Of a stretch of DNA of 64,000 nucleotides, positions 1 to 64,000 are shown piece after piece. The stretch covers positions 192,001 through 256,000 of the forward strand of contig OZ244799.1 of the NCBI GenBank assembly GCA_965219955.1, read 5' to 3'. How positions within the stretch are numbered: position 1 is the stretch's first letter; every line of letters starts with the position of its first letter. Below the pieces are notes generated by a model, which was not told the DNA's origin, did not search any database, and was given only the letters and a program-made list of their open reading frames with translations. Origin of the DNA: a bacterium. GTDB lineage: Bacteria > UBA8248. Both the position numbers and the translations under genes were made by a program.

Positions 1-239
1 CGCTCGTGAAGGAAATGCACGACCAGGAGACCCGGCGGGCCTATCTCCAGAGCCTTCCGGCGAACCGCTACGGGGAGCCTGAGGAGGTGGCGGCCGCGGC
101 CGTCTATCTGGCGCTGCCGCTATCGGGCTACATCAACGGCGTGACGCTGCCGGTGGACGGCGGTTTCGCCGCAAGCGGCGTCCTCAAACGCGGCCCGGGA
201 CCGGGTGGACCCGAAGGATCCGGGACGACCGCCTCCTGA
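1..239 (+). CDS. SDR family oxidoreductase, C-terminal part (truncated at window edge)
   Basis: RYGEPEEVAAAAVYLA...YINGVTLPVDGG is a typical SDR C-terminus. Confidence 0.85.
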   Translation, partial: LVKEMHDQETRRAYLQSLPANRYGEPEEVAAAAVYLALPLSGYINGVTLPVDGGFAASGVLKRGPGPGGPEGSGTTAS

Positions 240-351
240 AGCGCGGCTGCCCAGAAACCCCTCGTAGGCAGCGAACGTTCCCACCCTGGTCCCGTTCGAC
301 CTTCGATACGCGGCTTCACCGCTACTCAGGATGAGGCGGTGCGGTTTTGCT

Positions 352-590
352 CGTCATTCCGGCGAAAGCCGGAATCCATTTTGACTTTTCACCGGGCGGT
401 TGGCCACGACCTTGTTGCTGCGCGGCGTCCAGATGCGGAATCCAGAGAATTCGCCTTTCGTTTTTGCGTTCGAGTCCGATCCTCCCCGCCCGGGCGTAAA
501 GACGTCCGAACGAGGAGGCGAAAAGGCAAAGGCGAAAATGGATTCCGGTCAATCCCTCCTTCCTCAGTCGGGACTGATGCCGGAATGACG
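352..590. repeat. Palindromic intergenic repeat, CGTCATTCCGGCGAAAGCCGGAATCCA family
   Basis: Ends are inverted (cgtcattccggc...gccggaatgacg); a second full copy lies at 19943-20080 and a half copy at 30895-30922. Confidence 0.8.
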
Positions 591-653
591 GATGTTGCGA
601 TCTCTCCAGAAGGGTGTCGTAGGGGCACTTCGGATTGAACGTGCGGGAGTCGT

Positions 654-683
654 GTAGGGCCAGACATATATGTCTGACCCTAC
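654..683. repeat. GTAG-type REP hairpin
   Basis: gtagggccagacatatatgtctgaccctac, near-perfect palindrome with GTAG/CTAC ends. Confidence 0.7.
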
Positions 684-731
684 AAAAGAATCCTGACCGA
701 GCCGCGAGGACTTTTTCAACAGCCCTTCCGG

Positions 732-1574
732 CTACCCTTTCACCGCGCCGGCCGTCATGCCGGCGATGATCTGCCGCGCGGAGAAGAAGGTGAAGACCAG
801 CGGCGGGATGACGATCAGCGTGCCCATCGCCATGATGCGCCCCCACTCGGGGCCCGAGTCCGTCAGGAACAGGCTGGTGGCGACAGGCAGCGTGCGCGTG
901 GTCCTGTCCGTCAGCAGCAGGGCCAGGATGAACTCGTTCCACGCGATCCGGAATACGAAGATGCCGGTCACCGCGTACCCGGCCTTCATCACCGGGAAGA
1001 GGACGCGGGTGAACACCTGCCAGGGCGTGGCCCCGTCGACGATGGCGGCTTCCTCGAGCTCGATCGGAACCTGCTTGACGAAGCCGTAGAGCAGCCAGAT
1101 GGCGAAGGGCAGGTTGAGCGCCGAGTAGAAGAAGACGAGACCCGAAAGCTGGTTCGCGATTCCCAGCACGATGGAGACCGCGAAGGCCGGGATCGCCAGC
1201 ACCGCCGGCGGTATCATGCGGACCAGGAGCGCCCCGTTGGCGATGGACTGGCGGCCGGGGAACTGCATGCGGGCCAGAGCGTAGGCCGCCATGCCGCCGG
1301 TCGTCAGCGTGATGAGGGTGGCCGAAACGCCCACGATGACGGAATTCAACAGATACCGGTCGAAGTGCGCATCGCCGATGATGTCGGCGTAGTTCTGAAG
1401 CGTGGGGAAGAAGAAAAACCACACAGGATTTCCGTCGAAGATCACCACCTCGTTTTTGAAGGACGTGCTGATCATGATGTAGATGGGCGTCAGGCATATG
1501 ATCGACAAGGCGATCAGCCCGGCGTAGTGAAATATCAGTCTCGCTTTCGTCGATTCGATGCGCATCGCCTTCAC
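732..1574 (-). CDS. Carbohydrate ABC transporter permease (MalG-like)
   Basis: EAA loop (ELEEAAIVDGAT), multiple TM helices. Confidence 0.93.
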   Translation of the reverse strand: MKAMRIESTKARLIFHYAGLIALSIICLTPIYIMISTSFKNEVVIFDGNPVWFFFFPTLQNYADIIGDAHFDRYLLNSVIVGVSATLITLTTGGMAAYALARMQFPGRQSIANGALLVRMIPPAVLAIPAFAVSIVLGIANQLSGLVFFYSALNLPFAIWLLYGFVKQVPIELEEAAIVDGATPWQVFTRVLFPVMKAGYAVTGIFVFRIAWNEFILALLLTDRTTRTLPVATSLFLTDSGPEWGRIMAMGTLIVIPPLVFTFFSARQIIAGMTAGAVKG

Positions 1575-1575
1575 C

Positions 1576-2487
1576 TCACACGTCGGCGCGGGATTTCATG
1601 GGGTTGCTGATCAGCAGGATCGCCAGGCTGAGCGCGAAGACGATCAGCAGCAGGAGGACGGAGATGGCCGCCGCATAGCCGAGTTGCTGGGCGTCGAAGG
1701 CGGTCTTGTAGACGTGCAGCGACAGCAGTTCCGTCGCCAGTCCCGGCCCGCCTTCCGTCAGGATCAACATGACCTCCAGCCCCTTGAATACGTCGATGAG
1801 ACGGAGCAGGAGGGCGATGATCAGGATCGAGCGGATCATCGGCAGCTTTACCAGGAAGATCTGCTGCCACGTATTGGCGCCGTCGATGCGCGATGCTTCG
1901 AGCACCTCCGAGGGCAGCGCCTGGAGGCCGGCGATCACGATGATGAAGACGAACGGCGTCCACTGCCAGATGTCCGTGAAGACGATGGCGAAAAACGCGA
2001 GGTGCGGCTCCCCCAGCCAGATCAGCGGCTCGAAGCCGGCGAGCTCCAGGTAATGGTTGATCCAGCCCGCCCGGGCGTCGAACAGGTAGCGCCATACCAA
2101 TCCGACCACCACGGGCGAAATCATGAGCGGCATGATGAAGATCGTCCGGAATACGGACGCGCCGCGAATCGGTTTCTCGAGCAGCAGGGCCAGCGCGACC
2201 CCCAGCGTCATCTCGATGGTGATCGTGAAGAAGCCGAACTTGAACGTCACCCACATGGATTCCTGGACGTTTTCGTCGCCGAGCATGCGCAGATAGTTGT
2301 CCGCGCCAATGAACTCCGCCGTGGACATCGGCGTGCCGATCGCCCAGTCCTGCATGCTGAGCAACAGTCCCTGGAAGACGGGGTAGATGAGGCCCGCGCC
2401 CATGAGCAGGACGGCGGGCGCGACGAACAGGTAGCCGACGATCCACCGCCGCATGCCCGTTGCGACCGGAGGGGCAGGGTCGCTCAT
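1576..2487 (-). CDS. Carbohydrate ABC transporter permease (MalF/UgpA-like)
   Basis: DIWQWTPF and EASRIDGA motifs. Confidence 0.93.
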   Translation of the reverse strand: MSDPAPPVATGMRRWIVGYLFVAPAVLLMGAGLIYPVFQGLLLSMQDWAIGTPMSTAEFIGADNYLRMLGDENVQESMWVTFKFGFFTITIEMTLGVALALLLEKPIRGASVFRTIFIMPLMISPVVVGLVWRYLFDARAGWINHYLELAGFEPLIWLGEPHLAFFAIVFTDIWQWTPFVFIIVIAGLQALPSEVLEASRIDGANTWQQIFLVKLPMIRSILIIALLLRLIDVFKGLEVMLILTEGGPGLATELLSLHVYKTAFDAQQLGYAAAISVLLLLIVFALSLAILLISNPMKSRADV

Positions 2488-2569
2488 GGTGAGCGTCCCG
2501 GGAGGCGGCTGCCTGCGAGCGAAGCGCCTCCCCCGGCAGGGCCGGGGGAGGCGGGATCAGGGGTTTCGG

Positions 2570-3925
2570 CTACTTGGAAGATATCGACTGCCACTGATAG
2601 TAGCCCTCGCGTTTCATGACGGCGCGCGCCTGCTCCGCCGCCTTGTCCAGAATCGGCTTGATGGGCTTGTCGGAGGTCAGGACCTGGTGCAGCGCGATGC
2701 CGAGCACCTTGATGTTCAGCTCGTTCCACTCGGGGATCAGCGGCCGCCAGTCCGGGTCGGCGCATTTGAGTTGTTCCGCGATCACCGGGTATTCCGGGAA
2801 CTTCTTGGAGAACACCGGATCGGTGAGCGTGGAAATGCGGATCGGGTCGCCGCCGAGCTCGACGATCCGCCGGTCGGCCTTCTTCGAGGTCATCCACTGG
2901 ATGAACAGGAACGCCGCCTCCTTGTTCTTCGAGTTGGCCGGTATGCCCATGGCGAAACCGCCCGTCTCGGAGCCGCACTGGACGTCGGTCGGGTGGAGCG
3001 CGTAGCCGACCTTGCCGACGACCTTCGATTGCTTCGGGTCGCGCGCCCGGGCGGCGATCTTCAGCGAGTCGATGTACATGGCGGCGTCGCCGTGCAGGAA
3101 CGCCTTGGACGCTTCGCCGTAGCTGTAGGAGGGAATGCCGCGCGGGCCGTACTTCACCGTCTCGCGCAGGAACTCCGCGGTCTTCACGCCGGCGGGGCTG
3201 TTGAAGACGGGCTCCCACTTGTCGTTGAAGACGCGGGCGCCCATGGGCGCCGCATGGAACAGCCAGGCGGCCGTGACCTGGTGTCCGGTCTTGCCGCGCA
3301 TGGTGAGGCCGCCCATTCCGGTCTTCTCCTTGATGGTCTTCGCCGCCTTGCGGACGTCGGCGTAGGTCTTCGGCACGGCGAGGCCCAGCTTCTTGAACAC
3401 GTCCTTGCGATAAGCCAGGATCGAGGTCTCGGCGCCGAACGGCAGGCCGTAGAGCGCACCCGACTTGCCGGGGAGATAGCCCTTCTTGCCGCCGACGATG
3501 CCGCCGTTCTGGATGTAGGCGTCGGAGATGTCTTCGATGTCGAAGTTCGGGTCGACGAACGCGGGGCTGGTGAAGAACTGCGAGAGGGGCGTCAGCAGGC
3601 CCTTCGCCACGTACTCGCCCTTCCACATCACCACCCAGGCGACGACGTCGAAGTCGCCGTCTTTCTTGCTCATCTCCAGAAGCTGGCGATTCCGCATCTT
3701 GAGGTACTGGGAGTAGTCGATCTCGACCTTGATACCCGTTTCCTTGGTGAATTCGGCGACCAGTTGCTTGGCCTTCTTGAAGTGCGAATTCGAGGGCCAG
3801 CTGACCACCAGCGTCTTGCCCTTGTACTTCTCGTAGGGGTTGGCCAGCAGCGTCGAGGCGCTGAGCGTCAGGGCCAGGGCCGCCGCAAGCGCGACCAGCC
3901 CTTTGATCCGGAATTTCGATTTCAT
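2570..3925 (-). CDS. Sugar ABC transporter substrate-binding protein (family 1)
   Basis: Signal peptide, LYGLPF and EAAFLFIQW motifs, operon context. Confidence 0.9.
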   Translation of the reverse strand: MKSKFRIKGLVALAAALALTLSASTLLANPYEKYKGKTLVVSWPSNSHFKKAKQLVAEFTKETGIKVEIDYSQYLKMRNRQLLEMSKKDGDFDVVAWVVMWKGEYVAKGLLTPLSQFFTSPAFVDPNFDIEDISDAYIQNGGIVGGKKGYLPGKSGALYGLPFGAETSILAYRKDVFKKLGLAVPKTYADVRKAAKTIKEKTGMGGLTMRGKTGHQVTAAWLFHAAPMGARVFNDKWEPVFNSPAGVKTAEFLRETVKYGPRGIPSYSYGEASKAFLHGDAAMYIDSLKIAARARDPKQSKVVGKVGYALHPTDVQCGSETGGFAMGIPANSKNKEAAFLFIQWMTSKKADRRIVELGGDPIRISTLTDPVFSKKFPEYPVIAEQLKCADPDWRPLIPEWNELNIKVLGIALHQVLTSDKPIKPILDKAAEQARAVMKREGYYQWQSISSK

Positions 3926-3950
3926 GGTTTCCTCCTTATCAGGTTAGTAA

Positions 3951-5075
3951 TTAAAACGTCCCGGCCCGAGCGGCAGGCTTGAGCGCGAGACCGGTCTCCT
4001 TCTCGAACAGGTAGAGCCTCTCCGTTTCGAAATAATAGGTGCCCGACTCCATCCGCCCGTGTTCGGGGCCTGCTTCCACGGAGACGGAAATCCGTTGCTC
4101 GCCAATGCGCGCGGCGAGAAACTGGTTGGAGCCGACATACTCGGCGACGTCGACCGTGAGCTGCACCGGGGCCGTGGCGCCGCCCGAATACCTCGCCCCC
4201 GTCGAGGAGAAATGCTCGGGGCGCAGGCCCGCGACGACTTCACGGGATTCGCCGCTGCCGAGGCTCTCGTGGAAGGCCCTGGGAACCGGCAGTTCGAAGC
4301 CGTCTCCGACGATTACGAGTTCCGAACCTTCCCGCCTGATCTCTCCGTCCAGCATGTTCATGGCCGGCGAGCCGATGAAGCCGGCGACGAACCGGTTGAC
4401 CGGATGATTGTAGACCTCGGGCGGCGTGCCGATCTGCTGAATGACTCCCTCGTCCATGACCACGATGCGGTCGGCCATGGTCATGGCCTCGATCTGGTCG
4501 TGGGTCACATAGATCATGGTGCGGTCGAGTTGCTTGTGCAGCAGCGCCAGCTCGGTGCGCATCTGGGCGCGGAGCTTGGCGTCGAGGTTCGAGAGGGGTT
4601 CGTCGAAGAGGAAGCAATAGGCGTCGCGCACGATGGCGCGGCCCATGGCGACGCGCTGGCGCTGCCCGCCCGAAAGTTCCCGCGGCTGGCGGTGCAGCAG
4701 TTCGGAGAGACCGAGCATTTCCGCGGCGCGCGCCACCCGTGCCGCGATCTCCGCTTTTGGAAACTTGGCGAGGCGAAGCGAGAACGACATGTTGCCCGCC
4801 ACGTCCATGTGCGGATAGAGCGCGTAGGACTGGAACACCATGGTGATGTCGCGGGCCTTGGGAGGCGCATGGGTGACGTCTTTTCCGGCGATCATGATCC
4901 GGCCCGCCGAGACTTCCTCGAGACCGGCGATCATGCGAAGCGTCGTGGACTTTCCGCAGCCCGAGGGGCCGACCAGCACCGCGAATTCGCCTTCTTCGAT
5001 CTGCAGGTTCAGATCGGTGATGACGGTGACCCGGCCGAACCGCTTCGTCACGTCGATGAGATCAACGGCAGCCAT
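3951..5075 (-). CDS. Sugar ABC transporter ATP-binding protein (MalK/UgpC-like)
   Basis: Walker A GPSGCGKS, LSGGQRQR signature, DEPLSNLDA, TOBE-like C-terminus. Confidence 0.95.
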   Translation of the reverse strand: MAAVDLIDVTKRFGRVTVITDLNLQIEEGEFAVLVGPSGCGKSTTLRMIAGLEEVSAGRIMIAGKDVTHAPPKARDITMVFQSYALYPHMDVAGNMSFSLRLAKFPKAEIAARVARAAEMLGLSELLHRQPRELSGGQRQRVAMGRAIVRDAYCFLFDEPLSNLDAKLRAQMRTELALLHKQLDRTMIYVTHDQIEAMTMADRIVVMDEGVIQQIGTPPEVYNHPVNRFVAGFIGSPAMNMLDGEIRREGSELVIVGDGFELPVPRAFHESLGSGESREVVAGLRPEHFSSTGARYSGGATAPVQLTVDVAEYVGSNQFLAARIGEQRISVSVEAGPEHGRMESGTYYFETERLYLFEKETGLALKPAARAGTF

Positions 5076-5500
5076 GACTCCCCTTTTCCGGCTCCGGCGA
5101 CCCCGATTTCCGCATGACGGAGAATCTTCCCGTATCGCTCAAGGCCGATCGTCGCATGCCCCGCACCTGTGCGAACCACGAGTTTGAGGAACTTCCTTTC
5201 GCTCTGATCTCTCTATTGTGCTTTATTGTGCGCGTGTAGGGCAAACCGGAAATAATTGCGATGGTCTGAAAATTGATGGAACCGGCCCCGGGCAGGTGGT
5301 TTGCGCATGCCGGAATCCGGAACCGGCGAGGCCGCCGGTATCGCAAGACGACGCGAAGGGAGGCCCCGGGACGATGAGGCGAAAAGGCGGCGGTCAAATC
5401 CCTGGATTCCGCATTCTCCTCCGCATCGGGCGGGAGCGGCGCCGGAAAGGCGCCTGAAGGCCGTGAATTCTCCCATCGGCCGGGGAGCCCCCCCCTCATC

Positions 5501-5797
5501 GGGGTTGTTGAAAAAGCCTGGCCTGCCTCTCCGCAAACCGCCAACGCCTCTTTCCTCACCCTGAGTAGCCGCCGAAGGCGGCGTATCGAAGGGCGCGGGG
5601 AGTCGAACGCCTCGCGCCGGGCGAGAGAGCATCCTTCGATACGGCGCTTACGCGCCTGTTCAGGATGAGGGCTGTCGGAGAACGGCGGAGCCTGCCCCGA
5701 GCGAAGTCGAGGGGCCGCTACCCAGGATGAGGCGGAGCGGTGGGCTGCGCAGGACGAGGAGGGGGATTGCGCCGCATGGGGGTTTTTTCAACAGCCT
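5501..5797. mobile_element. MITE-like element with TGTTGAAAAA...TTTTTCAACA ends carrying a CTTCGATACG-family palindrome
   Basis: ggggttgttgaaaaagcc at left, ggttttttcaacagcc at right; no transposase ORF. Confidence 0.55.
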
Positions 5798-5867
5798 CTC
5801 ATCGGTCGGGTTTGATTTCTCGCAATCATGGAGGCCGTCCCCCCGGTCGGTAAACACTCGCTCCTCG

Positions 5868-5963
5868 GGGGATGTTGAAAAGCCCTGATTTCGTGATTCG
5901 GCACATGGAGCCGACCGGAGAGGGAGGAGTGGTTCCTCTCTCCCAGGACTTTTTCAACAGCCC
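5868..5963. mobile_element. Short MITE-like element with the same TIR family
   Basis: ggggatgttgaaaagccc ... ggactttttcaacagccc. Confidence 0.5.
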
Positions 5964-6423
5964 TCCTCGCTCGCGTTTGACCCTGTATTTGCCGTCACGG
6001 GTTTTTCGCGTCGATGGAGTATGCTGGAGAGGCCGCCGCCGGCCTTCGTTTTTCTGGTCGCGGAGACGGCGCGGATCGCAGGAGTCGGGGGAACACTCCG
6101 GCAAGATGCAGAACCCGAAAAATGCAAAAAATAATATCTGAAAAATTCGATAAAATTGGATAAATTCACGGGGTTTTTCGATAAATAACCACAAATTATT
6201 TTAGGGGGATAAGACGCCGCGGAATCCGGGCGCAGGGGAATTCTGCCATGGCCCGCCAGGCCGGCGATAACGGCAAATGCGGGGAAGTGCTGCGAGTTGC
6301 GCCCCCGCCTAGCGTGTCCGCCCGGCGATTCCCGGGGAAAGTCAGTCGTCGCTGAATGGCGCGCGGCGCCCGCCTTTCGAGCGCAGCATCTCAGGGCATG
6401 ATGCCATAAGCATTTGATTTCGC

Positions 6424-7200
6424 TTATTTTCCCTGAAAATCAGCGGCTCTTTTCTCGAGGAACGCGGAGGCGCCCTCGACCTTGTCCTCCGTCGTCATGA
6501 GGCAGGCCTGGCCGAGGCGCTCGGCCACCATGCCCGCCTCGGGGCCGAATTTTAAGCCGGTGTTGATGGCGATCTTCGCGATGCGCACCGCCAGCGGCCC
6601 CTTGCTCATCATCTTTTTCGCGCATTTGCGCGCAGCTTCCAGCAGTTCCCCGGCCGGGACGACCTGGTTCACCAGCCCGATGCGGTGGGCCTCTTGCGCG
6701 TCGATGATATCGCCCGTCAGGATGAGTTCCTTCGCCTTGCCGACGCCCACCAGGGAGGCGAGCCTCTGGGTGCCGCCCGCTCCGGGCATGATGCCGAGAT
6801 TGACCTCTGGTTGCCCGAACCGGGCGGTTTCGCTCGCGATGCGGACGTCGCAAGCCATTGAAAGTTCACACCCTCCGCCCAAGGCGAAGCCGTTGACCGC
6901 GGCGATGACGGGTTTCTCGATCACCTCGAGCCGCATGAGGGCGCGTTGCGAGGGGGCCGCCAGCCCGTCGATGAGGCTTCGCTCCTTGATCTGGGCGATG
7001 TCCGAACCCGCGGCGAAGCATTTATCGCCGGCGCCCGTGAAGATGATGACCCCCACCCCATCGTCCGCTTCGAGTTCTTCCACAACGGCGCCCACTTCGC
7101 GCCAGGTCCGGGGGTCGAGCGCGTTTCTCTTCTCGGGGCGGTTGATGGTGATGAGCGCCATTCCTCCCGATTTCTCGATCAACAGGTTTTCGTACGGCAT
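6424..7200 (-). CDS. Enoyl-CoA hydratase/crotonase family protein
   Basis: FAAGSDI, AVNGFALGGGCEL, FGQPEVNLGIMPGAGGTQRL; ATG at 7200 follows a GGAG RBS. Confidence 0.93.
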   Translation of the reverse strand: MPYENLLIEKSGGMALITINRPEKRNALDPRTWREVGAVVEELEADDGVGVIIFTGAGDKCFAAGSDIAQIKERSLIDGLAAPSQRALMRLEVIEKPVIAAVNGFALGGGCELSMACDVRIASETARFGQPEVNLGIMPGAGGTQRLASLVGVGKAKELILTGDIIDAQEAHRIGLVNQVVPAGELLEAARKCAKKMMSKGPLAVRIAKIAINTGLKFGPEAGMVAERLGQACLMTTEDKVEGASAFLEKRAADFQGK

Positions 7201-7435
7201 TTCGATGAACTCCTTTCGCGTTGCGTATGTGAGGTTCTCCATCGCGGGGAGAAGTACGTAAGCCCTGATTCGGCGAGAAGATAGCCTATGGCGCGGCGTT
7301 CGTCATCCGGCGATGCGACAGGAGGGACGATTGCAAGGAGTTTCAGAAAATTTTCTCGCGCCGGGTTCCCCGCCCGATCGATCGCGCATCGCTAAATGAA
7401 GAAGAATCAGCGGTTTGGAAGGCAAGTCCATGTTG

Positions 7436-7462
7436 TTAGCAGCCGGGTACCTCGAGTGCTAA
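7436..7462 (+). promoter_or_regulatory. CIRCE element (HrcA operator)
   Basis: TTAGCAgcC-N9-GAGTGCTAA, 2 mismatches to TTAGCACTC-N9-GAGTGCTAA, directly upstream of groES. Confidence 0.85.
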
Positions 7463-7468
7463 TAACGC

Positions 7469-7497
7469 TTGACAAACATTCTCATTTTCCATATACA
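7469..7497 (+). promoter_or_regulatory. sigma70-type promoter of groESL
   Basis: TTGACA-17bp-TATACA. Confidence 0.65.
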
Positions 7498-7613
7498 CTC
7501 GCTCAGAAACGAGGGGTCGAACATTCGGGTGGTGAGTTTCCGGAAACACGACTCCAGGCAACAAACGGCTTCGATGAAATCAGCAGCATTTTTCTACTGA
7601 CAAGGAGGAAGTG

Positions 7614-7916
7614 ATGGCAAAGACGAAAACCAGGATACAGCCTCTTCAGGATCGCATTTTGGTGAAGCGTCTGGATGAAGAAGAGGAACAGATCGGCGGG
7701 ATCATCATCCCTGATTCCGCAAAAGAAAAACCTCAGGAGGGGGAAGTGATCGCCGTCGGCCCCGGCAAGGTGACCGATGACGGGAAAAGGCAGGCGCCCG
7801 AAGTGAGCGAGGGCGACAAAATTCTTTTCGCCAAGTATGCGGGCACCGAGGTGAAGTCCGATGGCGAAGAGTATCTGATCATGCGCGAAGACGATGTGCT
7901 GGCGGTCGTCAACTAG
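7614..7916 (+). CDS. groES: Co-chaperonin GroES
   Basis: [27 protein letters not shown]. Confidence 0.98.
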
Positions 7917-9590
<1,674 letters not shown>

Positions 9591-9609
9591 GTTGTTGTCT
9601 TGAAGTTCG

Positions 9610-9639
9610 AAGGGGGCCTCCGAGAGGCCCCCTTTTTTT
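9610..9639 (+). terminator. Intrinsic terminator after groEL
   Basis: agggggcctc-cga-gaggccccct followed by a T run. Confidence 0.9.
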
Positions 9640-9794
9640 GTGGAGAATTGTTACCGAGTGTCTTTTTGAGCATCTTTAACGGAAGTCGAGTGTCTGATAA
9701 AATTACAGTCCAGAGAGTTTCTGGTGGCTCACTCCTCTGGTTTACCTCCTCGTACGCATTCAGGCGATGACGGAGATCGGGTGGAGGGGAACAT

Positions 9795-11522
9795 ATGGGG
9801 AAAACTGAGTCGAAAAAGTTCTCTCTCTCGCTTTTCTTGCTCTCGCTATTTCTGCACCTGTTCGTATTCGCGGCATCGAGTCATGAATACGTTTGGAAAA
9901 TTCCTGATCGAGCGAGCCGTCCACTCAAATTTCGAGTCGTGTCCGTCGAGAAACCTGAGGAAAAACTCCCCCCGAACCTCCAGAGTCGGTTTTTATCGAC
10001 TGCCAACCGAAAAGAAAGTGGCGTCGGCAAACCCAGCAAGACCCCGCGCTTAAGGCGCGAAGATAGAGACCAGCTTCCTTCTCGCAGGGGTGTCGTTAGC
10101 CCTGAGGCAGCGTCTTTGGCGCCGGCTCCAAAGTCGAAGGCTCCACCTCCAGCCGTCCTGCCGGTGAGCCCCGAGCCCCCTGCAGTCGTAACGCCGAAAC
10201 CTGAACCGAAGAAGGTGGAAAAATTACAGGAAAGGAAAGCTCCTGAAACTTCGGAGATAACGGAAACGCCAAGGCCCATCGAAACGGCGAGTCTTGCCCC
10301 GGCGCCAGAGCCTTCGGTCAAGACCCCGCCGCCCGCGATTCCAGAAAAGGTGACACCGAAAGCAAAGCCGACGACAACCCAAAAGCCCGAGAGAGAAAAA
10401 AAAGAAGCCGAAGCGATTCCGAAGATCGAGAACAAACCCAGGCCGGTGGTCGAGAAAGAAACGGTGAATGTGGTTGCAGAGAAAAAGCCTCGAAAGGAGA
10501 GCCGGGAAATCGAGGCGAAGAAAAAAAACAAAGAGGAACTCAGCTTGGCCGCATTGCCCCCGGCCCCGAAGCCGAAGGCCCGAGTTCCAGCCGCCCTGCC
10601 GGTGAGTCCAAAACCCCCGGCAGTCGCAACGCCGAAACCTGAACCCAAGAAGGTGGAAAAATCGAAGGAAAAGAAAGCCCCTGAAACTTTGGAAACCAAG
10701 GAAACGCCAAAGCCGAAGGAAATGGCGGGACTTGCCCCGGCGCCCGAGCCTTTACCCAAGCCGTCGCCGCCTGTTCATAGAGAAAACATAAAACCAAAAC
10801 CAAAAGCAAAGCCGAAGGCAGAAGACAATCCGGAAAAGAAGAAAATAGAAACCAAAACGCTTCCCAAAAAGAAGCCCGAACCCGAGCCGGTGGTCAAGAA
10901 AAAAGCGGTAAAGAAGGTTGTCAAAAAGAAGGTTGCCAAGGAAAAGCCTCGAAAGGAGAGCGAGAAAGTCGAAGCGAAGAAACGGACGAAGGAGAAGGTT
11001 GAACTGGCCGCGCTGAAGCCGGTTCCTCGACCTGTCCGGCCGCTGCGACCAGCCCCCAAGCGCCCTCAACCACCTCAACCAAAGGATCCCTTGGCGCTGT
11101 TTCGAGTGAAGCCCCGGCCTGGTGGCAAACCCAAGCTACCTAAATTCGATCTCTCAGACGAGGTAGCGGACAGAATCGCCAAAAGAAGCTTATCGGATGA
11201 AGACCCGGGGAAAGAAGAAGGAGAAACCATTTCGCTGGACACCCGTGATTTTCGGTACGCTTCTTATTTCGCTCATATCAAGCGGAGAATCCAAAACGCC
11301 TGGATATGGCCTGCCGAGGCGCAAAAAAACAGGGGCGAGTTGTTGTTGCGCTTTAAGCTGCGAAAAAACGGAACTTTGGAGGAAGTGCGCCTGATCAAGT
11401 CCGCGGGGGTTCGCATCCTCGATGATCTGGCGATGGCCGCCGTCACCAAGGCGGCGCCGTTCAATCCGTTTCCAGAAGGTCTTGAACGCAAGTCGATTAC
11501 CGCCACGTTCGTCTATGAGTGA
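9795..11522 (+). CDS. TonB/TolA-family energy transducer with a long Pro/Lys/Glu-rich linker
   Basis: N-terminal TM with SxxxH (LSLFLH), C-terminal TonB domain (YFAHIKRRIQNAWIWP...SAGVRILDDLAMAAV...AAPFNPFP). Confidence 0.85.
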   Translation: MGKTESKKFSLSLFLLSLFLHLFVFAASSHEYVWKIPDRASRPLKFRVVSVEKPEEKLPPNLQSRFLSTANRKESGVGKPSKTPRLRREDRDQLPSRRGVVSPEAASLAPAPKSKAPPPAVLPVSPEPPAVVTPKPEPKKVEKLQERKAPETSEITETPRPIETASLAPAPEPSVKTPPPAIPEKVTPKAKPTTTQKPEREKKEAEAIPKIENKPRPVVEKETVNVVAEKKPRKESREIEAKKKNKEELSLAALPPAPKPKARVPAALPVSPKPPAVATPKPEPKKVEKSKEKKAPETLETKETPKPKEMAGLAPAPEPLPKPSPPVHRENIKPKPKAKPKAEDNPEKKKIETKTLPKKKPEPEPVVKKKAVKKVVKKKVAKEKPRKESEKVEAKKRTKEKVELAALKPVPRPVRPLRPAPKRPQPPQPKDPLALFRVKPRPGGKPKLPKFDLSDEVADRIAKRSLSDEDPGKEEGETISLDTRDFRYASYFAHIKRRIQNAWIWPAEAQKNRGELLLRFKLRKNGTLEEVRLIKSAGVRILDDLAMAAVTKAAPFNPFPEGLERKSITATFVYE

Positions 11523-11563
11523 GCCGGGGGCATCGTTTCCGAATTTTGGGGCGATCTATTTGG

Positions 11564-11592
11564 TTGACACCTGCAAGTGCTGATTTTAGGAT
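11564..11592 (+). promoter_or_regulatory. sigma70-type promoter
   Basis: TTGACA-17bp-TAGGAT upstream of the MntR-like gene. Confidence 0.6.
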
Positions 11593-11631
11593 GATTTTTT
11601 TCCGATTCACTGCTAATCAGAGGGTCACCCT

Positions 11632-12303
11632 TTGTCCGAATCATCGCCGCGGTTGAGCAAGCAAATCGAAGATTATCTGAAGAACATCTTCAAGCTGCAG
11701 CAGGATGCATCTCCTGTTACCACGAGTGCGATCGCGGATTGCATGGAAATATCGGCGGCATCGGTAACGAGCATGGTCAAGAAACTCGATCACCAGGGGC
11801 TGCTCACATATACACCGTATAAGGGGGTCGTTTTAAGCTCAAGGGGAGAGAAAGTCGCCCTGGAGATTATTCGGCATCATCGGTTGCTCGAACTGTATCT
11901 CAACCAAAAGATGGGGATTGAATGGGACAAGGTGGATGTCGAAGCGGAAGAATTGGAGCATGTCCTGAGTGAGGAGCTGGAAGCAGTTTTGGACAAGGAA
12001 CTCGGCTATCCCACCCTGGATCCCCATGGGGATCCGATCCCCGCCAAAGACGGCACCATGATTGACACGAACGAAATCGTTCTCCTCTCTCTCGAGGTGG
12101 GGCGGGTAACGAAAATCACCCGCGTATTGCAGGATGATCCGAATATATTGCGGTACCTGGGAGAGCTTGGGTTTTTCCCCGAAATGCCCATAGAGGTCAT
12201 CGAACAATCACCCCTCGCCGGTACGGTAACGTTGCTGGTAAATGGAAACAGGCATACGTTGGGTCGTGATATCGCCTCTCGAATTTTCGCACTGAATGAA
12301 TAA
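11632..12303 (+). CDS. DtxR/MntR-family metal-dependent repressor with FeoA domain
   Basis: EDYLK, RHHRLLELYL, EAEELEH, DPHGDPIP. Confidence 0.93.
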   Translation: MSESSPRLSKQIEDYLKNIFKLQQDASPVTTSAIADCMEISAASVTSMVKKLDHQGLLTYTPYKGVVLSSRGEKVALEIIRHHRLLELYLNQKMGIEWDKVDVEAEELEHVLSEELEAVLDKELGYPTLDPHGDPIPAKDGTMIDTNEIVLLSLEVGRVTKITRVLQDDPNILRYLGELGFFPEMPIEVIEQSPLAGTVTLLVNGNRHTLGRDIASRIFALNE

Positions 12304-12347
12304 AACCACCATCGTTGCGTTCTTAAGCAATTTCATGAGGAGAAGAC

Positions 12348-12911
12348 ATGCCCCCCAGGAAACAAGCAACCAAAAAGAAGCCCGCCCCAAAAGATTTTGA
12401 CCACCGCTTCCGCGCCATCTATGCCAAGGATGTCGAATGGCAGGAAGATGTGAGCAACGATCTGCTTACCCTGCCGCCGGGAGTGAAGGTGAAGATTTTC
12501 GCTCACGATCCGGTGATGAAGCGAATCGACATGAAGGTGAAATTCCCGAAAGGCTATGTAGAGCCCCGTCATACGCACAAGAGCTGGCATTCCATTCTGG
12601 TGACCCGGGGCAGGATGTGCGTGGCGGGCAAGGATTTGAGGCCGGGCGATTACGTTTTCGGGTGGGATTTGCCGCACGGCCCGTATGAATACCCCGATGG
12701 ATGTGAAGTGTTCGTCGTCTTCATGGGCGACGGCACGCAGCATGTCTGGGAAGAAGAAAAGCATCTGAAGCACAAACTGAAATGGGAGGCCGAATCGGCC
12801 GCGGGCAAAAAAGCCGTCGCCAAAGGCGATGCGGCCAGGAAACAGACGTTGGCGGAAAAGAGAGCGGCCGCGAAATCCAAAGCGAAGAGAAAAACACGTC
12901 GTTCGGGGTGA
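12348..12911 (+). CDS. Cupin-domain protein (ChrR-like) with basic tails
   Basis: PRHTH...PGDYVF...PHGP cupin motifs. Confidence 0.75.
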   Translation: MPPRKQATKKKPAPKDFDHRFRAIYAKDVEWQEDVSNDLLTLPPGVKVKIFAHDPVMKRIDMKVKFPKGYVEPRHTHKSWHSILVTRGRMCVAGKDLRPGDYVFGWDLPHGPYEYPDGCEVFVVFMGDGTQHVWEEEKHLKHKLKWEAESAAGKKAVAKGDAARKQTLAEKRAAAKSKAKRKTRRSG

Positions 12912-12915
12912 GGTG

Positions 12916-13935
12916 ATGAGGCCGCAGCGAATCGCCGTAATCGGCGCCGGCGCCTGGGGGACGGCGCTGGCGGATTCGTTCTCGGGAATCGGCCACGAGG
13001 TGATGCTCTGGGTGTTCGAGGCCGACCTTTGCGCCCGCATGGCGTCGAACCGCGAGAATGATTTGTACCTCCCGGGCATCGCCCTGCGCGATGATTTGCG
13101 TTTCACGTCCGATCTGGCGGAAGCCGCCTCGGCGGGCCAGGATTTCCTCGTGAGCGTGATGCCGAGCCACGTCGTCCGGGCGGTGTGGTCGAAGCTGGCG
13201 CCTTCGGTTCACGAGGAAACGCTCATCACAAGCGCCACGAAGGGCGTGGAAGAGAATACTCTGCTCCTGTCCACCCAGGTTATCGCAGAATGCCTCGCCG
13301 AGGCGGGCGGCGGCGGGCGCGCCCTCGCCTGTCTCTCGGGTCCTACGTTCGCCCGCGAACTCGCGGAAAGAAAGCCCACGGCCATCACGGCTGCGTCCGA
13401 AGATTCCGGGGCCGCGAAGGCGATCCAGGAGGCGCTCGCAGCACCCAATTTCAGGATATACACGGGCGCTGATCCAGTCGGCGTCCAGTTGGGCGGGGCG
13501 CTCAAGAACGTCATCGCCCTGGCGGCGGGAATCGCGGACGGCATGGAACTCGGCCACAACGCGCGGGCGGCGCTCATCGTGCGCGGGCTGGCGGAAATCG
13601 GGCGCCTGGGCGTGGCGATGGGCGGCAGGGCGGAAACCTTCGCGGGCCTTGCCGGTATGGGCGATCTGGTGCTCACGTGCACGGGAGATCTCAGCCGGAA
13701 CAGGACGGTGGGCGTGCGGCTGGGGAGGGGCGAGCCCCTGCAGAAGATCCTCGAATCCATGACGGCCGTGGCGGAGGGCGTCTCCACCGCGCCGGCGGCC
13801 GTGGGACTGGCGGACAAGTTCGGCGTGGAGATGCCCATATGCCGCGAGGTTCACGCCGTGTTGTTCGAGGGTCGGAGTCCCAGGGACGCCGTGCGCGACC
13901 TCATGGCTCGTCCGCTCAAGGCCGAACTGCCCTAG
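12916..13935 (+). CDS. gpsA: NAD(P)H-dependent glycerol-3-phosphate dehydrogenase
   Basis: GAGAWGTALA, LSGPTFA, GGALKNVIA, GDLVLTC...SRN. Confidence 0.96.
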   Translation: MRPQRIAVIGAGAWGTALADSFSGIGHEVMLWVFEADLCARMASNRENDLYLPGIALRDDLRFTSDLAEAASAGQDFLVSVMPSHVVRAVWSKLAPSVHEETLITSATKGVEENTLLLSTQVIAECLAEAGGGGRALACLSGPTFARELAERKPTAITAASEDSGAAKAIQEALAAPNFRIYTGADPVGVQLGGALKNVIALAAGIADGMELGHNARAALIVRGLAEIGRLGVAMGGRAETFAGLAGMGDLVLTCTGDLSRNRTVGVRLGRGEPLQKILESMTAVAEGVSTAPAAVGLADKFGVEMPICREVHAVLFEGRSPRDAVRDLMARPLKAELP

Positions 13936-14422
13936 GCGGCCGCGCGCAAATGCGGGCAGTTGCGGGGAAATGCGCGGGAGGCGAAAAACTTTTTTTGCCG
14001 CTATATATGAGTGTGTGACGCTCATGTCTATATGATAACCCTTTATATTACAATCGCTTAAACGGGAAATAATTTTCAATAATTTATCGAAAAACCCCGT
14101 AAATTTATCGAATTTTACGGGAAATAGGATTATTTTCATTTCCATCGTTATCCATGAACCCATGAACGCAACTCCCTGGCGAGAAAAAGCCCCCCTGAGG
14201 AAGGTTGGGAGGTCCGCCGCCTTCACTCTCGCTCCAAAGCCTGATTCCATAAAAAAGCCTCCGCGTCTTCCTTTAATTCCAGCCAATGCGGGAAAAACCG
14301 TTTTCCCGCGTCGCGCGCACGATACCGAATCTTGGAAAATGCAGGGATACGGCAAATGCGGGGAAATGCGGGAAAAAGTCGGGTGAGGAGGGGTTGTTGA
14401 AAAATCTCCGAGGAGAGAGAAA

Positions 14423-14601
14423 TCACTCCCCCCTTGAGGGGGAGTCGATGAGGTGAGGGTGCAAACCCGAAACCGAATCGGTGGGGGGTATAATTCGGAA
14501 TGGCAAGAAAACGCATTCTCCCCCCCACATCGGCCTTCGCACAAACCGCTCGGCCTCTGTCGGGCTTTCCCCTCGGGAAGTCCGACCCCCTCAAGGGGGG
14601 A
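14423..14601. repeat. ~180-bp palindromic element (TCACTCCCCCCTTGAGGGGGAGTCG family), copy 1
   Basis: Colinear with 22869-23054; terminal inverted repeats ccccttgagggg/cccctcaagggg. Confidence 0.8.
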
Positions 14602-14811
14602 GGGAGTTTTACCATCAATAGAGGGAAGAGATTCCGTAGGGGCGGCTCGCGAGCCGCCCGTGCTTCTTGGAGAACGCCGTCATTCCGGCGTCAATTCCGG
14701 CCGAGGTGAAGATTCCCCATAGGGGCGGACCCGCGTGTCCGCCCGCAAGGTTCCTCAATCGACTACCATCCCCCCTTGCTTCTCCCCGCGCAATCGGCGA
14801 AAAGATAACGC

Positions 14812-17800
14812 ATGAGTCCGGTCAACCGAAACTTGACGACGGCGGTGGAGAATTACTTCTCCGATCTCTCGCGCATCCGCGCATCGGGCGGAGCGACGGG
14901 GGAGCGATCATACTACCCGGCTCTCGACAACCTTATCGGGGCCGTTGGCGGTGTGCTAAGACCCAAGGTGTTTTGCATCCCCGAACTCGCGAATCAGGGC
15001 GCGGGCCATCCCGATTTCGGCCTCTATGCGGCGAAGCAGGTGCAAAGGGGCGAACCCCGCGCGGGCCAGACGCCAGAGCGCGGCGTGGTGGAAGTGAAGT
15101 CCGCAGAAGAAGACGCCTGGCTTACGATGGAATCCGATCAGGTGAGCCGCTACTGGAACCGCTACCACCTCGTACTGGTCACGAACACGCGCGATTTCCT
15201 CCTTTTGGGCGAAAAGGCGGGACAGCCGGCCAAGCTGGAATCTTTCCGTCTGGCCGAGAACGTGGAAGACTTCGAGCGGCGTCTGGAAAGACCCCGCGCC
15301 TTCGCCCGCAGCATGGGAGCCGGACTGGCGGAATACTTGACCCGCGCCCTGTCCCATCAGGCGGCCATCGCGGAGCCGAAGGATTTGGCGTGGCTTTTGG
15401 CGTCCTATGCGCGCGACGGTCTCTCACGTGTCGAGCGCATCGATGCGGCGGGAGACGCGCTGGCCGCGCTGCGGGGCGCGCTGGAAGAGGGCCTAGGCGT
15501 CCGCTTCGAGGGGGAGCGAGGGACGCGATTTTTTCACTCCACTCTCGTGCAGACGCTCTTCTACGGCGTCTTCTCCGCATGGGTGCTCTGGGCGAGACAA
15601 CCGACCCGGCAAACGGACGCTTTCAACTGGCGCGAGGCCGTCTGGCATCTGCGCGCGCCCGTCCTCGCCGCGTTGTTTCAGGAGGTCGCGGCCCCCAACC
15701 GCCTGCAACTTTTCGATCTGGTCGAAGTGCTCGACTGGACCGCCGCCGCACTGGATCGCGTGGACAGGGAGGCCTTCTTCGCACAGTTCAATGAGGGCGA
15801 GGCGGTTCCCTATTTCTACGAGCCGTTTCTGGAGGCCTTCGACCCTGCGCTCAGGAAGCAACTCGGCGTGTGGTATACGCCGAACGAGGTCGTGCGCTAC
15901 ATGGTCGCCCGCGTGGACAAGGCGTTAAAAGACGATCTCGAAATCGCCGAAGGCCTGGCGGCGGAAAACGTCTACGTGCTCGACCCTTGCTGCGGCACGG
16001 GGGCCTATCTGGCCGAAGTCCTGCGGCGCATCAATGCGAATCTGGCGGGCCAGGGCTTGGGCGCGCTCGCGGGCGCGCGGGTGAAGGAAGCGGCCCTGAA
16101 TCGCGTGTTCGGCTTCGAGATTATGCCCGCCCCCTTCGTCGTCGCGCATTTGCAGGTCGGCCTCGCCCTGGATGGACTCGGCGCGCCGCTGGCGGATGAG
16201 GAGCGCGCGGGCGTATTCCTCACCAACGCGCTCACCGGCTGGGAGCCCGGGGCGAACAGGCCGCTCCCCTTTCCTGAACTGGAAGAGGAGCGCGACCGCG
16301 CGGAGCGTGTAAAACAAGAGACACCCGTTCTCGTGATTCTCGGCAACCCGCCCTACAACGGCTTCGCGGGCGTGGCCGTGGATGAGGAGCGCGAGCTGTC
16401 GAACGCCTACCGGGCGACGCGGCGCGTCCGAAAACCCGAAGGGCATGGGCTGAACGACCTCTACGTGCGCTTTTTCCGCATGGCGGAACGGCGCATCGTG
16501 GAGAAGACGGGCCGGGGGGTGGTGTGCTTCATCTCAAACTATTCCTGGCTCGACGGACTTTCCTTCCCCGGAATGCGCGAGCGTTATCTGGAAGCCTTCG
16601 ACGCCGTGCGGATCGACAACCTGCATGGTGACCGCATTATCTCGGAATATGCTCCTGACGGGCGAACCAGTGAAACAGTCTTCGCGCTTCGTGGACAATC
16701 ACCAGGTATCAAGGTCGGCACGAGTATCGCTTTGTTCACCAAGTCGGGAGTCGCCGAGACATCGACGGAAGGGCGTGTTCAATATCGCGATTTCCACCAG
16801 GCCAAAGCTGAAGATAGACGACTGGCGTTGTTGGAGAGTCTCAACGCCGCCGACCTCGACGCAGGCTATTCGACCCTGGAGCCTAACCTTAAACTCGGTT
16901 TGCCGTTCAAGCCCGCGATAGTGAGCGAAAAATGGTTCGACTGGCCTGCCCTGCTCGAACTGTTTCCGACCGCGTTTCCCGGCGTCAAGACCAGCCGAGA
17001 TTCGTTTCTCGTAGATACCGACCTTGACCGACTTAAAGCCCGCATGGGTGATTACTTTGATCCGGATTTGAGCCACGAAGAGATCGCGCGGCGTTATCCC
17101 CGCGTGATGCAGACCACCGGGCGGTTTGACGCCCGCGCAACGCGCGACGCGCTCCTCGCGCGCGGCGGCCCGAGTGAGAGCGGCTTCATTCGTTTCGCCT
17201 ACCGGCCATTCGACACTCGCTGGCTCTACTGGGAGGCGGAAACAAAACTGCTTGATGAGAAGCGCGCCGAATACAAACCGCACGTGTTTGAGGAGAACAT
17301 GTGTTTTGTCCTACAAAACGCGGCGAGACCTGATCTGTCTCCTCCTTTACTTATTAAAGAGATAGGTGATCTCAATCAGATGAATAGTGGTGTCTATTGT
17401 GTCCCCGTATGGCTCGACGCAGACGAGCTAGACATGGCCAATGGTGGGCATCGCCCGAATCTTTCCGAAGCGGCGCAAGGCTACCTGAAGCGTGTCGGCG
17501 GGAGTATTGAGGATTTGTTCCACCATACCCTCGCTACGCTACACGACTTTACCTACCAAGAAGATAATGCGGACGCTTTGAGAGCAGAAGGCCCGCGTAT
17601 TCCACTCCCCGGCTGGCCGAACGGCGGAGGGAAAGACGCTGCGGAGATTTTGGCCGAATCCGCCGCGCGGGGCCGCGAACTCGCGGCATTGCTCGACCCC
17701 GAGACGCCCGTTCCGGGTGTAACCCAAGCTCCCCTGAGACCTGAGATGGCCGCCGTCGCCGTTCCCGCCACGGAGCGCGGAAGCCAGATGACGGGCGATG

Positions 17801-18165
17801 ATTTCTCCGTAACGGCAGGGTGGGGACACTTCGGAGCGGGAGACGCCGTGATGCCCGGCGCGGGCCGCGCCGTCGAGCGGGCCTGGACGGATGAGGAACG
17901 CGTCGCCCTGTGCGATGCGCTGTCCGCCCTCGGCGAGACGGCTTTCGACGTATATCTCAACGAGTGCGCCTTCTGGCGGGGCGTCCCTGCAAAGGTATGG
18001 AGCTACAAGCTCGGCGGCTACCAGGTTTTGAAGAAGTGGCTCTCCTATCGCGAGCAGACCATTCTCGAACGTCCCCTTAAGCCGGAAGAAGTCCGGCACT
18101 TCACCGACACGGCGCGAAGAATTGCGGGGATTTTGATGCTGACGGATGGAAATACGCAATGCTGA
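14812..18165 (+). CDS. Single-chain Type IIG/IIL restriction-modification enzyme (N6-adenine MTase + PD-(D/E)xK nuclease + TRD)
   Basis: N-terminal PDF...VEVK, motif I LDPCCGTG, motif IV GNPPY, C-terminal YRPFD...LGGYQVLKKWLSYR typical of the type ISP/LlaBIII-like TRD. Confidence 0.88.
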   Translation: MSPVNRNLTTAVENYFSDLSRIRASGGATGERSYYPALDNLIGAVGGVLRPKVFCIPELANQGAGHPDFGLYAAKQVQRGEPRAGQTPERGVVEVKSAEEDAWLTMESDQVSRYWNRYHLVLVTNTRDFLLLGEKAGQPAKLESFRLAENVEDFERRLERPRAFARSMGAGLAEYLTRALSHQAAIAEPKDLAWLLASYARDGLSRVERIDAAGDALAALRGALEEGLGVRFEGERGTRFFHSTLVQTLFYGVFSAWVLWARQPTRQTDAFNWREAVWHLRAPVLAALFQEVAAPNRLQLFDLVEVLDWTAAALDRVDREAFFAQFNEGEAVPYFYEPFLEAFDPALRKQLGVWYTPNEVVRYMVARVDKALKDDLEIAEGLAAENVYVLDPCCGTGAYLAEVLRRINANLAGQGLGALAGARVKEAALNRVFGFEIMPAPFVVAHLQVGLALDGLGAPLADEERAGVFLTNALTGWEPGANRPLPFPELEEERDRAERVKQETPVLVILGNPPYNGFAGVAVDEERELSNAYRATRRVRKPEGHGLNDLYVRFFRMAERRIVEKTGRGVVCFISNYSWLDGLSFPGMRERYLEAFDAVRIDNLHGDRIISEYAPDGRTSETVFALRGQSPGIKVGTSIALFTKSGVAETSTEGRVQYRDFHQAKAEDRRLALLESLNAADLDAGYSTLEPNLKLGLPFKPAIVSEKWFDWPALLELFPTAFPGVKTSRDSFLVDTDLDRLKARMGDYFDPDLSHEEIARRYPRVMQTTGRFDARATRDALLARGGPSESGFIRFAYRPFDTRWLYWEAETKLLDEKRAEYKPHVFEENMCFVLQNAARPDLSPPLLIKEIGDLNQMNSGVYCVPVWLDADELDMANGGHRPNLSEAAQGYLKRVGGSIEDLFHHTLATLHDFTYQEDNADALRAEGPRIPLPGWPNGGGKDAAEILAESAARGRELAALLDPETPVPGVTQAPLRPEMAAVAVPATERGSQMTGDDFSVTAGWGHFGAGDAVMPGAGRAVERAWTDEERVALCDALSALGETAFDVYLNECAFWRGVPAKVWSYKLGGYQVLKKWLSYREQTILERPLKPEEVRHFTDTARRIAGILMLTDGNTQC

Positions 18166-18689
18166 AACTGGACTGGGGCGACGCACAGATATGGATGGAC
18201 ACGGCGGAGATGCTGTACCTGCAGAATGCTAAGAATCCAGGAGAATTTTTTCCGAGGGCAGATTATCCGCGCATGAACGAGTTGAACGTAGCAAACGTAT
18301 GCGCCGGATATGCGTTTGAACTGATATTCAAAGTTCTGGCGAGAGCGGGCGGCAAGCAACCCGAACCCGTACACAAACCGAGCGTTGCCTATGGGTGTCT
18401 TGAGCAAGAAGGAAAAGATTTGGTCAACCGGATTGTCGTCGATCATGGGTGGAACAACCCCGATGAGTTGCTGGAATTTCTCGACGAAGAACTTTGCCAT
18501 AGGGATCGCAAATACTGGATGCGCCCACCGAAAGGCGGAAAGGCGCGGGGAACATTCCACTCCGGCGGACGAAAAGGATTGGATGCTCTCAAGAGATTGC
18601 ACAAGGAACTTTCTAAATTGGCGATAAAAAGAATAGAGGACAACCAGGATGGTTATGAAGATTGGTCGGGTACAGATCAACGCTTATAG
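18159..18689 (+). CDS. Hypothetical protein, possibly HEPN-like, overlapping the RM stop codon
   Basis: 176-aa ORF, AGYAFELIFKVL helix followed by a His and later RKY; lower GC than surroundings. Confidence 0.55.
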   Translation: MLKLDWGDAQIWMDTAEMLYLQNAKNPGEFFPRADYPRMNELNVANVCAGYAFELIFKVLARAGGKQPEPVHKPSVAYGCLEQEGKDLVNRIVVDHGWNNPDELLEFLDEELCHRDRKYWMRPPKGGKARGTFHSGGRKGLDALKRLHKELSKLAIKRIEDNQDGYEDWSGTDQRL

Positions 18690-18706
18690 ATTTAGAGGAC
18701 GGGCAA

Positions 18707-18889
18707 ATGACTGACCCCATAATCGCCGAGGTCCGGGCCGCGCGGGATGCGCACGCGGCGCGCTTCAGTTACGACGTGGCGGAAATTTTCCGGGACATCC
18801 GGGCCATGCAGGAAGCATCCGGTTCCGAATACGTCCGCGATCCCGCGCGCCTCGTCGCCGCAATGCCCGACGATTCCCCATCGCCGTAA
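18707..18889 (+). CDS. Small hypothetical protein (antitoxin-like DPIIxEVRxxR family)
   Basis: GAGGAC RBS, MTDPIIAEVRAARDAHAARFSYDV. Confidence 0.6.
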   Translation: MTDPIIAEVRAARDAHAARFSYDVAEIFRDIRAMQEASGSEYVRDPARLVAAMPDDSPSP

Positions 18890-19002
18890 TGCCGGGCGCG
18901 GGCGGACACCCAGGTCCGCCCCTACACACCCCTGCAACCTTTTTGCTTCCTCCCCGGGATTGTTGAAAAAGCTCCCCCTCCTCAGGGGATAAAGGCAACC
19001 CC

Positions 19003-19446
19003 CTATCCCCCTCCCAGATACGCGCCGAGATTTTCGAGGCATTCGCCCCAGCCTCCGTGGTGCTCGTCGCGCATGTTCTCGTCCGGGAATCCCTCGTGCG
19101 TGAGGGTAACAGTGGTCTCATCGCCCTCTCCGGTGAAATCGATGCTCACGAGAGTCTCGGGATAATCCCACTCCCCCCGCTCCCAGCGGAAGGTGAAGAC
19201 GAGCCGCTCGGGAGGATTTATCTCGACGAACGCGCCGTTCAGGTAGAACGACTCGCCCTCGTCCGTCCGCATCTCCACGCGGTATTTCCCGCCGACCGTC
19301 AAATCCATCTCCACTTGAGGCACGGTGTGCCCCTCCGTTCCCCACCATTTCTTTAACGTCTCCGCCTGGGTCCACGCGGCGAAGACTTTCTCTATAGGCG
19401 CCTGGAAGGTTCGTTTGATGAGCAGCGTCGTTTTCGTTTCGATCAT
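19003..19446 (-). CDS. SRPBCC/AHSA1-domain protein
   Basis: RTFQAPIEKVFAAWT...PPERLVFTFRW...HHGGWGECL. Confidence 0.9.
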   Translation of the reverse strand: MIETKTTLLIKRTFQAPIEKVFAAWTQAETLKKWWGTEGHTVPQVEMDLTVGGKYRVEMRTDEGESFYLNGAFVEINPPERLVFTFRWERGEWDYPETLVSIDFTGEGDETTVTLTHEGFPDENMRDEHHGGWGECLENLGAYLGGG

Positions 19447-19785
19447 TTCGAAGTCTCCGTGTCTGTTGTTTCATCGAGATAGCGGGCGAGGGCATCGAAT
19501 CCCTCCTCCCCAGAACCGCTGGTGGAAAGCGAGCCATTCGGACGCCTCGCGCATCGGTTCGGCTTCGAGTCTCAGGCGATGGACGCGGCCTTTCTTTTCC
19601 CTGCGGATGAGGCCGGCGCGTTCCAGAACGCGCAAGTGTTTCGAGACCGCCGGCAGGGAAATATCAAAAGGGGCGGCCAGGCCGGTGACGGTGGCTTCCC
19701 CCCGGGAGAGGCGCGAGAGGATGGCCCGTCTCGTGGGGTCCGAGAGCGCGGAGAAAGTGGCGTCGAGATCGGCTTGCGCGTTCAT
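19443..19785 (-). CDS. ArsR/SmtB-family regulator with an apparent +1 frameshift near the 3' end
   Basis: FSALSDPTRRAIL...AVSKHLRVLERAGL; removing one G at ~19508-19511 gives WEEGFDALARYLDE...* overlapping the SRPBCC ATG. Confidence 0.85.
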
Positions 19786-19942
19786 GGGTCGGCATACCCT
19801 CCTTCCTGGGGGGGGCGGAAAAGCGATGTCCCCCTGACGAAGAGGTGGAAGAAAAGCCCCCCTGACAAGGGGGGTTGGGGGGTTGCTCCCTTGAAAAAAC
19901 CCCTCCAAGGGGTTGGTAACTCCCCCAATCGAGAGCGTTCAC

Positions 19943-20080
19943 CGTCATTCCGGCGAAAGCCGGAATCCATTTTTACGCCTTTTGCCTTTCGCCCGGGTTC
20001 CCGCGCATCGGCGGGGAATGAAACGCCGCCGCGTATTCACCCGCACCCGCAAATGGATTCCGGCTTTCGCCGGAATGACG
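19943..20080. repeat. CGTCATTCCGGCGAAAGCCGGAATCCA-family palindromic repeat, copy 2
   Basis: Perfect ~30-bp inverted ends. Confidence 0.85.
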
Positions 20081-20124
20081 AGCAAAAGCGGATTCGGCAT
20101 GCCTCCCTCCTCGGCGGGTTGATC

Positions 20125-20643
20125 TCAATACGCCCAGCCGAACCCGGTGATGTATCCCCGGAGGTAGCATATCTGCCCGCAGTGCTGGTGATAGTCGGAG
20201 GCCACTCTCCCCAGGTATTCTCCGGTTTTGATGGCGTTGCCGCCGATGTCGGTCATCTCCTTTTCGAGGTCCTCCGCCGAAAGCGCTTCCAGGGTGGAAA
20301 GCGTTCTCGCCCGAGTGGCGTTGGCGTATCCGATGAGGTCTTGTTTCGTGCATTTGAGGCTCATCACCTGCTCGAGCGAATCCCCGAAGCCGATTTGTTT
20401 CGGCTCGGGCGCCATATCGAATTTCTCGTGCCATTTCTCTGCGATCCAGATCTGCTCCTCTCCGGCGACGGCCGCCATCGCGCAATCCTCGACCCTCGTC
20501 TTGTGCCACATCAGCCAGCCGATGGGGTTGTCCTGGTCGCTGGGCCGTTTCATGAGGTCCGCATCGTCGAGACCCTTCAGGGCCCGTTTCACGAGGCCGT
20601 CGCTCATCTCGAAGGTGAAGGCGATCATCTGCGCTCCGTTCAT
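20125..20643 (-). CDS. DinB-family protein
   Basis: NPIGWLMWH...ED, C-terminal HQHCGQICYLRG. Confidence 0.85.
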   Translation of the reverse strand: MNGAQMIAFTFEMSDGLVKRALKGLDDADLMKRPSDQDNPIGWLMWHKTRVEDCAMAAVAGEEQIWIAEKWHEKFDMAPEPKQIGFGDSLEQVMSLKCTKQDLIGYANATRARTLSTLEALSAEDLEKEMTDIGGNAIKTGEYLGRVASDYHQHCGQICYLRGYITGFGWAY

Positions 20644-20722
20644 GGGAACTCCCTTTTTTGAGTAGTGCGTGGAATGATTTGGTGATTCACCATATAACTC
20701 CCGGTTTCCGGTTCTGTGTTCT

Positions 20723-21133
20723 TCAGATTAGCTTCTCTTCGCGGTGGATGACGCCGATGATCAGGCCGAACACGCCGAATTGCAGCAGCAGATAGAGCGT
20801 TTCCATCCAGATGAACGCAGGCGCTCCCGGCACCTCCTGCTTGGCGACGAAGGCGAGCACGTGGGAAGTCCAGAAAAAGGCGCCCGTTACGAGCGCGAAC
20901 CTGAACCCTCGCCCAAAAGTTGTCCCCTTGGTTTTCATCATCGGAAACAGGGCGCAGAGCAGAACGCCCTGGAGCACGATGGTCAGCAGACCGACAAGAA
21001 AGTTCGGCTCTCCCTCGAAGTAGCCGAACGATTCGTATCTCTCCTTGAATAGAAAGACATGCCAGACCACGGCGAGAAAGAACGTGCAGATCGTATAGGC
21101 GGCGGTTCCCAGGATCAGCTTTTTGGCGTCCAT
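20723..21133 (-). CDS. Hypothetical 4-TM membrane protein
   Basis: Hydrophobic ORF with GGGAG RBS. Confidence 0.7.
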   Translation of the reverse strand: MDAKKLILGTAAYTICTFFLAVVWHVFLFKERYESFGYFEGEPNFLVGLLTIVLQGVLLCALFPMMKTKGTTFGRGFRFALVTGAFFWTSHVLAFVAKQEVPGAPAFIWMETLYLLLQFGVFGLIIGVIHREEKLI

Positions 21134-21311
21134 CACTACTCCCTCATGCCCGGGCTCAGGGAGGACATCTCGTCTGCAGTTGAAACTGCGGCGGATGGCC
21201 TCTTCGGCGGGAAGCCTCCCGCCTGGATTGTTCGGCCCGGTAAGCCGGAAATGATTCTTGCGCCGCTCATGGAATGCTCCTGTATCAGGTTAGTTATGAA
21301 ATGCTTAATGA

Positions 21312-21327
21312 TTAACCATATGGTTAA
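21312..21327. promoter_or_regulatory. Perfect palindrome, putative ArsR-family operator
   Basis: TTAACCATATGGTTAA in an AT-rich divergent promoter region. Confidence 0.6.
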
Positions 21328-21464
21328 CTATATAGCATTCCGAACTAACGGTCAACTTGCCGCCGGGACAGGATTTGCGATCGTCCGCCTTGTCGGGGAG
21401 CGGGTTATGGGCCATGCTTGCGTGGTGTTCGCCTCGCCGCCCGAGGACCGAGACGGGTGAGTCC

Positions 21465-22180
21465 ATGAAATCGTTTCTCTTGAGACCCCTGGCCTGGATG
21501 CTCGCCGTACTCCTGCTGCCCGCCTGCTGGGGGGCGGCGCTCGCGTTCGGCAAGAATCTCCCGGCCGCTTTTCTCTTGAGGAGCGGGAGTTCATATATGC
21601 CTGCGGCCGAGGGCTGGGCCTTCATCGCGGGCGCCTGCGCATACGCCGTCTGGCATCGCCTGGCGCCGCCTGAGTTTCTCTACGCCTTCGTGCACGAGTT
21701 CACGCACATGGCCTTCGCCCTCCTCACGGGGGAGAAGGTGCGTTCGTTCGAAGTGAACCGCGGGAGCGGGAAGGTGGGCTTGAGCGGCACGAACCCGATC
21801 ATCACGCTGGCGCCTTATTTTTTCCCGCTCCTGACGATAGCGGTGTTGATTCTGGGAGCGCTGCTCGACTGGACATTCGGATACGAGGAGATTCGCTGGG
21901 CGGTGGCGTTTCTCTCAGGCCTCACGCTGTGTCTGCACGTGCTCATGACGCTGCGCGCGCTGGGCGCGTCGCAGCCCGACATCGCGCGCGGCGGAAGGAT
22001 TTTCTCCTGGCCTTCATCTTTTTCTTCGGGCTCGTCTTCATCGGCGGCGCGGCGCTCGTCTCGGCGGGCGGGTGGAGTATGGCGGCCTTATACGGCGTCT
22101 CCATCTGGCGCGAAAGCCTGGATGCGTATGCGCTGCTCCTCGGCCTGGTGGAGCACGTCGCCTGGAGCCTCGGATCGTGA
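21465..22180 (+). CDS. Membrane zinc metallopeptidase-like protein (M50B-like) with an apparent 1-nt deletion at ~22007
   Basis: HEFTH motif, LAPYFFP; the hydrophobic C-terminus continues in another frame to 22180. Confidence 0.7.
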
Positions 22181-22794
22181 AACAAAACGCCTTCGCATCG
22201 CGGCTTCGATCTTCCCTGATCATATTCGTGCTGGTGCTGGTTCCGGCCTGCGCCTATGAGGTGACGACGATACGGGTCGTCGCCAAGCCGGGGAGGATAC
22301 GGGCGCTCGAGCGGGTCGTCGTCGCGCCTTTTCGCTATCCGAGCGACTGGACGGGACTTTTCCGGCACGTTTACGCGCAGGCGGGGCTCGAGGCGCCCGA
22401 TGTGAAGAAAATCGAGATGATAGAGGGCGCCTTTTTGATTCGCGACGCCGTCACCGCCAAGGGGTACCTGGTTCTCCGTTGGCCGGAGGAACTCGAAAAA
22501 ATCAAGGCCGACGATTTGCGGGACGCAGGAGGTGAAATCGCGGAGGATCATCTGGCGGCGCTCAAGGGTTCGGGCGCGCAGGCGGTGGTCTTGGCCCAAG
22601 GCGGGCGCACCTGCGAAGACGTCGAGGTGTGCGTCGCCAGGGTGGAAATACGCCTGTTGGACTTGAGTTCTCAAGAGGATTTATGGAAATCAGAAGCCTC
22701 CGCGACGACGGCGCTCTCCCAGGGGGACGAGATGAAAGCCGCCGTCACCGAGGCGTTCGACGCCTTTCCCGGAAAATCGCCTCCTTCCCGCTGA
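22177..22794 (+). CDS. Putative lipoprotein
   Basis: GTG start overlapping the upstream stop, signal peptide with lipobox VPAC. Confidence 0.65.
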   Translation: MKQNAFASRLRSSLIIFVLVLVPACAYEVTTIRVVAKPGRIRALERVVVAPFRYPSDWTGLFRHVYAQAGLEAPDVKKIEMIEGAFLIRDAVTAKGYLVLRWPEELEKIKADDLRDAGGEIAEDHLAALKGSGAQAVVLAQGGRTCEDVEVCVARVEIRLLDLSSQEDLWKSEASATTALSQGDEMKAAVTEAFDAFPGKSPPSR

Positions 22795-22868
22795 ACGCGG
22801 GGGCATTCGGATCTGTTGAAAAAGTCCCCTGAGGAAGCAATTTTGGGCTTCACGCACGCTTTTGAATT

Positions 22869-23054
22869 TCACTCCCCCCTTGAGGGGGAGTCGAAGAGCT
22901 AAGGGCGTAAGCCCGCAAGCGATTCGGTGGGGGGTATAAGTCGGACTGACAATAAAACGCATTTTACCCCCCACCGCATCAGCCTTCGCAAAAAACGCTC
23001 GGCTTCTGTCGGGCTTTCCCCTCGGGAAGCCCGACCCCCTCAAGGGGGGAGTGA
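22869..23054. repeat. ~185-bp palindromic element, copy 2, inside TGTTGAAAAA...TTTTTCAAC ends (22811-23162)
   Basis: Colinear with 14423-14601; tcactccccccttgagggg ... cccctcaaggggggagtga. Confidence 0.8.
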
Positions 23055-23301
23055 TTTTTCTCTCTCGTCGGTCGATTGCATACGACAAATCCAGAGTTCC
23101 AGACTTTTTCTACAGACCCCTCAAGGGGGGTGCTCCTTTGACAAAGTCTTTTTCAACGTCCTCGTTTTCGCCGGTTGGACACCCCCCCCGGCATGACGAT
23201 TTGTCGTTTTCGTCGGGCATATCGTGACAAAATGTCAATTTGACCGATCGTGTATATTTCTATCCTGTTGATAAATAAGGCATATTCCATCTTCATAGAA
23301 A

Positions 23302-23317
23302 TGGCACGGCTATTGCA
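23302..23317 (+). promoter_or_regulatory. sigma-54 (-24/-12) promoter
   Basis: TGGCAC-GGCTA-TTGCA matches TGGCAC-N5-TTGC exactly. Confidence 0.8.
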
Positions 23318-23327
23318 TGTTATATGA

Positions 23328-23480
23328 GCAAGCTGATTGGGGCGTTCATAGGCGGCACGCCCCGGTTAGCCGGCGAGAGGAGTAGCTGATTGGGTCGGCG
23401 CTCCTCCGCCACGCAATCATACATCTCGCAACTACCCCTTGCGAGAGCCTCCTCCCGGAGACGGGAGGAGGTTTTTTATT
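23328..23480 (+). ncRNA. Putative structured sRNA or attenuator leader, copy 1
   Basis: Follows the sigma-54 promoter; tandem hairpins then terminator cctcctcccg-gaga-cgggaggagg-TTTTTT; homolog at 30668-30819. Confidence 0.6.
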
Positions 23481-23604
23481 GGCCCGGTTTCCCTCCGCGC
23501 GGTTTTCAAGCGTACGCCTTTGGGTTATGGTGCGGCCCAAGTGAAATCACTCGGCGTATATTCGATGTTGAAAATTCATCCATTCAGTGATTAAGGAGTC
23601 GAAA

Positions 23605-24603
23605 ATGGCTACGGACAAGGTGCGCCTCGCCTCTATCGGGCTGGGCTGGTGGGGCGGCGTTCTGGTGGACGCCGTGAACCGCAGCGGTTCCGGCGAGGTG
23701 GTGACGGGTTTCGCGCGCAGCGAAGACGCCCGCAAGGCGTTTTCGGAGAAACACGGTTGCCGGACGGCGGGCAGCCTGGACGATTTATTGAACGACCCCG
23801 AGGTGGAGGGCGTCATCGTCGCGACGCCCCATTCCACGCACCTGGACATGATTTCTTCGGCCGCATCGGCCGGAAAGCACGTCTTCGTCGAGAAACCGCT
23901 CACCTTGACGGTCGATGAGGCCAGAAAGTCGGTCGAGGCGGCTTCCGCCGCGAACGTCACCCTGCAGGTCGGCCATCATCGCCGCCGCTTCGGCGCGAAC
24001 CGCGAGATGAGGCGGATGATCGACGCAGGCGAACTCGGCGTGGTGCACCAGGTGGAGGCGAACCTCTCGCTTCCCATGGGCTTCGAATCCAGGCCGGGCT
24101 GGCGTAACGACCCCGCCGAATGCCCCGCAGGCTCCATGACGGGCCTGGGCGTCCACATGATCGACAACCTGCAGTACCTGGCCGGACCCGCGAAGCGGGT
24201 GGCCGCCTTCAGCAAGAAGCTGCTCGGCAAGACGAACCTCGACGATGCGACGAGCATCATCATCGAATACGAGAGCGGCCCGCTCGGCCATATCGGAAGC
24301 TCTTTCGTGGTTCCCAAGATCTGCGACACGGCGGCCTTCGGCACGAAGATGAGGGCCTACAGCGAGGAAGAGGGCGGAAAGCTCTACGTGGCCAAGGTGG
24401 GCGAGGAAGCCCGCACCGAGGTCGAGGTCGTGGGCGGAGACGCCCTGGCGGATGAGATGGATGAGTTCTGCAAGTGCATCCGGGGCGAGGCGACGCCCGA
24501 AACCGGCGGGCCCGAGGGGCTCGAGGTCGTCGCCGTGCTCGAGGCTGTGGTGCAGAGCGCGACGACGGGTCAGGTGGTGGACGTGGCGGCCCTGCGCGGA
24601 TAG
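23605..24603 (+). CDS. Gfo/Idh/MocA-family oxidoreductase
   Basis: IGLGWWG, GKHVFVEKP, GHHRRF. Confidence 0.92.
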   Translation: MATDKVRLASIGLGWWGGVLVDAVNRSGSGEVVTGFARSEDARKAFSEKHGCRTAGSLDDLLNDPEVEGVIVATPHSTHLDMISSAASAGKHVFVEKPLTLTVDEARKSVEAASAANVTLQVGHHRRRFGANREMRRMIDAGELGVVHQVEANLSLPMGFESRPGWRNDPAECPAGSMTGLGVHMIDNLQYLAGPAKRVAAFSKKLLGKTNLDDATSIIIEYESGPLGHIGSSFVVPKICDTAAFGTKMRAYSEEEGGKLYVAKVGEEARTEVEVVGGDALADEMDEFCKCIRGEATPETGGPEGLEVVAVLEAVVQSATTGQVVDVAALRG

Positions 24604-24629
24604 TTCTCGATGATTTTCAGGAGGATACG

Positions 24630-26876
24630 ATGGCTCAGATGACGCACGTCGGCGCGTCGCCGACGAAAGAAGACGCACTCGCGAAAGCGGCCGGCGATAC
24701 GGTCTACGGCGATGACTTCCACATGCCGGGCGAGATATACGGGAAAGCCGTCCGCGCCTCGATGACGCCGGCGAGGATCGTGGAGATAGACGCGACGGAA
24801 GCGCTCGCCCTCCCGGGCGTGCACTGCGTTTTGACGGCGAAGGACATTCCCGGCCTGAACGCGGGCCGCTATCCCGATTACCCGGTGCTGGCCGAAGACG
24901 TCGTGGTCGATATCGGCGACGCGGTCGCTCTCGTGGCCGCCGACACGCGGGATCTGGCCGAAGAGGCGGCCTCGCTCGTGCGCGTCGCCTACGAGCCGCT
25001 GCCCGGCGCGTACGACTTCGCATCGCTCGAAGAGGGCGAGGTGGTCTGCGACTGGAAGGCGGACAAGGGCGACGTGAAGGCGGGCTTCGCCGAGGCGGAC
25101 GTGATCGTGGAGAACACCTATTTCTCCGCCTGCCTGGATCACGCCTTCATCGAACCCGAAGGCGGCGTGGCCTGGGTGGACGAGCGCGGGGTGGTGAACA
25201 TCCGCGTGCCCACGCAGATGATAGAGAACTACCAGAACGTGGCGCGGACGCTGGGCTTCCCCCTGAGCCGCGTGCGGTATGACTGTCCGATGCTGGGCGG
25301 GGCGTTCGGGGGCAAGGAGCACCCGCTGCTCGGCGCCTTCATGGCGCTTTTGTCGCTCCGGACGGGGCGGCCCGTGCGCATGGCCTACTCGCGCGAGGAG
25401 ACCATGAACACCGGCAGCAAGAAGCACCCCTTCCTGATGAAGTACAGGACGGGCGCGACGAAGGACGGAAAGCTCACCGCCATAGAAATCGACATCATCG
25501 GCGATGCGGGCGGCTACACGGCCAACAGCAAGGGTTTGCTGCTGGGCGCGCTCGTGGTGAGCGCGGGCCCCTATGAGATACCCAACGCGCGGGGCCGCTC
25601 GCGCGCCGTCAGGACGAACAACCCCTTCACCGAGGCGATGCGCGGCGTGGGTGCGAACCAGGTGTGCTTCGCCTACGAGGCGCAGATGGATGAGCTCGCG
25701 GAGCGGCTGGGGATGGACCCGCTCGAGTTCCGCGAGAGGAACTTCATCGCGAAGGGCCAGACCCTCATCCAGAATCAGCCCGTGCCCACGCGCGTGATGC
25801 TGCCCGAACTGGCCGAGGAGACGAAAAAGCTCATCGGCCGCTCGGCGGGCCGCGTCCCCGAGAAGGACCACGGCCCCTGGCGCGTCGGCGTCGGGTACGT
25901 TGCGAACATCGGCGGATACGGGAGGCCGAGGAACGAGGGCGAGGTCTATGTGTCGATCGATCTCGACGGCAGCGTGAACGTGCGCACCGGCGCCTCGGAC
26001 GTCGGCGCGGGCCAGACCCAGACGAACCGCCAGATCGCGGCGGAAGCCTTAGGCGTCGCCCTGGAAGACGTGACGGTCACGATGTCCGATTCCCACGTCA
26101 CCCCGCTCGTGGGCGTGACGGCGGGCTCGCGCCAGACGATGATCTCGGGCGGCTCGTGCTACCGCGCCTCGGCGGAGCTGAAAGACAGAATCCTGAAAGG
26201 CGCCGCCGAACTGCTCGAAGCGAACCCTGAGGATCTGGATATCCGCGAAGGCAGGGTGTACGTGAAGGCGGCCGAAGAGCGCGATGTCTCCTTCTCGGAA
26301 GCCGTGACGCAGTGCAGGAAGATGGGTATCGACCTCCACACGGTGGGCAAGACGAAGCTCGGCGTCCACGAGTACGAGGGCAACGAGCAATACGGCGACG
26401 CGGGCGGCTGGATGGATTACGTGTTCGGCATCCACGCGGCCGAAGTCGAGGTGAACGTCGATACGGGCGAGCTTCGCGTGCTCAACTACTGGTCGGGCCA
26501 CGACGTGGGCCAGTCCATCAACTTACAGCACGTGGAAGGCCAGTTCGAGGGCGGCACGATGATGGGCGTCGGCCACGCCCTGACCGAAGAGGTCCTGACG
26601 CAAAAGGGCGCGCTCGTGAACAACGAGTTCCACGGCTACCTCATCCCCACCTCGGTGGATACGCCCGAGTGGGACAACGTGATCCTGGAATCCGGCGAAG
26701 GCCTGGGCCCGTTCGGGGCGAAAGGCATCGGCGAGCCGCCCTGCACGGCGGGCGCCGCGGCGGTGGCCTGCGCGGCGGGCCAGGCGATAGGCGCGCGCCT
26801 CACGCGCATCCCCATCACGCCGGACCACGTCCTGGAAGTGCTGGGGCGGCTCAAGACGAACGGAAGCCAAGGCTAG
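24630..26876 (+). CDS. Xanthine dehydrogenase-family molybdopterin-binding subunit
   Basis: GGAFGGK, AMRGVG, GSRQT, GAKGIGEPP. Confidence 0.92.
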   Translation: MAQMTHVGASPTKEDALAKAAGDTVYGDDFHMPGEIYGKAVRASMTPARIVEIDATEALALPGVHCVLTAKDIPGLNAGRYPDYPVLAEDVVVDIGDAVALVAADTRDLAEEAASLVRVAYEPLPGAYDFASLEEGEVVCDWKADKGDVKAGFAEADVIVENTYFSACLDHAFIEPEGGVAWVDERGVVNIRVPTQMIENYQNVARTLGFPLSRVRYDCPMLGGAFGGKEHPLLGAFMALLSLRTGRPVRMAYSREETMNTGSKKHPFLMKYRTGATKDGKLTAIEIDIIGDAGGYTANSKGLLLGALVVSAGPYEIPNARGRSRAVRTNNPFTEAMRGVGANQVCFAYEAQMDELAERLGMDPLEFRERNFIAKGQTLIQNQPVPTRVMLPELAEETKKLIGRSAGRVPEKDHGPWRVGVGYVANIGGYGRPRNEGEVYVSIDLDGSVNVRTGASDVGAGQTQTNRQIAAEALGVALEDVTVTMSDSHVTPLVGVTAGSRQTMISGGSCYRASAELKDRILKGAAELLEANPEDLDIREGRVYVKAAEERDVSFSEAVTQCRKMGIDLHTVGKTKLGVHEYEGNEQYGDAGGWMDYVFGIHAAEVEVNVDTGELRVLNYWSGHDVGQSINLQHVEGQFEGGTMMGVGHALTEEVLTQKGALVNNEFHGYLIPTSVDTPEWDNVILESGEGLGPFGAKGIGEPPCTAGAAAVACAAGQAIGARLTRIPITPDHVLEVLGRLKTNGSQG

Positions 26877-26909
26877 GCGAAAAGACGGAATACAGACTCT
26901 CCACACATG

Positions 26910-26940
26910 AAACGCCCCGCACGCGCTGCGGGGCGTTTTT
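26910..26940 (+). terminator. Intrinsic terminator
   Basis: aaacgccccgca-cgcgc-tgcggggcgtttt. Confidence 0.8.
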
Positions 26941-27098
26941 GCGTCTTAGGGCGCGTGGGCCTTCGCCAAGGCTCGGCCTCTTTGTCAGCCTTCCCGAGGA
27001 GGAGAGGCCTACCCTCAAGGGGCTGTTGAAAAACCGGTATGCGGCCCCTCCGAAGATCGCTCTTCACCGACAAGAATATCGAATCAACTCCCCCTTGA

Positions 27099-27389
27099 GG
27101 GACTTGTTGAAAAAGCCCTCGTCATGGGGGTTGGGGGTTCGGAGGGAATCATGGTTTTGTAGGGGCCGCATACATGCGGCCCGTCGCAGGGCGGCAAAAA
27201 ATCAGGGTCGCATATATACGACCCCTACACACAAACAAATTTCCTCTCTCCGGGTTCTTCAACTCCCCGCGTAGGGACAACCCTCCGTGGTTGTCCTTCG
27301 TTAGGACAGGCACGGAGGCCTGTCCCTACGGTGAATAATTCGATGATCGGGGTTCCTTCCCTCCCCAGGGGGACTTTTTCAACAAGCCC
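27099..27389. mobile_element. MITE-like shell carrying two GTAG-REP doublets (27159-27228, 27271-27329)
   Basis: gggacttgttgaaaaagccc ... gggactttttcaacaagccc. Confidence 0.6.
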
Positions 27390-28765
27390 TTGTCAGGGGG
27401 GTATAAAAAGGCGATGCGCCCCCGCCGGGTAGAGGGGTTTTTGGTTTTTCTTACCCCCCTGACAAGGGGGGGTAGGGGGGGGTGCTTTTCAGTCGAGAGG
27501 GGTGTCCCCTCTACCCCCTTTTGCCTGTGCCCGTCATTCCTCCCCAACCCGAATTTTCATGGGTGGAACCCGGCCCCGTCATAACTCCAGATAGGCTGAA
27601 ATAAAGAAATACGAGGAGCGGCTGCCGTACGAGAATGTACGTCAACACCGCTTGTCGAGCGATACGGAGGAGATTGCGCCGCCTGGACGTGAGCGAACAG
27701 GGAGGAACACACCATGTACACCAGACTGTCGAAAAGGCGTCCGGCTCGCCGGGCATGGGCTGCATCGAGACCGTTCCGGACGTATGGCGTCGCCGTTCTC
27801 CTCGCCTGCGTCGTCGCAATCGGGCTGCCCCCGCCGGCGCCCGCCGCCGCGGCGGGGAAGGACTACCGCCTGAGCGGCCCCTACACGCAGAACAATCTCT
27901 CCATCTATCTGATTCACCGCGAAGGCCGAACAGGCGGCCCCGCGCCGATCACCCTGGGCGAGGCGATGAGGCGGGGCATCGTCAAGGTCGTCGAAACCGG
28001 CAGCGTAAGACGCCTCAAGGTCCGCAACCTGGGCGATCGCGAGGTCTTCATCCAGGCGGGCGACATCGTCAAGGGCGGCAAGCAGGATCGCGTCCTGCTC
28101 ACCAGCCTGATCGTCCCCCCGAAGTCGGGCTACATCCCCATCGGCGCCTTTTGCGTGGAGCAGGGCAGGTGGGCCAGGCGCGGCCTGGAGGATGTGATGG
28201 CGTTTTCGACCTCCGCATACCGCATGCCTTCGAGGGCCGGCAAGATTGCGATGATGAAAGGCATGGGCTACGAGACCGCCCCCGCAACCGGTCGAACGGG
28301 AACGTGGGGAGAGGACCTGCATGGGTTGAGCATTTGGGGGGGGATGCGGCGGCGGAGAGGCGCATCTCTTCAGGGCGAAATGTGGCGCTCGGTCGGGATG
28401 ACGCAGAGGGCGTTGGGCCGGGCCATGGGGGCGCGCGTCGCCGACCGGCGCTCGCGCACGAGCCTCCAGTTGTCATTGGAGAACAAGCGCTTGGCATCCG
28501 CCGTGGCGGACTATGAAAAAGCCCTGGGTGGACTGTCGGCAAAGCACCCGGATGCCGTGGGCTATGTTTTCGCGGTGAACGGCAGGATCAACAGCGGCGA
28601 TGAGTTCGAGAGCGCTGGCCTGTTCCGCAGGCTGTGGCAGCGGCAGCTCAAGGCGGCGGCGACGGAGGCGGTTGCCGAAAAAGGCGCGCACAAGCGCATA
28701 CAGCCGACGCTCGCCGAGGTCGGCGCGTTCATCGATTCCGCGCGCGCCGCGAAGCCGGCCACTAG

Positions 28766-30500
28766 CCCGGATATTTCACCGACAAATGGCATGGGGCCTC
28801 TGAATGTCGGATAATGTGAGTTGTCTCAATAACTTACACCCGTCCGACAGAGAGGCCCCATGGATACGCATTGTACACCGGAACAACTTCACTTTCACCC
28901 CCACGGAAGACGCGAGGTCATCGCCCGATTCGACGGCGGACGGATCACGTCGGACGCCGGCGGGGTGCTGCTTCGCGAGACGGATCTCCGCCTGGGTCTG
29001 ATGGCTCGTCTGGCGCGGTGTTTTCGTGATTGCCGCAAGCCCGGCAGCGTGGAGCACCCGGTGCGCTCGCTGGCGGCGCAGCGGGTGTACGCGCTGGCGC
29101 TGGGCTACGAGGACCTGAACGACCACGAGGATTTGCGCCGCGACAGGTTGCTGGCGCTGCTGGTGGGCAAGCGGGACCTGACGGGAGCCGGGCGGGTTCG
29201 CCTTCGGGACCGCGGCTCTCCGCTGGCCGCATCGAGTACGCTGAACCGCCTGGAGTTGGGCGGCGCCGAGGCGGCGACGGATCGCTACAAGCGCATCGCT
29301 GCGGACTTCGAGGCGATGGACCGCCTGCTGGTGGACGTGTTCATGGAGTCTTACGCCGAACCGCCCGAAGAGATATGGCTGGACCTCGACGCCACGGACG
29401 ACCCCCTGCACGGTCGCCAGGAGGGGCGCTTCTTCCACGGCTATTACGGCCGCTACTGTTATCTGCCGCTCTACGTCTTCTGCGGCGCGCATCTGCTGTG
29501 CGCGCGGCTGCGCCGCTCGAACGTCGACGCCTCGGCCGGCAGCGAGGAGGAGTTGGCGCGGATCGTGGCGCAGGTCCGCAGGCGCTGGCCGCGTACGCGG
29601 GTCGTGGTTCGCGGCGACTCGGGTTTTTGCCGCGAGCCGTTGATGCGCTGGTGCGAGGAGAACGGCGTCGGCTACGTGTTCGGCATGGCGCGCAACGCGC
29701 GGCTGGTGCGGGCGATTGGCCGGGACCTCTACCGGGCCGAGGTCGTCTGTCGCCGCACGGGTGAGCCGGCGCGCCGGTATCGCGACTTCCGCTATCGAAC
29801 GCGCAAGAGCTGGTCCAGAACCCGCCGGGTGGTGGGCAAGGCGCAATACCTGCCCAGGGGGGCGAACCCGCGGTTCGTGGTCACCAATCTCCGCCCCCGG
29901 CGGGCCGGCGCCAGACGCCTCTACGAAGAACTCTACTGCGCCCGGGGAGAGATGGAGAACCGCATCAAGGAACAGCAACTCGGCCTGTTCGCCGACCGCA
30001 CCAGCAGCGCCACCATGAGGGCCAATCAGTTGCGGCTCTACTTCGCCTCCTTCGCCTACGTCCTGATGCACGGACTCCGGCGCCTGGGGCTGGCGGGCAC
30101 GACATGCGCCAGGGCCCAGTGCGCAACGATCCGGCTGAAACTGCTCAAGATCGGCGCCCGCGTGAGGGTCAGCGTGCGCAAGGTCCGGCTGTCTATCTCC
30201 GAGGCCTGGCCCCATGCGGCGCTCTTCGAAAAGGTAGTGAACAACCTGCGTACGCACCCGCCCTGGCCGACGGCGGGGGAGAGTGACTGAGCGTAGAATC
30301 GGAGCGACATAGGTTGCCGCAGCGGGAAACCTGCGCCTGCGCGTCGGCCGGCACTCCCCGAAAGCCTTCGAAATCGACGAAAAAGCGCCGCTCGGGCGCC
30401 GTGCGTCATCGTATCGCGCCGACGAAGAAGGCCGCCTCCCGAATCAAGCCGTCCACGACTTCAAATCAGGCCGTTCCAAAGCCTCGGTGAAATATCCGGG
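28766..30500 (+). mobile_element. IS1380-family insertion sequence (1735 bp)
   Basis: Perfect 17-bp TIR CCCGGATATTTCACCGA; CTAG target duplication at 28762-28765 and 30501-30504. Confidence 0.93.
28860..30290 (+). CDS. IS1380-family transposase
   Basis: FDGGRITSDAG, GYEDLND, DLDATDDPLHG, RGDSGF, RGEMENRIKE. Confidence 0.95.
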   Translation: MDTHCTPEQLHFHPHGRREVIARFDGGRITSDAGGVLLRETDLRLGLMARLARCFRDCRKPGSVEHPVRSLAAQRVYALALGYEDLNDHEDLRRDRLLALLVGKRDLTGAGRVRLRDRGSPLAASSTLNRLELGGAEAATDRYKRIAADFEAMDRLLVDVFMESYAEPPEEIWLDLDATDDPLHGRQEGRFFHGYYGRYCYLPLYVFCGAHLLCARLRRSNVDASAGSEEELARIVAQVRRRWPRTRVVVRGDSGFCREPLMRWCEENGVGYVFGMARNARLVRAIGRDLYRAEVVCRRTGEPARRYRDFRYRTRKSWSRTRRVVGKAQYLPRGANPRFVVTNLRPRRAGARRLYEELYCARGEMENRIKEQQLGLFADRTSSATMRANQLRLYFASFAYVLMHGLRRLGLAGTTCARAQCATIRLKLLKIGARVRVSVRKVRLSISEAWPHAALFEKVVNNLRTHPPWPTAGESD

Positions 30501-30667
30501 CTAGAGTGATGCCGGGAGGCTTGAACCTGGAGACGCGCAAGGCGAGCGGGTCGTTCTACATGGAAGTCCGGCGCGGGAACGACCACTGGGTGCACCGGAA
30601 CTTCGTCGCCCGCTAAACCGGCGCCCGTCGAACCGGTTGGACGGGCGGCGCTTGCCCCGGATACAGG

Positions 30668-30819
30668 AAATGCCGGTCGGAGCGTTCTTTGGCGGCACGC
30701 CCCGGCTGGCCGGCGCGAGGAGCGCCGATAGGGTCGGCGCTCCTCCGCCACGCAATCCTCCGTCTCGCATCTATCCCCTGCGAGAGCCTCCCCCCGGAGA
30801 CGGGAGGAGGCTTTTCTTT
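30668..30819 (+). ncRNA. Putative structured sRNA or attenuator leader, copy 2
   Basis: Colinear homolog of 23328-23480 with the same hairpins and terminator. Confidence 0.55.
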
Positions 30820-30960
30820 CGGGTGAAGCGCCCCGCGTCCGGCGGAGCGTTTTGGGCGATCGGGCCGGAAACGACGATAAAAAACGAAAGGCGGATGGAT
30901 TCCAGTTTTCGCCGGAATGACGGTGCGCATTCTCGAAGGTTGAGGATTATTCCCTCTTGA

Positions 30961-31141
30961 GGGGGTTATTGAAAAAGATCCGATGAAGAAGGGTTTGACA
31001 CCGGCGAGGAGCGAGCGGTTGTGTTTTGGTAGGGACAGGCCTCCGTGCCTGTCCTGATGGCAACCATCCTGCAAAGGACAACCACGGAGGGTTGTCCCTA
31101 CAACCGCCATTCCTCCTTCATCGAGGCTTTTTCAACAACCT
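30961..31141. mobile_element. MITE-like shell carrying a GTAG-REP doublet (31029-31101)
   Basis: gggttattgaaaaag ... ctttttcaacaacc. Confidence 0.5.
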
Positions 31142-31294
31142 CGATGAAGGAGCGTTTGTATCGAAGGATGGGGGGCGCATCGCCCTTCGATACGCGGCTT
31201 CGCCGCTACTCAGGGTGAGGCGGAGCGCCGGGCTGCGGGACGTTTCTGCGTCTTGAGACACGCGGACACGTATGCAAGCGAGGGCTTGTTCACT

Positions 31295-31353
31295 GTAGGG
31301 ACAGGCCCCCGTGCCTGTCCTGATTGAGGACAACCACAGGGGGTTGTCCCTAC
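31295..31353. repeat. GTAG-REP doublet
   Basis: gtagggacaggcccccgtgcctgtcct...aggacaaccacagggggttgtccctac; similar at 27271-27329 and 31029-31101. Confidence 0.75.
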
Positions 31354-31490
31354 GGTTATAAATTCCCCATAGGCCTGCATTCCAGATGGCCGGAATGACG
31401 AGCGAAGACCGCGTAGGCCCGTCGTATCGCATCTTCCTGTCTTTCCCTGTAGGATGCGCCCGAAGCCCGCCCATACGTAGAGACGTGCGC

Positions 31491-33320
31491 ATGCTCTCGA
31501 CTCTGGACTGGTCGCTCATCCTCGCATACATCGCGTTCGCCTTGATCGTCGGTGTTCTCACCTCACGAGCGGCGTCTAAGAGCCTGGCCTCATATTTCGT
31601 GGCCGGGCGCAGCCTGCCCTGGTGGTGGATAGGCACCTCGATGGTGGCGACCACGTTCGCCTCGGACACCCCCCTCGTCGTGGCCGGCATCGTCGCCAAG
31701 CGCGGGATTTCGGGGAACTGGTTCTGGTGGGCGTGGGTCATCGGCAACGTGGGCGTCGCGGTCTTCTTCGCCCCCCTGTGGCGGCGCGCGGGCGTGGTGA
31801 CCGACGCCGAGCTCATCGAGTTGCGCTACGGGAGCGGCCCCGGCGCGTTCCTGCGCGGCTTCAAGGCCGTCTATTCCTCCCTCATCGTGAACATCATCGT
31901 CCTGGGCTGGGTGTTCCGCGCCATGGCGAAGATAGCCGAGCCCTTCCTCCGGTGGGAGGAGATTCTGCCCTCGAACCTGTGGACGGCCGTCGAGGCGAAC
32001 TGGCCTGCCGTCCTCACGATGGGAAGCGTGAACGAAAGCCTTACGGTCGCCCTGCTCGTCTTGATGATTGCGCTTTACGCGAGCGCGGGCGGCATCCGCG
32101 GCGTCATGCTCACCGATCTGTTCCAGTTCGTCATCGCGATGGCCGGAAGCTGCCTGTTCGCCTGGTACGCCGTCGAAGCCGTCGGCGGGCTCTCGGGCCT
32201 GAGCGCGAAGCTGGGCGAGATTTACGGCGCGGAGGGGGCGGCGAACATCATCTCCTTCCTCCCGCCCGAGGGCGCCGGATGGGCGGGGGCGCAGGTGATC
32301 CTCATCTACCTGTTCGTGGTCTGGTGGGCGCACAACAACGCCGACGGCGGCGGCTACATCGGCCAGAGGCTATGCTCGGCGCGCTCGCCGAGGGACGCCC
32401 AGGCGGGCGCTTTCCTCTTCACGGTCGGGAACTACGTCCTGAGGCCCTGGCCGTGGATACTCATCGGCCTCGTGAGCCTGGTCCTCGTGCCCAAGGGCAT
32501 GGACGCCCTGCCCGGCACGATGGAGGCGAAGATTCTCGCCGACCGCGAGGCGGCCTATCCCCTCCTCATGGAGAAACTCCTGCCGGCGGGGGTTCTCGGC
32601 CTCGTGTTGGTGGGTCTTTTGGGCGCGTTCATGAGCACGGTGGACACGCACCTGAACTGGGGGATGAGCTATCTCGTGAACGACGTGTATGCGCGTTTCA
32701 TCAGAAAAGGAGCGGGCGCGCGGGAGGTCGTCTTCGTCAGCCGGCTGGGCGTCCTGATCATGGCGGTCGGCGCCTTCGCCGTGGCGGGGCAAATCAAAAG
32801 CATCGAGGTCGCCTGGAAGTTCCACATCTCGCTCGGTGCGGGCCTGGGCCTTCCGGTGATCCTGCGCTGGCTGTGGTGGCGCGCGAACGCCTGGACGGAA
32901 ATTTCAGGGATGCTGGCCGCCGGCGCGACCGCCCTCTATCTCCACTGGGAGGGGAAGCCGCCCGCTTTCCCCGTATTGCTGGCCGCGGAGGTGGGCGTCG
33001 GCTTCCTGGTGATGCTGATAGTCACCTTCATCACGAGGCCCGCGCGCCCGGAGGTTTTGCGGAATTTCTGGGCGCAAGTGCATCCGCCGGGCGCATGGGG
33101 CCGGGTGCGCGGGGAGGACAGGCGCGCAGCCCCCGTATCGGCGCTTGCCGGTCTGTGGATTTGTATGAGCGTCTTCGTTTTCGCGCTGATGTTCCTGGTC
33201 GGCGCGCTGCTCGTCGGCACCTGGGCGCAGGCGGGCGGGCTCGCGCTCCTGGCGGGGTTCGCCCTGTGCATGGCGTGGGGGATCGACAGGAGGTATCGCT
33301 ACGGGATTTTGTTCGTGTAG
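31491..33320 (+). CDS. Sodium:solute symporter family protein
   Basis: YFVAGRSLPWW, SMVATTFASDTPL, AFMSTVDTHLNWG. Confidence 0.92.
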   Translation: MLSTLDWSLILAYIAFALIVGVLTSRAASKSLASYFVAGRSLPWWWIGTSMVATTFASDTPLVVAGIVAKRGISGNWFWWAWVIGNVGVAVFFAPLWRRAGVVTDAELIELRYGSGPGAFLRGFKAVYSSLIVNIIVLGWVFRAMAKIAEPFLRWEEILPSNLWTAVEANWPAVLTMGSVNESLTVALLVLMIALYASAGGIRGVMLTDLFQFVIAMAGSCLFAWYAVEAVGGLSGLSAKLGEIYGAEGAANIISFLPPEGAGWAGAQVILIYLFVVWWAHNNADGGGYIGQRLCSARSPRDAQAGAFLFTVGNYVLRPWPWILIGLVSLVLVPKGMDALPGTMEAKILADREAAYPLLMEKLLPAGVLGLVLVGLLGAFMSTVDTHLNWGMSYLVNDVYARFIRKGAGAREVVFVSRLGVLIMAVGAFAVAGQIKSIEVAWKFHISLGAGLGLPVILRWLWWRANAWTEISGMLAAGATALYLHWEGKPPAFPVLLAAEVGVGFLVMLIVTFITRPARPEVLRNFWAQVHPPGAWGRVRGEDRRAAPVSALAGLWICMSVFVFALMFLVGALLVGTWAQAGGLALLAGFALCMAWGIDRRYRYGILFV

Positions 33321-33589
33321 GGAGCCTGTATATCAAAATGAGGCGTAGGGGCGGTTCGCGAACTGTGGGGCAGCCCCGAGGAGGGGTTGCCCCTACAGGC
33401 GAATGTGGTTTTGATCCTCATTCCGGCGGTGGACGATTCCGAGCGAGGAGGAGTTTTTCAACAAGCCCCTCGGGCTTCGATGAACGCAAGTTGGCAGCCA
33501 TCCCCGGTATGTGGGATAAAATGTTTGGGAGATGCCGCCTTCGGACGGCGGAAGAGAAAGTCCCTGCTTCGGAATAGGGGGATGGAACA

Positions 33590-33751
33590 ATGGAAAGCAA
33601 CATCTGGATAGGGTTCATCGTGGTCGTCATCACGATCGTCGGCTCCCACACCTGGCTTCACAGGGACATCGCCGAACTCCGGGAACGCATGGCGAAACTG
33701 GAGGGGACGTTCGAGGGCTTCATGACCTCGCAGCGCAAATCTGCGGACTAG
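33590..33751 (+). CDS. Small TM + coiled-coil protein (53 aa, below the ORF-track cutoff)
   Basis: MESNIWIGFIVVVITIVGSHTWLHRDIAELRERMAKLEGTFEGFMTSQRKSAD. Confidence 0.6.
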   Translation: MESNIWIGFIVVVITIVGSHTWLHRDIAELRERMAKLEGTFEGFMTSQRKSAD

Positions 33752-33965
33752 CCGGTTATTCAGCCAGCAATCGCTTTTTCGTTAAAATTTTATAGAAACA
33801 CCCTGACTTTGGGGAATGTTTGCGCCTACATTTATGCGTTTCCTGGGGGAAATGAAAGCGCAAAAAAATGGTAGGGACAGGTCGCGACCTGTCCCTACTT
33901 GTTTCATCCTCGATGCGGGCGGACACATGGGTCCGCCCCTGCGAAACCGTTGCCCTGCGAACTTC

Positions 33966-34442
33966 CTACTCGTCCACCTCCTCGAACTCCGCCGTATACT
34001 CCACCTGAATCCCCCGCTGCACGCTCTGGCTGGCCGGGCAGCCCTTCTCGTGTACGGCGAGGGCGCGCTCGGCGTCTTCTCGCTTTCCTTTGGGGATGCG
34101 GCACTTGTAATGGACCTTGATCCTGGTGACCAGGGCCATGCCGTCCACGTTCTCGATGATGCCTTCGACTTCCGCCACCAGGTTGTCGGGGCTGCTCTTT
34201 ATCCCGCGCGCATCCAGCGCGCCTCCCATGTTGCCCGTCAGTCAGCCGGCGACGGCGGCGGCCAGGTGATCCAGCGTGGCCGGACGCTCCTCCTCGGGTT
34301 CCGCCTTGTAGAAGTTCTTGATGCCCCCGTGGATGCCGTAGGGGATTGGCTCGTCGGGGAAGGCGTCGAGATAGCCCGTCTTCATCCCCCTGCCGGGTTC
34401 CTTGACGATGCGGGCCTTGGTGACGTGAATGACTTCGCCCAT
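33966..34442 (-). CDS. OsmC-family protein, probable selenoprotein (in-frame TGA at 34242-34244)
   Basis: ORFs 34242..34484 and 33966..34229 are in one frame: AAAVAG-TGA-LTGNMGGAL...HEKGCPASQSV; AGGAG RBS before the ATG at 34442. Confidence 0.78.
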
Positions 34443-34542
34443 GTTGCTCTCCTTCTCGTGATGAGGTTTCGAAAATGGCTTCAAGGAAAATCACAACTCA
34501 AGGGTAGCACCCCGCCGGAGCGAGGGAAACTCTCCCAGGACC

Positions 34543-35454
34543 CTACGTGATGACGATGATGGTGCCCCCCACGGTCAACAGCGCGCCGAGGACGAGCCGT
34601 GGCGTGATGTTTTCCATCTCGCGCAGGAAGAGCCAGCCGAGCACCAGGACGATGAGCGGCTGGGCGGAGATGATGGCCGTCACGCGCACGGCCAGCGTGT
34701 GGACGAACGCGAAGTTGTAAAGCGGCACGGCGATCGCCTGGCAGGCGGCTGCGGCGAAAATCCACCTCCAGACCGAAGCGGGTATCGGGCCGCGCGATTC
34801 CTCGCCGCCCCTGTCGAGCGCCATCAGCAGCGACGCCGTGGCGGCCCCCACCCAGAGCGCGATTGCGGCGGTGGCGAGCGGGTGGAGGTTCAGGGACGCC
34901 TTCTTGAAGAAGACGGCCGCCACGCCCCAGAGCAGTGAGGTGACGCCGGCGGAAATCCAGCCGAACAGCTTCCATCTCGCGCCGTGGGCTTCGGCTTCCG
35001 GCTCCCGGGATGGTTCGGCCTGGACGATGAGCGTGATGCCGACAAGCAGAATGACGAGGCCGGTGAAGATCGAGAGCGTCGGCGTCTCCCCCAGCATGAA
35101 CGACGCCACGACCGCCGTGACGACGGGATACGTCAGCGCGATGGGGATGGAGCGGTTCGGCCCGATGCGGTGGATGGCGCGGTAGTAGAACGAGCGCGAT
35201 ATGCCGATGTGGAAAAAGCCCGCCAGAAAAGCGAAGGCGAAGGTGGTCATGGAGACGCCCCGAAAATCCTCGGCCGAGATAAAGAAAACGGCGATGAGCG
35301 TCACGAGGGCCGCGTTCACACCCGTCATGGCGGCGGTGACCTTGAGGACGGGCGCGTTCATGAGCGCGCGCTTGATGAAATAGACGAAAACCGCCCAGGA
35401 GGTCGAGGCTATCGAAGCGAGGAGGATGCCGTAGGCGTTCGATTCGAGGCCCAT
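34543..35454 (-). CDS. DMT/EamA-family transporter
   Basis: ~10 TM helices in two repeats. Confidence 0.88.
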   Translation of the reverse strand: MGLESNAYGILLASIASTSWAVFVYFIKRALMNAPVLKVTAAMTGVNAALVTLIAVFFISAEDFRGVSMTTFAFAFLAGFFHIGISRSFYYRAIHRIGPNRSIPIALTYPVVTAVVASFMLGETPTLSIFTGLVILLVGITLIVQAEPSREPEAEAHGARWKLFGWISAGVTSLLWGVAAVFFKKASLNLHPLATAAIALWVGAATASLLMALDRGGEESRGPIPASVWRWIFAAAACQAIAVPLYNFAFVHTLAVRVTAIISAQPLIVLVLGWLFLREMENITPRLVLGALLTVGGTIIVIT

Positions 35455-35517
35455 CTCAGGAGAGGTTCGCGGGCGGATGCGCCGCGAATCGCGGTGTCCG
35501 GAGCCTGGCCAAAGAGG

Positions 35518-36141
35518 TTATTTGTCGGAATTGATGCAGAGTACCGCGCGCCAGTAGTCGAAGATGTTCACGCGCTCCTGGCGTTCGAGGGTCAGGTTGT
35601 TCGCCTCGAGCAGGGGCTCCAGGTCCAGGGTGGTCTCCCATCCGAATTTCTTGCAGACCCCGTTGATGAGTTCTTCGAACTTGGCCAGCAGAAGTTTTTG
35701 GCTCTTGAAATGGTTGATGAAGACGACGCGTCCGCCCGGCTTGCACACGCGGCAGATTTCCGAGACGACCTTGTGCGGGTCGGGGGCGGCGCTCACCACG
35801 TAGCAGGCGGTGACGCAGTCGAAGGTGTTGTCCTCATACGCCATGTTCTGCGCGTCCATCACGGCGAGTTCGACGTTATTGAGGTCCATCTTCTCGATTT
35901 TCTCTTTCGCCTTCTCGAGCATTTTGGAAGAAATGTCGATGGCGATAATCTCCGAGGTCGGCGGGTAGAGCGGCAGGGAAAGCCCGGTGCCCACGCCTAC
36001 TTCGAGCAGTTTCTCGCCGGGCTTCAGGTCGAGCAGGTCGACGCCGACGTTTCTGCCTTCACTGAACACGTGCTTGAAGACCAGGTCGTAGAATTTCCCC
36101 CAGCGATCATATATCTTGATGACGGCATCCGGCGATTCCAC
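35518..36141 (-). CDS. Class I SAM methyltransferase, PmtA-like phospholipid N-methyltransferase
   Basis: LLEVGVGTGLSLPLYP, RVCKPGG, INHF. Confidence 0.8.
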   Translation of the reverse strand: MESPDAVIKIYDRWGKFYDLVFKHVFSEGRNVGVDLLDLKPGEKLLEVGVGTGLSLPLYPPTSEIIAIDISSKMLEKAKEKIEKMDLNNVELAVMDAQNMAYEDNTFDCVTACYVVSAAPDPHKVVSEICRVCKPGGRVVFINHFKSQKLLLAKFEELINGVCKKFGWETTLDLEPLLEANNLTLERQERVNIFDYWRAVLCINSDK

Positions 36142-36346
36142 TTTGCATCCCTCAATCTAGTTCCCGCGCTCGCAGTTGCACGGGAATCAGGTGGGCGATG
36201 GGCATACCAACCACGACTATATCCGGCATGCTTCCCGGCTTGGACCAACTCTCTTCCTTCCAACTTCGGAAGATATGCCATATTGTAAAAAAAAATAAAA
36301 ACTTTTTCCAGATCAATCGGCAATGGTGATTAAGGGAGAACAGGAC

Positions 36347-37132
36347 ATGGCGTGGGAGACCATCGATTTCGAGCAAGAGGGCGGCTTGGCCCTCGTGCGG
36401 CTCAATCGCCCCGAAGCGCTGAACGCGCTCGACCGGCAGATGGCGACAGACTTATACGAGGTGTGCGAGCGATGCAGCGAACCCGACGTCCGCGCGATGG
36501 TCCTGAGCGGGGCGGGGCGCGCCTTCTGCGCGGGCGGGGACTTGAAGGAGATCGAGGCGCGCATCCGGGCGGGCGAGCGGATGGAGGAGTTCCTCTGGCC
36601 GGACTACCAGAAATCGGTGGCGAAACTCCACGAGGTGCGCTGCCCGACGATAGCCGCCGTCCACGGTTTCGCCGTGGGCGCGGGATGTGATATCGCTTTG
36701 GCCTGCGACATCCGCCTCGCGGGCGCAGGCGCTTCGTTCGGGCAGGTGTACTCGAAGGTCGGGCTCGTCCCCGATTGCGGGGGAACGTTTTTCCTGCCCC
36801 GCGTCGTGGGAAGCGCGAAGGCCCTGGAGTTGATTTTGACGGGCGACGTCATCGACGCGGAGGCGGCGCTCGCCATCGGTCTCGTCCGCTCGGTTCATCC
36901 CGATGACGCGCTCATCGAAGAAGCGGCCGCCCTGGGACGAAGGCTCGCCGAGGGGCCCTCGATTGCGCTTCGCGCGGCGAAGAAGCTGGTTCGCGCCTCA
37001 GGCGGCCTGGACGTGGCGACGGCGCTGCGCGCGGAAGCGGGCGCGCAGGCCGAGACGGTCGCCAGTTCGGATTTCCAGGAGGGGATCAACGCCTTTCTGG
37101 AGAAGCGAAAACCCGGGTTCCAGGGTAAGTGA
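36347..37132 (+). CDS. Enoyl-CoA hydratase/isomerase family protein (PaaG-like)
   Basis: AFCAGGDL, GLVPDCGG. Confidence 0.9.
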   Translation: MAWETIDFEQEGGLALVRLNRPEALNALDRQMATDLYEVCERCSEPDVRAMVLSGAGRAFCAGGDLKEIEARIRAGERMEEFLWPDYQKSVAKLHEVRCPTIAAVHGFAVGAGCDIALACDIRLAGAGASFGQVYSKVGLVPDCGGTFFLPRVVGSAKALELILTGDVIDAEAALAIGLVRSVHPDDALIEEAAALGRRLAEGPSIALRAAKKLVRASGGLDVATALRAEAGAQAETVASSDFQEGINAFLEKRKPGFQGK

Positions 37133-37183
37133 ACGATCTCCGGCGATTCGGAGCCGCCGCCATATAAAGGACGCTTCTTGGGC

Positions 37184-38146
37184 ATGGAAGCATTTTTCGC
37201 AAGTTTTCCCGTCTGGATGAATTTCATTTTCTTCGCTGCGGGTCTCCTCATCATCACGATAGGCGCTGACTGGTTCACCGACGGCGCGGTCGGAATCGCC
37301 GAAATCACGGGGGTTCCCAAAGTCGTCGTCGGCGCCACGCTGGTGAGCCTGGCGACGACGGCGCCTGAGTTCAGCGTTTCCGTCATTGCGGCCTGGCTGG
37401 AGCATCCGGCCACGTCCGTGGGAAACGCGGTCGGCTCCACCATCTGCAACATCGGGCTCATTCTGGCGGTGGCGTTTCTGCTCGAGCCCGTGTCCCTGTC
37501 CAGGGAAGACGTGATGCGCAAAGGCCTGTTCATGACGGCGATGGGCGTGTTGCTCGTTCTCCTGGGCTGGGATGAGCAAATCACCAGGATCGAAGGCCTG
37601 GTCCTGTTCGCCCTGGTGCCCGTTTTTCTGTGGTTCGGCATGAAGCGGGGAACATGGTCGGATTTCGATTTCGGGACCACGGTGACCGACCGGGAAATAC
37701 ATCATGTCGGGCTGCGGTTCATCGCCGGTTCGATCCTGGTGGTTTTCGGCAGCGTGCTGCTCGTGCAGAACGCGGTGCATCTGGCACGGGCCATGGGCAT
37801 TTCCGAACTGGTCATCGCCCTTACGCTGGTGGCTATCGGCACGTCTCTTCCCGAATTGATCACGGCGGTTTCCGCATCCTGGCAGGGTCATGGAGACATG
37901 GCCGTCGGCAACGTGCTGGGCGCGAACGTCCTGAACATCACGTGGGTTCTCGGCGGGGCGTCGCTCATTACGCCCCTGGGTATTGAGCGGCAATCGTTCG
38001 TTCTGGATTTCCCGTTCATGCTCCTGCTCATGTTGATGTTCTTGCTTCTCGCCTTATGGAAGCGCGGCATGGGACGCAGGGCGGGACTCATGTTCCTTAC
38101 GGGATACGCGTGCTATCTGACGCTCATGGTCGTCTACTTTGTTTGA
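37184..38146 (+). CDS. Calcium/sodium antiporter (YrbG-like)
   Basis: ATTAPE / GTSLPE alpha repeats, GNAVGS / GNVLGAN. Confidence 0.92.
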   Translation: MEAFFASFPVWMNFIFFAAGLLIITIGADWFTDGAVGIAEITGVPKVVVGATLVSLATTAPEFSVSVIAAWLEHPATSVGNAVGSTICNIGLILAVAFLLEPVSLSREDVMRKGLFMTAMGVLLVLLGWDEQITRIEGLVLFALVPVFLWFGMKRGTWSDFDFGTTVTDREIHHVGLRFIAGSILVVFGSVLLVQNAVHLARAMGISELVIALTLVAIGTSLPELITAVSASWQGHGDMAVGNVLGANVLNITWVLGGASLITPLGIERQSFVLDFPFMLLLMLMFLLLALWKRGMGRRAGLMFLTGYACYLTLMVVYFV

Positions 38147-38257
38147 GGACGTCCGGCCGCAGGAAAACAATTTTCGCTCGGCGCCGTTTGCCGGTATATT
38201 AAGGGTTGATTTTCTGGATTCTTTTCGAGGTTCACAGGCGAGGGGAAAGTGGTGAGC

Positions 38258-39106
38258 ATGAAAAAAATGGGTGCGCTGATCGCGGTGGTCTTGTTGCTCG
38301 GCGGCCTTGAGGCCGAAGGGGCGAGCGGGAAAACCGGCCCTTCCACGAAAGATATGGGCCAGGTCGTCATCGAGGTGAACGAGAAGAAAATCACCCTGGG
38401 AGAGATCGAGCAGAGGATGAGACAATTGGCTCCCGCCGTGCGAATCCGCATCCGCAAGAACAAGGAACGCTTTCTCGATGGCCTGGTCCAGGGGGAACTC
38501 CTGTATCAGGAGGCGGTTCGCCAAAAAATTGACGAATCTCCCCAGATTCAAAAGCGGGTCGAGCGCTTGAAGCGCAGGCTCGTCATCGAGGAGTTTCTGA
38601 AACAGGACGCGGAGGCGGTGGGCGCGTCAGAGCAGCAGTTGCGCGATTTCTTTCTCGCCAACAAGGAGCGGTTCCGCCGCAGGGAGGCGGTCACCCTCGC
38701 CCACATCGTGCTCAAAACCGAGCAGGAGGCGTGGGACGCCGTCGCCGAACTCAGAAAGGGGACGCCTTTCGCGCAGGTGGCGAGGCAACGCTCCATCTTC
38801 GAGGGCACGCGCGATTCGGGCGGCATGATGGGCACGGCCGAGCGGGGCGCGTTGGAAAAGGCGCTCGAAGACGTGGCGTTCAAACTGCCCATCGGCCAGC
38901 CGAGCAACCCGGTTCGAACCTCCGTCGGCTGGCAGGTGATACGGGTGCTCGAGCGCGTGGGGGCTGAGGATGCGAAATTTGATGACGTCAAGGATGACGT
39001 AAAGCTCGTTTATTCGGAACTCAAGAGAAGAGAGAGGTACGAGGCGCTGCTCAAGCGCTTGCGCGAGGGAGCGAAAGTCAAGGTTCATGCGGAGCGGTTC
39101 AAGTAG
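38258..39106 (+). CDS. Parvulin-type peptidyl-prolyl isomerase (PrsA/SurA-like)
   Basis: Signal peptide, HIVLK, FAQVARQRS, PVRTSVGWQVI. Confidence 0.88.
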   Translation: MKKMGALIAVVLLLGGLEAEGASGKTGPSTKDMGQVVIEVNEKKITLGEIEQRMRQLAPAVRIRIRKNKERFLDGLVQGELLYQEAVRQKIDESPQIQKRVERLKRRLVIEEFLKQDAEAVGASEQQLRDFFLANKERFRRREAVTLAHIVLKTEQEAWDAVAELRKGTPFAQVARQRSIFEGTRDSGGMMGTAERGALEKALEDVAFKLPIGQPSNPVRTSVGWQVIRVLERVGAEDAKFDDVKDDVKLVYSELKRRERYEALLKRLREGAKVKVHAERFK

Positions 39107-39115
39107 GGTCGCGCG

Positions 39116-39179
39116 CTATCCACATTTTATCCACAGGTTCTCCCCTGAATATCCCCAGGAATTTCACGGACTATCCACA
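39116..39179 (+). promoter_or_regulatory. Phased DnaA-box array
   Basis: TTATCCACA at 39127, CTATCCACA at 39116 and 39171, degenerate boxes between, all at 11-bp period. Confidence 0.7.
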
Positions 39180-39216
39180 ACAAATTGTGGTTCAGGGCAA
39201 AAAAATCATTGACCCG

Positions 39217-39232
39217 GCACTATATGTTGTGT
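39217..39232 (+). promoter_or_regulatory. NrdR-box-like site within a promoter spacer upstream of dcd
   Basis: gCACTATATGTTGTGT resembles acaCwAtATaTwGtgt; TTGACC at 39209 and TATAAT at 39236. Confidence 0.55.
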
Positions 39233-39504
39233 TTATATAATTTTTCTCGGAACATGGTTTCCAAGCGAGTCCCAGGCGCTTCTCTCGTGTTTCGACTCAG
39301 GAGAGGCGCTTGTCGGATCGCCCCCGTTTCGGGCGGACAGGGGCGGTCGTCTGGGGGTGGGGGGAGTTGGTCTCCTCTCGCCCCCAGATATTATATGCCC
39401 GGGATTTTCACCCCCGAAAAATCGAGCATTGGTCGTTTTCGGGTTTTCGGTTTCGGATGGAATCCGGGGTTTCAACATGCGTCCGGGCAGGCGGAGTGCA
39501 CGGG

Positions 39505-40059
39505 ATGTCGATCAAATCGGACAAGTGGATATCGAAGATGGCGCGCGAGCACGGCATGATCGAGCCTTTCGAGGACAAGCAGGTGCGCGAGGGCGCCATC
39601 TCCTACGGCGTCTCTTCCTACGGCTACGACATCCGCATCGCCGATGAGTTCATGATCTTCACGAACGTGAACTCGACCATCGTGGATCCCAAGAATTTCG
39701 ACGAGCGCTCGCTCGTCCACGTCAAGGACGACACCTGCATCATCCCGCCCAATTCCTTCGCCCTCGCCAAGACGGTGGAGTATTTCCGCATCCCCAGGAG
39801 CGTGCTCACCGTCTGCGTGGGCAAGAGCACCTACGCGCGCTGCGGCATCATCGTCAACGTCACGCCCTTCGAACCCGAGTGGGAGGGCTTCGTCACCCTC
39901 GAGGTGTCGAACACCACGCCCCTGCCCGCCAAGATATACGCGAACGAGGGCATCGCGCAGGTGCTGTTCTTCGAGAGCGACGAGATGTGCGAGACCTCCT
40001 ACGCCGACAAGAAGGGCAAATACCAGAAACAAAAGGGCCTCACGCTGGCGAAGCTGTAG
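39505..40059 (+). CDS. dcd: dCTP deaminase
   Basis: [28 protein letters not shown]. Confidence 0.96.
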
Positions 40060-40230
40060 GCCACGTTGCTTTTGCAGGGACAGGCCGCGGCCTGTTCCTG
40101 CGCCCCCTCCAAAACCCCTTGTTTTTCTTTTCCCTTTGATGTTTTGTGATCCTGTTGTATGATGATCCCATCTAATCCGCCCCAAAAGCGGACTCTCCCG
40201 CTTCATCGCTTTCCACGGGAGGTGTTCTCC

Positions 40231-40716
40231 GTGCCCCAGGAACTCTCTCACATCGACGAGCAGGGCCGCGCCCGGATGGTGGACGTCGGGGATAAGGAAG
40301 TCACCCGCCGCGAGGCCGTGGCGCGCGGCCGCCTGGAAATGGCGCCCGAAACCTTGGGCCTTATCCTCGCCGGTGGCCTGCCCAAGGGCGACGTGCTGGG
40401 CACGGCGCGCATCGCGGGCGTCATGGCGGCCAAGCAGTGCGCGAACCTCATCCCGATGTGTCATCCGCTGCGCATATCGAGCGTGGAAATCGACTTCACG
40501 GCCGATGAGCCGCTCGGCCTGCTGCGCATCTCGGCGGCCGTACGCGCGCAGGATAGAACGGGCGTGGAGATGGAGGCCCTGACGGCGGTGAGCGTGGCCG
40601 GTCTGACCGTCTACGATATGTGCAAGGCGGTGGACAAGGGGATGGTTCTTTCTGAAATCCGGCTGGCGAGAAAAACGGGCGGAAAGAGTGGGGATTTCAT
40701 ACTGGACGGGGAGTAG
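40231..40716 (+). CDS. moaC: Cyclic pyranopterin monophosphate synthase
   Basis: [31 protein letters not shown]. Confidence 0.96.
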
Positions 40717-40926
40717 TAATTCTTGGTCTCTTTATTTACGAGGACGATGCGCCTGACCCGCTCCCGCCCTTTGCCCGACGCTGGAGATGAAATGCCCTGA
40801 ACCGGGCGTTTTACCTTTGAAGGCGATACGGGTTCCGCCTGAAATCATGACGAAACAAGGTTGTTTTAATATGCGATTGCTTTTTTGTGCCGTTTATTCT
40901 GATGTGATACCGCGGGAGAAAGATAT

Positions 40927-42006
40927 ATGAAAGAATCCACGAAAAAGATGCCGGTGCAGACGGTGCCGGTGGAGAAAAAGGAGGGACCGAGCCGCCTGAG
41001 CCTGATTCTGGGCGCGCTCTTTATCATTCTTTGCGGCGTTCTCGGCGCGGCGCTCACCGAAGCCCTGGGCGCCCCGAACCGAATGGCCGGCCTGGCCGGA
41101 GGCGCTCTGGCGGGCGTTCTCCTTCTGGTGCTCGCGAGAGAACTCGGCAAGCTGAAAATCGGCACCCTGGGCGGTGGAGCAGCCGGCCTGCTCTTCGGCC
41201 TTTTGGCCGCCCTGCTGCTTTCCGCTCTCGTCGGCGAGGCGTTTCCTCAAAACGTCCGTCCCCTCTTTGCCGCCTCTACGGGCTTGCTGCTCAGCGCTCT
41301 GGGCGTCGTTCTCGGGTCGGTGGCGGGGGGCCGGTATTCATCGCCTCCTGCTGCGAAGGGTAAAGACCCAGCCGCCAAGAAGTACCATCACGCCAAGATT
41401 CTCGACACCAGCGTCATCATCGACGGACGCATCGCCGACATCTGCGAGGCGGGCTTCGTCGAAGGACCCATGGTGGTGCCCCAGTTCGTGCTCAAGGAAT
41501 TGCAGCAGATCGCGGATTCTTCGGATTCCCTGAAGCGCAACCGGGGACGCCGCGGCCTCGACGTCCTCCAGCGGATTCAGCAGAATCAGGACCTCGACAT
41601 CCACATCCTGGAGACGGATTTCCCCCGCGTGAAGGAGGTGGACACCAAGCTCGTTCTCCTCGGCAAGGAGATATGCGGCAAGGTGATGACCAACGACTTC
41701 AACCTCAACAAGGTGGCCGAGCTCCAGGGAGTGCGGGTTCTCAACATCAACGAACTGGCGAACTCGGTGAAGCCGGTCGTCCTGCCCGGCGAGGACATGA
41801 GTGTCTTCGTCATCAAGGAGGGCAAGGAGCACAACCAGGGCGTCGGCTATCTCGACGATGGAACCATGGTGGTGGTGGATCATGCGAAGCATCGCATCGG
41901 CGAGCAAATTCCCGTTTCCGTGACGAGCGTCTTGCAGACCACCGCCGGGCGGATGATTTTTACGAAAATACGAGATGAAGCCGAACTATCGCAAACCGGC
42001 GCCTGA
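40927..42006 (+). CDS. Membrane PIN/TRAM-domain protein (YacL-like)
   Basis: [32 protein letters not shown]. Confidence 0.93.
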
Positions 42007-42739
42007 GCGCGAACGCTCTTCTCCCGCATTGCCGTATCCCGATGAGACGGCGGCTATCGTTCCCGCCGCAGGCAAAGGCCTGCGCCTTCCCGGCGTGGTG
42101 GCCAAACAGTTCAGAAGTCTTGCAGGAAAGCCCCTTTTCCATCACTGTCTTTTGCGAATCGCGCGGGCGGGCCTCGTGGGCCGTATCGTCGTGGCGGTTC
42201 CCCCCGGCTCGGACCCGCCCGAGCTTCCCGGTGGAATGGAAGTGGCCGTCGAGGTCGTCGAAGGCGGCGCGCGCCGTCAGGATTCGGTGCGAAACGGGCT
42301 CGCTGCTCTCGGGGAGGGTGTCTCCTGGGTGGTCGTGCACGACGGGGCGCGGCCCCTGGTGACGCGCGGTCTCATAGAGAGGTGCCTGCTCGGCGCGGCG
42401 GAGACGGGCGCCGCCATCGCGGCCCTGCGCGTGGTGGATACGGTGAAGATGGGCGACGCCGAGGGATTCATCGAGGCAACGCGCCCGCGCGAGGGCCTCT
42501 GGCTCGCCCAGACGCCCCAGGCGGCGCGGCGCGAACTGCTCGCCCGCGCGATGGACTGGGCGGACGCAAATGATTTCGAGGGAACCGACGAGGCGGCTCT
42601 GCTGGAAGCGATCGGCGTTCGGGTGAAGCTCGTGGAAGGAAGCGCCGAGAACATCAAGGTGACGTCGCCCGGCGACATGGAGCGCGCGGCGCGCCTGATG
42701 GAACTTGAACGACAAGCCGGAGCGGAGGCTTCCAAATGA
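41975..42739 (+). CDS. ispD: 2-C-methyl-D-erythritol 4-phosphate cytidylyltransferase
   Basis: [23 protein letters not shown]. Confidence 0.95.
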
Positions 42740-43218
42740 TTCGAGTCGGGGTAGGCTACGACGTCCACCGCTTCGAGGCGGATCGCAAGCTCGTGCTCGG
42801 CGGCGTGGAGATTCCCTTTGAGCGGGGCCTCGCGGGACACTCCGACGCCGATGCGCTCATCCACGCGCTCATCGACGCGTTGCTGGGCGCGGCGGCCCTG
42901 GGAGACATCGGCGGGCATTTCCCCGATACGGACGAGGCCTATCGTGGCGCGGACAGCCGGGAACTACTCGCGCGCGTAGTGACGCTTCTCGCCGAGCGGG
43001 GCATGAAGCCGAACAACGTGGATGCCGTGGTCGTGGCGCAAAGGCCGAAACTCGCTCCCCATATCCCTGAAATGCGCGAGGTCATCTCCTCCATTCTGGG
43101 GATTCCGCCCGATCGGGTGGGGATCAAGGCGACGACGGGCGAGGGTCTCGGCTTTGCGGGACGCGAGGAGGGCGTCGCGGCGCATGCGGTTTGCACGATA
43201 AGCGTGGAGTCTCCTTGA
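42736..43218 (+). CDS. ispF: 2-C-methyl-D-erythritol 2,4-cyclodiphosphate synthase
   Basis: GYDVH, GHSDAD, GDIG.HFPD. Confidence 0.97.
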
Positions 43219-43311
43219 CGCCCATCGGCGGGGCATGACAAATTCTCCCCCGGACGCGGCCCGGAACAGGTTTTTTACCCCCTCTATCATGCGGGTTCTG
43301 GAGAGAGTCAT

Positions 43312-44775
43312 TTGGGTGTTCAGCTATACAACACGTTGACGAGAAAAAAAGAACCGTTCGAGCCTCTGGAAGAAGGGCGCGTGAAGATGTACGTGTGCGG
43401 GGTGACGGTGTATGACCACTGCCATCTCGGGCACGCGCGCGCCGCCATCGTCTTCGACGTGATTCACCGCTATTTCGAATACCGCGGCTACGATGTTCTC
43501 TTCGTGTGCAACTTCACCGACGTGGACGACAAGATCATCGCCCGCGCCCGGCGCCTCAAGATTCCCATCAATGAGCTGACCGAAAAGTTTATCGGCGAGT
43601 ACTACGTCGACATGGATGCGCTCGGCGTCCGGCGGGCGGATGCCGCCCCGCGCGCCACGGAGAACATCGAGGGCATGATCGAGATGATCGAGAAACTCAT
43701 CGAGAAGGGAACCGCCTACGAGGTTTCGGGGAACGTCTACTTCGACATCGAAAAATTTCCCGGCTACGGCAAGCTTTCGGGACGCAACACCGAAGAGCTG
43801 GAAGCGGGCTACCGCATCGAACCGGGCGAGGGCAAGCGCAACCCGCTCGATTTCGCCCTGTGGAAGGCGGCGAAGCCCGGCGAGCCCGAATGGGAAAGCC
43901 CCTGGGGGCCCGGCCGTCCCGGCTGGCACATCGAATGCTCCGTCATGTCGACCCGCTACCTGGGCGAGCGCTTCGACATCCACGGCGGGGGGGAGGATCT
44001 GGTGTTCCCCCACCATGAGAACGAGATAGCGCAGAGCGAGGGCTGTTTCGGGCATGAGTGGGTGCGCTACTGGGTGCACAACGGCTTCGTGCAGATCAAC
44101 CACGAGAAGATGAGCAAATCGAAGGGCAACTTCTTCACCATCAAGGCGATTCTCGAGGACTATCCCGCCGAGGTGATCCGCTATTTCCTGCTGGGGACGC
44201 ACTACAGGCATCCGGTGGATTATTCGGATCAGGTGGTGGGCGAGGCGCGAAAGGGGCTGGACAGGCTCTACAACGTGCGCTTGAGGCTCGCCCGAAGCGG
44301 CGGGGAGGATACGGAGGGCTGGCGTGAGCGGGTGGAGGAGGCGGTTGCCGCCTTCCGCGCGCAGTTCACAGAAGCCATGGACGATGATTTCAACACTGCG
44401 CGCGCCCTGGGGTATCTCTTCGACTTCGCGCGCCGCGTCAACGGCTTCATCAACGAGGCGGACGCGCTGCCCGAATCCGCGGCAGCGCTCGCGCGGGGCG
44501 TGTTCGATGAAGTGGGCGGGGTTCTGGGCCTGTTCGCCCACTCTCCCGAGGAGTGGTTCCGAAGCGCCGCGAGCGCCGCGCCCGCAGAGGGGGACGAGGG
44601 CCAAAACGGCGCCTTGCGCGATGATGAGATAGAAGCGTTGCTCGAACGCCGCGCGCAAGCGCGGGCCGGCAGGGATTTCCCGGAGGCCGACCGGATCCGG
44701 GAGGAACTCGCGGAGGCCGGCATCGTCCTTGAAGACGGCCCCGGCGGCACGCTCTGGAAGAGAAGAGCGCCGTGA
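43312..44775 (+). CDS. cysS: Cysteine--tRNA ligase
   Basis: [28 protein letters not shown]. Confidence 0.98.
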
Positions 44776-44831
44776 CGCCACGGGCGAGCGAGGCCCGGGG
44801 GTACACGCGCGCCACGTCTTCCCGCCTCACT

Positions 44832-45029
44832 GGGCCTGTTGAAAAAACCTGTAATGTCGGCAATGGGATACCGCCTTGCCGAAGGGATTGTAGGGGCCGC
44901 ATATATGCGGCCCGAGTTCCGGCCCGAGTTCCGACGTTGAAAAAGCAGGGACGCATACTATGCGTCCCCTACAAAAACCGCCTTCACGGTCGCGTCAAAT
45001 CCTCGTTAATCGGGGTTTTTCAAAAGTCC
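44832..45029. mobile_element. MITE-like shell carrying a GTAG-REP doublet (44890-44972)
   Basis: gggcctgttgaaaaaacc ... ggtttttcaaaagtcc; cargo resembles 27159-27228. Confidence 0.55.
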
Positions 45030-45049
45030 TTCACTGAAGAGCTTGGCGA

Positions 45050-45838
45050 TTGAGACGCAAACCCGAATACGTCTGCGGCGCGCACAGCGTACTGGCGGCC
45101 CTGGAGCGCGGGCCGGAGCGGGTGAGGCGGCTCTTCATCGCAGGTGGCCGCCGGAACCGCAGGGTAGCCGAGGCGGTGCATCTCGCCGAGTCATCCGGCA
45201 TATCCGTCGAGGCGCTCGATTCCGGGCAGCTCACGAAAAAGGCCGCCACGGCGCAGCATCAAAACCTGGTGGCGGAAGTGCATCCCACGCCGCTGCTCTC
45301 CCTCGATGACCTCATCGAAGCCCAGCCCGCGGCGGCTCCGCCCGTTTTGCTGCTCGACGGTGTGCAGGACCCGAGGAATTTCGGCGCCATCTTGAGAAGC
45401 GCTGCGGCCCTGGGGGCGGGTGGCGTCGTCTGGCCGAAGGACGGCGCCGTGGGCCTCACGCCCGTCGTGGCGAAGGCGGCCGCGGGCGCGCTGGAGGTCG
45501 TGCCGCTCGCGCGCGTGACGAATCTGGCCCGGGCCGTCTCGGCGCTCAAGGAGGCGGGCTACTGGGCGCTGGCGGCGGACGCTCACGGGGATAAAACCCT
45601 GGGCGTCGACGAGCTGCCCCGGCCCTGTTGTCTGGTGGTCGGGGCGGAGGGCAGGGGCGTGCGGCCGCTCGTGCTCAGGAACTGCGACGCGCGCGTGAGG
45701 ATACCCATCGAAGAGGGCGTGGTGTCTTCGCTGAATGCCTCCGTCGCCGCGGCGATCCTGCTCCACGGTGTGCGCGGGACTCGCAGGAGGGGTGAGGACG
45801 CGGCTCAGGCGGAGGACTCTTCCTCGCGAGCGCCTTGA
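45050..45838 (+). CDS. rlmB: 23S rRNA (Gm2251) methyltransferase RlmB (SpoU family)
   Basis: DPRNFGAILRSA, GAEGRG, SLNASVA. Confidence 0.9.
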   Translation: MRRKPEYVCGAHSVLAALERGPERVRRLFIAGGRRNRRVAEAVHLAESSGISVEALDSGQLTKKAATAQHQNLVAEVHPTPLLSLDDLIEAQPAAAPPVLLLDGVQDPRNFGAILRSAAALGAGGVVWPKDGAVGLTPVVAKAAAGALEVVPLARVTNLARAVSALKEAGYWALAADAHGDKTLGVDELPRPCCLVVGAEGRGVRPLVLRNCDARVRIPIEEGVVSSLNASVAAAILLHGVRGTRRRGEDAAQAEDSSSRAP

Positions 45839-45909
45839 TTTCTCCTGAACCGAACTCCGAATCCGTGTCCGTTCCTTGCTTTTCGCTCCCTCAAAGTGGA
45901 TAAAGGGGG

Positions 45910-45938
45910 TTGACAAGGTGGGCCTGCGGGCCTAATTT
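45910..45938 (+). promoter_or_regulatory. sigma70 promoter of the tRNA-tuf operon
   Basis: TTGACA-17bp-TAATTT. Confidence 0.6.
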
Positions 45939-45953
45939 AACCCGCCTTTGTTG

Positions 45954-46029
45954 GCTGGCGTAGCTCAGCTGGTAGAGCAGCTGATTTGTAATCAGCAGGT
46001 CGGAGGTTCGAGTCCTCTCGCCAGCTCCA
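45954..46029 (+). tRNA. tRNA-Thr(TGT)
   Basis: Cloverleaf, anticodon arm ctgat-TTGTAA-tcag, GTTCG, CCA end. Confidence 0.96.
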
Positions 46030-46194
46030 CGGCGGGACGCGCCTCCCGGACCTCGCCGGAGAAAATCCGGGGGAGAATGTCTGCGGTTTTTCTATACGGG
46101 CTTTCAGTGGATGTGACGGCTTCGGGGAATCGATGGTTTCCGCGAGGTTTTCTTGATAGCCTTTATGGTTGTTTTTGATGAAAGGCGGTTTTCG

Positions 46195-46279
46195 GGGGAG
46201 GTTCCCGAGTGGCCAAAGGGATCAGACTGTAAATCTGACGGCTCAGCCTTCGGAGGTTCGAATCCTCCCCTCCCCACCA
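46195..46279 (+). tRNA. tRNA-Tyr(GTA)
   Basis: Anticodon loop CTGTAAA, long variable arm, CCA end. Confidence 0.96.
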
Positions 46280-46326
46280 GCAGATGAATCGTTGAAACGA
46301 CTAGGACGCGCGCTTTGGATTCAGGG

Positions 46327-46402
46327 GCGGGAATAGCTCAGATGGTAGAGCATCAGCCTTCCAAGCTGAGGGTCGCGGGTTCGAGCCCCGTTTCCCGCTC
46401 CA
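46327..46402 (+). tRNA. tRNA-Gly(TCC)
   Basis: GCGGGAA...CTTCCAA...TTCCCGCTCCA. Confidence 0.96.
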
Positions 46403-46581
46403 GGATGATTCGAGGCTATCGCCTTTTCTTGATATGGATTTCATGAACCGGATTTCGGCTCCGGGGGTTGCTCTGGCCGGAATAAGCTGTATTATCCGCC
46501 CGGAACGAACCTCCGGGCGCATCGTTTGCTGAGGTTGCCCTGGCTGGAATACAGGATATTCGCACGCCCGTGACGCAGCCG

Positions 46582-46657
46582 GCCCACGTAGCTCAGTCGG
46601 CAGAGCACTTCCTTGGTAAGGAAGAGGTCACCGGTTCAAGTCCGGTCGTGGGCTCCA
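46582..46657 (+). tRNA. tRNA-Thr(GGT)
   Basis: GCCCACG...TTGGTAA...CGTGGGCTCCA. Confidence 0.96.
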
Positions 46658-46885
46658 GGGCAGGTGGAATTCATTGAAATTTCGAGGTTCGTGCATTATC
46701 CTGCAATTCGCATGAAACGCCGTGGAATCCCTCGGGTTCGCGGAGATTCGCTTTGGCGATGGACAAGGTTTCGCCCGAGCGGGTATAAAGGCGCGTTTTT
46801 CGGGAATGACGAGAAAGAGGGGAAATGGTTCCTCTCCCCCGGAAGATATTATTTTTGAATTTTCAATAGAAGGAGAAGGGAAGCC

Positions 46886-48064
46886 ATGGCGAAGGCGAAG
46901 TTTGAGCGCACGAAGCCGCACGTGAACGTAGGGACGATAGGGCACGTGGACCATGGGAAGACGACGCTGACGGCCGCGATCACGAGGCACCTCTCGCAGA
47001 AGGGGATGGCGGAGGAGATCGGGTTTGACGAGATCGACAAGGCGCCCGAGGAGCGCGAGCGGGGTATCACGATAGCGACGGCGCACGTGGAATACGAGAC
47101 GGAGAACCGCCACTACGCGCACGTCGATTGTCCGGGCCATGCGGACTACGTGAAGAACATGATAACGGGCGCTGCGCAGATGGACGGCGCGATCCTGGTG
47201 GTATCCGCGGCGGACGGGCCGATGCCGCAGACGCGCGAGCACATCCTGCTGGCCCGCCAGGTGGGTGTTCCCTACATCTGCGTGTATCTGAATAAAGTGG
47301 ACATGGTGGACGATGAGGAACTCCTGGAGCTGGTGGAACTCGAAGTCCGCGAGCTTCTCTCGACGTATGAGTTCCCCGGCGACGACATCCCGGTGGTGCC
47401 GGGTTCTGCGCTGCGGGCGCTCGAGGGGAGCGACACCTCCTCGATAGACGCGCTCATGGAGGCGGTGGACGGCTATATCCCCGAACCGGTGCGCGACGTC
47501 GATAAACCCTTCCTGATGCCGGTTGAGGACGTGTTTTCGATATCGGGCCGCGGCACGGTGGCGACGGGCCGGGTGGAGCGGGGCATCGTGAACGTTGGGG
47601 ATGAGGTGGAGATCGTGGGCATCACGGACACGCGGAAGACGGTGGCGACGGGTGTCGAGATGTTCCGGAAGTTGCTGGACCAGGGCCAGGCGGGCGACAA
47701 CGTGGGCGTTCTGCTCAGGGGTGTCAAAAAAGACGAGATAGAACGCGGTCAGGTTCTGGCGGAGCCTGCGTCGATCATGCCGCACCTCAAGTTCAAGGGC
47801 GAGGTGTACATTCTGACGAAAGAAGAGGGTGGCCGGCACACGCCGTTTTTCAACGGCTACCGGCCGCAGTTTTATTTCCGGACGACGGACGTGACGGGTC
47901 TGGTGACGCTTCCCGAGGGCCGTGAGATGGTGATGCCCGGTGACAACGTGTCGCTGGACGTTGAGTTGATCACGCCGATAGCGATGGAGCGCGAGCTTCG
48001 CTTCGCGATACGCGAGGGGGGCCGCACGGTGGGGGCCGGCGTCGTCACGGAAGTCGTCGAGTAG
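46886..48064 (+). CDS. tuf: Elongation factor Tu (copy 1)
   Basis: [29 protein letters not shown]. Confidence 0.99.
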
Positions 48065-48103
48065 AGCAGCTTAAGCGGTCGTTTCGGGACATCAGGTTTC
48101 CAG

Positions 48104-48180
48104 AGGCCAGTGGCTCAATTTGGTAGAGCACCGGACTCCAAATCCGGCGGTTGGGGGTTCGAGTCCCTCCTGGCCTGCCA
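48104..48180 (+). tRNA. tRNA-Trp(CCA)
   Basis: AGGCCAG...CTCCAAA...CTGGCCTGCCA. Confidence 0.96.
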
Positions 48181-48240
48181 TGAACCCGGGGTACGAACCC
48201 CGGTTCGAGAAGATCGGAAGCGGCGGCGGAGAGTGGAAGC

Positions 48241-48456
48241 ATGAGCAATAAGGTGATGGGCTGGATTCATCAGGGGCGCACCTTCCTGCGCGACGTGCAG
48301 AGCGAAGCGAAGCGCGTGACGTGGCTCGATATGCGCCAGACGGCGGCGCAAACCGGCGTCGCCCTCGTGTTCGTCTTTATCATTGCGGTATATCTGGGTC
48401 TTGTCGATTTGGCGTTGTCCCGGGCTGTCAGCTATTTCCTCAATTTCGGTTTCTAG
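48241..48456 (+). CDS. secE: Preprotein translocase subunit SecE
   Basis: EAKRVTW + single TM, located between tRNA-Trp and nusG. Confidence 0.92.
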   Translation: MSNKVMGWIHQGRTFLRDVQSEAKRVTWLDMRQTAAQTGVALVFVFIIAVYLGLVDLALSRAVSYFLNFGF

Positions 48457-48470
48457 AGCAGGGTTTCGGA

Positions 48471-48998
48471 ATGTCCATGAACTGGTATGTGGTGCACACC
48501 TACTCGGGTTTTGAAAACAAGGTGAAGCTCTCGATCGAAGAGCAGTTTCGCGGGAAGGAATACGAGGAAAAACTCGGTGAAATCGTGGTTCCCACCGAGC
48601 AGGTGGTGAAGGTGAAGGGCGGGAAGAGGCGCACGAGTTCCCGGAAATTCTTCCCCGGCTACATCCTGATCCGGATGGAATGCGACGAGGACACCTGGTA
48701 TGTGGTCAAGAACACGCCGAAGGTGACGGGTTTTCTGGGCGGAACGTCCCCGAGTCCTCTCTCGGAAGCCGAGATGGAGAACATCCTCAAGCAGATGAGC
48801 GGAGAGGCCGAGAAGCCCAAGCCCAAGATTGATTTCGAAAAAGGCGAGAGCATCCGGGTGATAGACGGGCCTTTCGTGAACTTCACCGGCGAGATCGACG
48901 AGGTACACCCCGACAGAGGAAAGCTCAAGGTCATGGTCAGCATTTTCGGCCGCGCGACGCCCGTGGAACTCGAGATGCTCCAGGTGGAGAAGGTGTAG
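48471..48998 (+). CDS. nusG: Transcription factor NusG
   Basis: [19 protein letters not shown] domain [15 protein letters not shown]. Confidence 0.98.
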
Positions 48999-49098
48999 GG
49001 AAAAAAGGTTCATCGGGGGCGCGTTCGCCGGGTCCGGGAAGACCGGCGGAGGCAAAGCCCGGGTGCGGCGTCAGGATTATGCTGTTTGAGAGGGAAAA

Positions 49099-49524
49099 AT
49101 GGCGAAAGAAGCGGTTGGCATCATCAAACTTCAAATACCGGCCGGCCAGGCGAACCCCGCCCCGCCCGTCGGCCCTGCGCTCGGCCAGCAGGGTGTGAAC
49201 ATCATGGAGTTCTGCAAGGCCTTCAACGCGCAGACCCAGGGGAAGGAAGGCACGATTATTCCGGTCGTGATCTCGGTCTATGCGGACAAGAGCTTCACCT
49301 TCATCATGAAGAGTCCGCCCGCCTCCGCTCTCCTGAAGCAGGCCGCCGCTCTGGCGAAAGGTTCCTCCGAACCCGGGCGGGAAGGCGTGGGCTCCGTGAC
49401 GCGCAAGCAACTCGAGGAAATAGCCGAGATCAAGAAAGAGGATTTGAACAGCGCGGACCTCGAAGGGGCCGTCCGGATTATCGAGGGTACGGCCCGCAGC
49501 ATGGGGATCGAGGTCAGCGGGTAG
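49099..49524 (+). CDS. rplK: 50S ribosomal protein L11
   Basis: [13 protein letters not shown]. Confidence 0.98.
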
Positions 49525-49540
49525 GTTTTTATGGAACGGA

Positions 49541-49579
49541 TGTGGGAGGCGTCCCGGTCGGGCGTCGTTCGAACCACGA
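49541..49579 (+). promoter_or_regulatory. Putative L1-binding autoregulatory leader between rplK and rplA
   Basis: gtgggag...gaaccac hairpin just upstream of the rplA RBS. Confidence 0.5.
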
Positions 49580-49595
49580 AGGAGGAGGCAGGCAA

Positions 49596-50300
49596 ATGCC
49601 CAAGCACGGCAAGAACTACCGAGCAGCCCGGGAGCGAATCGATCGGGAAAAACAAATCCCGCTCTCTGAGGCCGTCGGTCTGGTGAAGGAGATTTCCGCT
49701 GCGAAATTCGACGAGACCGTCGAAATATCCGCCAAGCTCGGCGTAGACCCGCGCCATGCGGAACAAATGGTGAGGGGAAGCGTCGTTTTGCCCAACGGCA
49801 TCGGCAAGGAAGAGCGCGTCGTAGCGTTCGCCAAGGGCGAGAAGGTGGCCGAGGCCAAGGAGGCGGGCGCGGAGTACGTGGGCGCGGATGATCTGGCTGA
49901 GAAGATTCAGGGCGGCTGGATGGAGTTCGACCGCGTGGTGGCGACGCCCGACGTCATGAGCGTCGTGGGCAAGCTCGGGCGGCTGCTCGGGCCCCGCGGC
50001 ATGATGCCCAACCCGAAATCCGGCACCGTTTCCTTCGACGTGGGCCGCATGGTTCGGGAGATCAAGGCGGGCAAGGTGGAATACCGCGTTGACAAGGCGG
50101 GCATCATTCATGCCCCGATCGGAAAGGTGAGCTTTGAGGAGAAGGCGCTCTCCGAGAACATCTCGGCGGTGGTGGACGCGCTCGTTCGCGCGAAGCCCGC
50201 AGCGAGCAAGGGGGTGTACTTCAAGCGCCTCACCATTTCCAGCACGATGGGGCCCGGCGTGCGGGTCGACCACCAGTCTCTTCTCGCGGCACTGAAATAA
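49596..50300 (+). CDS. rplA: 50S ribosomal protein L1
   Basis: [25 protein letters not shown]. Confidence 0.98.
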
Positions 50301-50312
50301 GGAGGCCCCGGA

Positions 50313-50879
50313 ATGGCGACAGCAGTTGTGGAGAAGGGGAGGCTGGCGACGGGCAAAGCGCCCCGCGCCGATAAGACCGAGGCGGTAGAGGCCCTTCAGA
50401 CGCATTTCAACGAGAGCACCTCTTTGGTGTTGTTCGATTACCGGGGGCTGAGCGTCGCGCAAATGACGGCCCTGAGAAAACAGACGCGCGAGGCGGGCGT
50501 CCGTCTCTCCGTCGTCAAGAATACGCTCACCGAGCGCGCGGTGGAGGGCACGGGTTTCGAGGAACTGCGCGGAAGGCTCGTCGGGCCGGTTTCCATCGTG
50601 ACGACCGACGGCGACCCCTCTACGCCCGCCAAGATACTCAAGGAATTCGTGAAGGAAGAGTCCGCCGGCGAAATCAAGGGCGGGGTTCTGGACGGCAGGT
50701 TCCTCGAAACAGCCGAAGTGGAGTCGCTCGCGGAGTTGCCCTCGCGCGAGGTGTTGCTCTCGATGTTGCTTTCCGCCTTGCAGGCCCCCGTGGCGGGTCT
50801 GCCGAGAGTTCTGAACGGCGTCGTTTCCCAGTTGATAAATGTCGTTGACGCCATTGCCAAAAAGAAAGAACAAGTGTAA
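50313..50879 (+). CDS. rplJ: 50S ribosomal protein L10
   Basis: DYRGLSV, VVKNTL, LPSREVL. Confidence 0.96.
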   Translation: MATAVVEKGRLATGKAPRADKTEAVEALQTHFNESTSLVLFDYRGLSVAQMTALRKQTREAGVRLSVVKNTLTERAVEGTGFEELRGRLVGPVSIVTTDGDPSTPAKILKEFVKEESAGEIKGGVLDGRFLETAEVESLAELPSREVLLSMLLSALQAPVAGLPRVLNGVVSQLINVVDAIAKKKEQV

Positions 50880-50983
50880 TATAGTTGTTTGCCCAAAGAA
50901 GGGGGCAAACGGCGAGATTTCCCAAAATTAAATGGCCATGACCTGGCCGATGGTTTCGTGCGAATGCGAGGAAAGGGCGAATT

Positions 50984-51367
50984 GTGGCGACCAAAGAAGA
51001 AGTAATCGATTTCATTGAAAACATGACGGTGATGGAGTTGAGCGAATTCGTCAAGGAGCTCGAGGAGAAGTTCGGCGTGACGGCTGCCGCGCCCATGATG
51101 ATGGCCGGCGCGGGAATGGCGGCGGGCGGCGACGCGGGCGAAGCGGCGGAGGAGAAAACCGAATTCACCGTCAGTCTCACATCCTTTGGTTCGGAAAAAA
51201 TCAAGGTCATCAAGACCGTCCGCGAACTGACCAGCCTGGGTCTCAAGGAGGCGAAAGACTTGGTGGAGAGCGCACCCCAAGCCGTCGTGGAGGCGGTTCC
51301 CAAGGAAGACGCCGAAGCTGCTGCCGACAAGCTCAAAGCGGTTGGAGCGGAGGTGGAAATCACATAG
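50984..51367 (+). CDS. rplL: 50S ribosomal protein L7/L12
   Basis: [21 protein letters not shown]. Confidence 0.98.
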
Positions 51368-51460
51368 AGCTCACCCGGGATGCAGACGACCCGATCCTGC
51401 TGGTTGCAGCCGGATCGGCGCATAACCCTAGTCGCCCCCACTTTCTTGAGGTGAGCCAGC

Positions 51461-55507
<4,047 letters not shown>

Positions 55508-55591
55508 ACCTGAATTTTTGAGCCTGTTTGTTTGGCGGTTCCATCGACCGTCGCCCAAGGGATGACGCGCATACTCCCAAGGAGGGTTGAA

Positions 55592-59743
<4,152 letters not shown>

Positions 59744-59778
59744 CCCCTTGAAAATATGCTTTTTTTCCATGCGCGAGG

Positions 59779-59806
59779 TTGACAAGAGCGCGTGTCGGGC
59801 TATAAT
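59779..59806 (+). promoter_or_regulatory. sigma70 promoter of the str operon
   Basis: TTGACA-16bp-TATAAT. Confidence 0.75.
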
Positions 59807-60007
59807 CGCCGCTTCGTTGTCTGGAGTGCGTGGTTCTTGAAGTCGCAGAGCCCTGCAAGTAATTGAAATAATTATGATTATTTGGCTGCCCCATCTCGAG
59901 GCTCAGCCGAAGTCGAAATAAAAGGCCCCGAGATGAGGGCGAAGAACGCTTTGGTCTCGAAAGAGCGGGATTTTTCGGGGCGGCTTTCTCATGATTCGGA
60001 GTGAACG

Positions 60008-60379
60008 GTGCCGACGATCAGCCAGTTGATACGCAAGGGACGCAAGCGGATTCAGACGAAAACCGACTCTCCGGCGCTGCGCAATTGTCCCCAGAAGCGC
60101 GGCGTTTGCGTGCGTGTGTACACGACGACGCCCAAGAAGCCGAACTCGGCGCTCCGGAAGGTCGCGCGCGTGCGCCTCACCAACGGAATGGAGGTGACCA
60201 CCTACATCCCGGGAGAGGGCCACAATCTCCAGGAGCACTCCATCGTCTTGATTCGCGGCGGCCGCGTGAAGGATTTGCCGGGCATCCGCTATCACGTCGT
60301 CCGGGGAACGCTCGACAGCGTGGGCGTGGAGGCGCGCCGCAACGGGCGCTCCAAATACGGGGCCAAAAGACCGAGGTAG
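60008..60379 (+). CDS. rpsL: 30S ribosomal protein S12
   Basis: [20 protein letters not shown]. Confidence 0.99.
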
Positions 60380-60421
60380 TCGGCATTCTCGTTTGAGGTT
60401 CAGCAGGGAGATTCATTTTCC

Positions 60422-60889
60422 ATGGCGAGAAGAAAAAGAGCCACGAAAAGAGTTGTTTTGCCGGATCCGAAGTTCAACGACCGGCTGGTGACCAAGTTCA
60501 TCAACTCCTTGATGCTCAAGGGGAAGAAGAGCCTGGCCGAGCGCGTGTTCTACGGGGCGATGGACGTGGTGGAGGAGAAGATGAAGGAAGACCCCATCAA
60601 GGTGTTCAAGCGCGCCATGGACAACGTGAAGCCCGCGCTCGAAGTCCGCTCCAGGCGCGTGGGAGGCGCGACCTACCAGGTGCCCGTGGAGGTGCGGCCC
60701 GACAGGCGCACGGCGCTGAGCATCCGCTGGATCATCCAGAACGCCCGGAGCCGGGACAGAAGGATAGCGAACGGCCTCGCCGCCGAGATCATGGACGCCG
60801 CGAACGATACGGGAGGCGCCGTTCGCCTCAGGGAAAACACGCACCGCATGGCGGAGGCGAACAAGGCCTTCGCCCATTATCGTTGGTAG
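60422..60889 (+). CDS. rpsG: 30S ribosomal protein S7
   Basis: [27 protein letters not shown]. Confidence 0.99.
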
Positions 60890-60910
60890 GCTCGAGGGAA
60901 GGATAGAACC

Positions 60911-63016
60911 GTGCCCAGCGAAGCGCTCAGCAAAACGAGAAACATCGGCATCATGGCGCACATCGATGCCGGCAAGACGACGACGACAGAGCGCATCCTC
61001 TTCTACACGGGCAGGACCCACAAGATGGGCGAGGTGCACGACGGCGCGGCCACCATGGACTGGATGGCGCAGGAACAGGAACGCGGCATCACCATCACCT
61101 CCGCGGCCACGCGCTGCGCCTGGAACGATCACGTCATCAACATCATCGACACGCCCGGCCACGTGGACTTCACGGCGGAGGTGGAGAGAAGCTTGCGCGT
61201 CCTCGACGGCGCGGTGGCGGTGTTCTGCGCCGTGGGCGGCGTGGAGCCGCAAAGCGAGACGGTCTGGCGTCAGGCGGAAAAATACGGCGTGCCGCGCCTC
61301 GTGTTCGTCAACAAGATGGACAGGACGGGCGCGGATTTCGAAAGGGTGGTGGGCGAAGTGAGAGAACGCCTCGCCGCGAACCCGCTCGTGCTGCAACTGC
61401 CGATAGGGGCGGAGGAGAATTTCGCCGGCATGGTGGACCTCGTGACCATGAAGGCGCGGGTGTTCGACGACCCGATGGGCGCATCCTACGAAGAGGCGGA
61501 AGTGCCCGAGGACATGAGGGCGGAAGCCGATGATTTGAGAGAAAAGCTCTTCGACACGCTCTCGATGTTCGATGATTCACTGATGGAGAAATACCTGGAA
61601 GGCGAGGATATCTCACCCGAGGAGGTCCGGGCCGCGATTCGACAGGGAACGATCAGCGGCGAATTTGTTCCCGTCGTATGCGGCTCCGCGTTCAGGAACA
61701 AAGGCGTGCAACTCCTGCTCGACGCCATCGTCGACTACCTTCCGTCTCCTTTCGATATCCCCCCCGTTCAGGCCGTCTTGTCAGATGAAGACTTGGAACT
61801 GGGCAGAAAGCCCGAGGAAAGGGCGCCTTCGGACGATGACCCGCTCTGCGCGCTCACCTTCAAGGTAATGACGGACCCTTACGTGGGCCAACTGGTATTT
61901 ATCCGTATATATTCCGGTGTTCTGAAATCCGGTTCTTCCGTATTGAACACGATCACCGGCAAGCAGGAGCGCGTAGGGCGCCTCATGCGAATGCACGCGA
62001 ACAAGCGCGAAGAGATACAGGAGGCCCATGCAGGCGACATCGTCGCCGCCCTGGGCATCAAACAAGCCAAGACAGGCCATACCCTCTGCGCTCCTGCCCA
62101 CTCCATCCTTCTCGAAAGCATCAACTTCCCCGAACCCGTCATCTCCATCGCCATCGAGCCGAAGACGAAGTCCGACCAGGACAAGCTCGGCAACGCCTTG
62201 GCGAGGCTCTCGGACGAGGACCCGACCTTCCGGGTGCGCTCGGACGAGGAGACGGCGCAGACCATCCTCTCCGGCATGGGCGAGTTGCACCTGGAGATTC
62301 TGGTGGACAGGCTTTTCCGCGAATTCGCGCTCGAGGCCAGCGTGGGCAAGCCCCAGGTCGCCTACCGGGAGACGATTCGGGCCGAGGCCACCGCGCGCGG
62401 TCGCTTCGTGCGCCAGTCCGGCGGGCGCGGGCAGTTCGGGGACGTGGAGATCACCATCAGGCCGCTCGCTCCCGGCGACGGTTTTCAGTTCGTCAACAAG
62501 ATTGTGGGCGGCGTGATTCCGAGAGAATACATTCCGGCGGTCGAGAACGGCGTCAGGGAAGCCATGGAAAACGGGGTGATCGCCGGATACCCGTTGCTCG
62601 ACATCGAAGTCACGCTTTTCGATGGTTCGTTCCACCAGGTCGACAGCTCGGAGGTGGCCTTCAAGATCGCAGGCTCCATGGCTTTCCGGGAAGCCGCGAA
62701 GAAGGCGAAGCCCGTTCTTCTCGAACCCATCATGGACATGGAAGTGGTGTGTCCCGCGGATTTTCTGGGTGACGTCATGGGAGACCTCACTTCCCGGCGC
62801 GGGCGGATCCGCGAGATGGAAGACCGGGCGGGCGCCAAGGTGGTGAACGCCTCCGTTCCGCTCTCGGAAATGTTCGGTTATGCGACCGACGTACGATCGA
62901 TGACCCAGGGCAGGGCGACCTATACGATGCAGTTCGGTCGCTATGAAGAGATGCCGCGGCCGCTTGCCGAGGAGTTGATGGCGAAAAACGTAGGCACGGC
63001 AGTCGAAACAGCATAG
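60911..63016 (+). CDS. fusA: Elongation factor G
   Basis: [24 protein letters not shown]. Confidence 0.99.
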
Positions 63017-63086
63017 ACGAGTATTTCGGGAGAGGGCGAGCATGAGCCGCCCTCTTTGAATTTTCAACAGAAGGAGAAGGGAAGCC

Positions 63087-64000
63087 ATGGCGAAGGCGAA
63101 GTTTGAGCGCACGAAGCCGCACGTGAACGTAGGGACGATAGGGCACGTGGACCATGGGAAGACGACGCTGACGGCCGCGATCACGAGGCACCTCTCGCAG
63201 AAGGGGATGGCGGAGGAGATCGGGTTTGACGAGATCGACAAGGCGCCCGAAGAACGCGAGCGGGGTATCACGATAGCGACGGCGCACGTGGAATACGAGA
63301 CGGAGAACCGCCACTACGCGCACGTGGACTGTCCGGGCCATGCGGACTACGTGAAGAACATGATAACGGGCGCTGCGCAGATGGACGGCGCGATCCTGGT
63401 GGTATCCGCTGCGGACGGGCCGATGCCGCAGACGCGCGAGCACATCCTGCTGGCCCGCCAGGTGGGTGTTCCCTACATCTGCGTGTATCTGAATAAAGTG
63501 GACATGGTGGACGATGAGGAACTCCTGGAACTGGTGGAGCTCGAAGTCCGCGAGCTTCTCTCGACCTATGAGTTCCCGGGCGACGACATCCCGGTGGTGC
63601 CGGGTTCTGCGCTGCGGGCGCTCGAGGGGAGCGACACCTCCTCGATAGACGCGCTCATGGAGGCGGTGGACGGCTATATCCCCGAACCGGTTCGCGACGT
63701 CGATAAACCGTTCCTGATGCCGGTTGAGGACGTGTTTTCGATCTCGGGCCGCGGCACGGTGGCGACGGGCCGGGTGGAGCGGGGCATCGTGAACGTTGGG
63801 GATGAGGTGGAGATCGTGGGCATCACGGACACGCGGAAGACGGTGGCGACGGGCGTGGAGATGTTCCGGAAGCTACTGGACCAGGGCCAGGCGGGCGACA
63901 ACGTGGGCGTTCTGCTCAGGGGTGTCAAAAAAGACGAGATAGAACGCGGCCAGGTCCTGGCGCAGCCGGCGTCGATCATGCCGCACTTAAAGTTCAAGGG
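63087..64000 (+). CDS. tuf: Elongation factor Tu (copy 2, truncated by window end)
   Basis: Near-identical to 46886..48064, downstream of fusA. Confidence 0.98.

Follow-up and report, generated by a model that had tools for sequence, protein, structure and literature searches.

A conserved structured RNA gene behind a predicted activator-dependent sigma-54 promoter in a family of uncultured bacteria

A segment of about 150 nt at positions 23328–23478 (plus strand) of the window, that is the whole 64,000-nucleotide stretch of DNA analysed, was found to be a real and conserved structured RNA gene belonging to an undescribed RNA family. We call it RNA-A. Comparison of related genomes supports a reading of the locus as an activator-dependent sigma-54 transcription unit whose product is a structured non-coding RNA and which has a terminator of its own. 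This is what the first-pass annotation had suggested, and conservation of the promoter, covariation of the stems and the presence of rpoN and bEBP genes now speak for it; the motif positions and the hairpin region of about 150 nt lacking a credible open reading frame were likewise verified on the sequence. The product is most likely a stand-alone regulatory RNA. The proposal as a whole, in which a stand-alone RNA gene of about 150 nt is controlled by an activator and its product acts in trans, is given a probability of about 0.6.

Promoter, upstream sites and fold of the RNA

The sigma-54 promoter TGGCACGGCTATTGCA (TGGCAC-N5-TTGCA, positions 23302–23317, plus strand) matches the consensus exactly, with GG in the −24 and GC in the −12 element, and the start of RNA-A at 23328 was predicted from it. 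Upstream there are two predicted activator (bEBP) sites, to which no strand was assigned. The proximal one, TGACAAAATGTCA (23225–23237, approximately −103 to −91), is a perfect inverted repeat TGACA-N3-TGTCA, and the distal one, TGACGATTTGTCG (23194–23206, approximately −134 to −122 from the predicted start), is an imperfect inverted repeat. Between them and the promoter, on the reverse strand at 23261–23273, lies the IHF-like bend site TATCAACAGGATA (ATCAA-N4-ATA), which adjoins an A/T-rich stretch and is an imperfect match to what we take to be the IHF consensus. Proteins of the HU/IHF family are encoded in the genome.

Judged within the window alone, these motifs stand out only slightly. 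When at most one mismatch is allowed, the promoter pattern has 2 matches there against 1.12 expected, and the palindrome pattern has 3 against 0.64 expected, a number reached by 3 of 100 shuffled sequences. It is their conservation in relatives that argues against chance. The pattern TGG(C/T)A(C/T)-N5-T(T/C)GC(A/T), with a variable N5, was present in all 29 related loci, and visual inspection of 8 additional loci in more distant genera showed the sigma-54 elements in each of them, which makes 37 promoter-bearing loci in total. The strict promoter pattern occurs 5 times in the genome (4.28 Mb, both strands), the present promoter included. In the alignment of genus g1, the genus of the organism studied, the distal site reads ATGACGATTTGTCG throughout, with comparable half-sites in other genera, and both inverted repeats are kept together with a TATC-N4-TTGATA(A/T)AT block at the IHF-like site. 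In bEBP-type promoters the activator sites usually are inverted repeats some 80–150 bp away; the two repeats here, centred near −95 and −130, fit this layout and are conserved in this genus.

According to the computed fold, RNA-A consists of four hairpins: P1 (23332–23370), P2 (23372–23410), P3 (23424–23446), which is separated from P2 by a linker (23411–23423), and the terminator stem (23447–23472), which runs into T6 at 23472–23477; all of them are on the plus strand. Its minimum free energy of −86.8 kcal/mol is far below the −54.9 ± 4.4 kcal/mol of 200 shuffled sequences (z = −7.2). The terminator has an 11-bp GC-rich stem, a 4-base loop and a tract of U6–9, and of its two arms the 5′ one is always rich in pyrimidines. 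A simple promoter and terminator scan omitted it, since the combination of a 4-base loop and a long stem falls outside what the tool reports; the same scan registered no sigma-70 promoter between 22500 and 24000.

The four hairpins are supported by covariation, which had been named as a check in the first-pass annotation. It was assessed for 48 pairs in 35 sequences, with either shuffles or alignments in which the 3′ partner was slid by 1–3 columns as controls. Standard pairs occupied 97.1% of the cells compared with 43–50% in the slid controls, and 18 pairs had both partners altered. The shuffles gave 7.4 ± 1.9 such pairs, with none of 500 reaching 18, and the slid controls gave 2–8. Most of this signal resides in P1, where 9 of 16 pairs changed on both sides. 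The sequence of P2 is nearly invariant, and in genus g2 both of its arms were found by hand to shift together, from GGCGAGAGGAG/CUCCUCCGCC to GGCGGCUGGAG/CUCCGCCGCC. P3 is present in genus g1, and other genera have an unpaired pyrimidine-rich stretch instead. All 35 sequences of the alignment share an identical P1 loop motif, AGGCGGCA.

Two other candidate features of this region were rejected. Substitutions in the small open reading frames 23390–23590 (plus strand) and 23346–23540 (minus strand) fit paired RNA rather than codons, and a putative pseudoknot that would pair UGAUUG of the P2 loop with CAAUCA of the linker fails because U/C changes in the loop have no counterpart in the linker. 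The GGCGG of the P1 loop could also pair with CCGCC at the base of P2; every base involved is invariant, which places this pairing beyond the reach of covariation.

No known RNA family was recognised in the locus by the first-pass annotation, and the covariance-model scan agrees with that, giving no match above the gathering threshold. With Rfam 15, the region was scanned at E-values up to 10 and the window at the gathering score, and the only matches were terminator look-alikes and tRNAs. The best scores in the region were 18.6 bits, where thresholds of 49.5 and 75 applied, and came from the terminator alone, and the matches in the window that reached the gathering score were tRNAs only.

Genomic distribution and additional copies

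The genome of the window (G000) is a single contig of 4.28 Mb and belongs to genus g1 of family f1. In its own genus BLASTN detected the RNA in 22 of 22 genomes, and across the family in 31 of 36. A covariance model, R1, was then built from 35 non-identical sequences and gave RNA-A a score of 172 bits. It detected the RNA in 37 of 51 genomes of the class, including G000 itself and 36 of the 41 other genomes of f1, so that 7 of the 9 genera of this family are represented. Outside f1 the model matched none of 9 genomes from three families (f2 0/1 and f3 0/1, both of the same order, and f4 0/7, a further family of the class). When 185,579 species genomes were scanned for the pattern, 47 loci came up, of which 32 also carried a second conserved motif, while the other 15 were chance matches. 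All 32 came from metagenome-assembled genomes labelled Nitrospinota, Nitrospinaceae, Tectomicrobia or plain “bacterium”. Based on this sampling, the RNA family appears to be restricted to one family of uncultured bacteria.

Each of the 37 carriers has one or two matches to the model. The second copy in the window, RNA-B (30668–30817, plus strand, 152 bits with model R1), extends from P1 through the terminator and lacks the sigma-54 promoter. It is 87% identical to the body of RNA-A, with compensatory differences in P1, begins a few bases past the point that corresponds to the predicted RNA-A start and ends at the U-tract. It is situated directly 3′ of a gene with an ARPP-1 domain, which in G000 is disrupted by an IS element, and upstream of a sodium:solute symporter gene (31386–33320), from which it is separated by a terminator-like hairpin. 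RNA-B was found in 5 closely related genomes of genus g1, G000 among them, and a plain terminator occupies the same site where it is absent. A second full copy of another kind, with activator sites and its own sigma-54 promoter, was found in genome G030. The gene downstream of it is convergent, as its GC3 of 0.91 indicates; the frame that opposes it reaches 0.74.

A mobile repeat or a functionless fossil, that is a REP- or MITE-like element standing behind a sigma-54-like motif, could be suspected from the two copies in the window, from REP-like palindromes that are common nearby and from the fact that the duplicated unit in RNA-B corresponds almost exactly to the predicted transcript. The first-pass annotation, too, had considered that the locus might be simply a repeat of many copies. 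Since only one or two copies occur in each of the 37 carriers, the position is fixed and syntenic, and promoter, activator sites and structure are preserved through compensatory change across seven genera, this explanation is effectively refuted.

Sigma-54 machinery and a sister RNA

Sigma-54 is encoded in the genome (rpoN, PF04552 match of 201 bits), along with only two true bEBPs containing a full Sigma54_activat domain, one of the NtrC type and one of the GAF type. The former is an NtrC/AtoC-like response regulator of REC-AAA+-HTH composition. Its gene, some 50 kb upstream of RNA-A, shares an operon with that of a PAS histidine kinase, and the protein scores below all NCBIfam equivalog cut-offs, including that of GlrR.

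Elsewhere in the genome the exact 13-mer TGACAAAATGTCA is present just once. Another strict sigma-54 promoter (G000 position 3130158, minus strand) follows it there at a distance of about 160 bp, accompanied by a near-identical IHF-like block. Behind this second promoter there is a sister RNA of about 176 nt, whose terminator is located ahead of a convergent HAD-hydrolase gene. Since its transcript runs into this convergent gene, the sister RNA is taken to be stand-alone. It was found in 34 of 41 genomes of the family and in none outside the family, and it belongs to no family in Rfam. In 8 of 8 distant homologues, where the RNA has a longer 5′ end, sigma-54 promoters were recognised by eye. 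RNA-A and the sister RNA are not homologous, in so far as model R1 matches only copies A and B in G000. A 9-mer common to both, ACAUCUCGC, was dismissed, as by a rough estimate chance would produce such a coincidence in about one of ten pairs, and it is lost outside g1.

Occurrence of these elements in the family follows one phyletic pattern, shared by RNA-A, the sister RNA and the NtrC-type regulator, with two genomes as exceptions. In the four small genomes of genus g5 both RNAs are missing (0/4 each) and so is the NtrC-type orthologue, and the GAF-type paralogue is kept; the best match to the NtrC-type regulator there has 49–51% identity and covers residues 123–456 only. All genera bearing RNA-A hold an NtrC-type orthologue that is at least 71% identical. 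Of the two exceptions, G034 has the RNA and no NtrC-type orthologue was found in it; in G024 the orthologue is present and the RNA was not found, the contig ending 217 bases upstream of gfo. Most likely, the activator that would recognise the TGACA-N3-TGTCA sites is the NtrC-type regulator. We infer this from elimination and from co-occurrence, to which G034 and G024 are exceptions. Because the same sites precede both RNA genes, the visible output of this two-component system would be a pair of non-coding RNAs.

One possible function of such a pair is the binding of a protein. In the manner of GlmY or CrcZ, the P1–P2 domain would titrate an RNA-binding protein or an adaptor, and pairing with mRNA would play no part. 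The strong conservation of P1, P2 and their loops agrees with this, as do the two RNAs per activator, for which GlmY/GlmZ and CrcZ/CrcY are precedents, and the lack of a convincing mRNA target in the duplex scan described below. However, matches to neither Hfq (PF17209) nor CsrA (PF02599) were found in the single-contig genome, RNA-A lacks the repeated short motif of sponge RNAs, and it is not homologous with the sister RNA. A sequestering function is the less probable reading, though a live alternative.

The downstream operon and the proposed mode of action

The first gene downstream of RNA-A encodes a Gfo/Idh/MocA oxidoreductase (23605–24603, plus strand) and is followed by the gene for a molybdopterin subunit of the xanthine dehydrogenase family, which extends to 26876; both were assigned by Pfam and NCBIfam. 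We refer to them as gfo-xdh. The oxidoreductase gene was found 3′ of the RNA in 10 of 10 loci examined by Pfam, in 6 of 6 long loci and in 7 of 8 further loci. In every carrier genome the canonical copy lies directly upstream of gfo-xdh on the same strand, even where protein identity is as low as about 65%, and this linkage spans seven genera. Two genes upstream of RNA-A are likewise syntenic, so adjacency of the RNA and gfo may reflect general collinearity.

Such linkage is what would be expected of a cis leader, and it weighs against a stand-alone RNA. In that case the sigma-54 promoter would belong to gfo-xdh, and binding to P1–P2 in a riboswitch or a protein-dependent attenuator would decide between termination and read-through. 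There is precedent for a leader terminator behind a sigma-54 promoter, for instance in the nasF leader of Klebsiella with its NasR protein. The extreme conservation of P1, P2 and their loops and the aptamer-like invariance of AGGCGGCA also favour a leader, and in genus g1 a possible antiterminator of 7 bp would arise if CUCCUCC, the 3′ arm of P2, paired with GGAGGAG, the 3′ arm of the terminator. It was this CTCCTCC segment that the first-pass annotation had taken for a possible switch. Its pairing within P2 stands, given the compensatory register changes in g2. The alternative pairing with the terminator is beyond the covariation test, because its bases are invariant, and as judged by hand it shrinks to 4–5 bp in genera g8, g4 and g2. 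In addition, the terminator is very strong and P2 forms first. In general appearance RNA-A resembles attenuating riboswitches and leaders, having a conserved structured domain, then an intrinsic terminator and a metabolic operon on the same strand downstream; it differs from them in that an antiterminator backed by covariation is lacking, no known aptamer class matches, RNA copies occur with no gene downstream, and a promoter-like motif stands ahead of the operon.

This motif, GTTTTCAA...TTGGGTTATGGT (23503–23531, plus strand), lies between the terminator and gfo and is a candidate sigma-70-type promoter or operator of gfo-xdh. Its core TTG-N3-TAT(G/T)GT is present in most genera and lost in genus g8 (L029 and L031). 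As a promoter it is weak, matching the consensus at 8 of 12 positions in g1 and lacking a clear −35 element in g2, while tRNA promoters of G000 are canonical (TTGACA-N17-TATAAT). The spacer that immediately follows the terminator of RNA-A is variable in both length and sequence. In genus g5, where the operon exists and the RNA does not, extended −10-like sequences TGTTATAAC and TGTTATAGT were found at the equivalent place upstream of gfo. Copies of the RNA in other contexts, the promoter-like motif and the g5 operon together argue that RNA-A is a transcription unit of its own and that gfo-xdh has its own promoter. Against a leader there are, furthermore, the full copy in G030, which has its own sigma-54 promoter and no downstream gene on its strand, the terminator-like hairpin that separates RNA-B from the next gene, and the twin promoter that drives a clearly stand-alone sister RNA. 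The first-pass annotation had left the choice between a small RNA and an attenuator leader of gfo-xdh; the G030 copy, the location of RNA-B in a 3′UTR, the motif ahead of gfo and the sister RNA incline it to the former, and the latter, though unlikely, keeps a share of the probability that should be taken seriously.

Somewhat more doubtful is the idea that P1–P2 represents the aptamer of an undescribed class of riboswitches or protein-sensing RNAs. If it were true, one unit would combine two layers of control, where sigma-54, together with the two-component system, would act at initiation and a ligand at termination; the pathway of the Gfo/Idh/MocA enzyme and the molybdenum hydroxylase would be gated in this way, and the stand-alone copies would be ligand-controlled small RNAs. 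The EutX/Rli55 RNAs, which carry a riboswitch, provide a parallel to the latter. For the purine and sugar ligands named in the first-pass annotation no evidence emerged.

Expression data were sought in metatranscriptomes. In one library a contig of 170 nt covers positions 23339–23477 with 7 differences and then continues with 30 bases unlike those of the window past the U-tract, which counts against a stand-alone RNA. Since library contigs come from relatives and such libraries may contain DNA, this contig gives a weak hint of RNA-A expression. In four RNA libraries no contig spans both the RNA and gfo; uncovered stretches in such material prove nothing. Contigs in the three other libraries cover the coding region of gfo only and start at 23573–23602, one of them with 44 additional unaligned bases. 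Shares of sampled words were small in all RNA runs (0.05–0.09), so that no habitat was inferred.

Targets of base pairing were searched for with RNAduplex, using the linker and P3 against 29193 candidate ribosome-binding regions of one genome. The top hit was the antisense strand of copy B, and the scores below it formed a smooth GC-driven tail with no outlier, which makes the scan uninformative as to targets. The lack of a standout target in this one-genome scan weighs against a stand-alone RNA that acts by base pairing. The same is true of P1 and P2, which are far more conserved than is usual for such RNAs and would better fit a ligand- or protein-binding domain, and of the pyrimidine-rich “seed”, which is partly enclosed in P3 and the terminator stem.

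With these objections weighed, a stand-alone RNA acting in trans is the reading we prefer. RNA polymerase with sigma-54 would occupy TGGCAC-N5-TTGCA as a closed complex until an activator of the NtrC family opens the promoter. The activator would be bound at the two TGACA-N3-TGTCA sites (about −95 and −130) and delivered to the promoter by a bend at the IHF-like site, and the same activator sites would drive the second, unrelated RNA of about 176 nt. The transcript is predicted to start near 23328 and to stop at the strong intrinsic terminator at 23477. It may then act in trans with neither Hfq nor CsrA. Most likely, its unpaired pyrimidine-rich stretch, comprising the linker, the P3 loop and the flank of the terminator, would pair with purine-rich ribosome-binding sites, and the P1–P2 domain may serve as a stability or protein-binding module. 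In this scheme we infer the identity of the activator, the transcript ends, the action in trans and its mode.

Several established systems are built in a similar way. The combination of sigma-54, GlrR and IHF at glmY and glmZ is established (PMC3045617). GlmY/GlmZ with GlrK/GlrR (QseE/QseF) of Enterobacteriaceae have an NtrC-type regulator with conserved upstream sites and an IHF site in between, as well as two RNAs per regulator, each with its own intrinsic terminator (PMC3045617), and in all these respects the system proposed here would be alike. Unlike GlmY and GlmZ, RNA-A shows no similarity to them in sequence or structure, as the absence of an Rfam match indicates, and the two RNAs described here are not homologous with each other; the lineage is unrelated and uncultured, and its regulator falls below the GlrR equivalog cut-off. 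The site recognised by GlrR also differs from TGACA-N3-TGTCA. In Vibrio, sigma-54-dependent small RNAs under LuxO, the Qrr RNAs, are the main outputs of a two-component or phosphorelay system, and the arrangement proposed here would be similar. The same design, with sigma-54-driven small RNAs as output, is known from CrcZ/CrcY of Pseudomonas (CbrB, sigma-54 and IHF). Qrr and CrcZ both act with Hfq, for which no gene turned up in the genome that carries RNA-A; neither shows similarity in sequence or structure to RNA-A, which has a large conserved structured 5′ domain.

Since sigma-54-dependent small RNAs are an established kind of regulator, no concept is changed by these data: the RNA family itself is new, and the kind of regulator is already known. 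Literature searches gave, among the matches listed, no link between sigma-54 or small RNAs and Nitrospinota, and nothing relevant that connects Tectomicrobia with non-coding RNA. What these data add is a well-supported new RNA family, with 40-odd sequences, a covariance model, evidence of covariation and a defined promoter, from a lineage that lacks cultured members and in which regulatory RNAs are not known. Taken with the sister RNA, it outlines a minimal sigma-54 regulon: the genome contains just two activators, and the recognisable promoter targets of one two-component system are apparently two non-coding RNAs and nothing else. The design of GlmY/GlmZ and Qrr may have been reinvented in an unrelated phylum, seemingly with no involvement of Hfq and CsrA, and the TGACA-N3-TGTCA site together with its probable regulator would provide a handle for heterologous tests.

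Other sigma-54 promoters of the genome

The genome holds a second non-coding RNA driven by sigma-54, about 176 nt long, which lies outside the window on the minus strand (G000:C1:3129972–3130147, corresponding to L081:2972–3147, minus strand). Its sigma-54 promoter occupies positions 3130158–3130173 of that strand, and the activator site at 3130334–3130346 is TGACA-N3-TGTCA, the same as that of the sigma-54-driven structured RNA upstream of gfo (RNA-A), while the IHF-like block in the promoter region is nearly identical to its counterpart there. Beyond the 3′ end lies a convergent HAD-hydrolase gene, before which the RNA stops. This RNA is strongly conserved (34 of the 41 family genomes), with a 5′ end that is longer by 100–170 nt in other genera, and a search of Rfam returned no family matching it.

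A third strict sigma-54 promoter, also external to the window, was found on the plus strand at G000:C1:3628034, 7 kb downstream of the gene for the GAF-type activator, and a small ORF comes next after it. Since the repeats upstream of this promoter (GGTAAATGGTAAATTTATGA) are unlike those of RNA-A, it is probably controlled by the GAF-type activator.

The gfo leader and the second RNA body

Downstream of the TATGGT motif, a candidate promoter or operator of gfo, the leader of this gene (window 23532–23604) can form a small hairpin whose two arms differ from species to species in a compensatory manner (CCAAGTG...CACTCGG versus CCGTACG...CATACGG, for instance). A block AATTCATCCATTCAG is conserved in the same leader ahead of the ribosome-binding site.

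Near its 3′ end the ARPP-1-domain gene (27714–28814) is interrupted by an IS element with a DDE_Tnp_1_4 transposase (28860–30290), and its final codons resume at ~30508–30616, immediately upstream of RNA copy B. In G000 alone, the terminator of this second RNA body has its U-tract broken and contains a C-A mismatch.

Short GC-rich palindromic repeats of several kinds, such as CCCCCTCAAGGGGGG and GGATTCC..TTCGCCGGAATGACG, fill intergenic regions at 22900–23190 and 30850–31150, as well as in locus L109, and were found again elsewhere in the genome.

A lipoprotein-like gene upstream of the RNA

In every genus having RNA-A, the gene located directly upstream of it (22072–22794 in the window) encodes a protein of 240 aa that has a signal peptide and the lipobox-like sequence LVPAC but belongs to no Pfam family. 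In one relative (L014 of genome G014, ~1402–1497) about 80 bases separate the sigma-54 promoter from the RNA, and at the start of this stretch the 5′ end of the RNA itself is partly duplicated. In genus g5 of the family the 240-aa protein, the RNA and the NtrC-type regulator are absent together. By analogy, a lipobox protein encoded beside the RNA may resemble QseG, the lipoprotein of the GlmY system.
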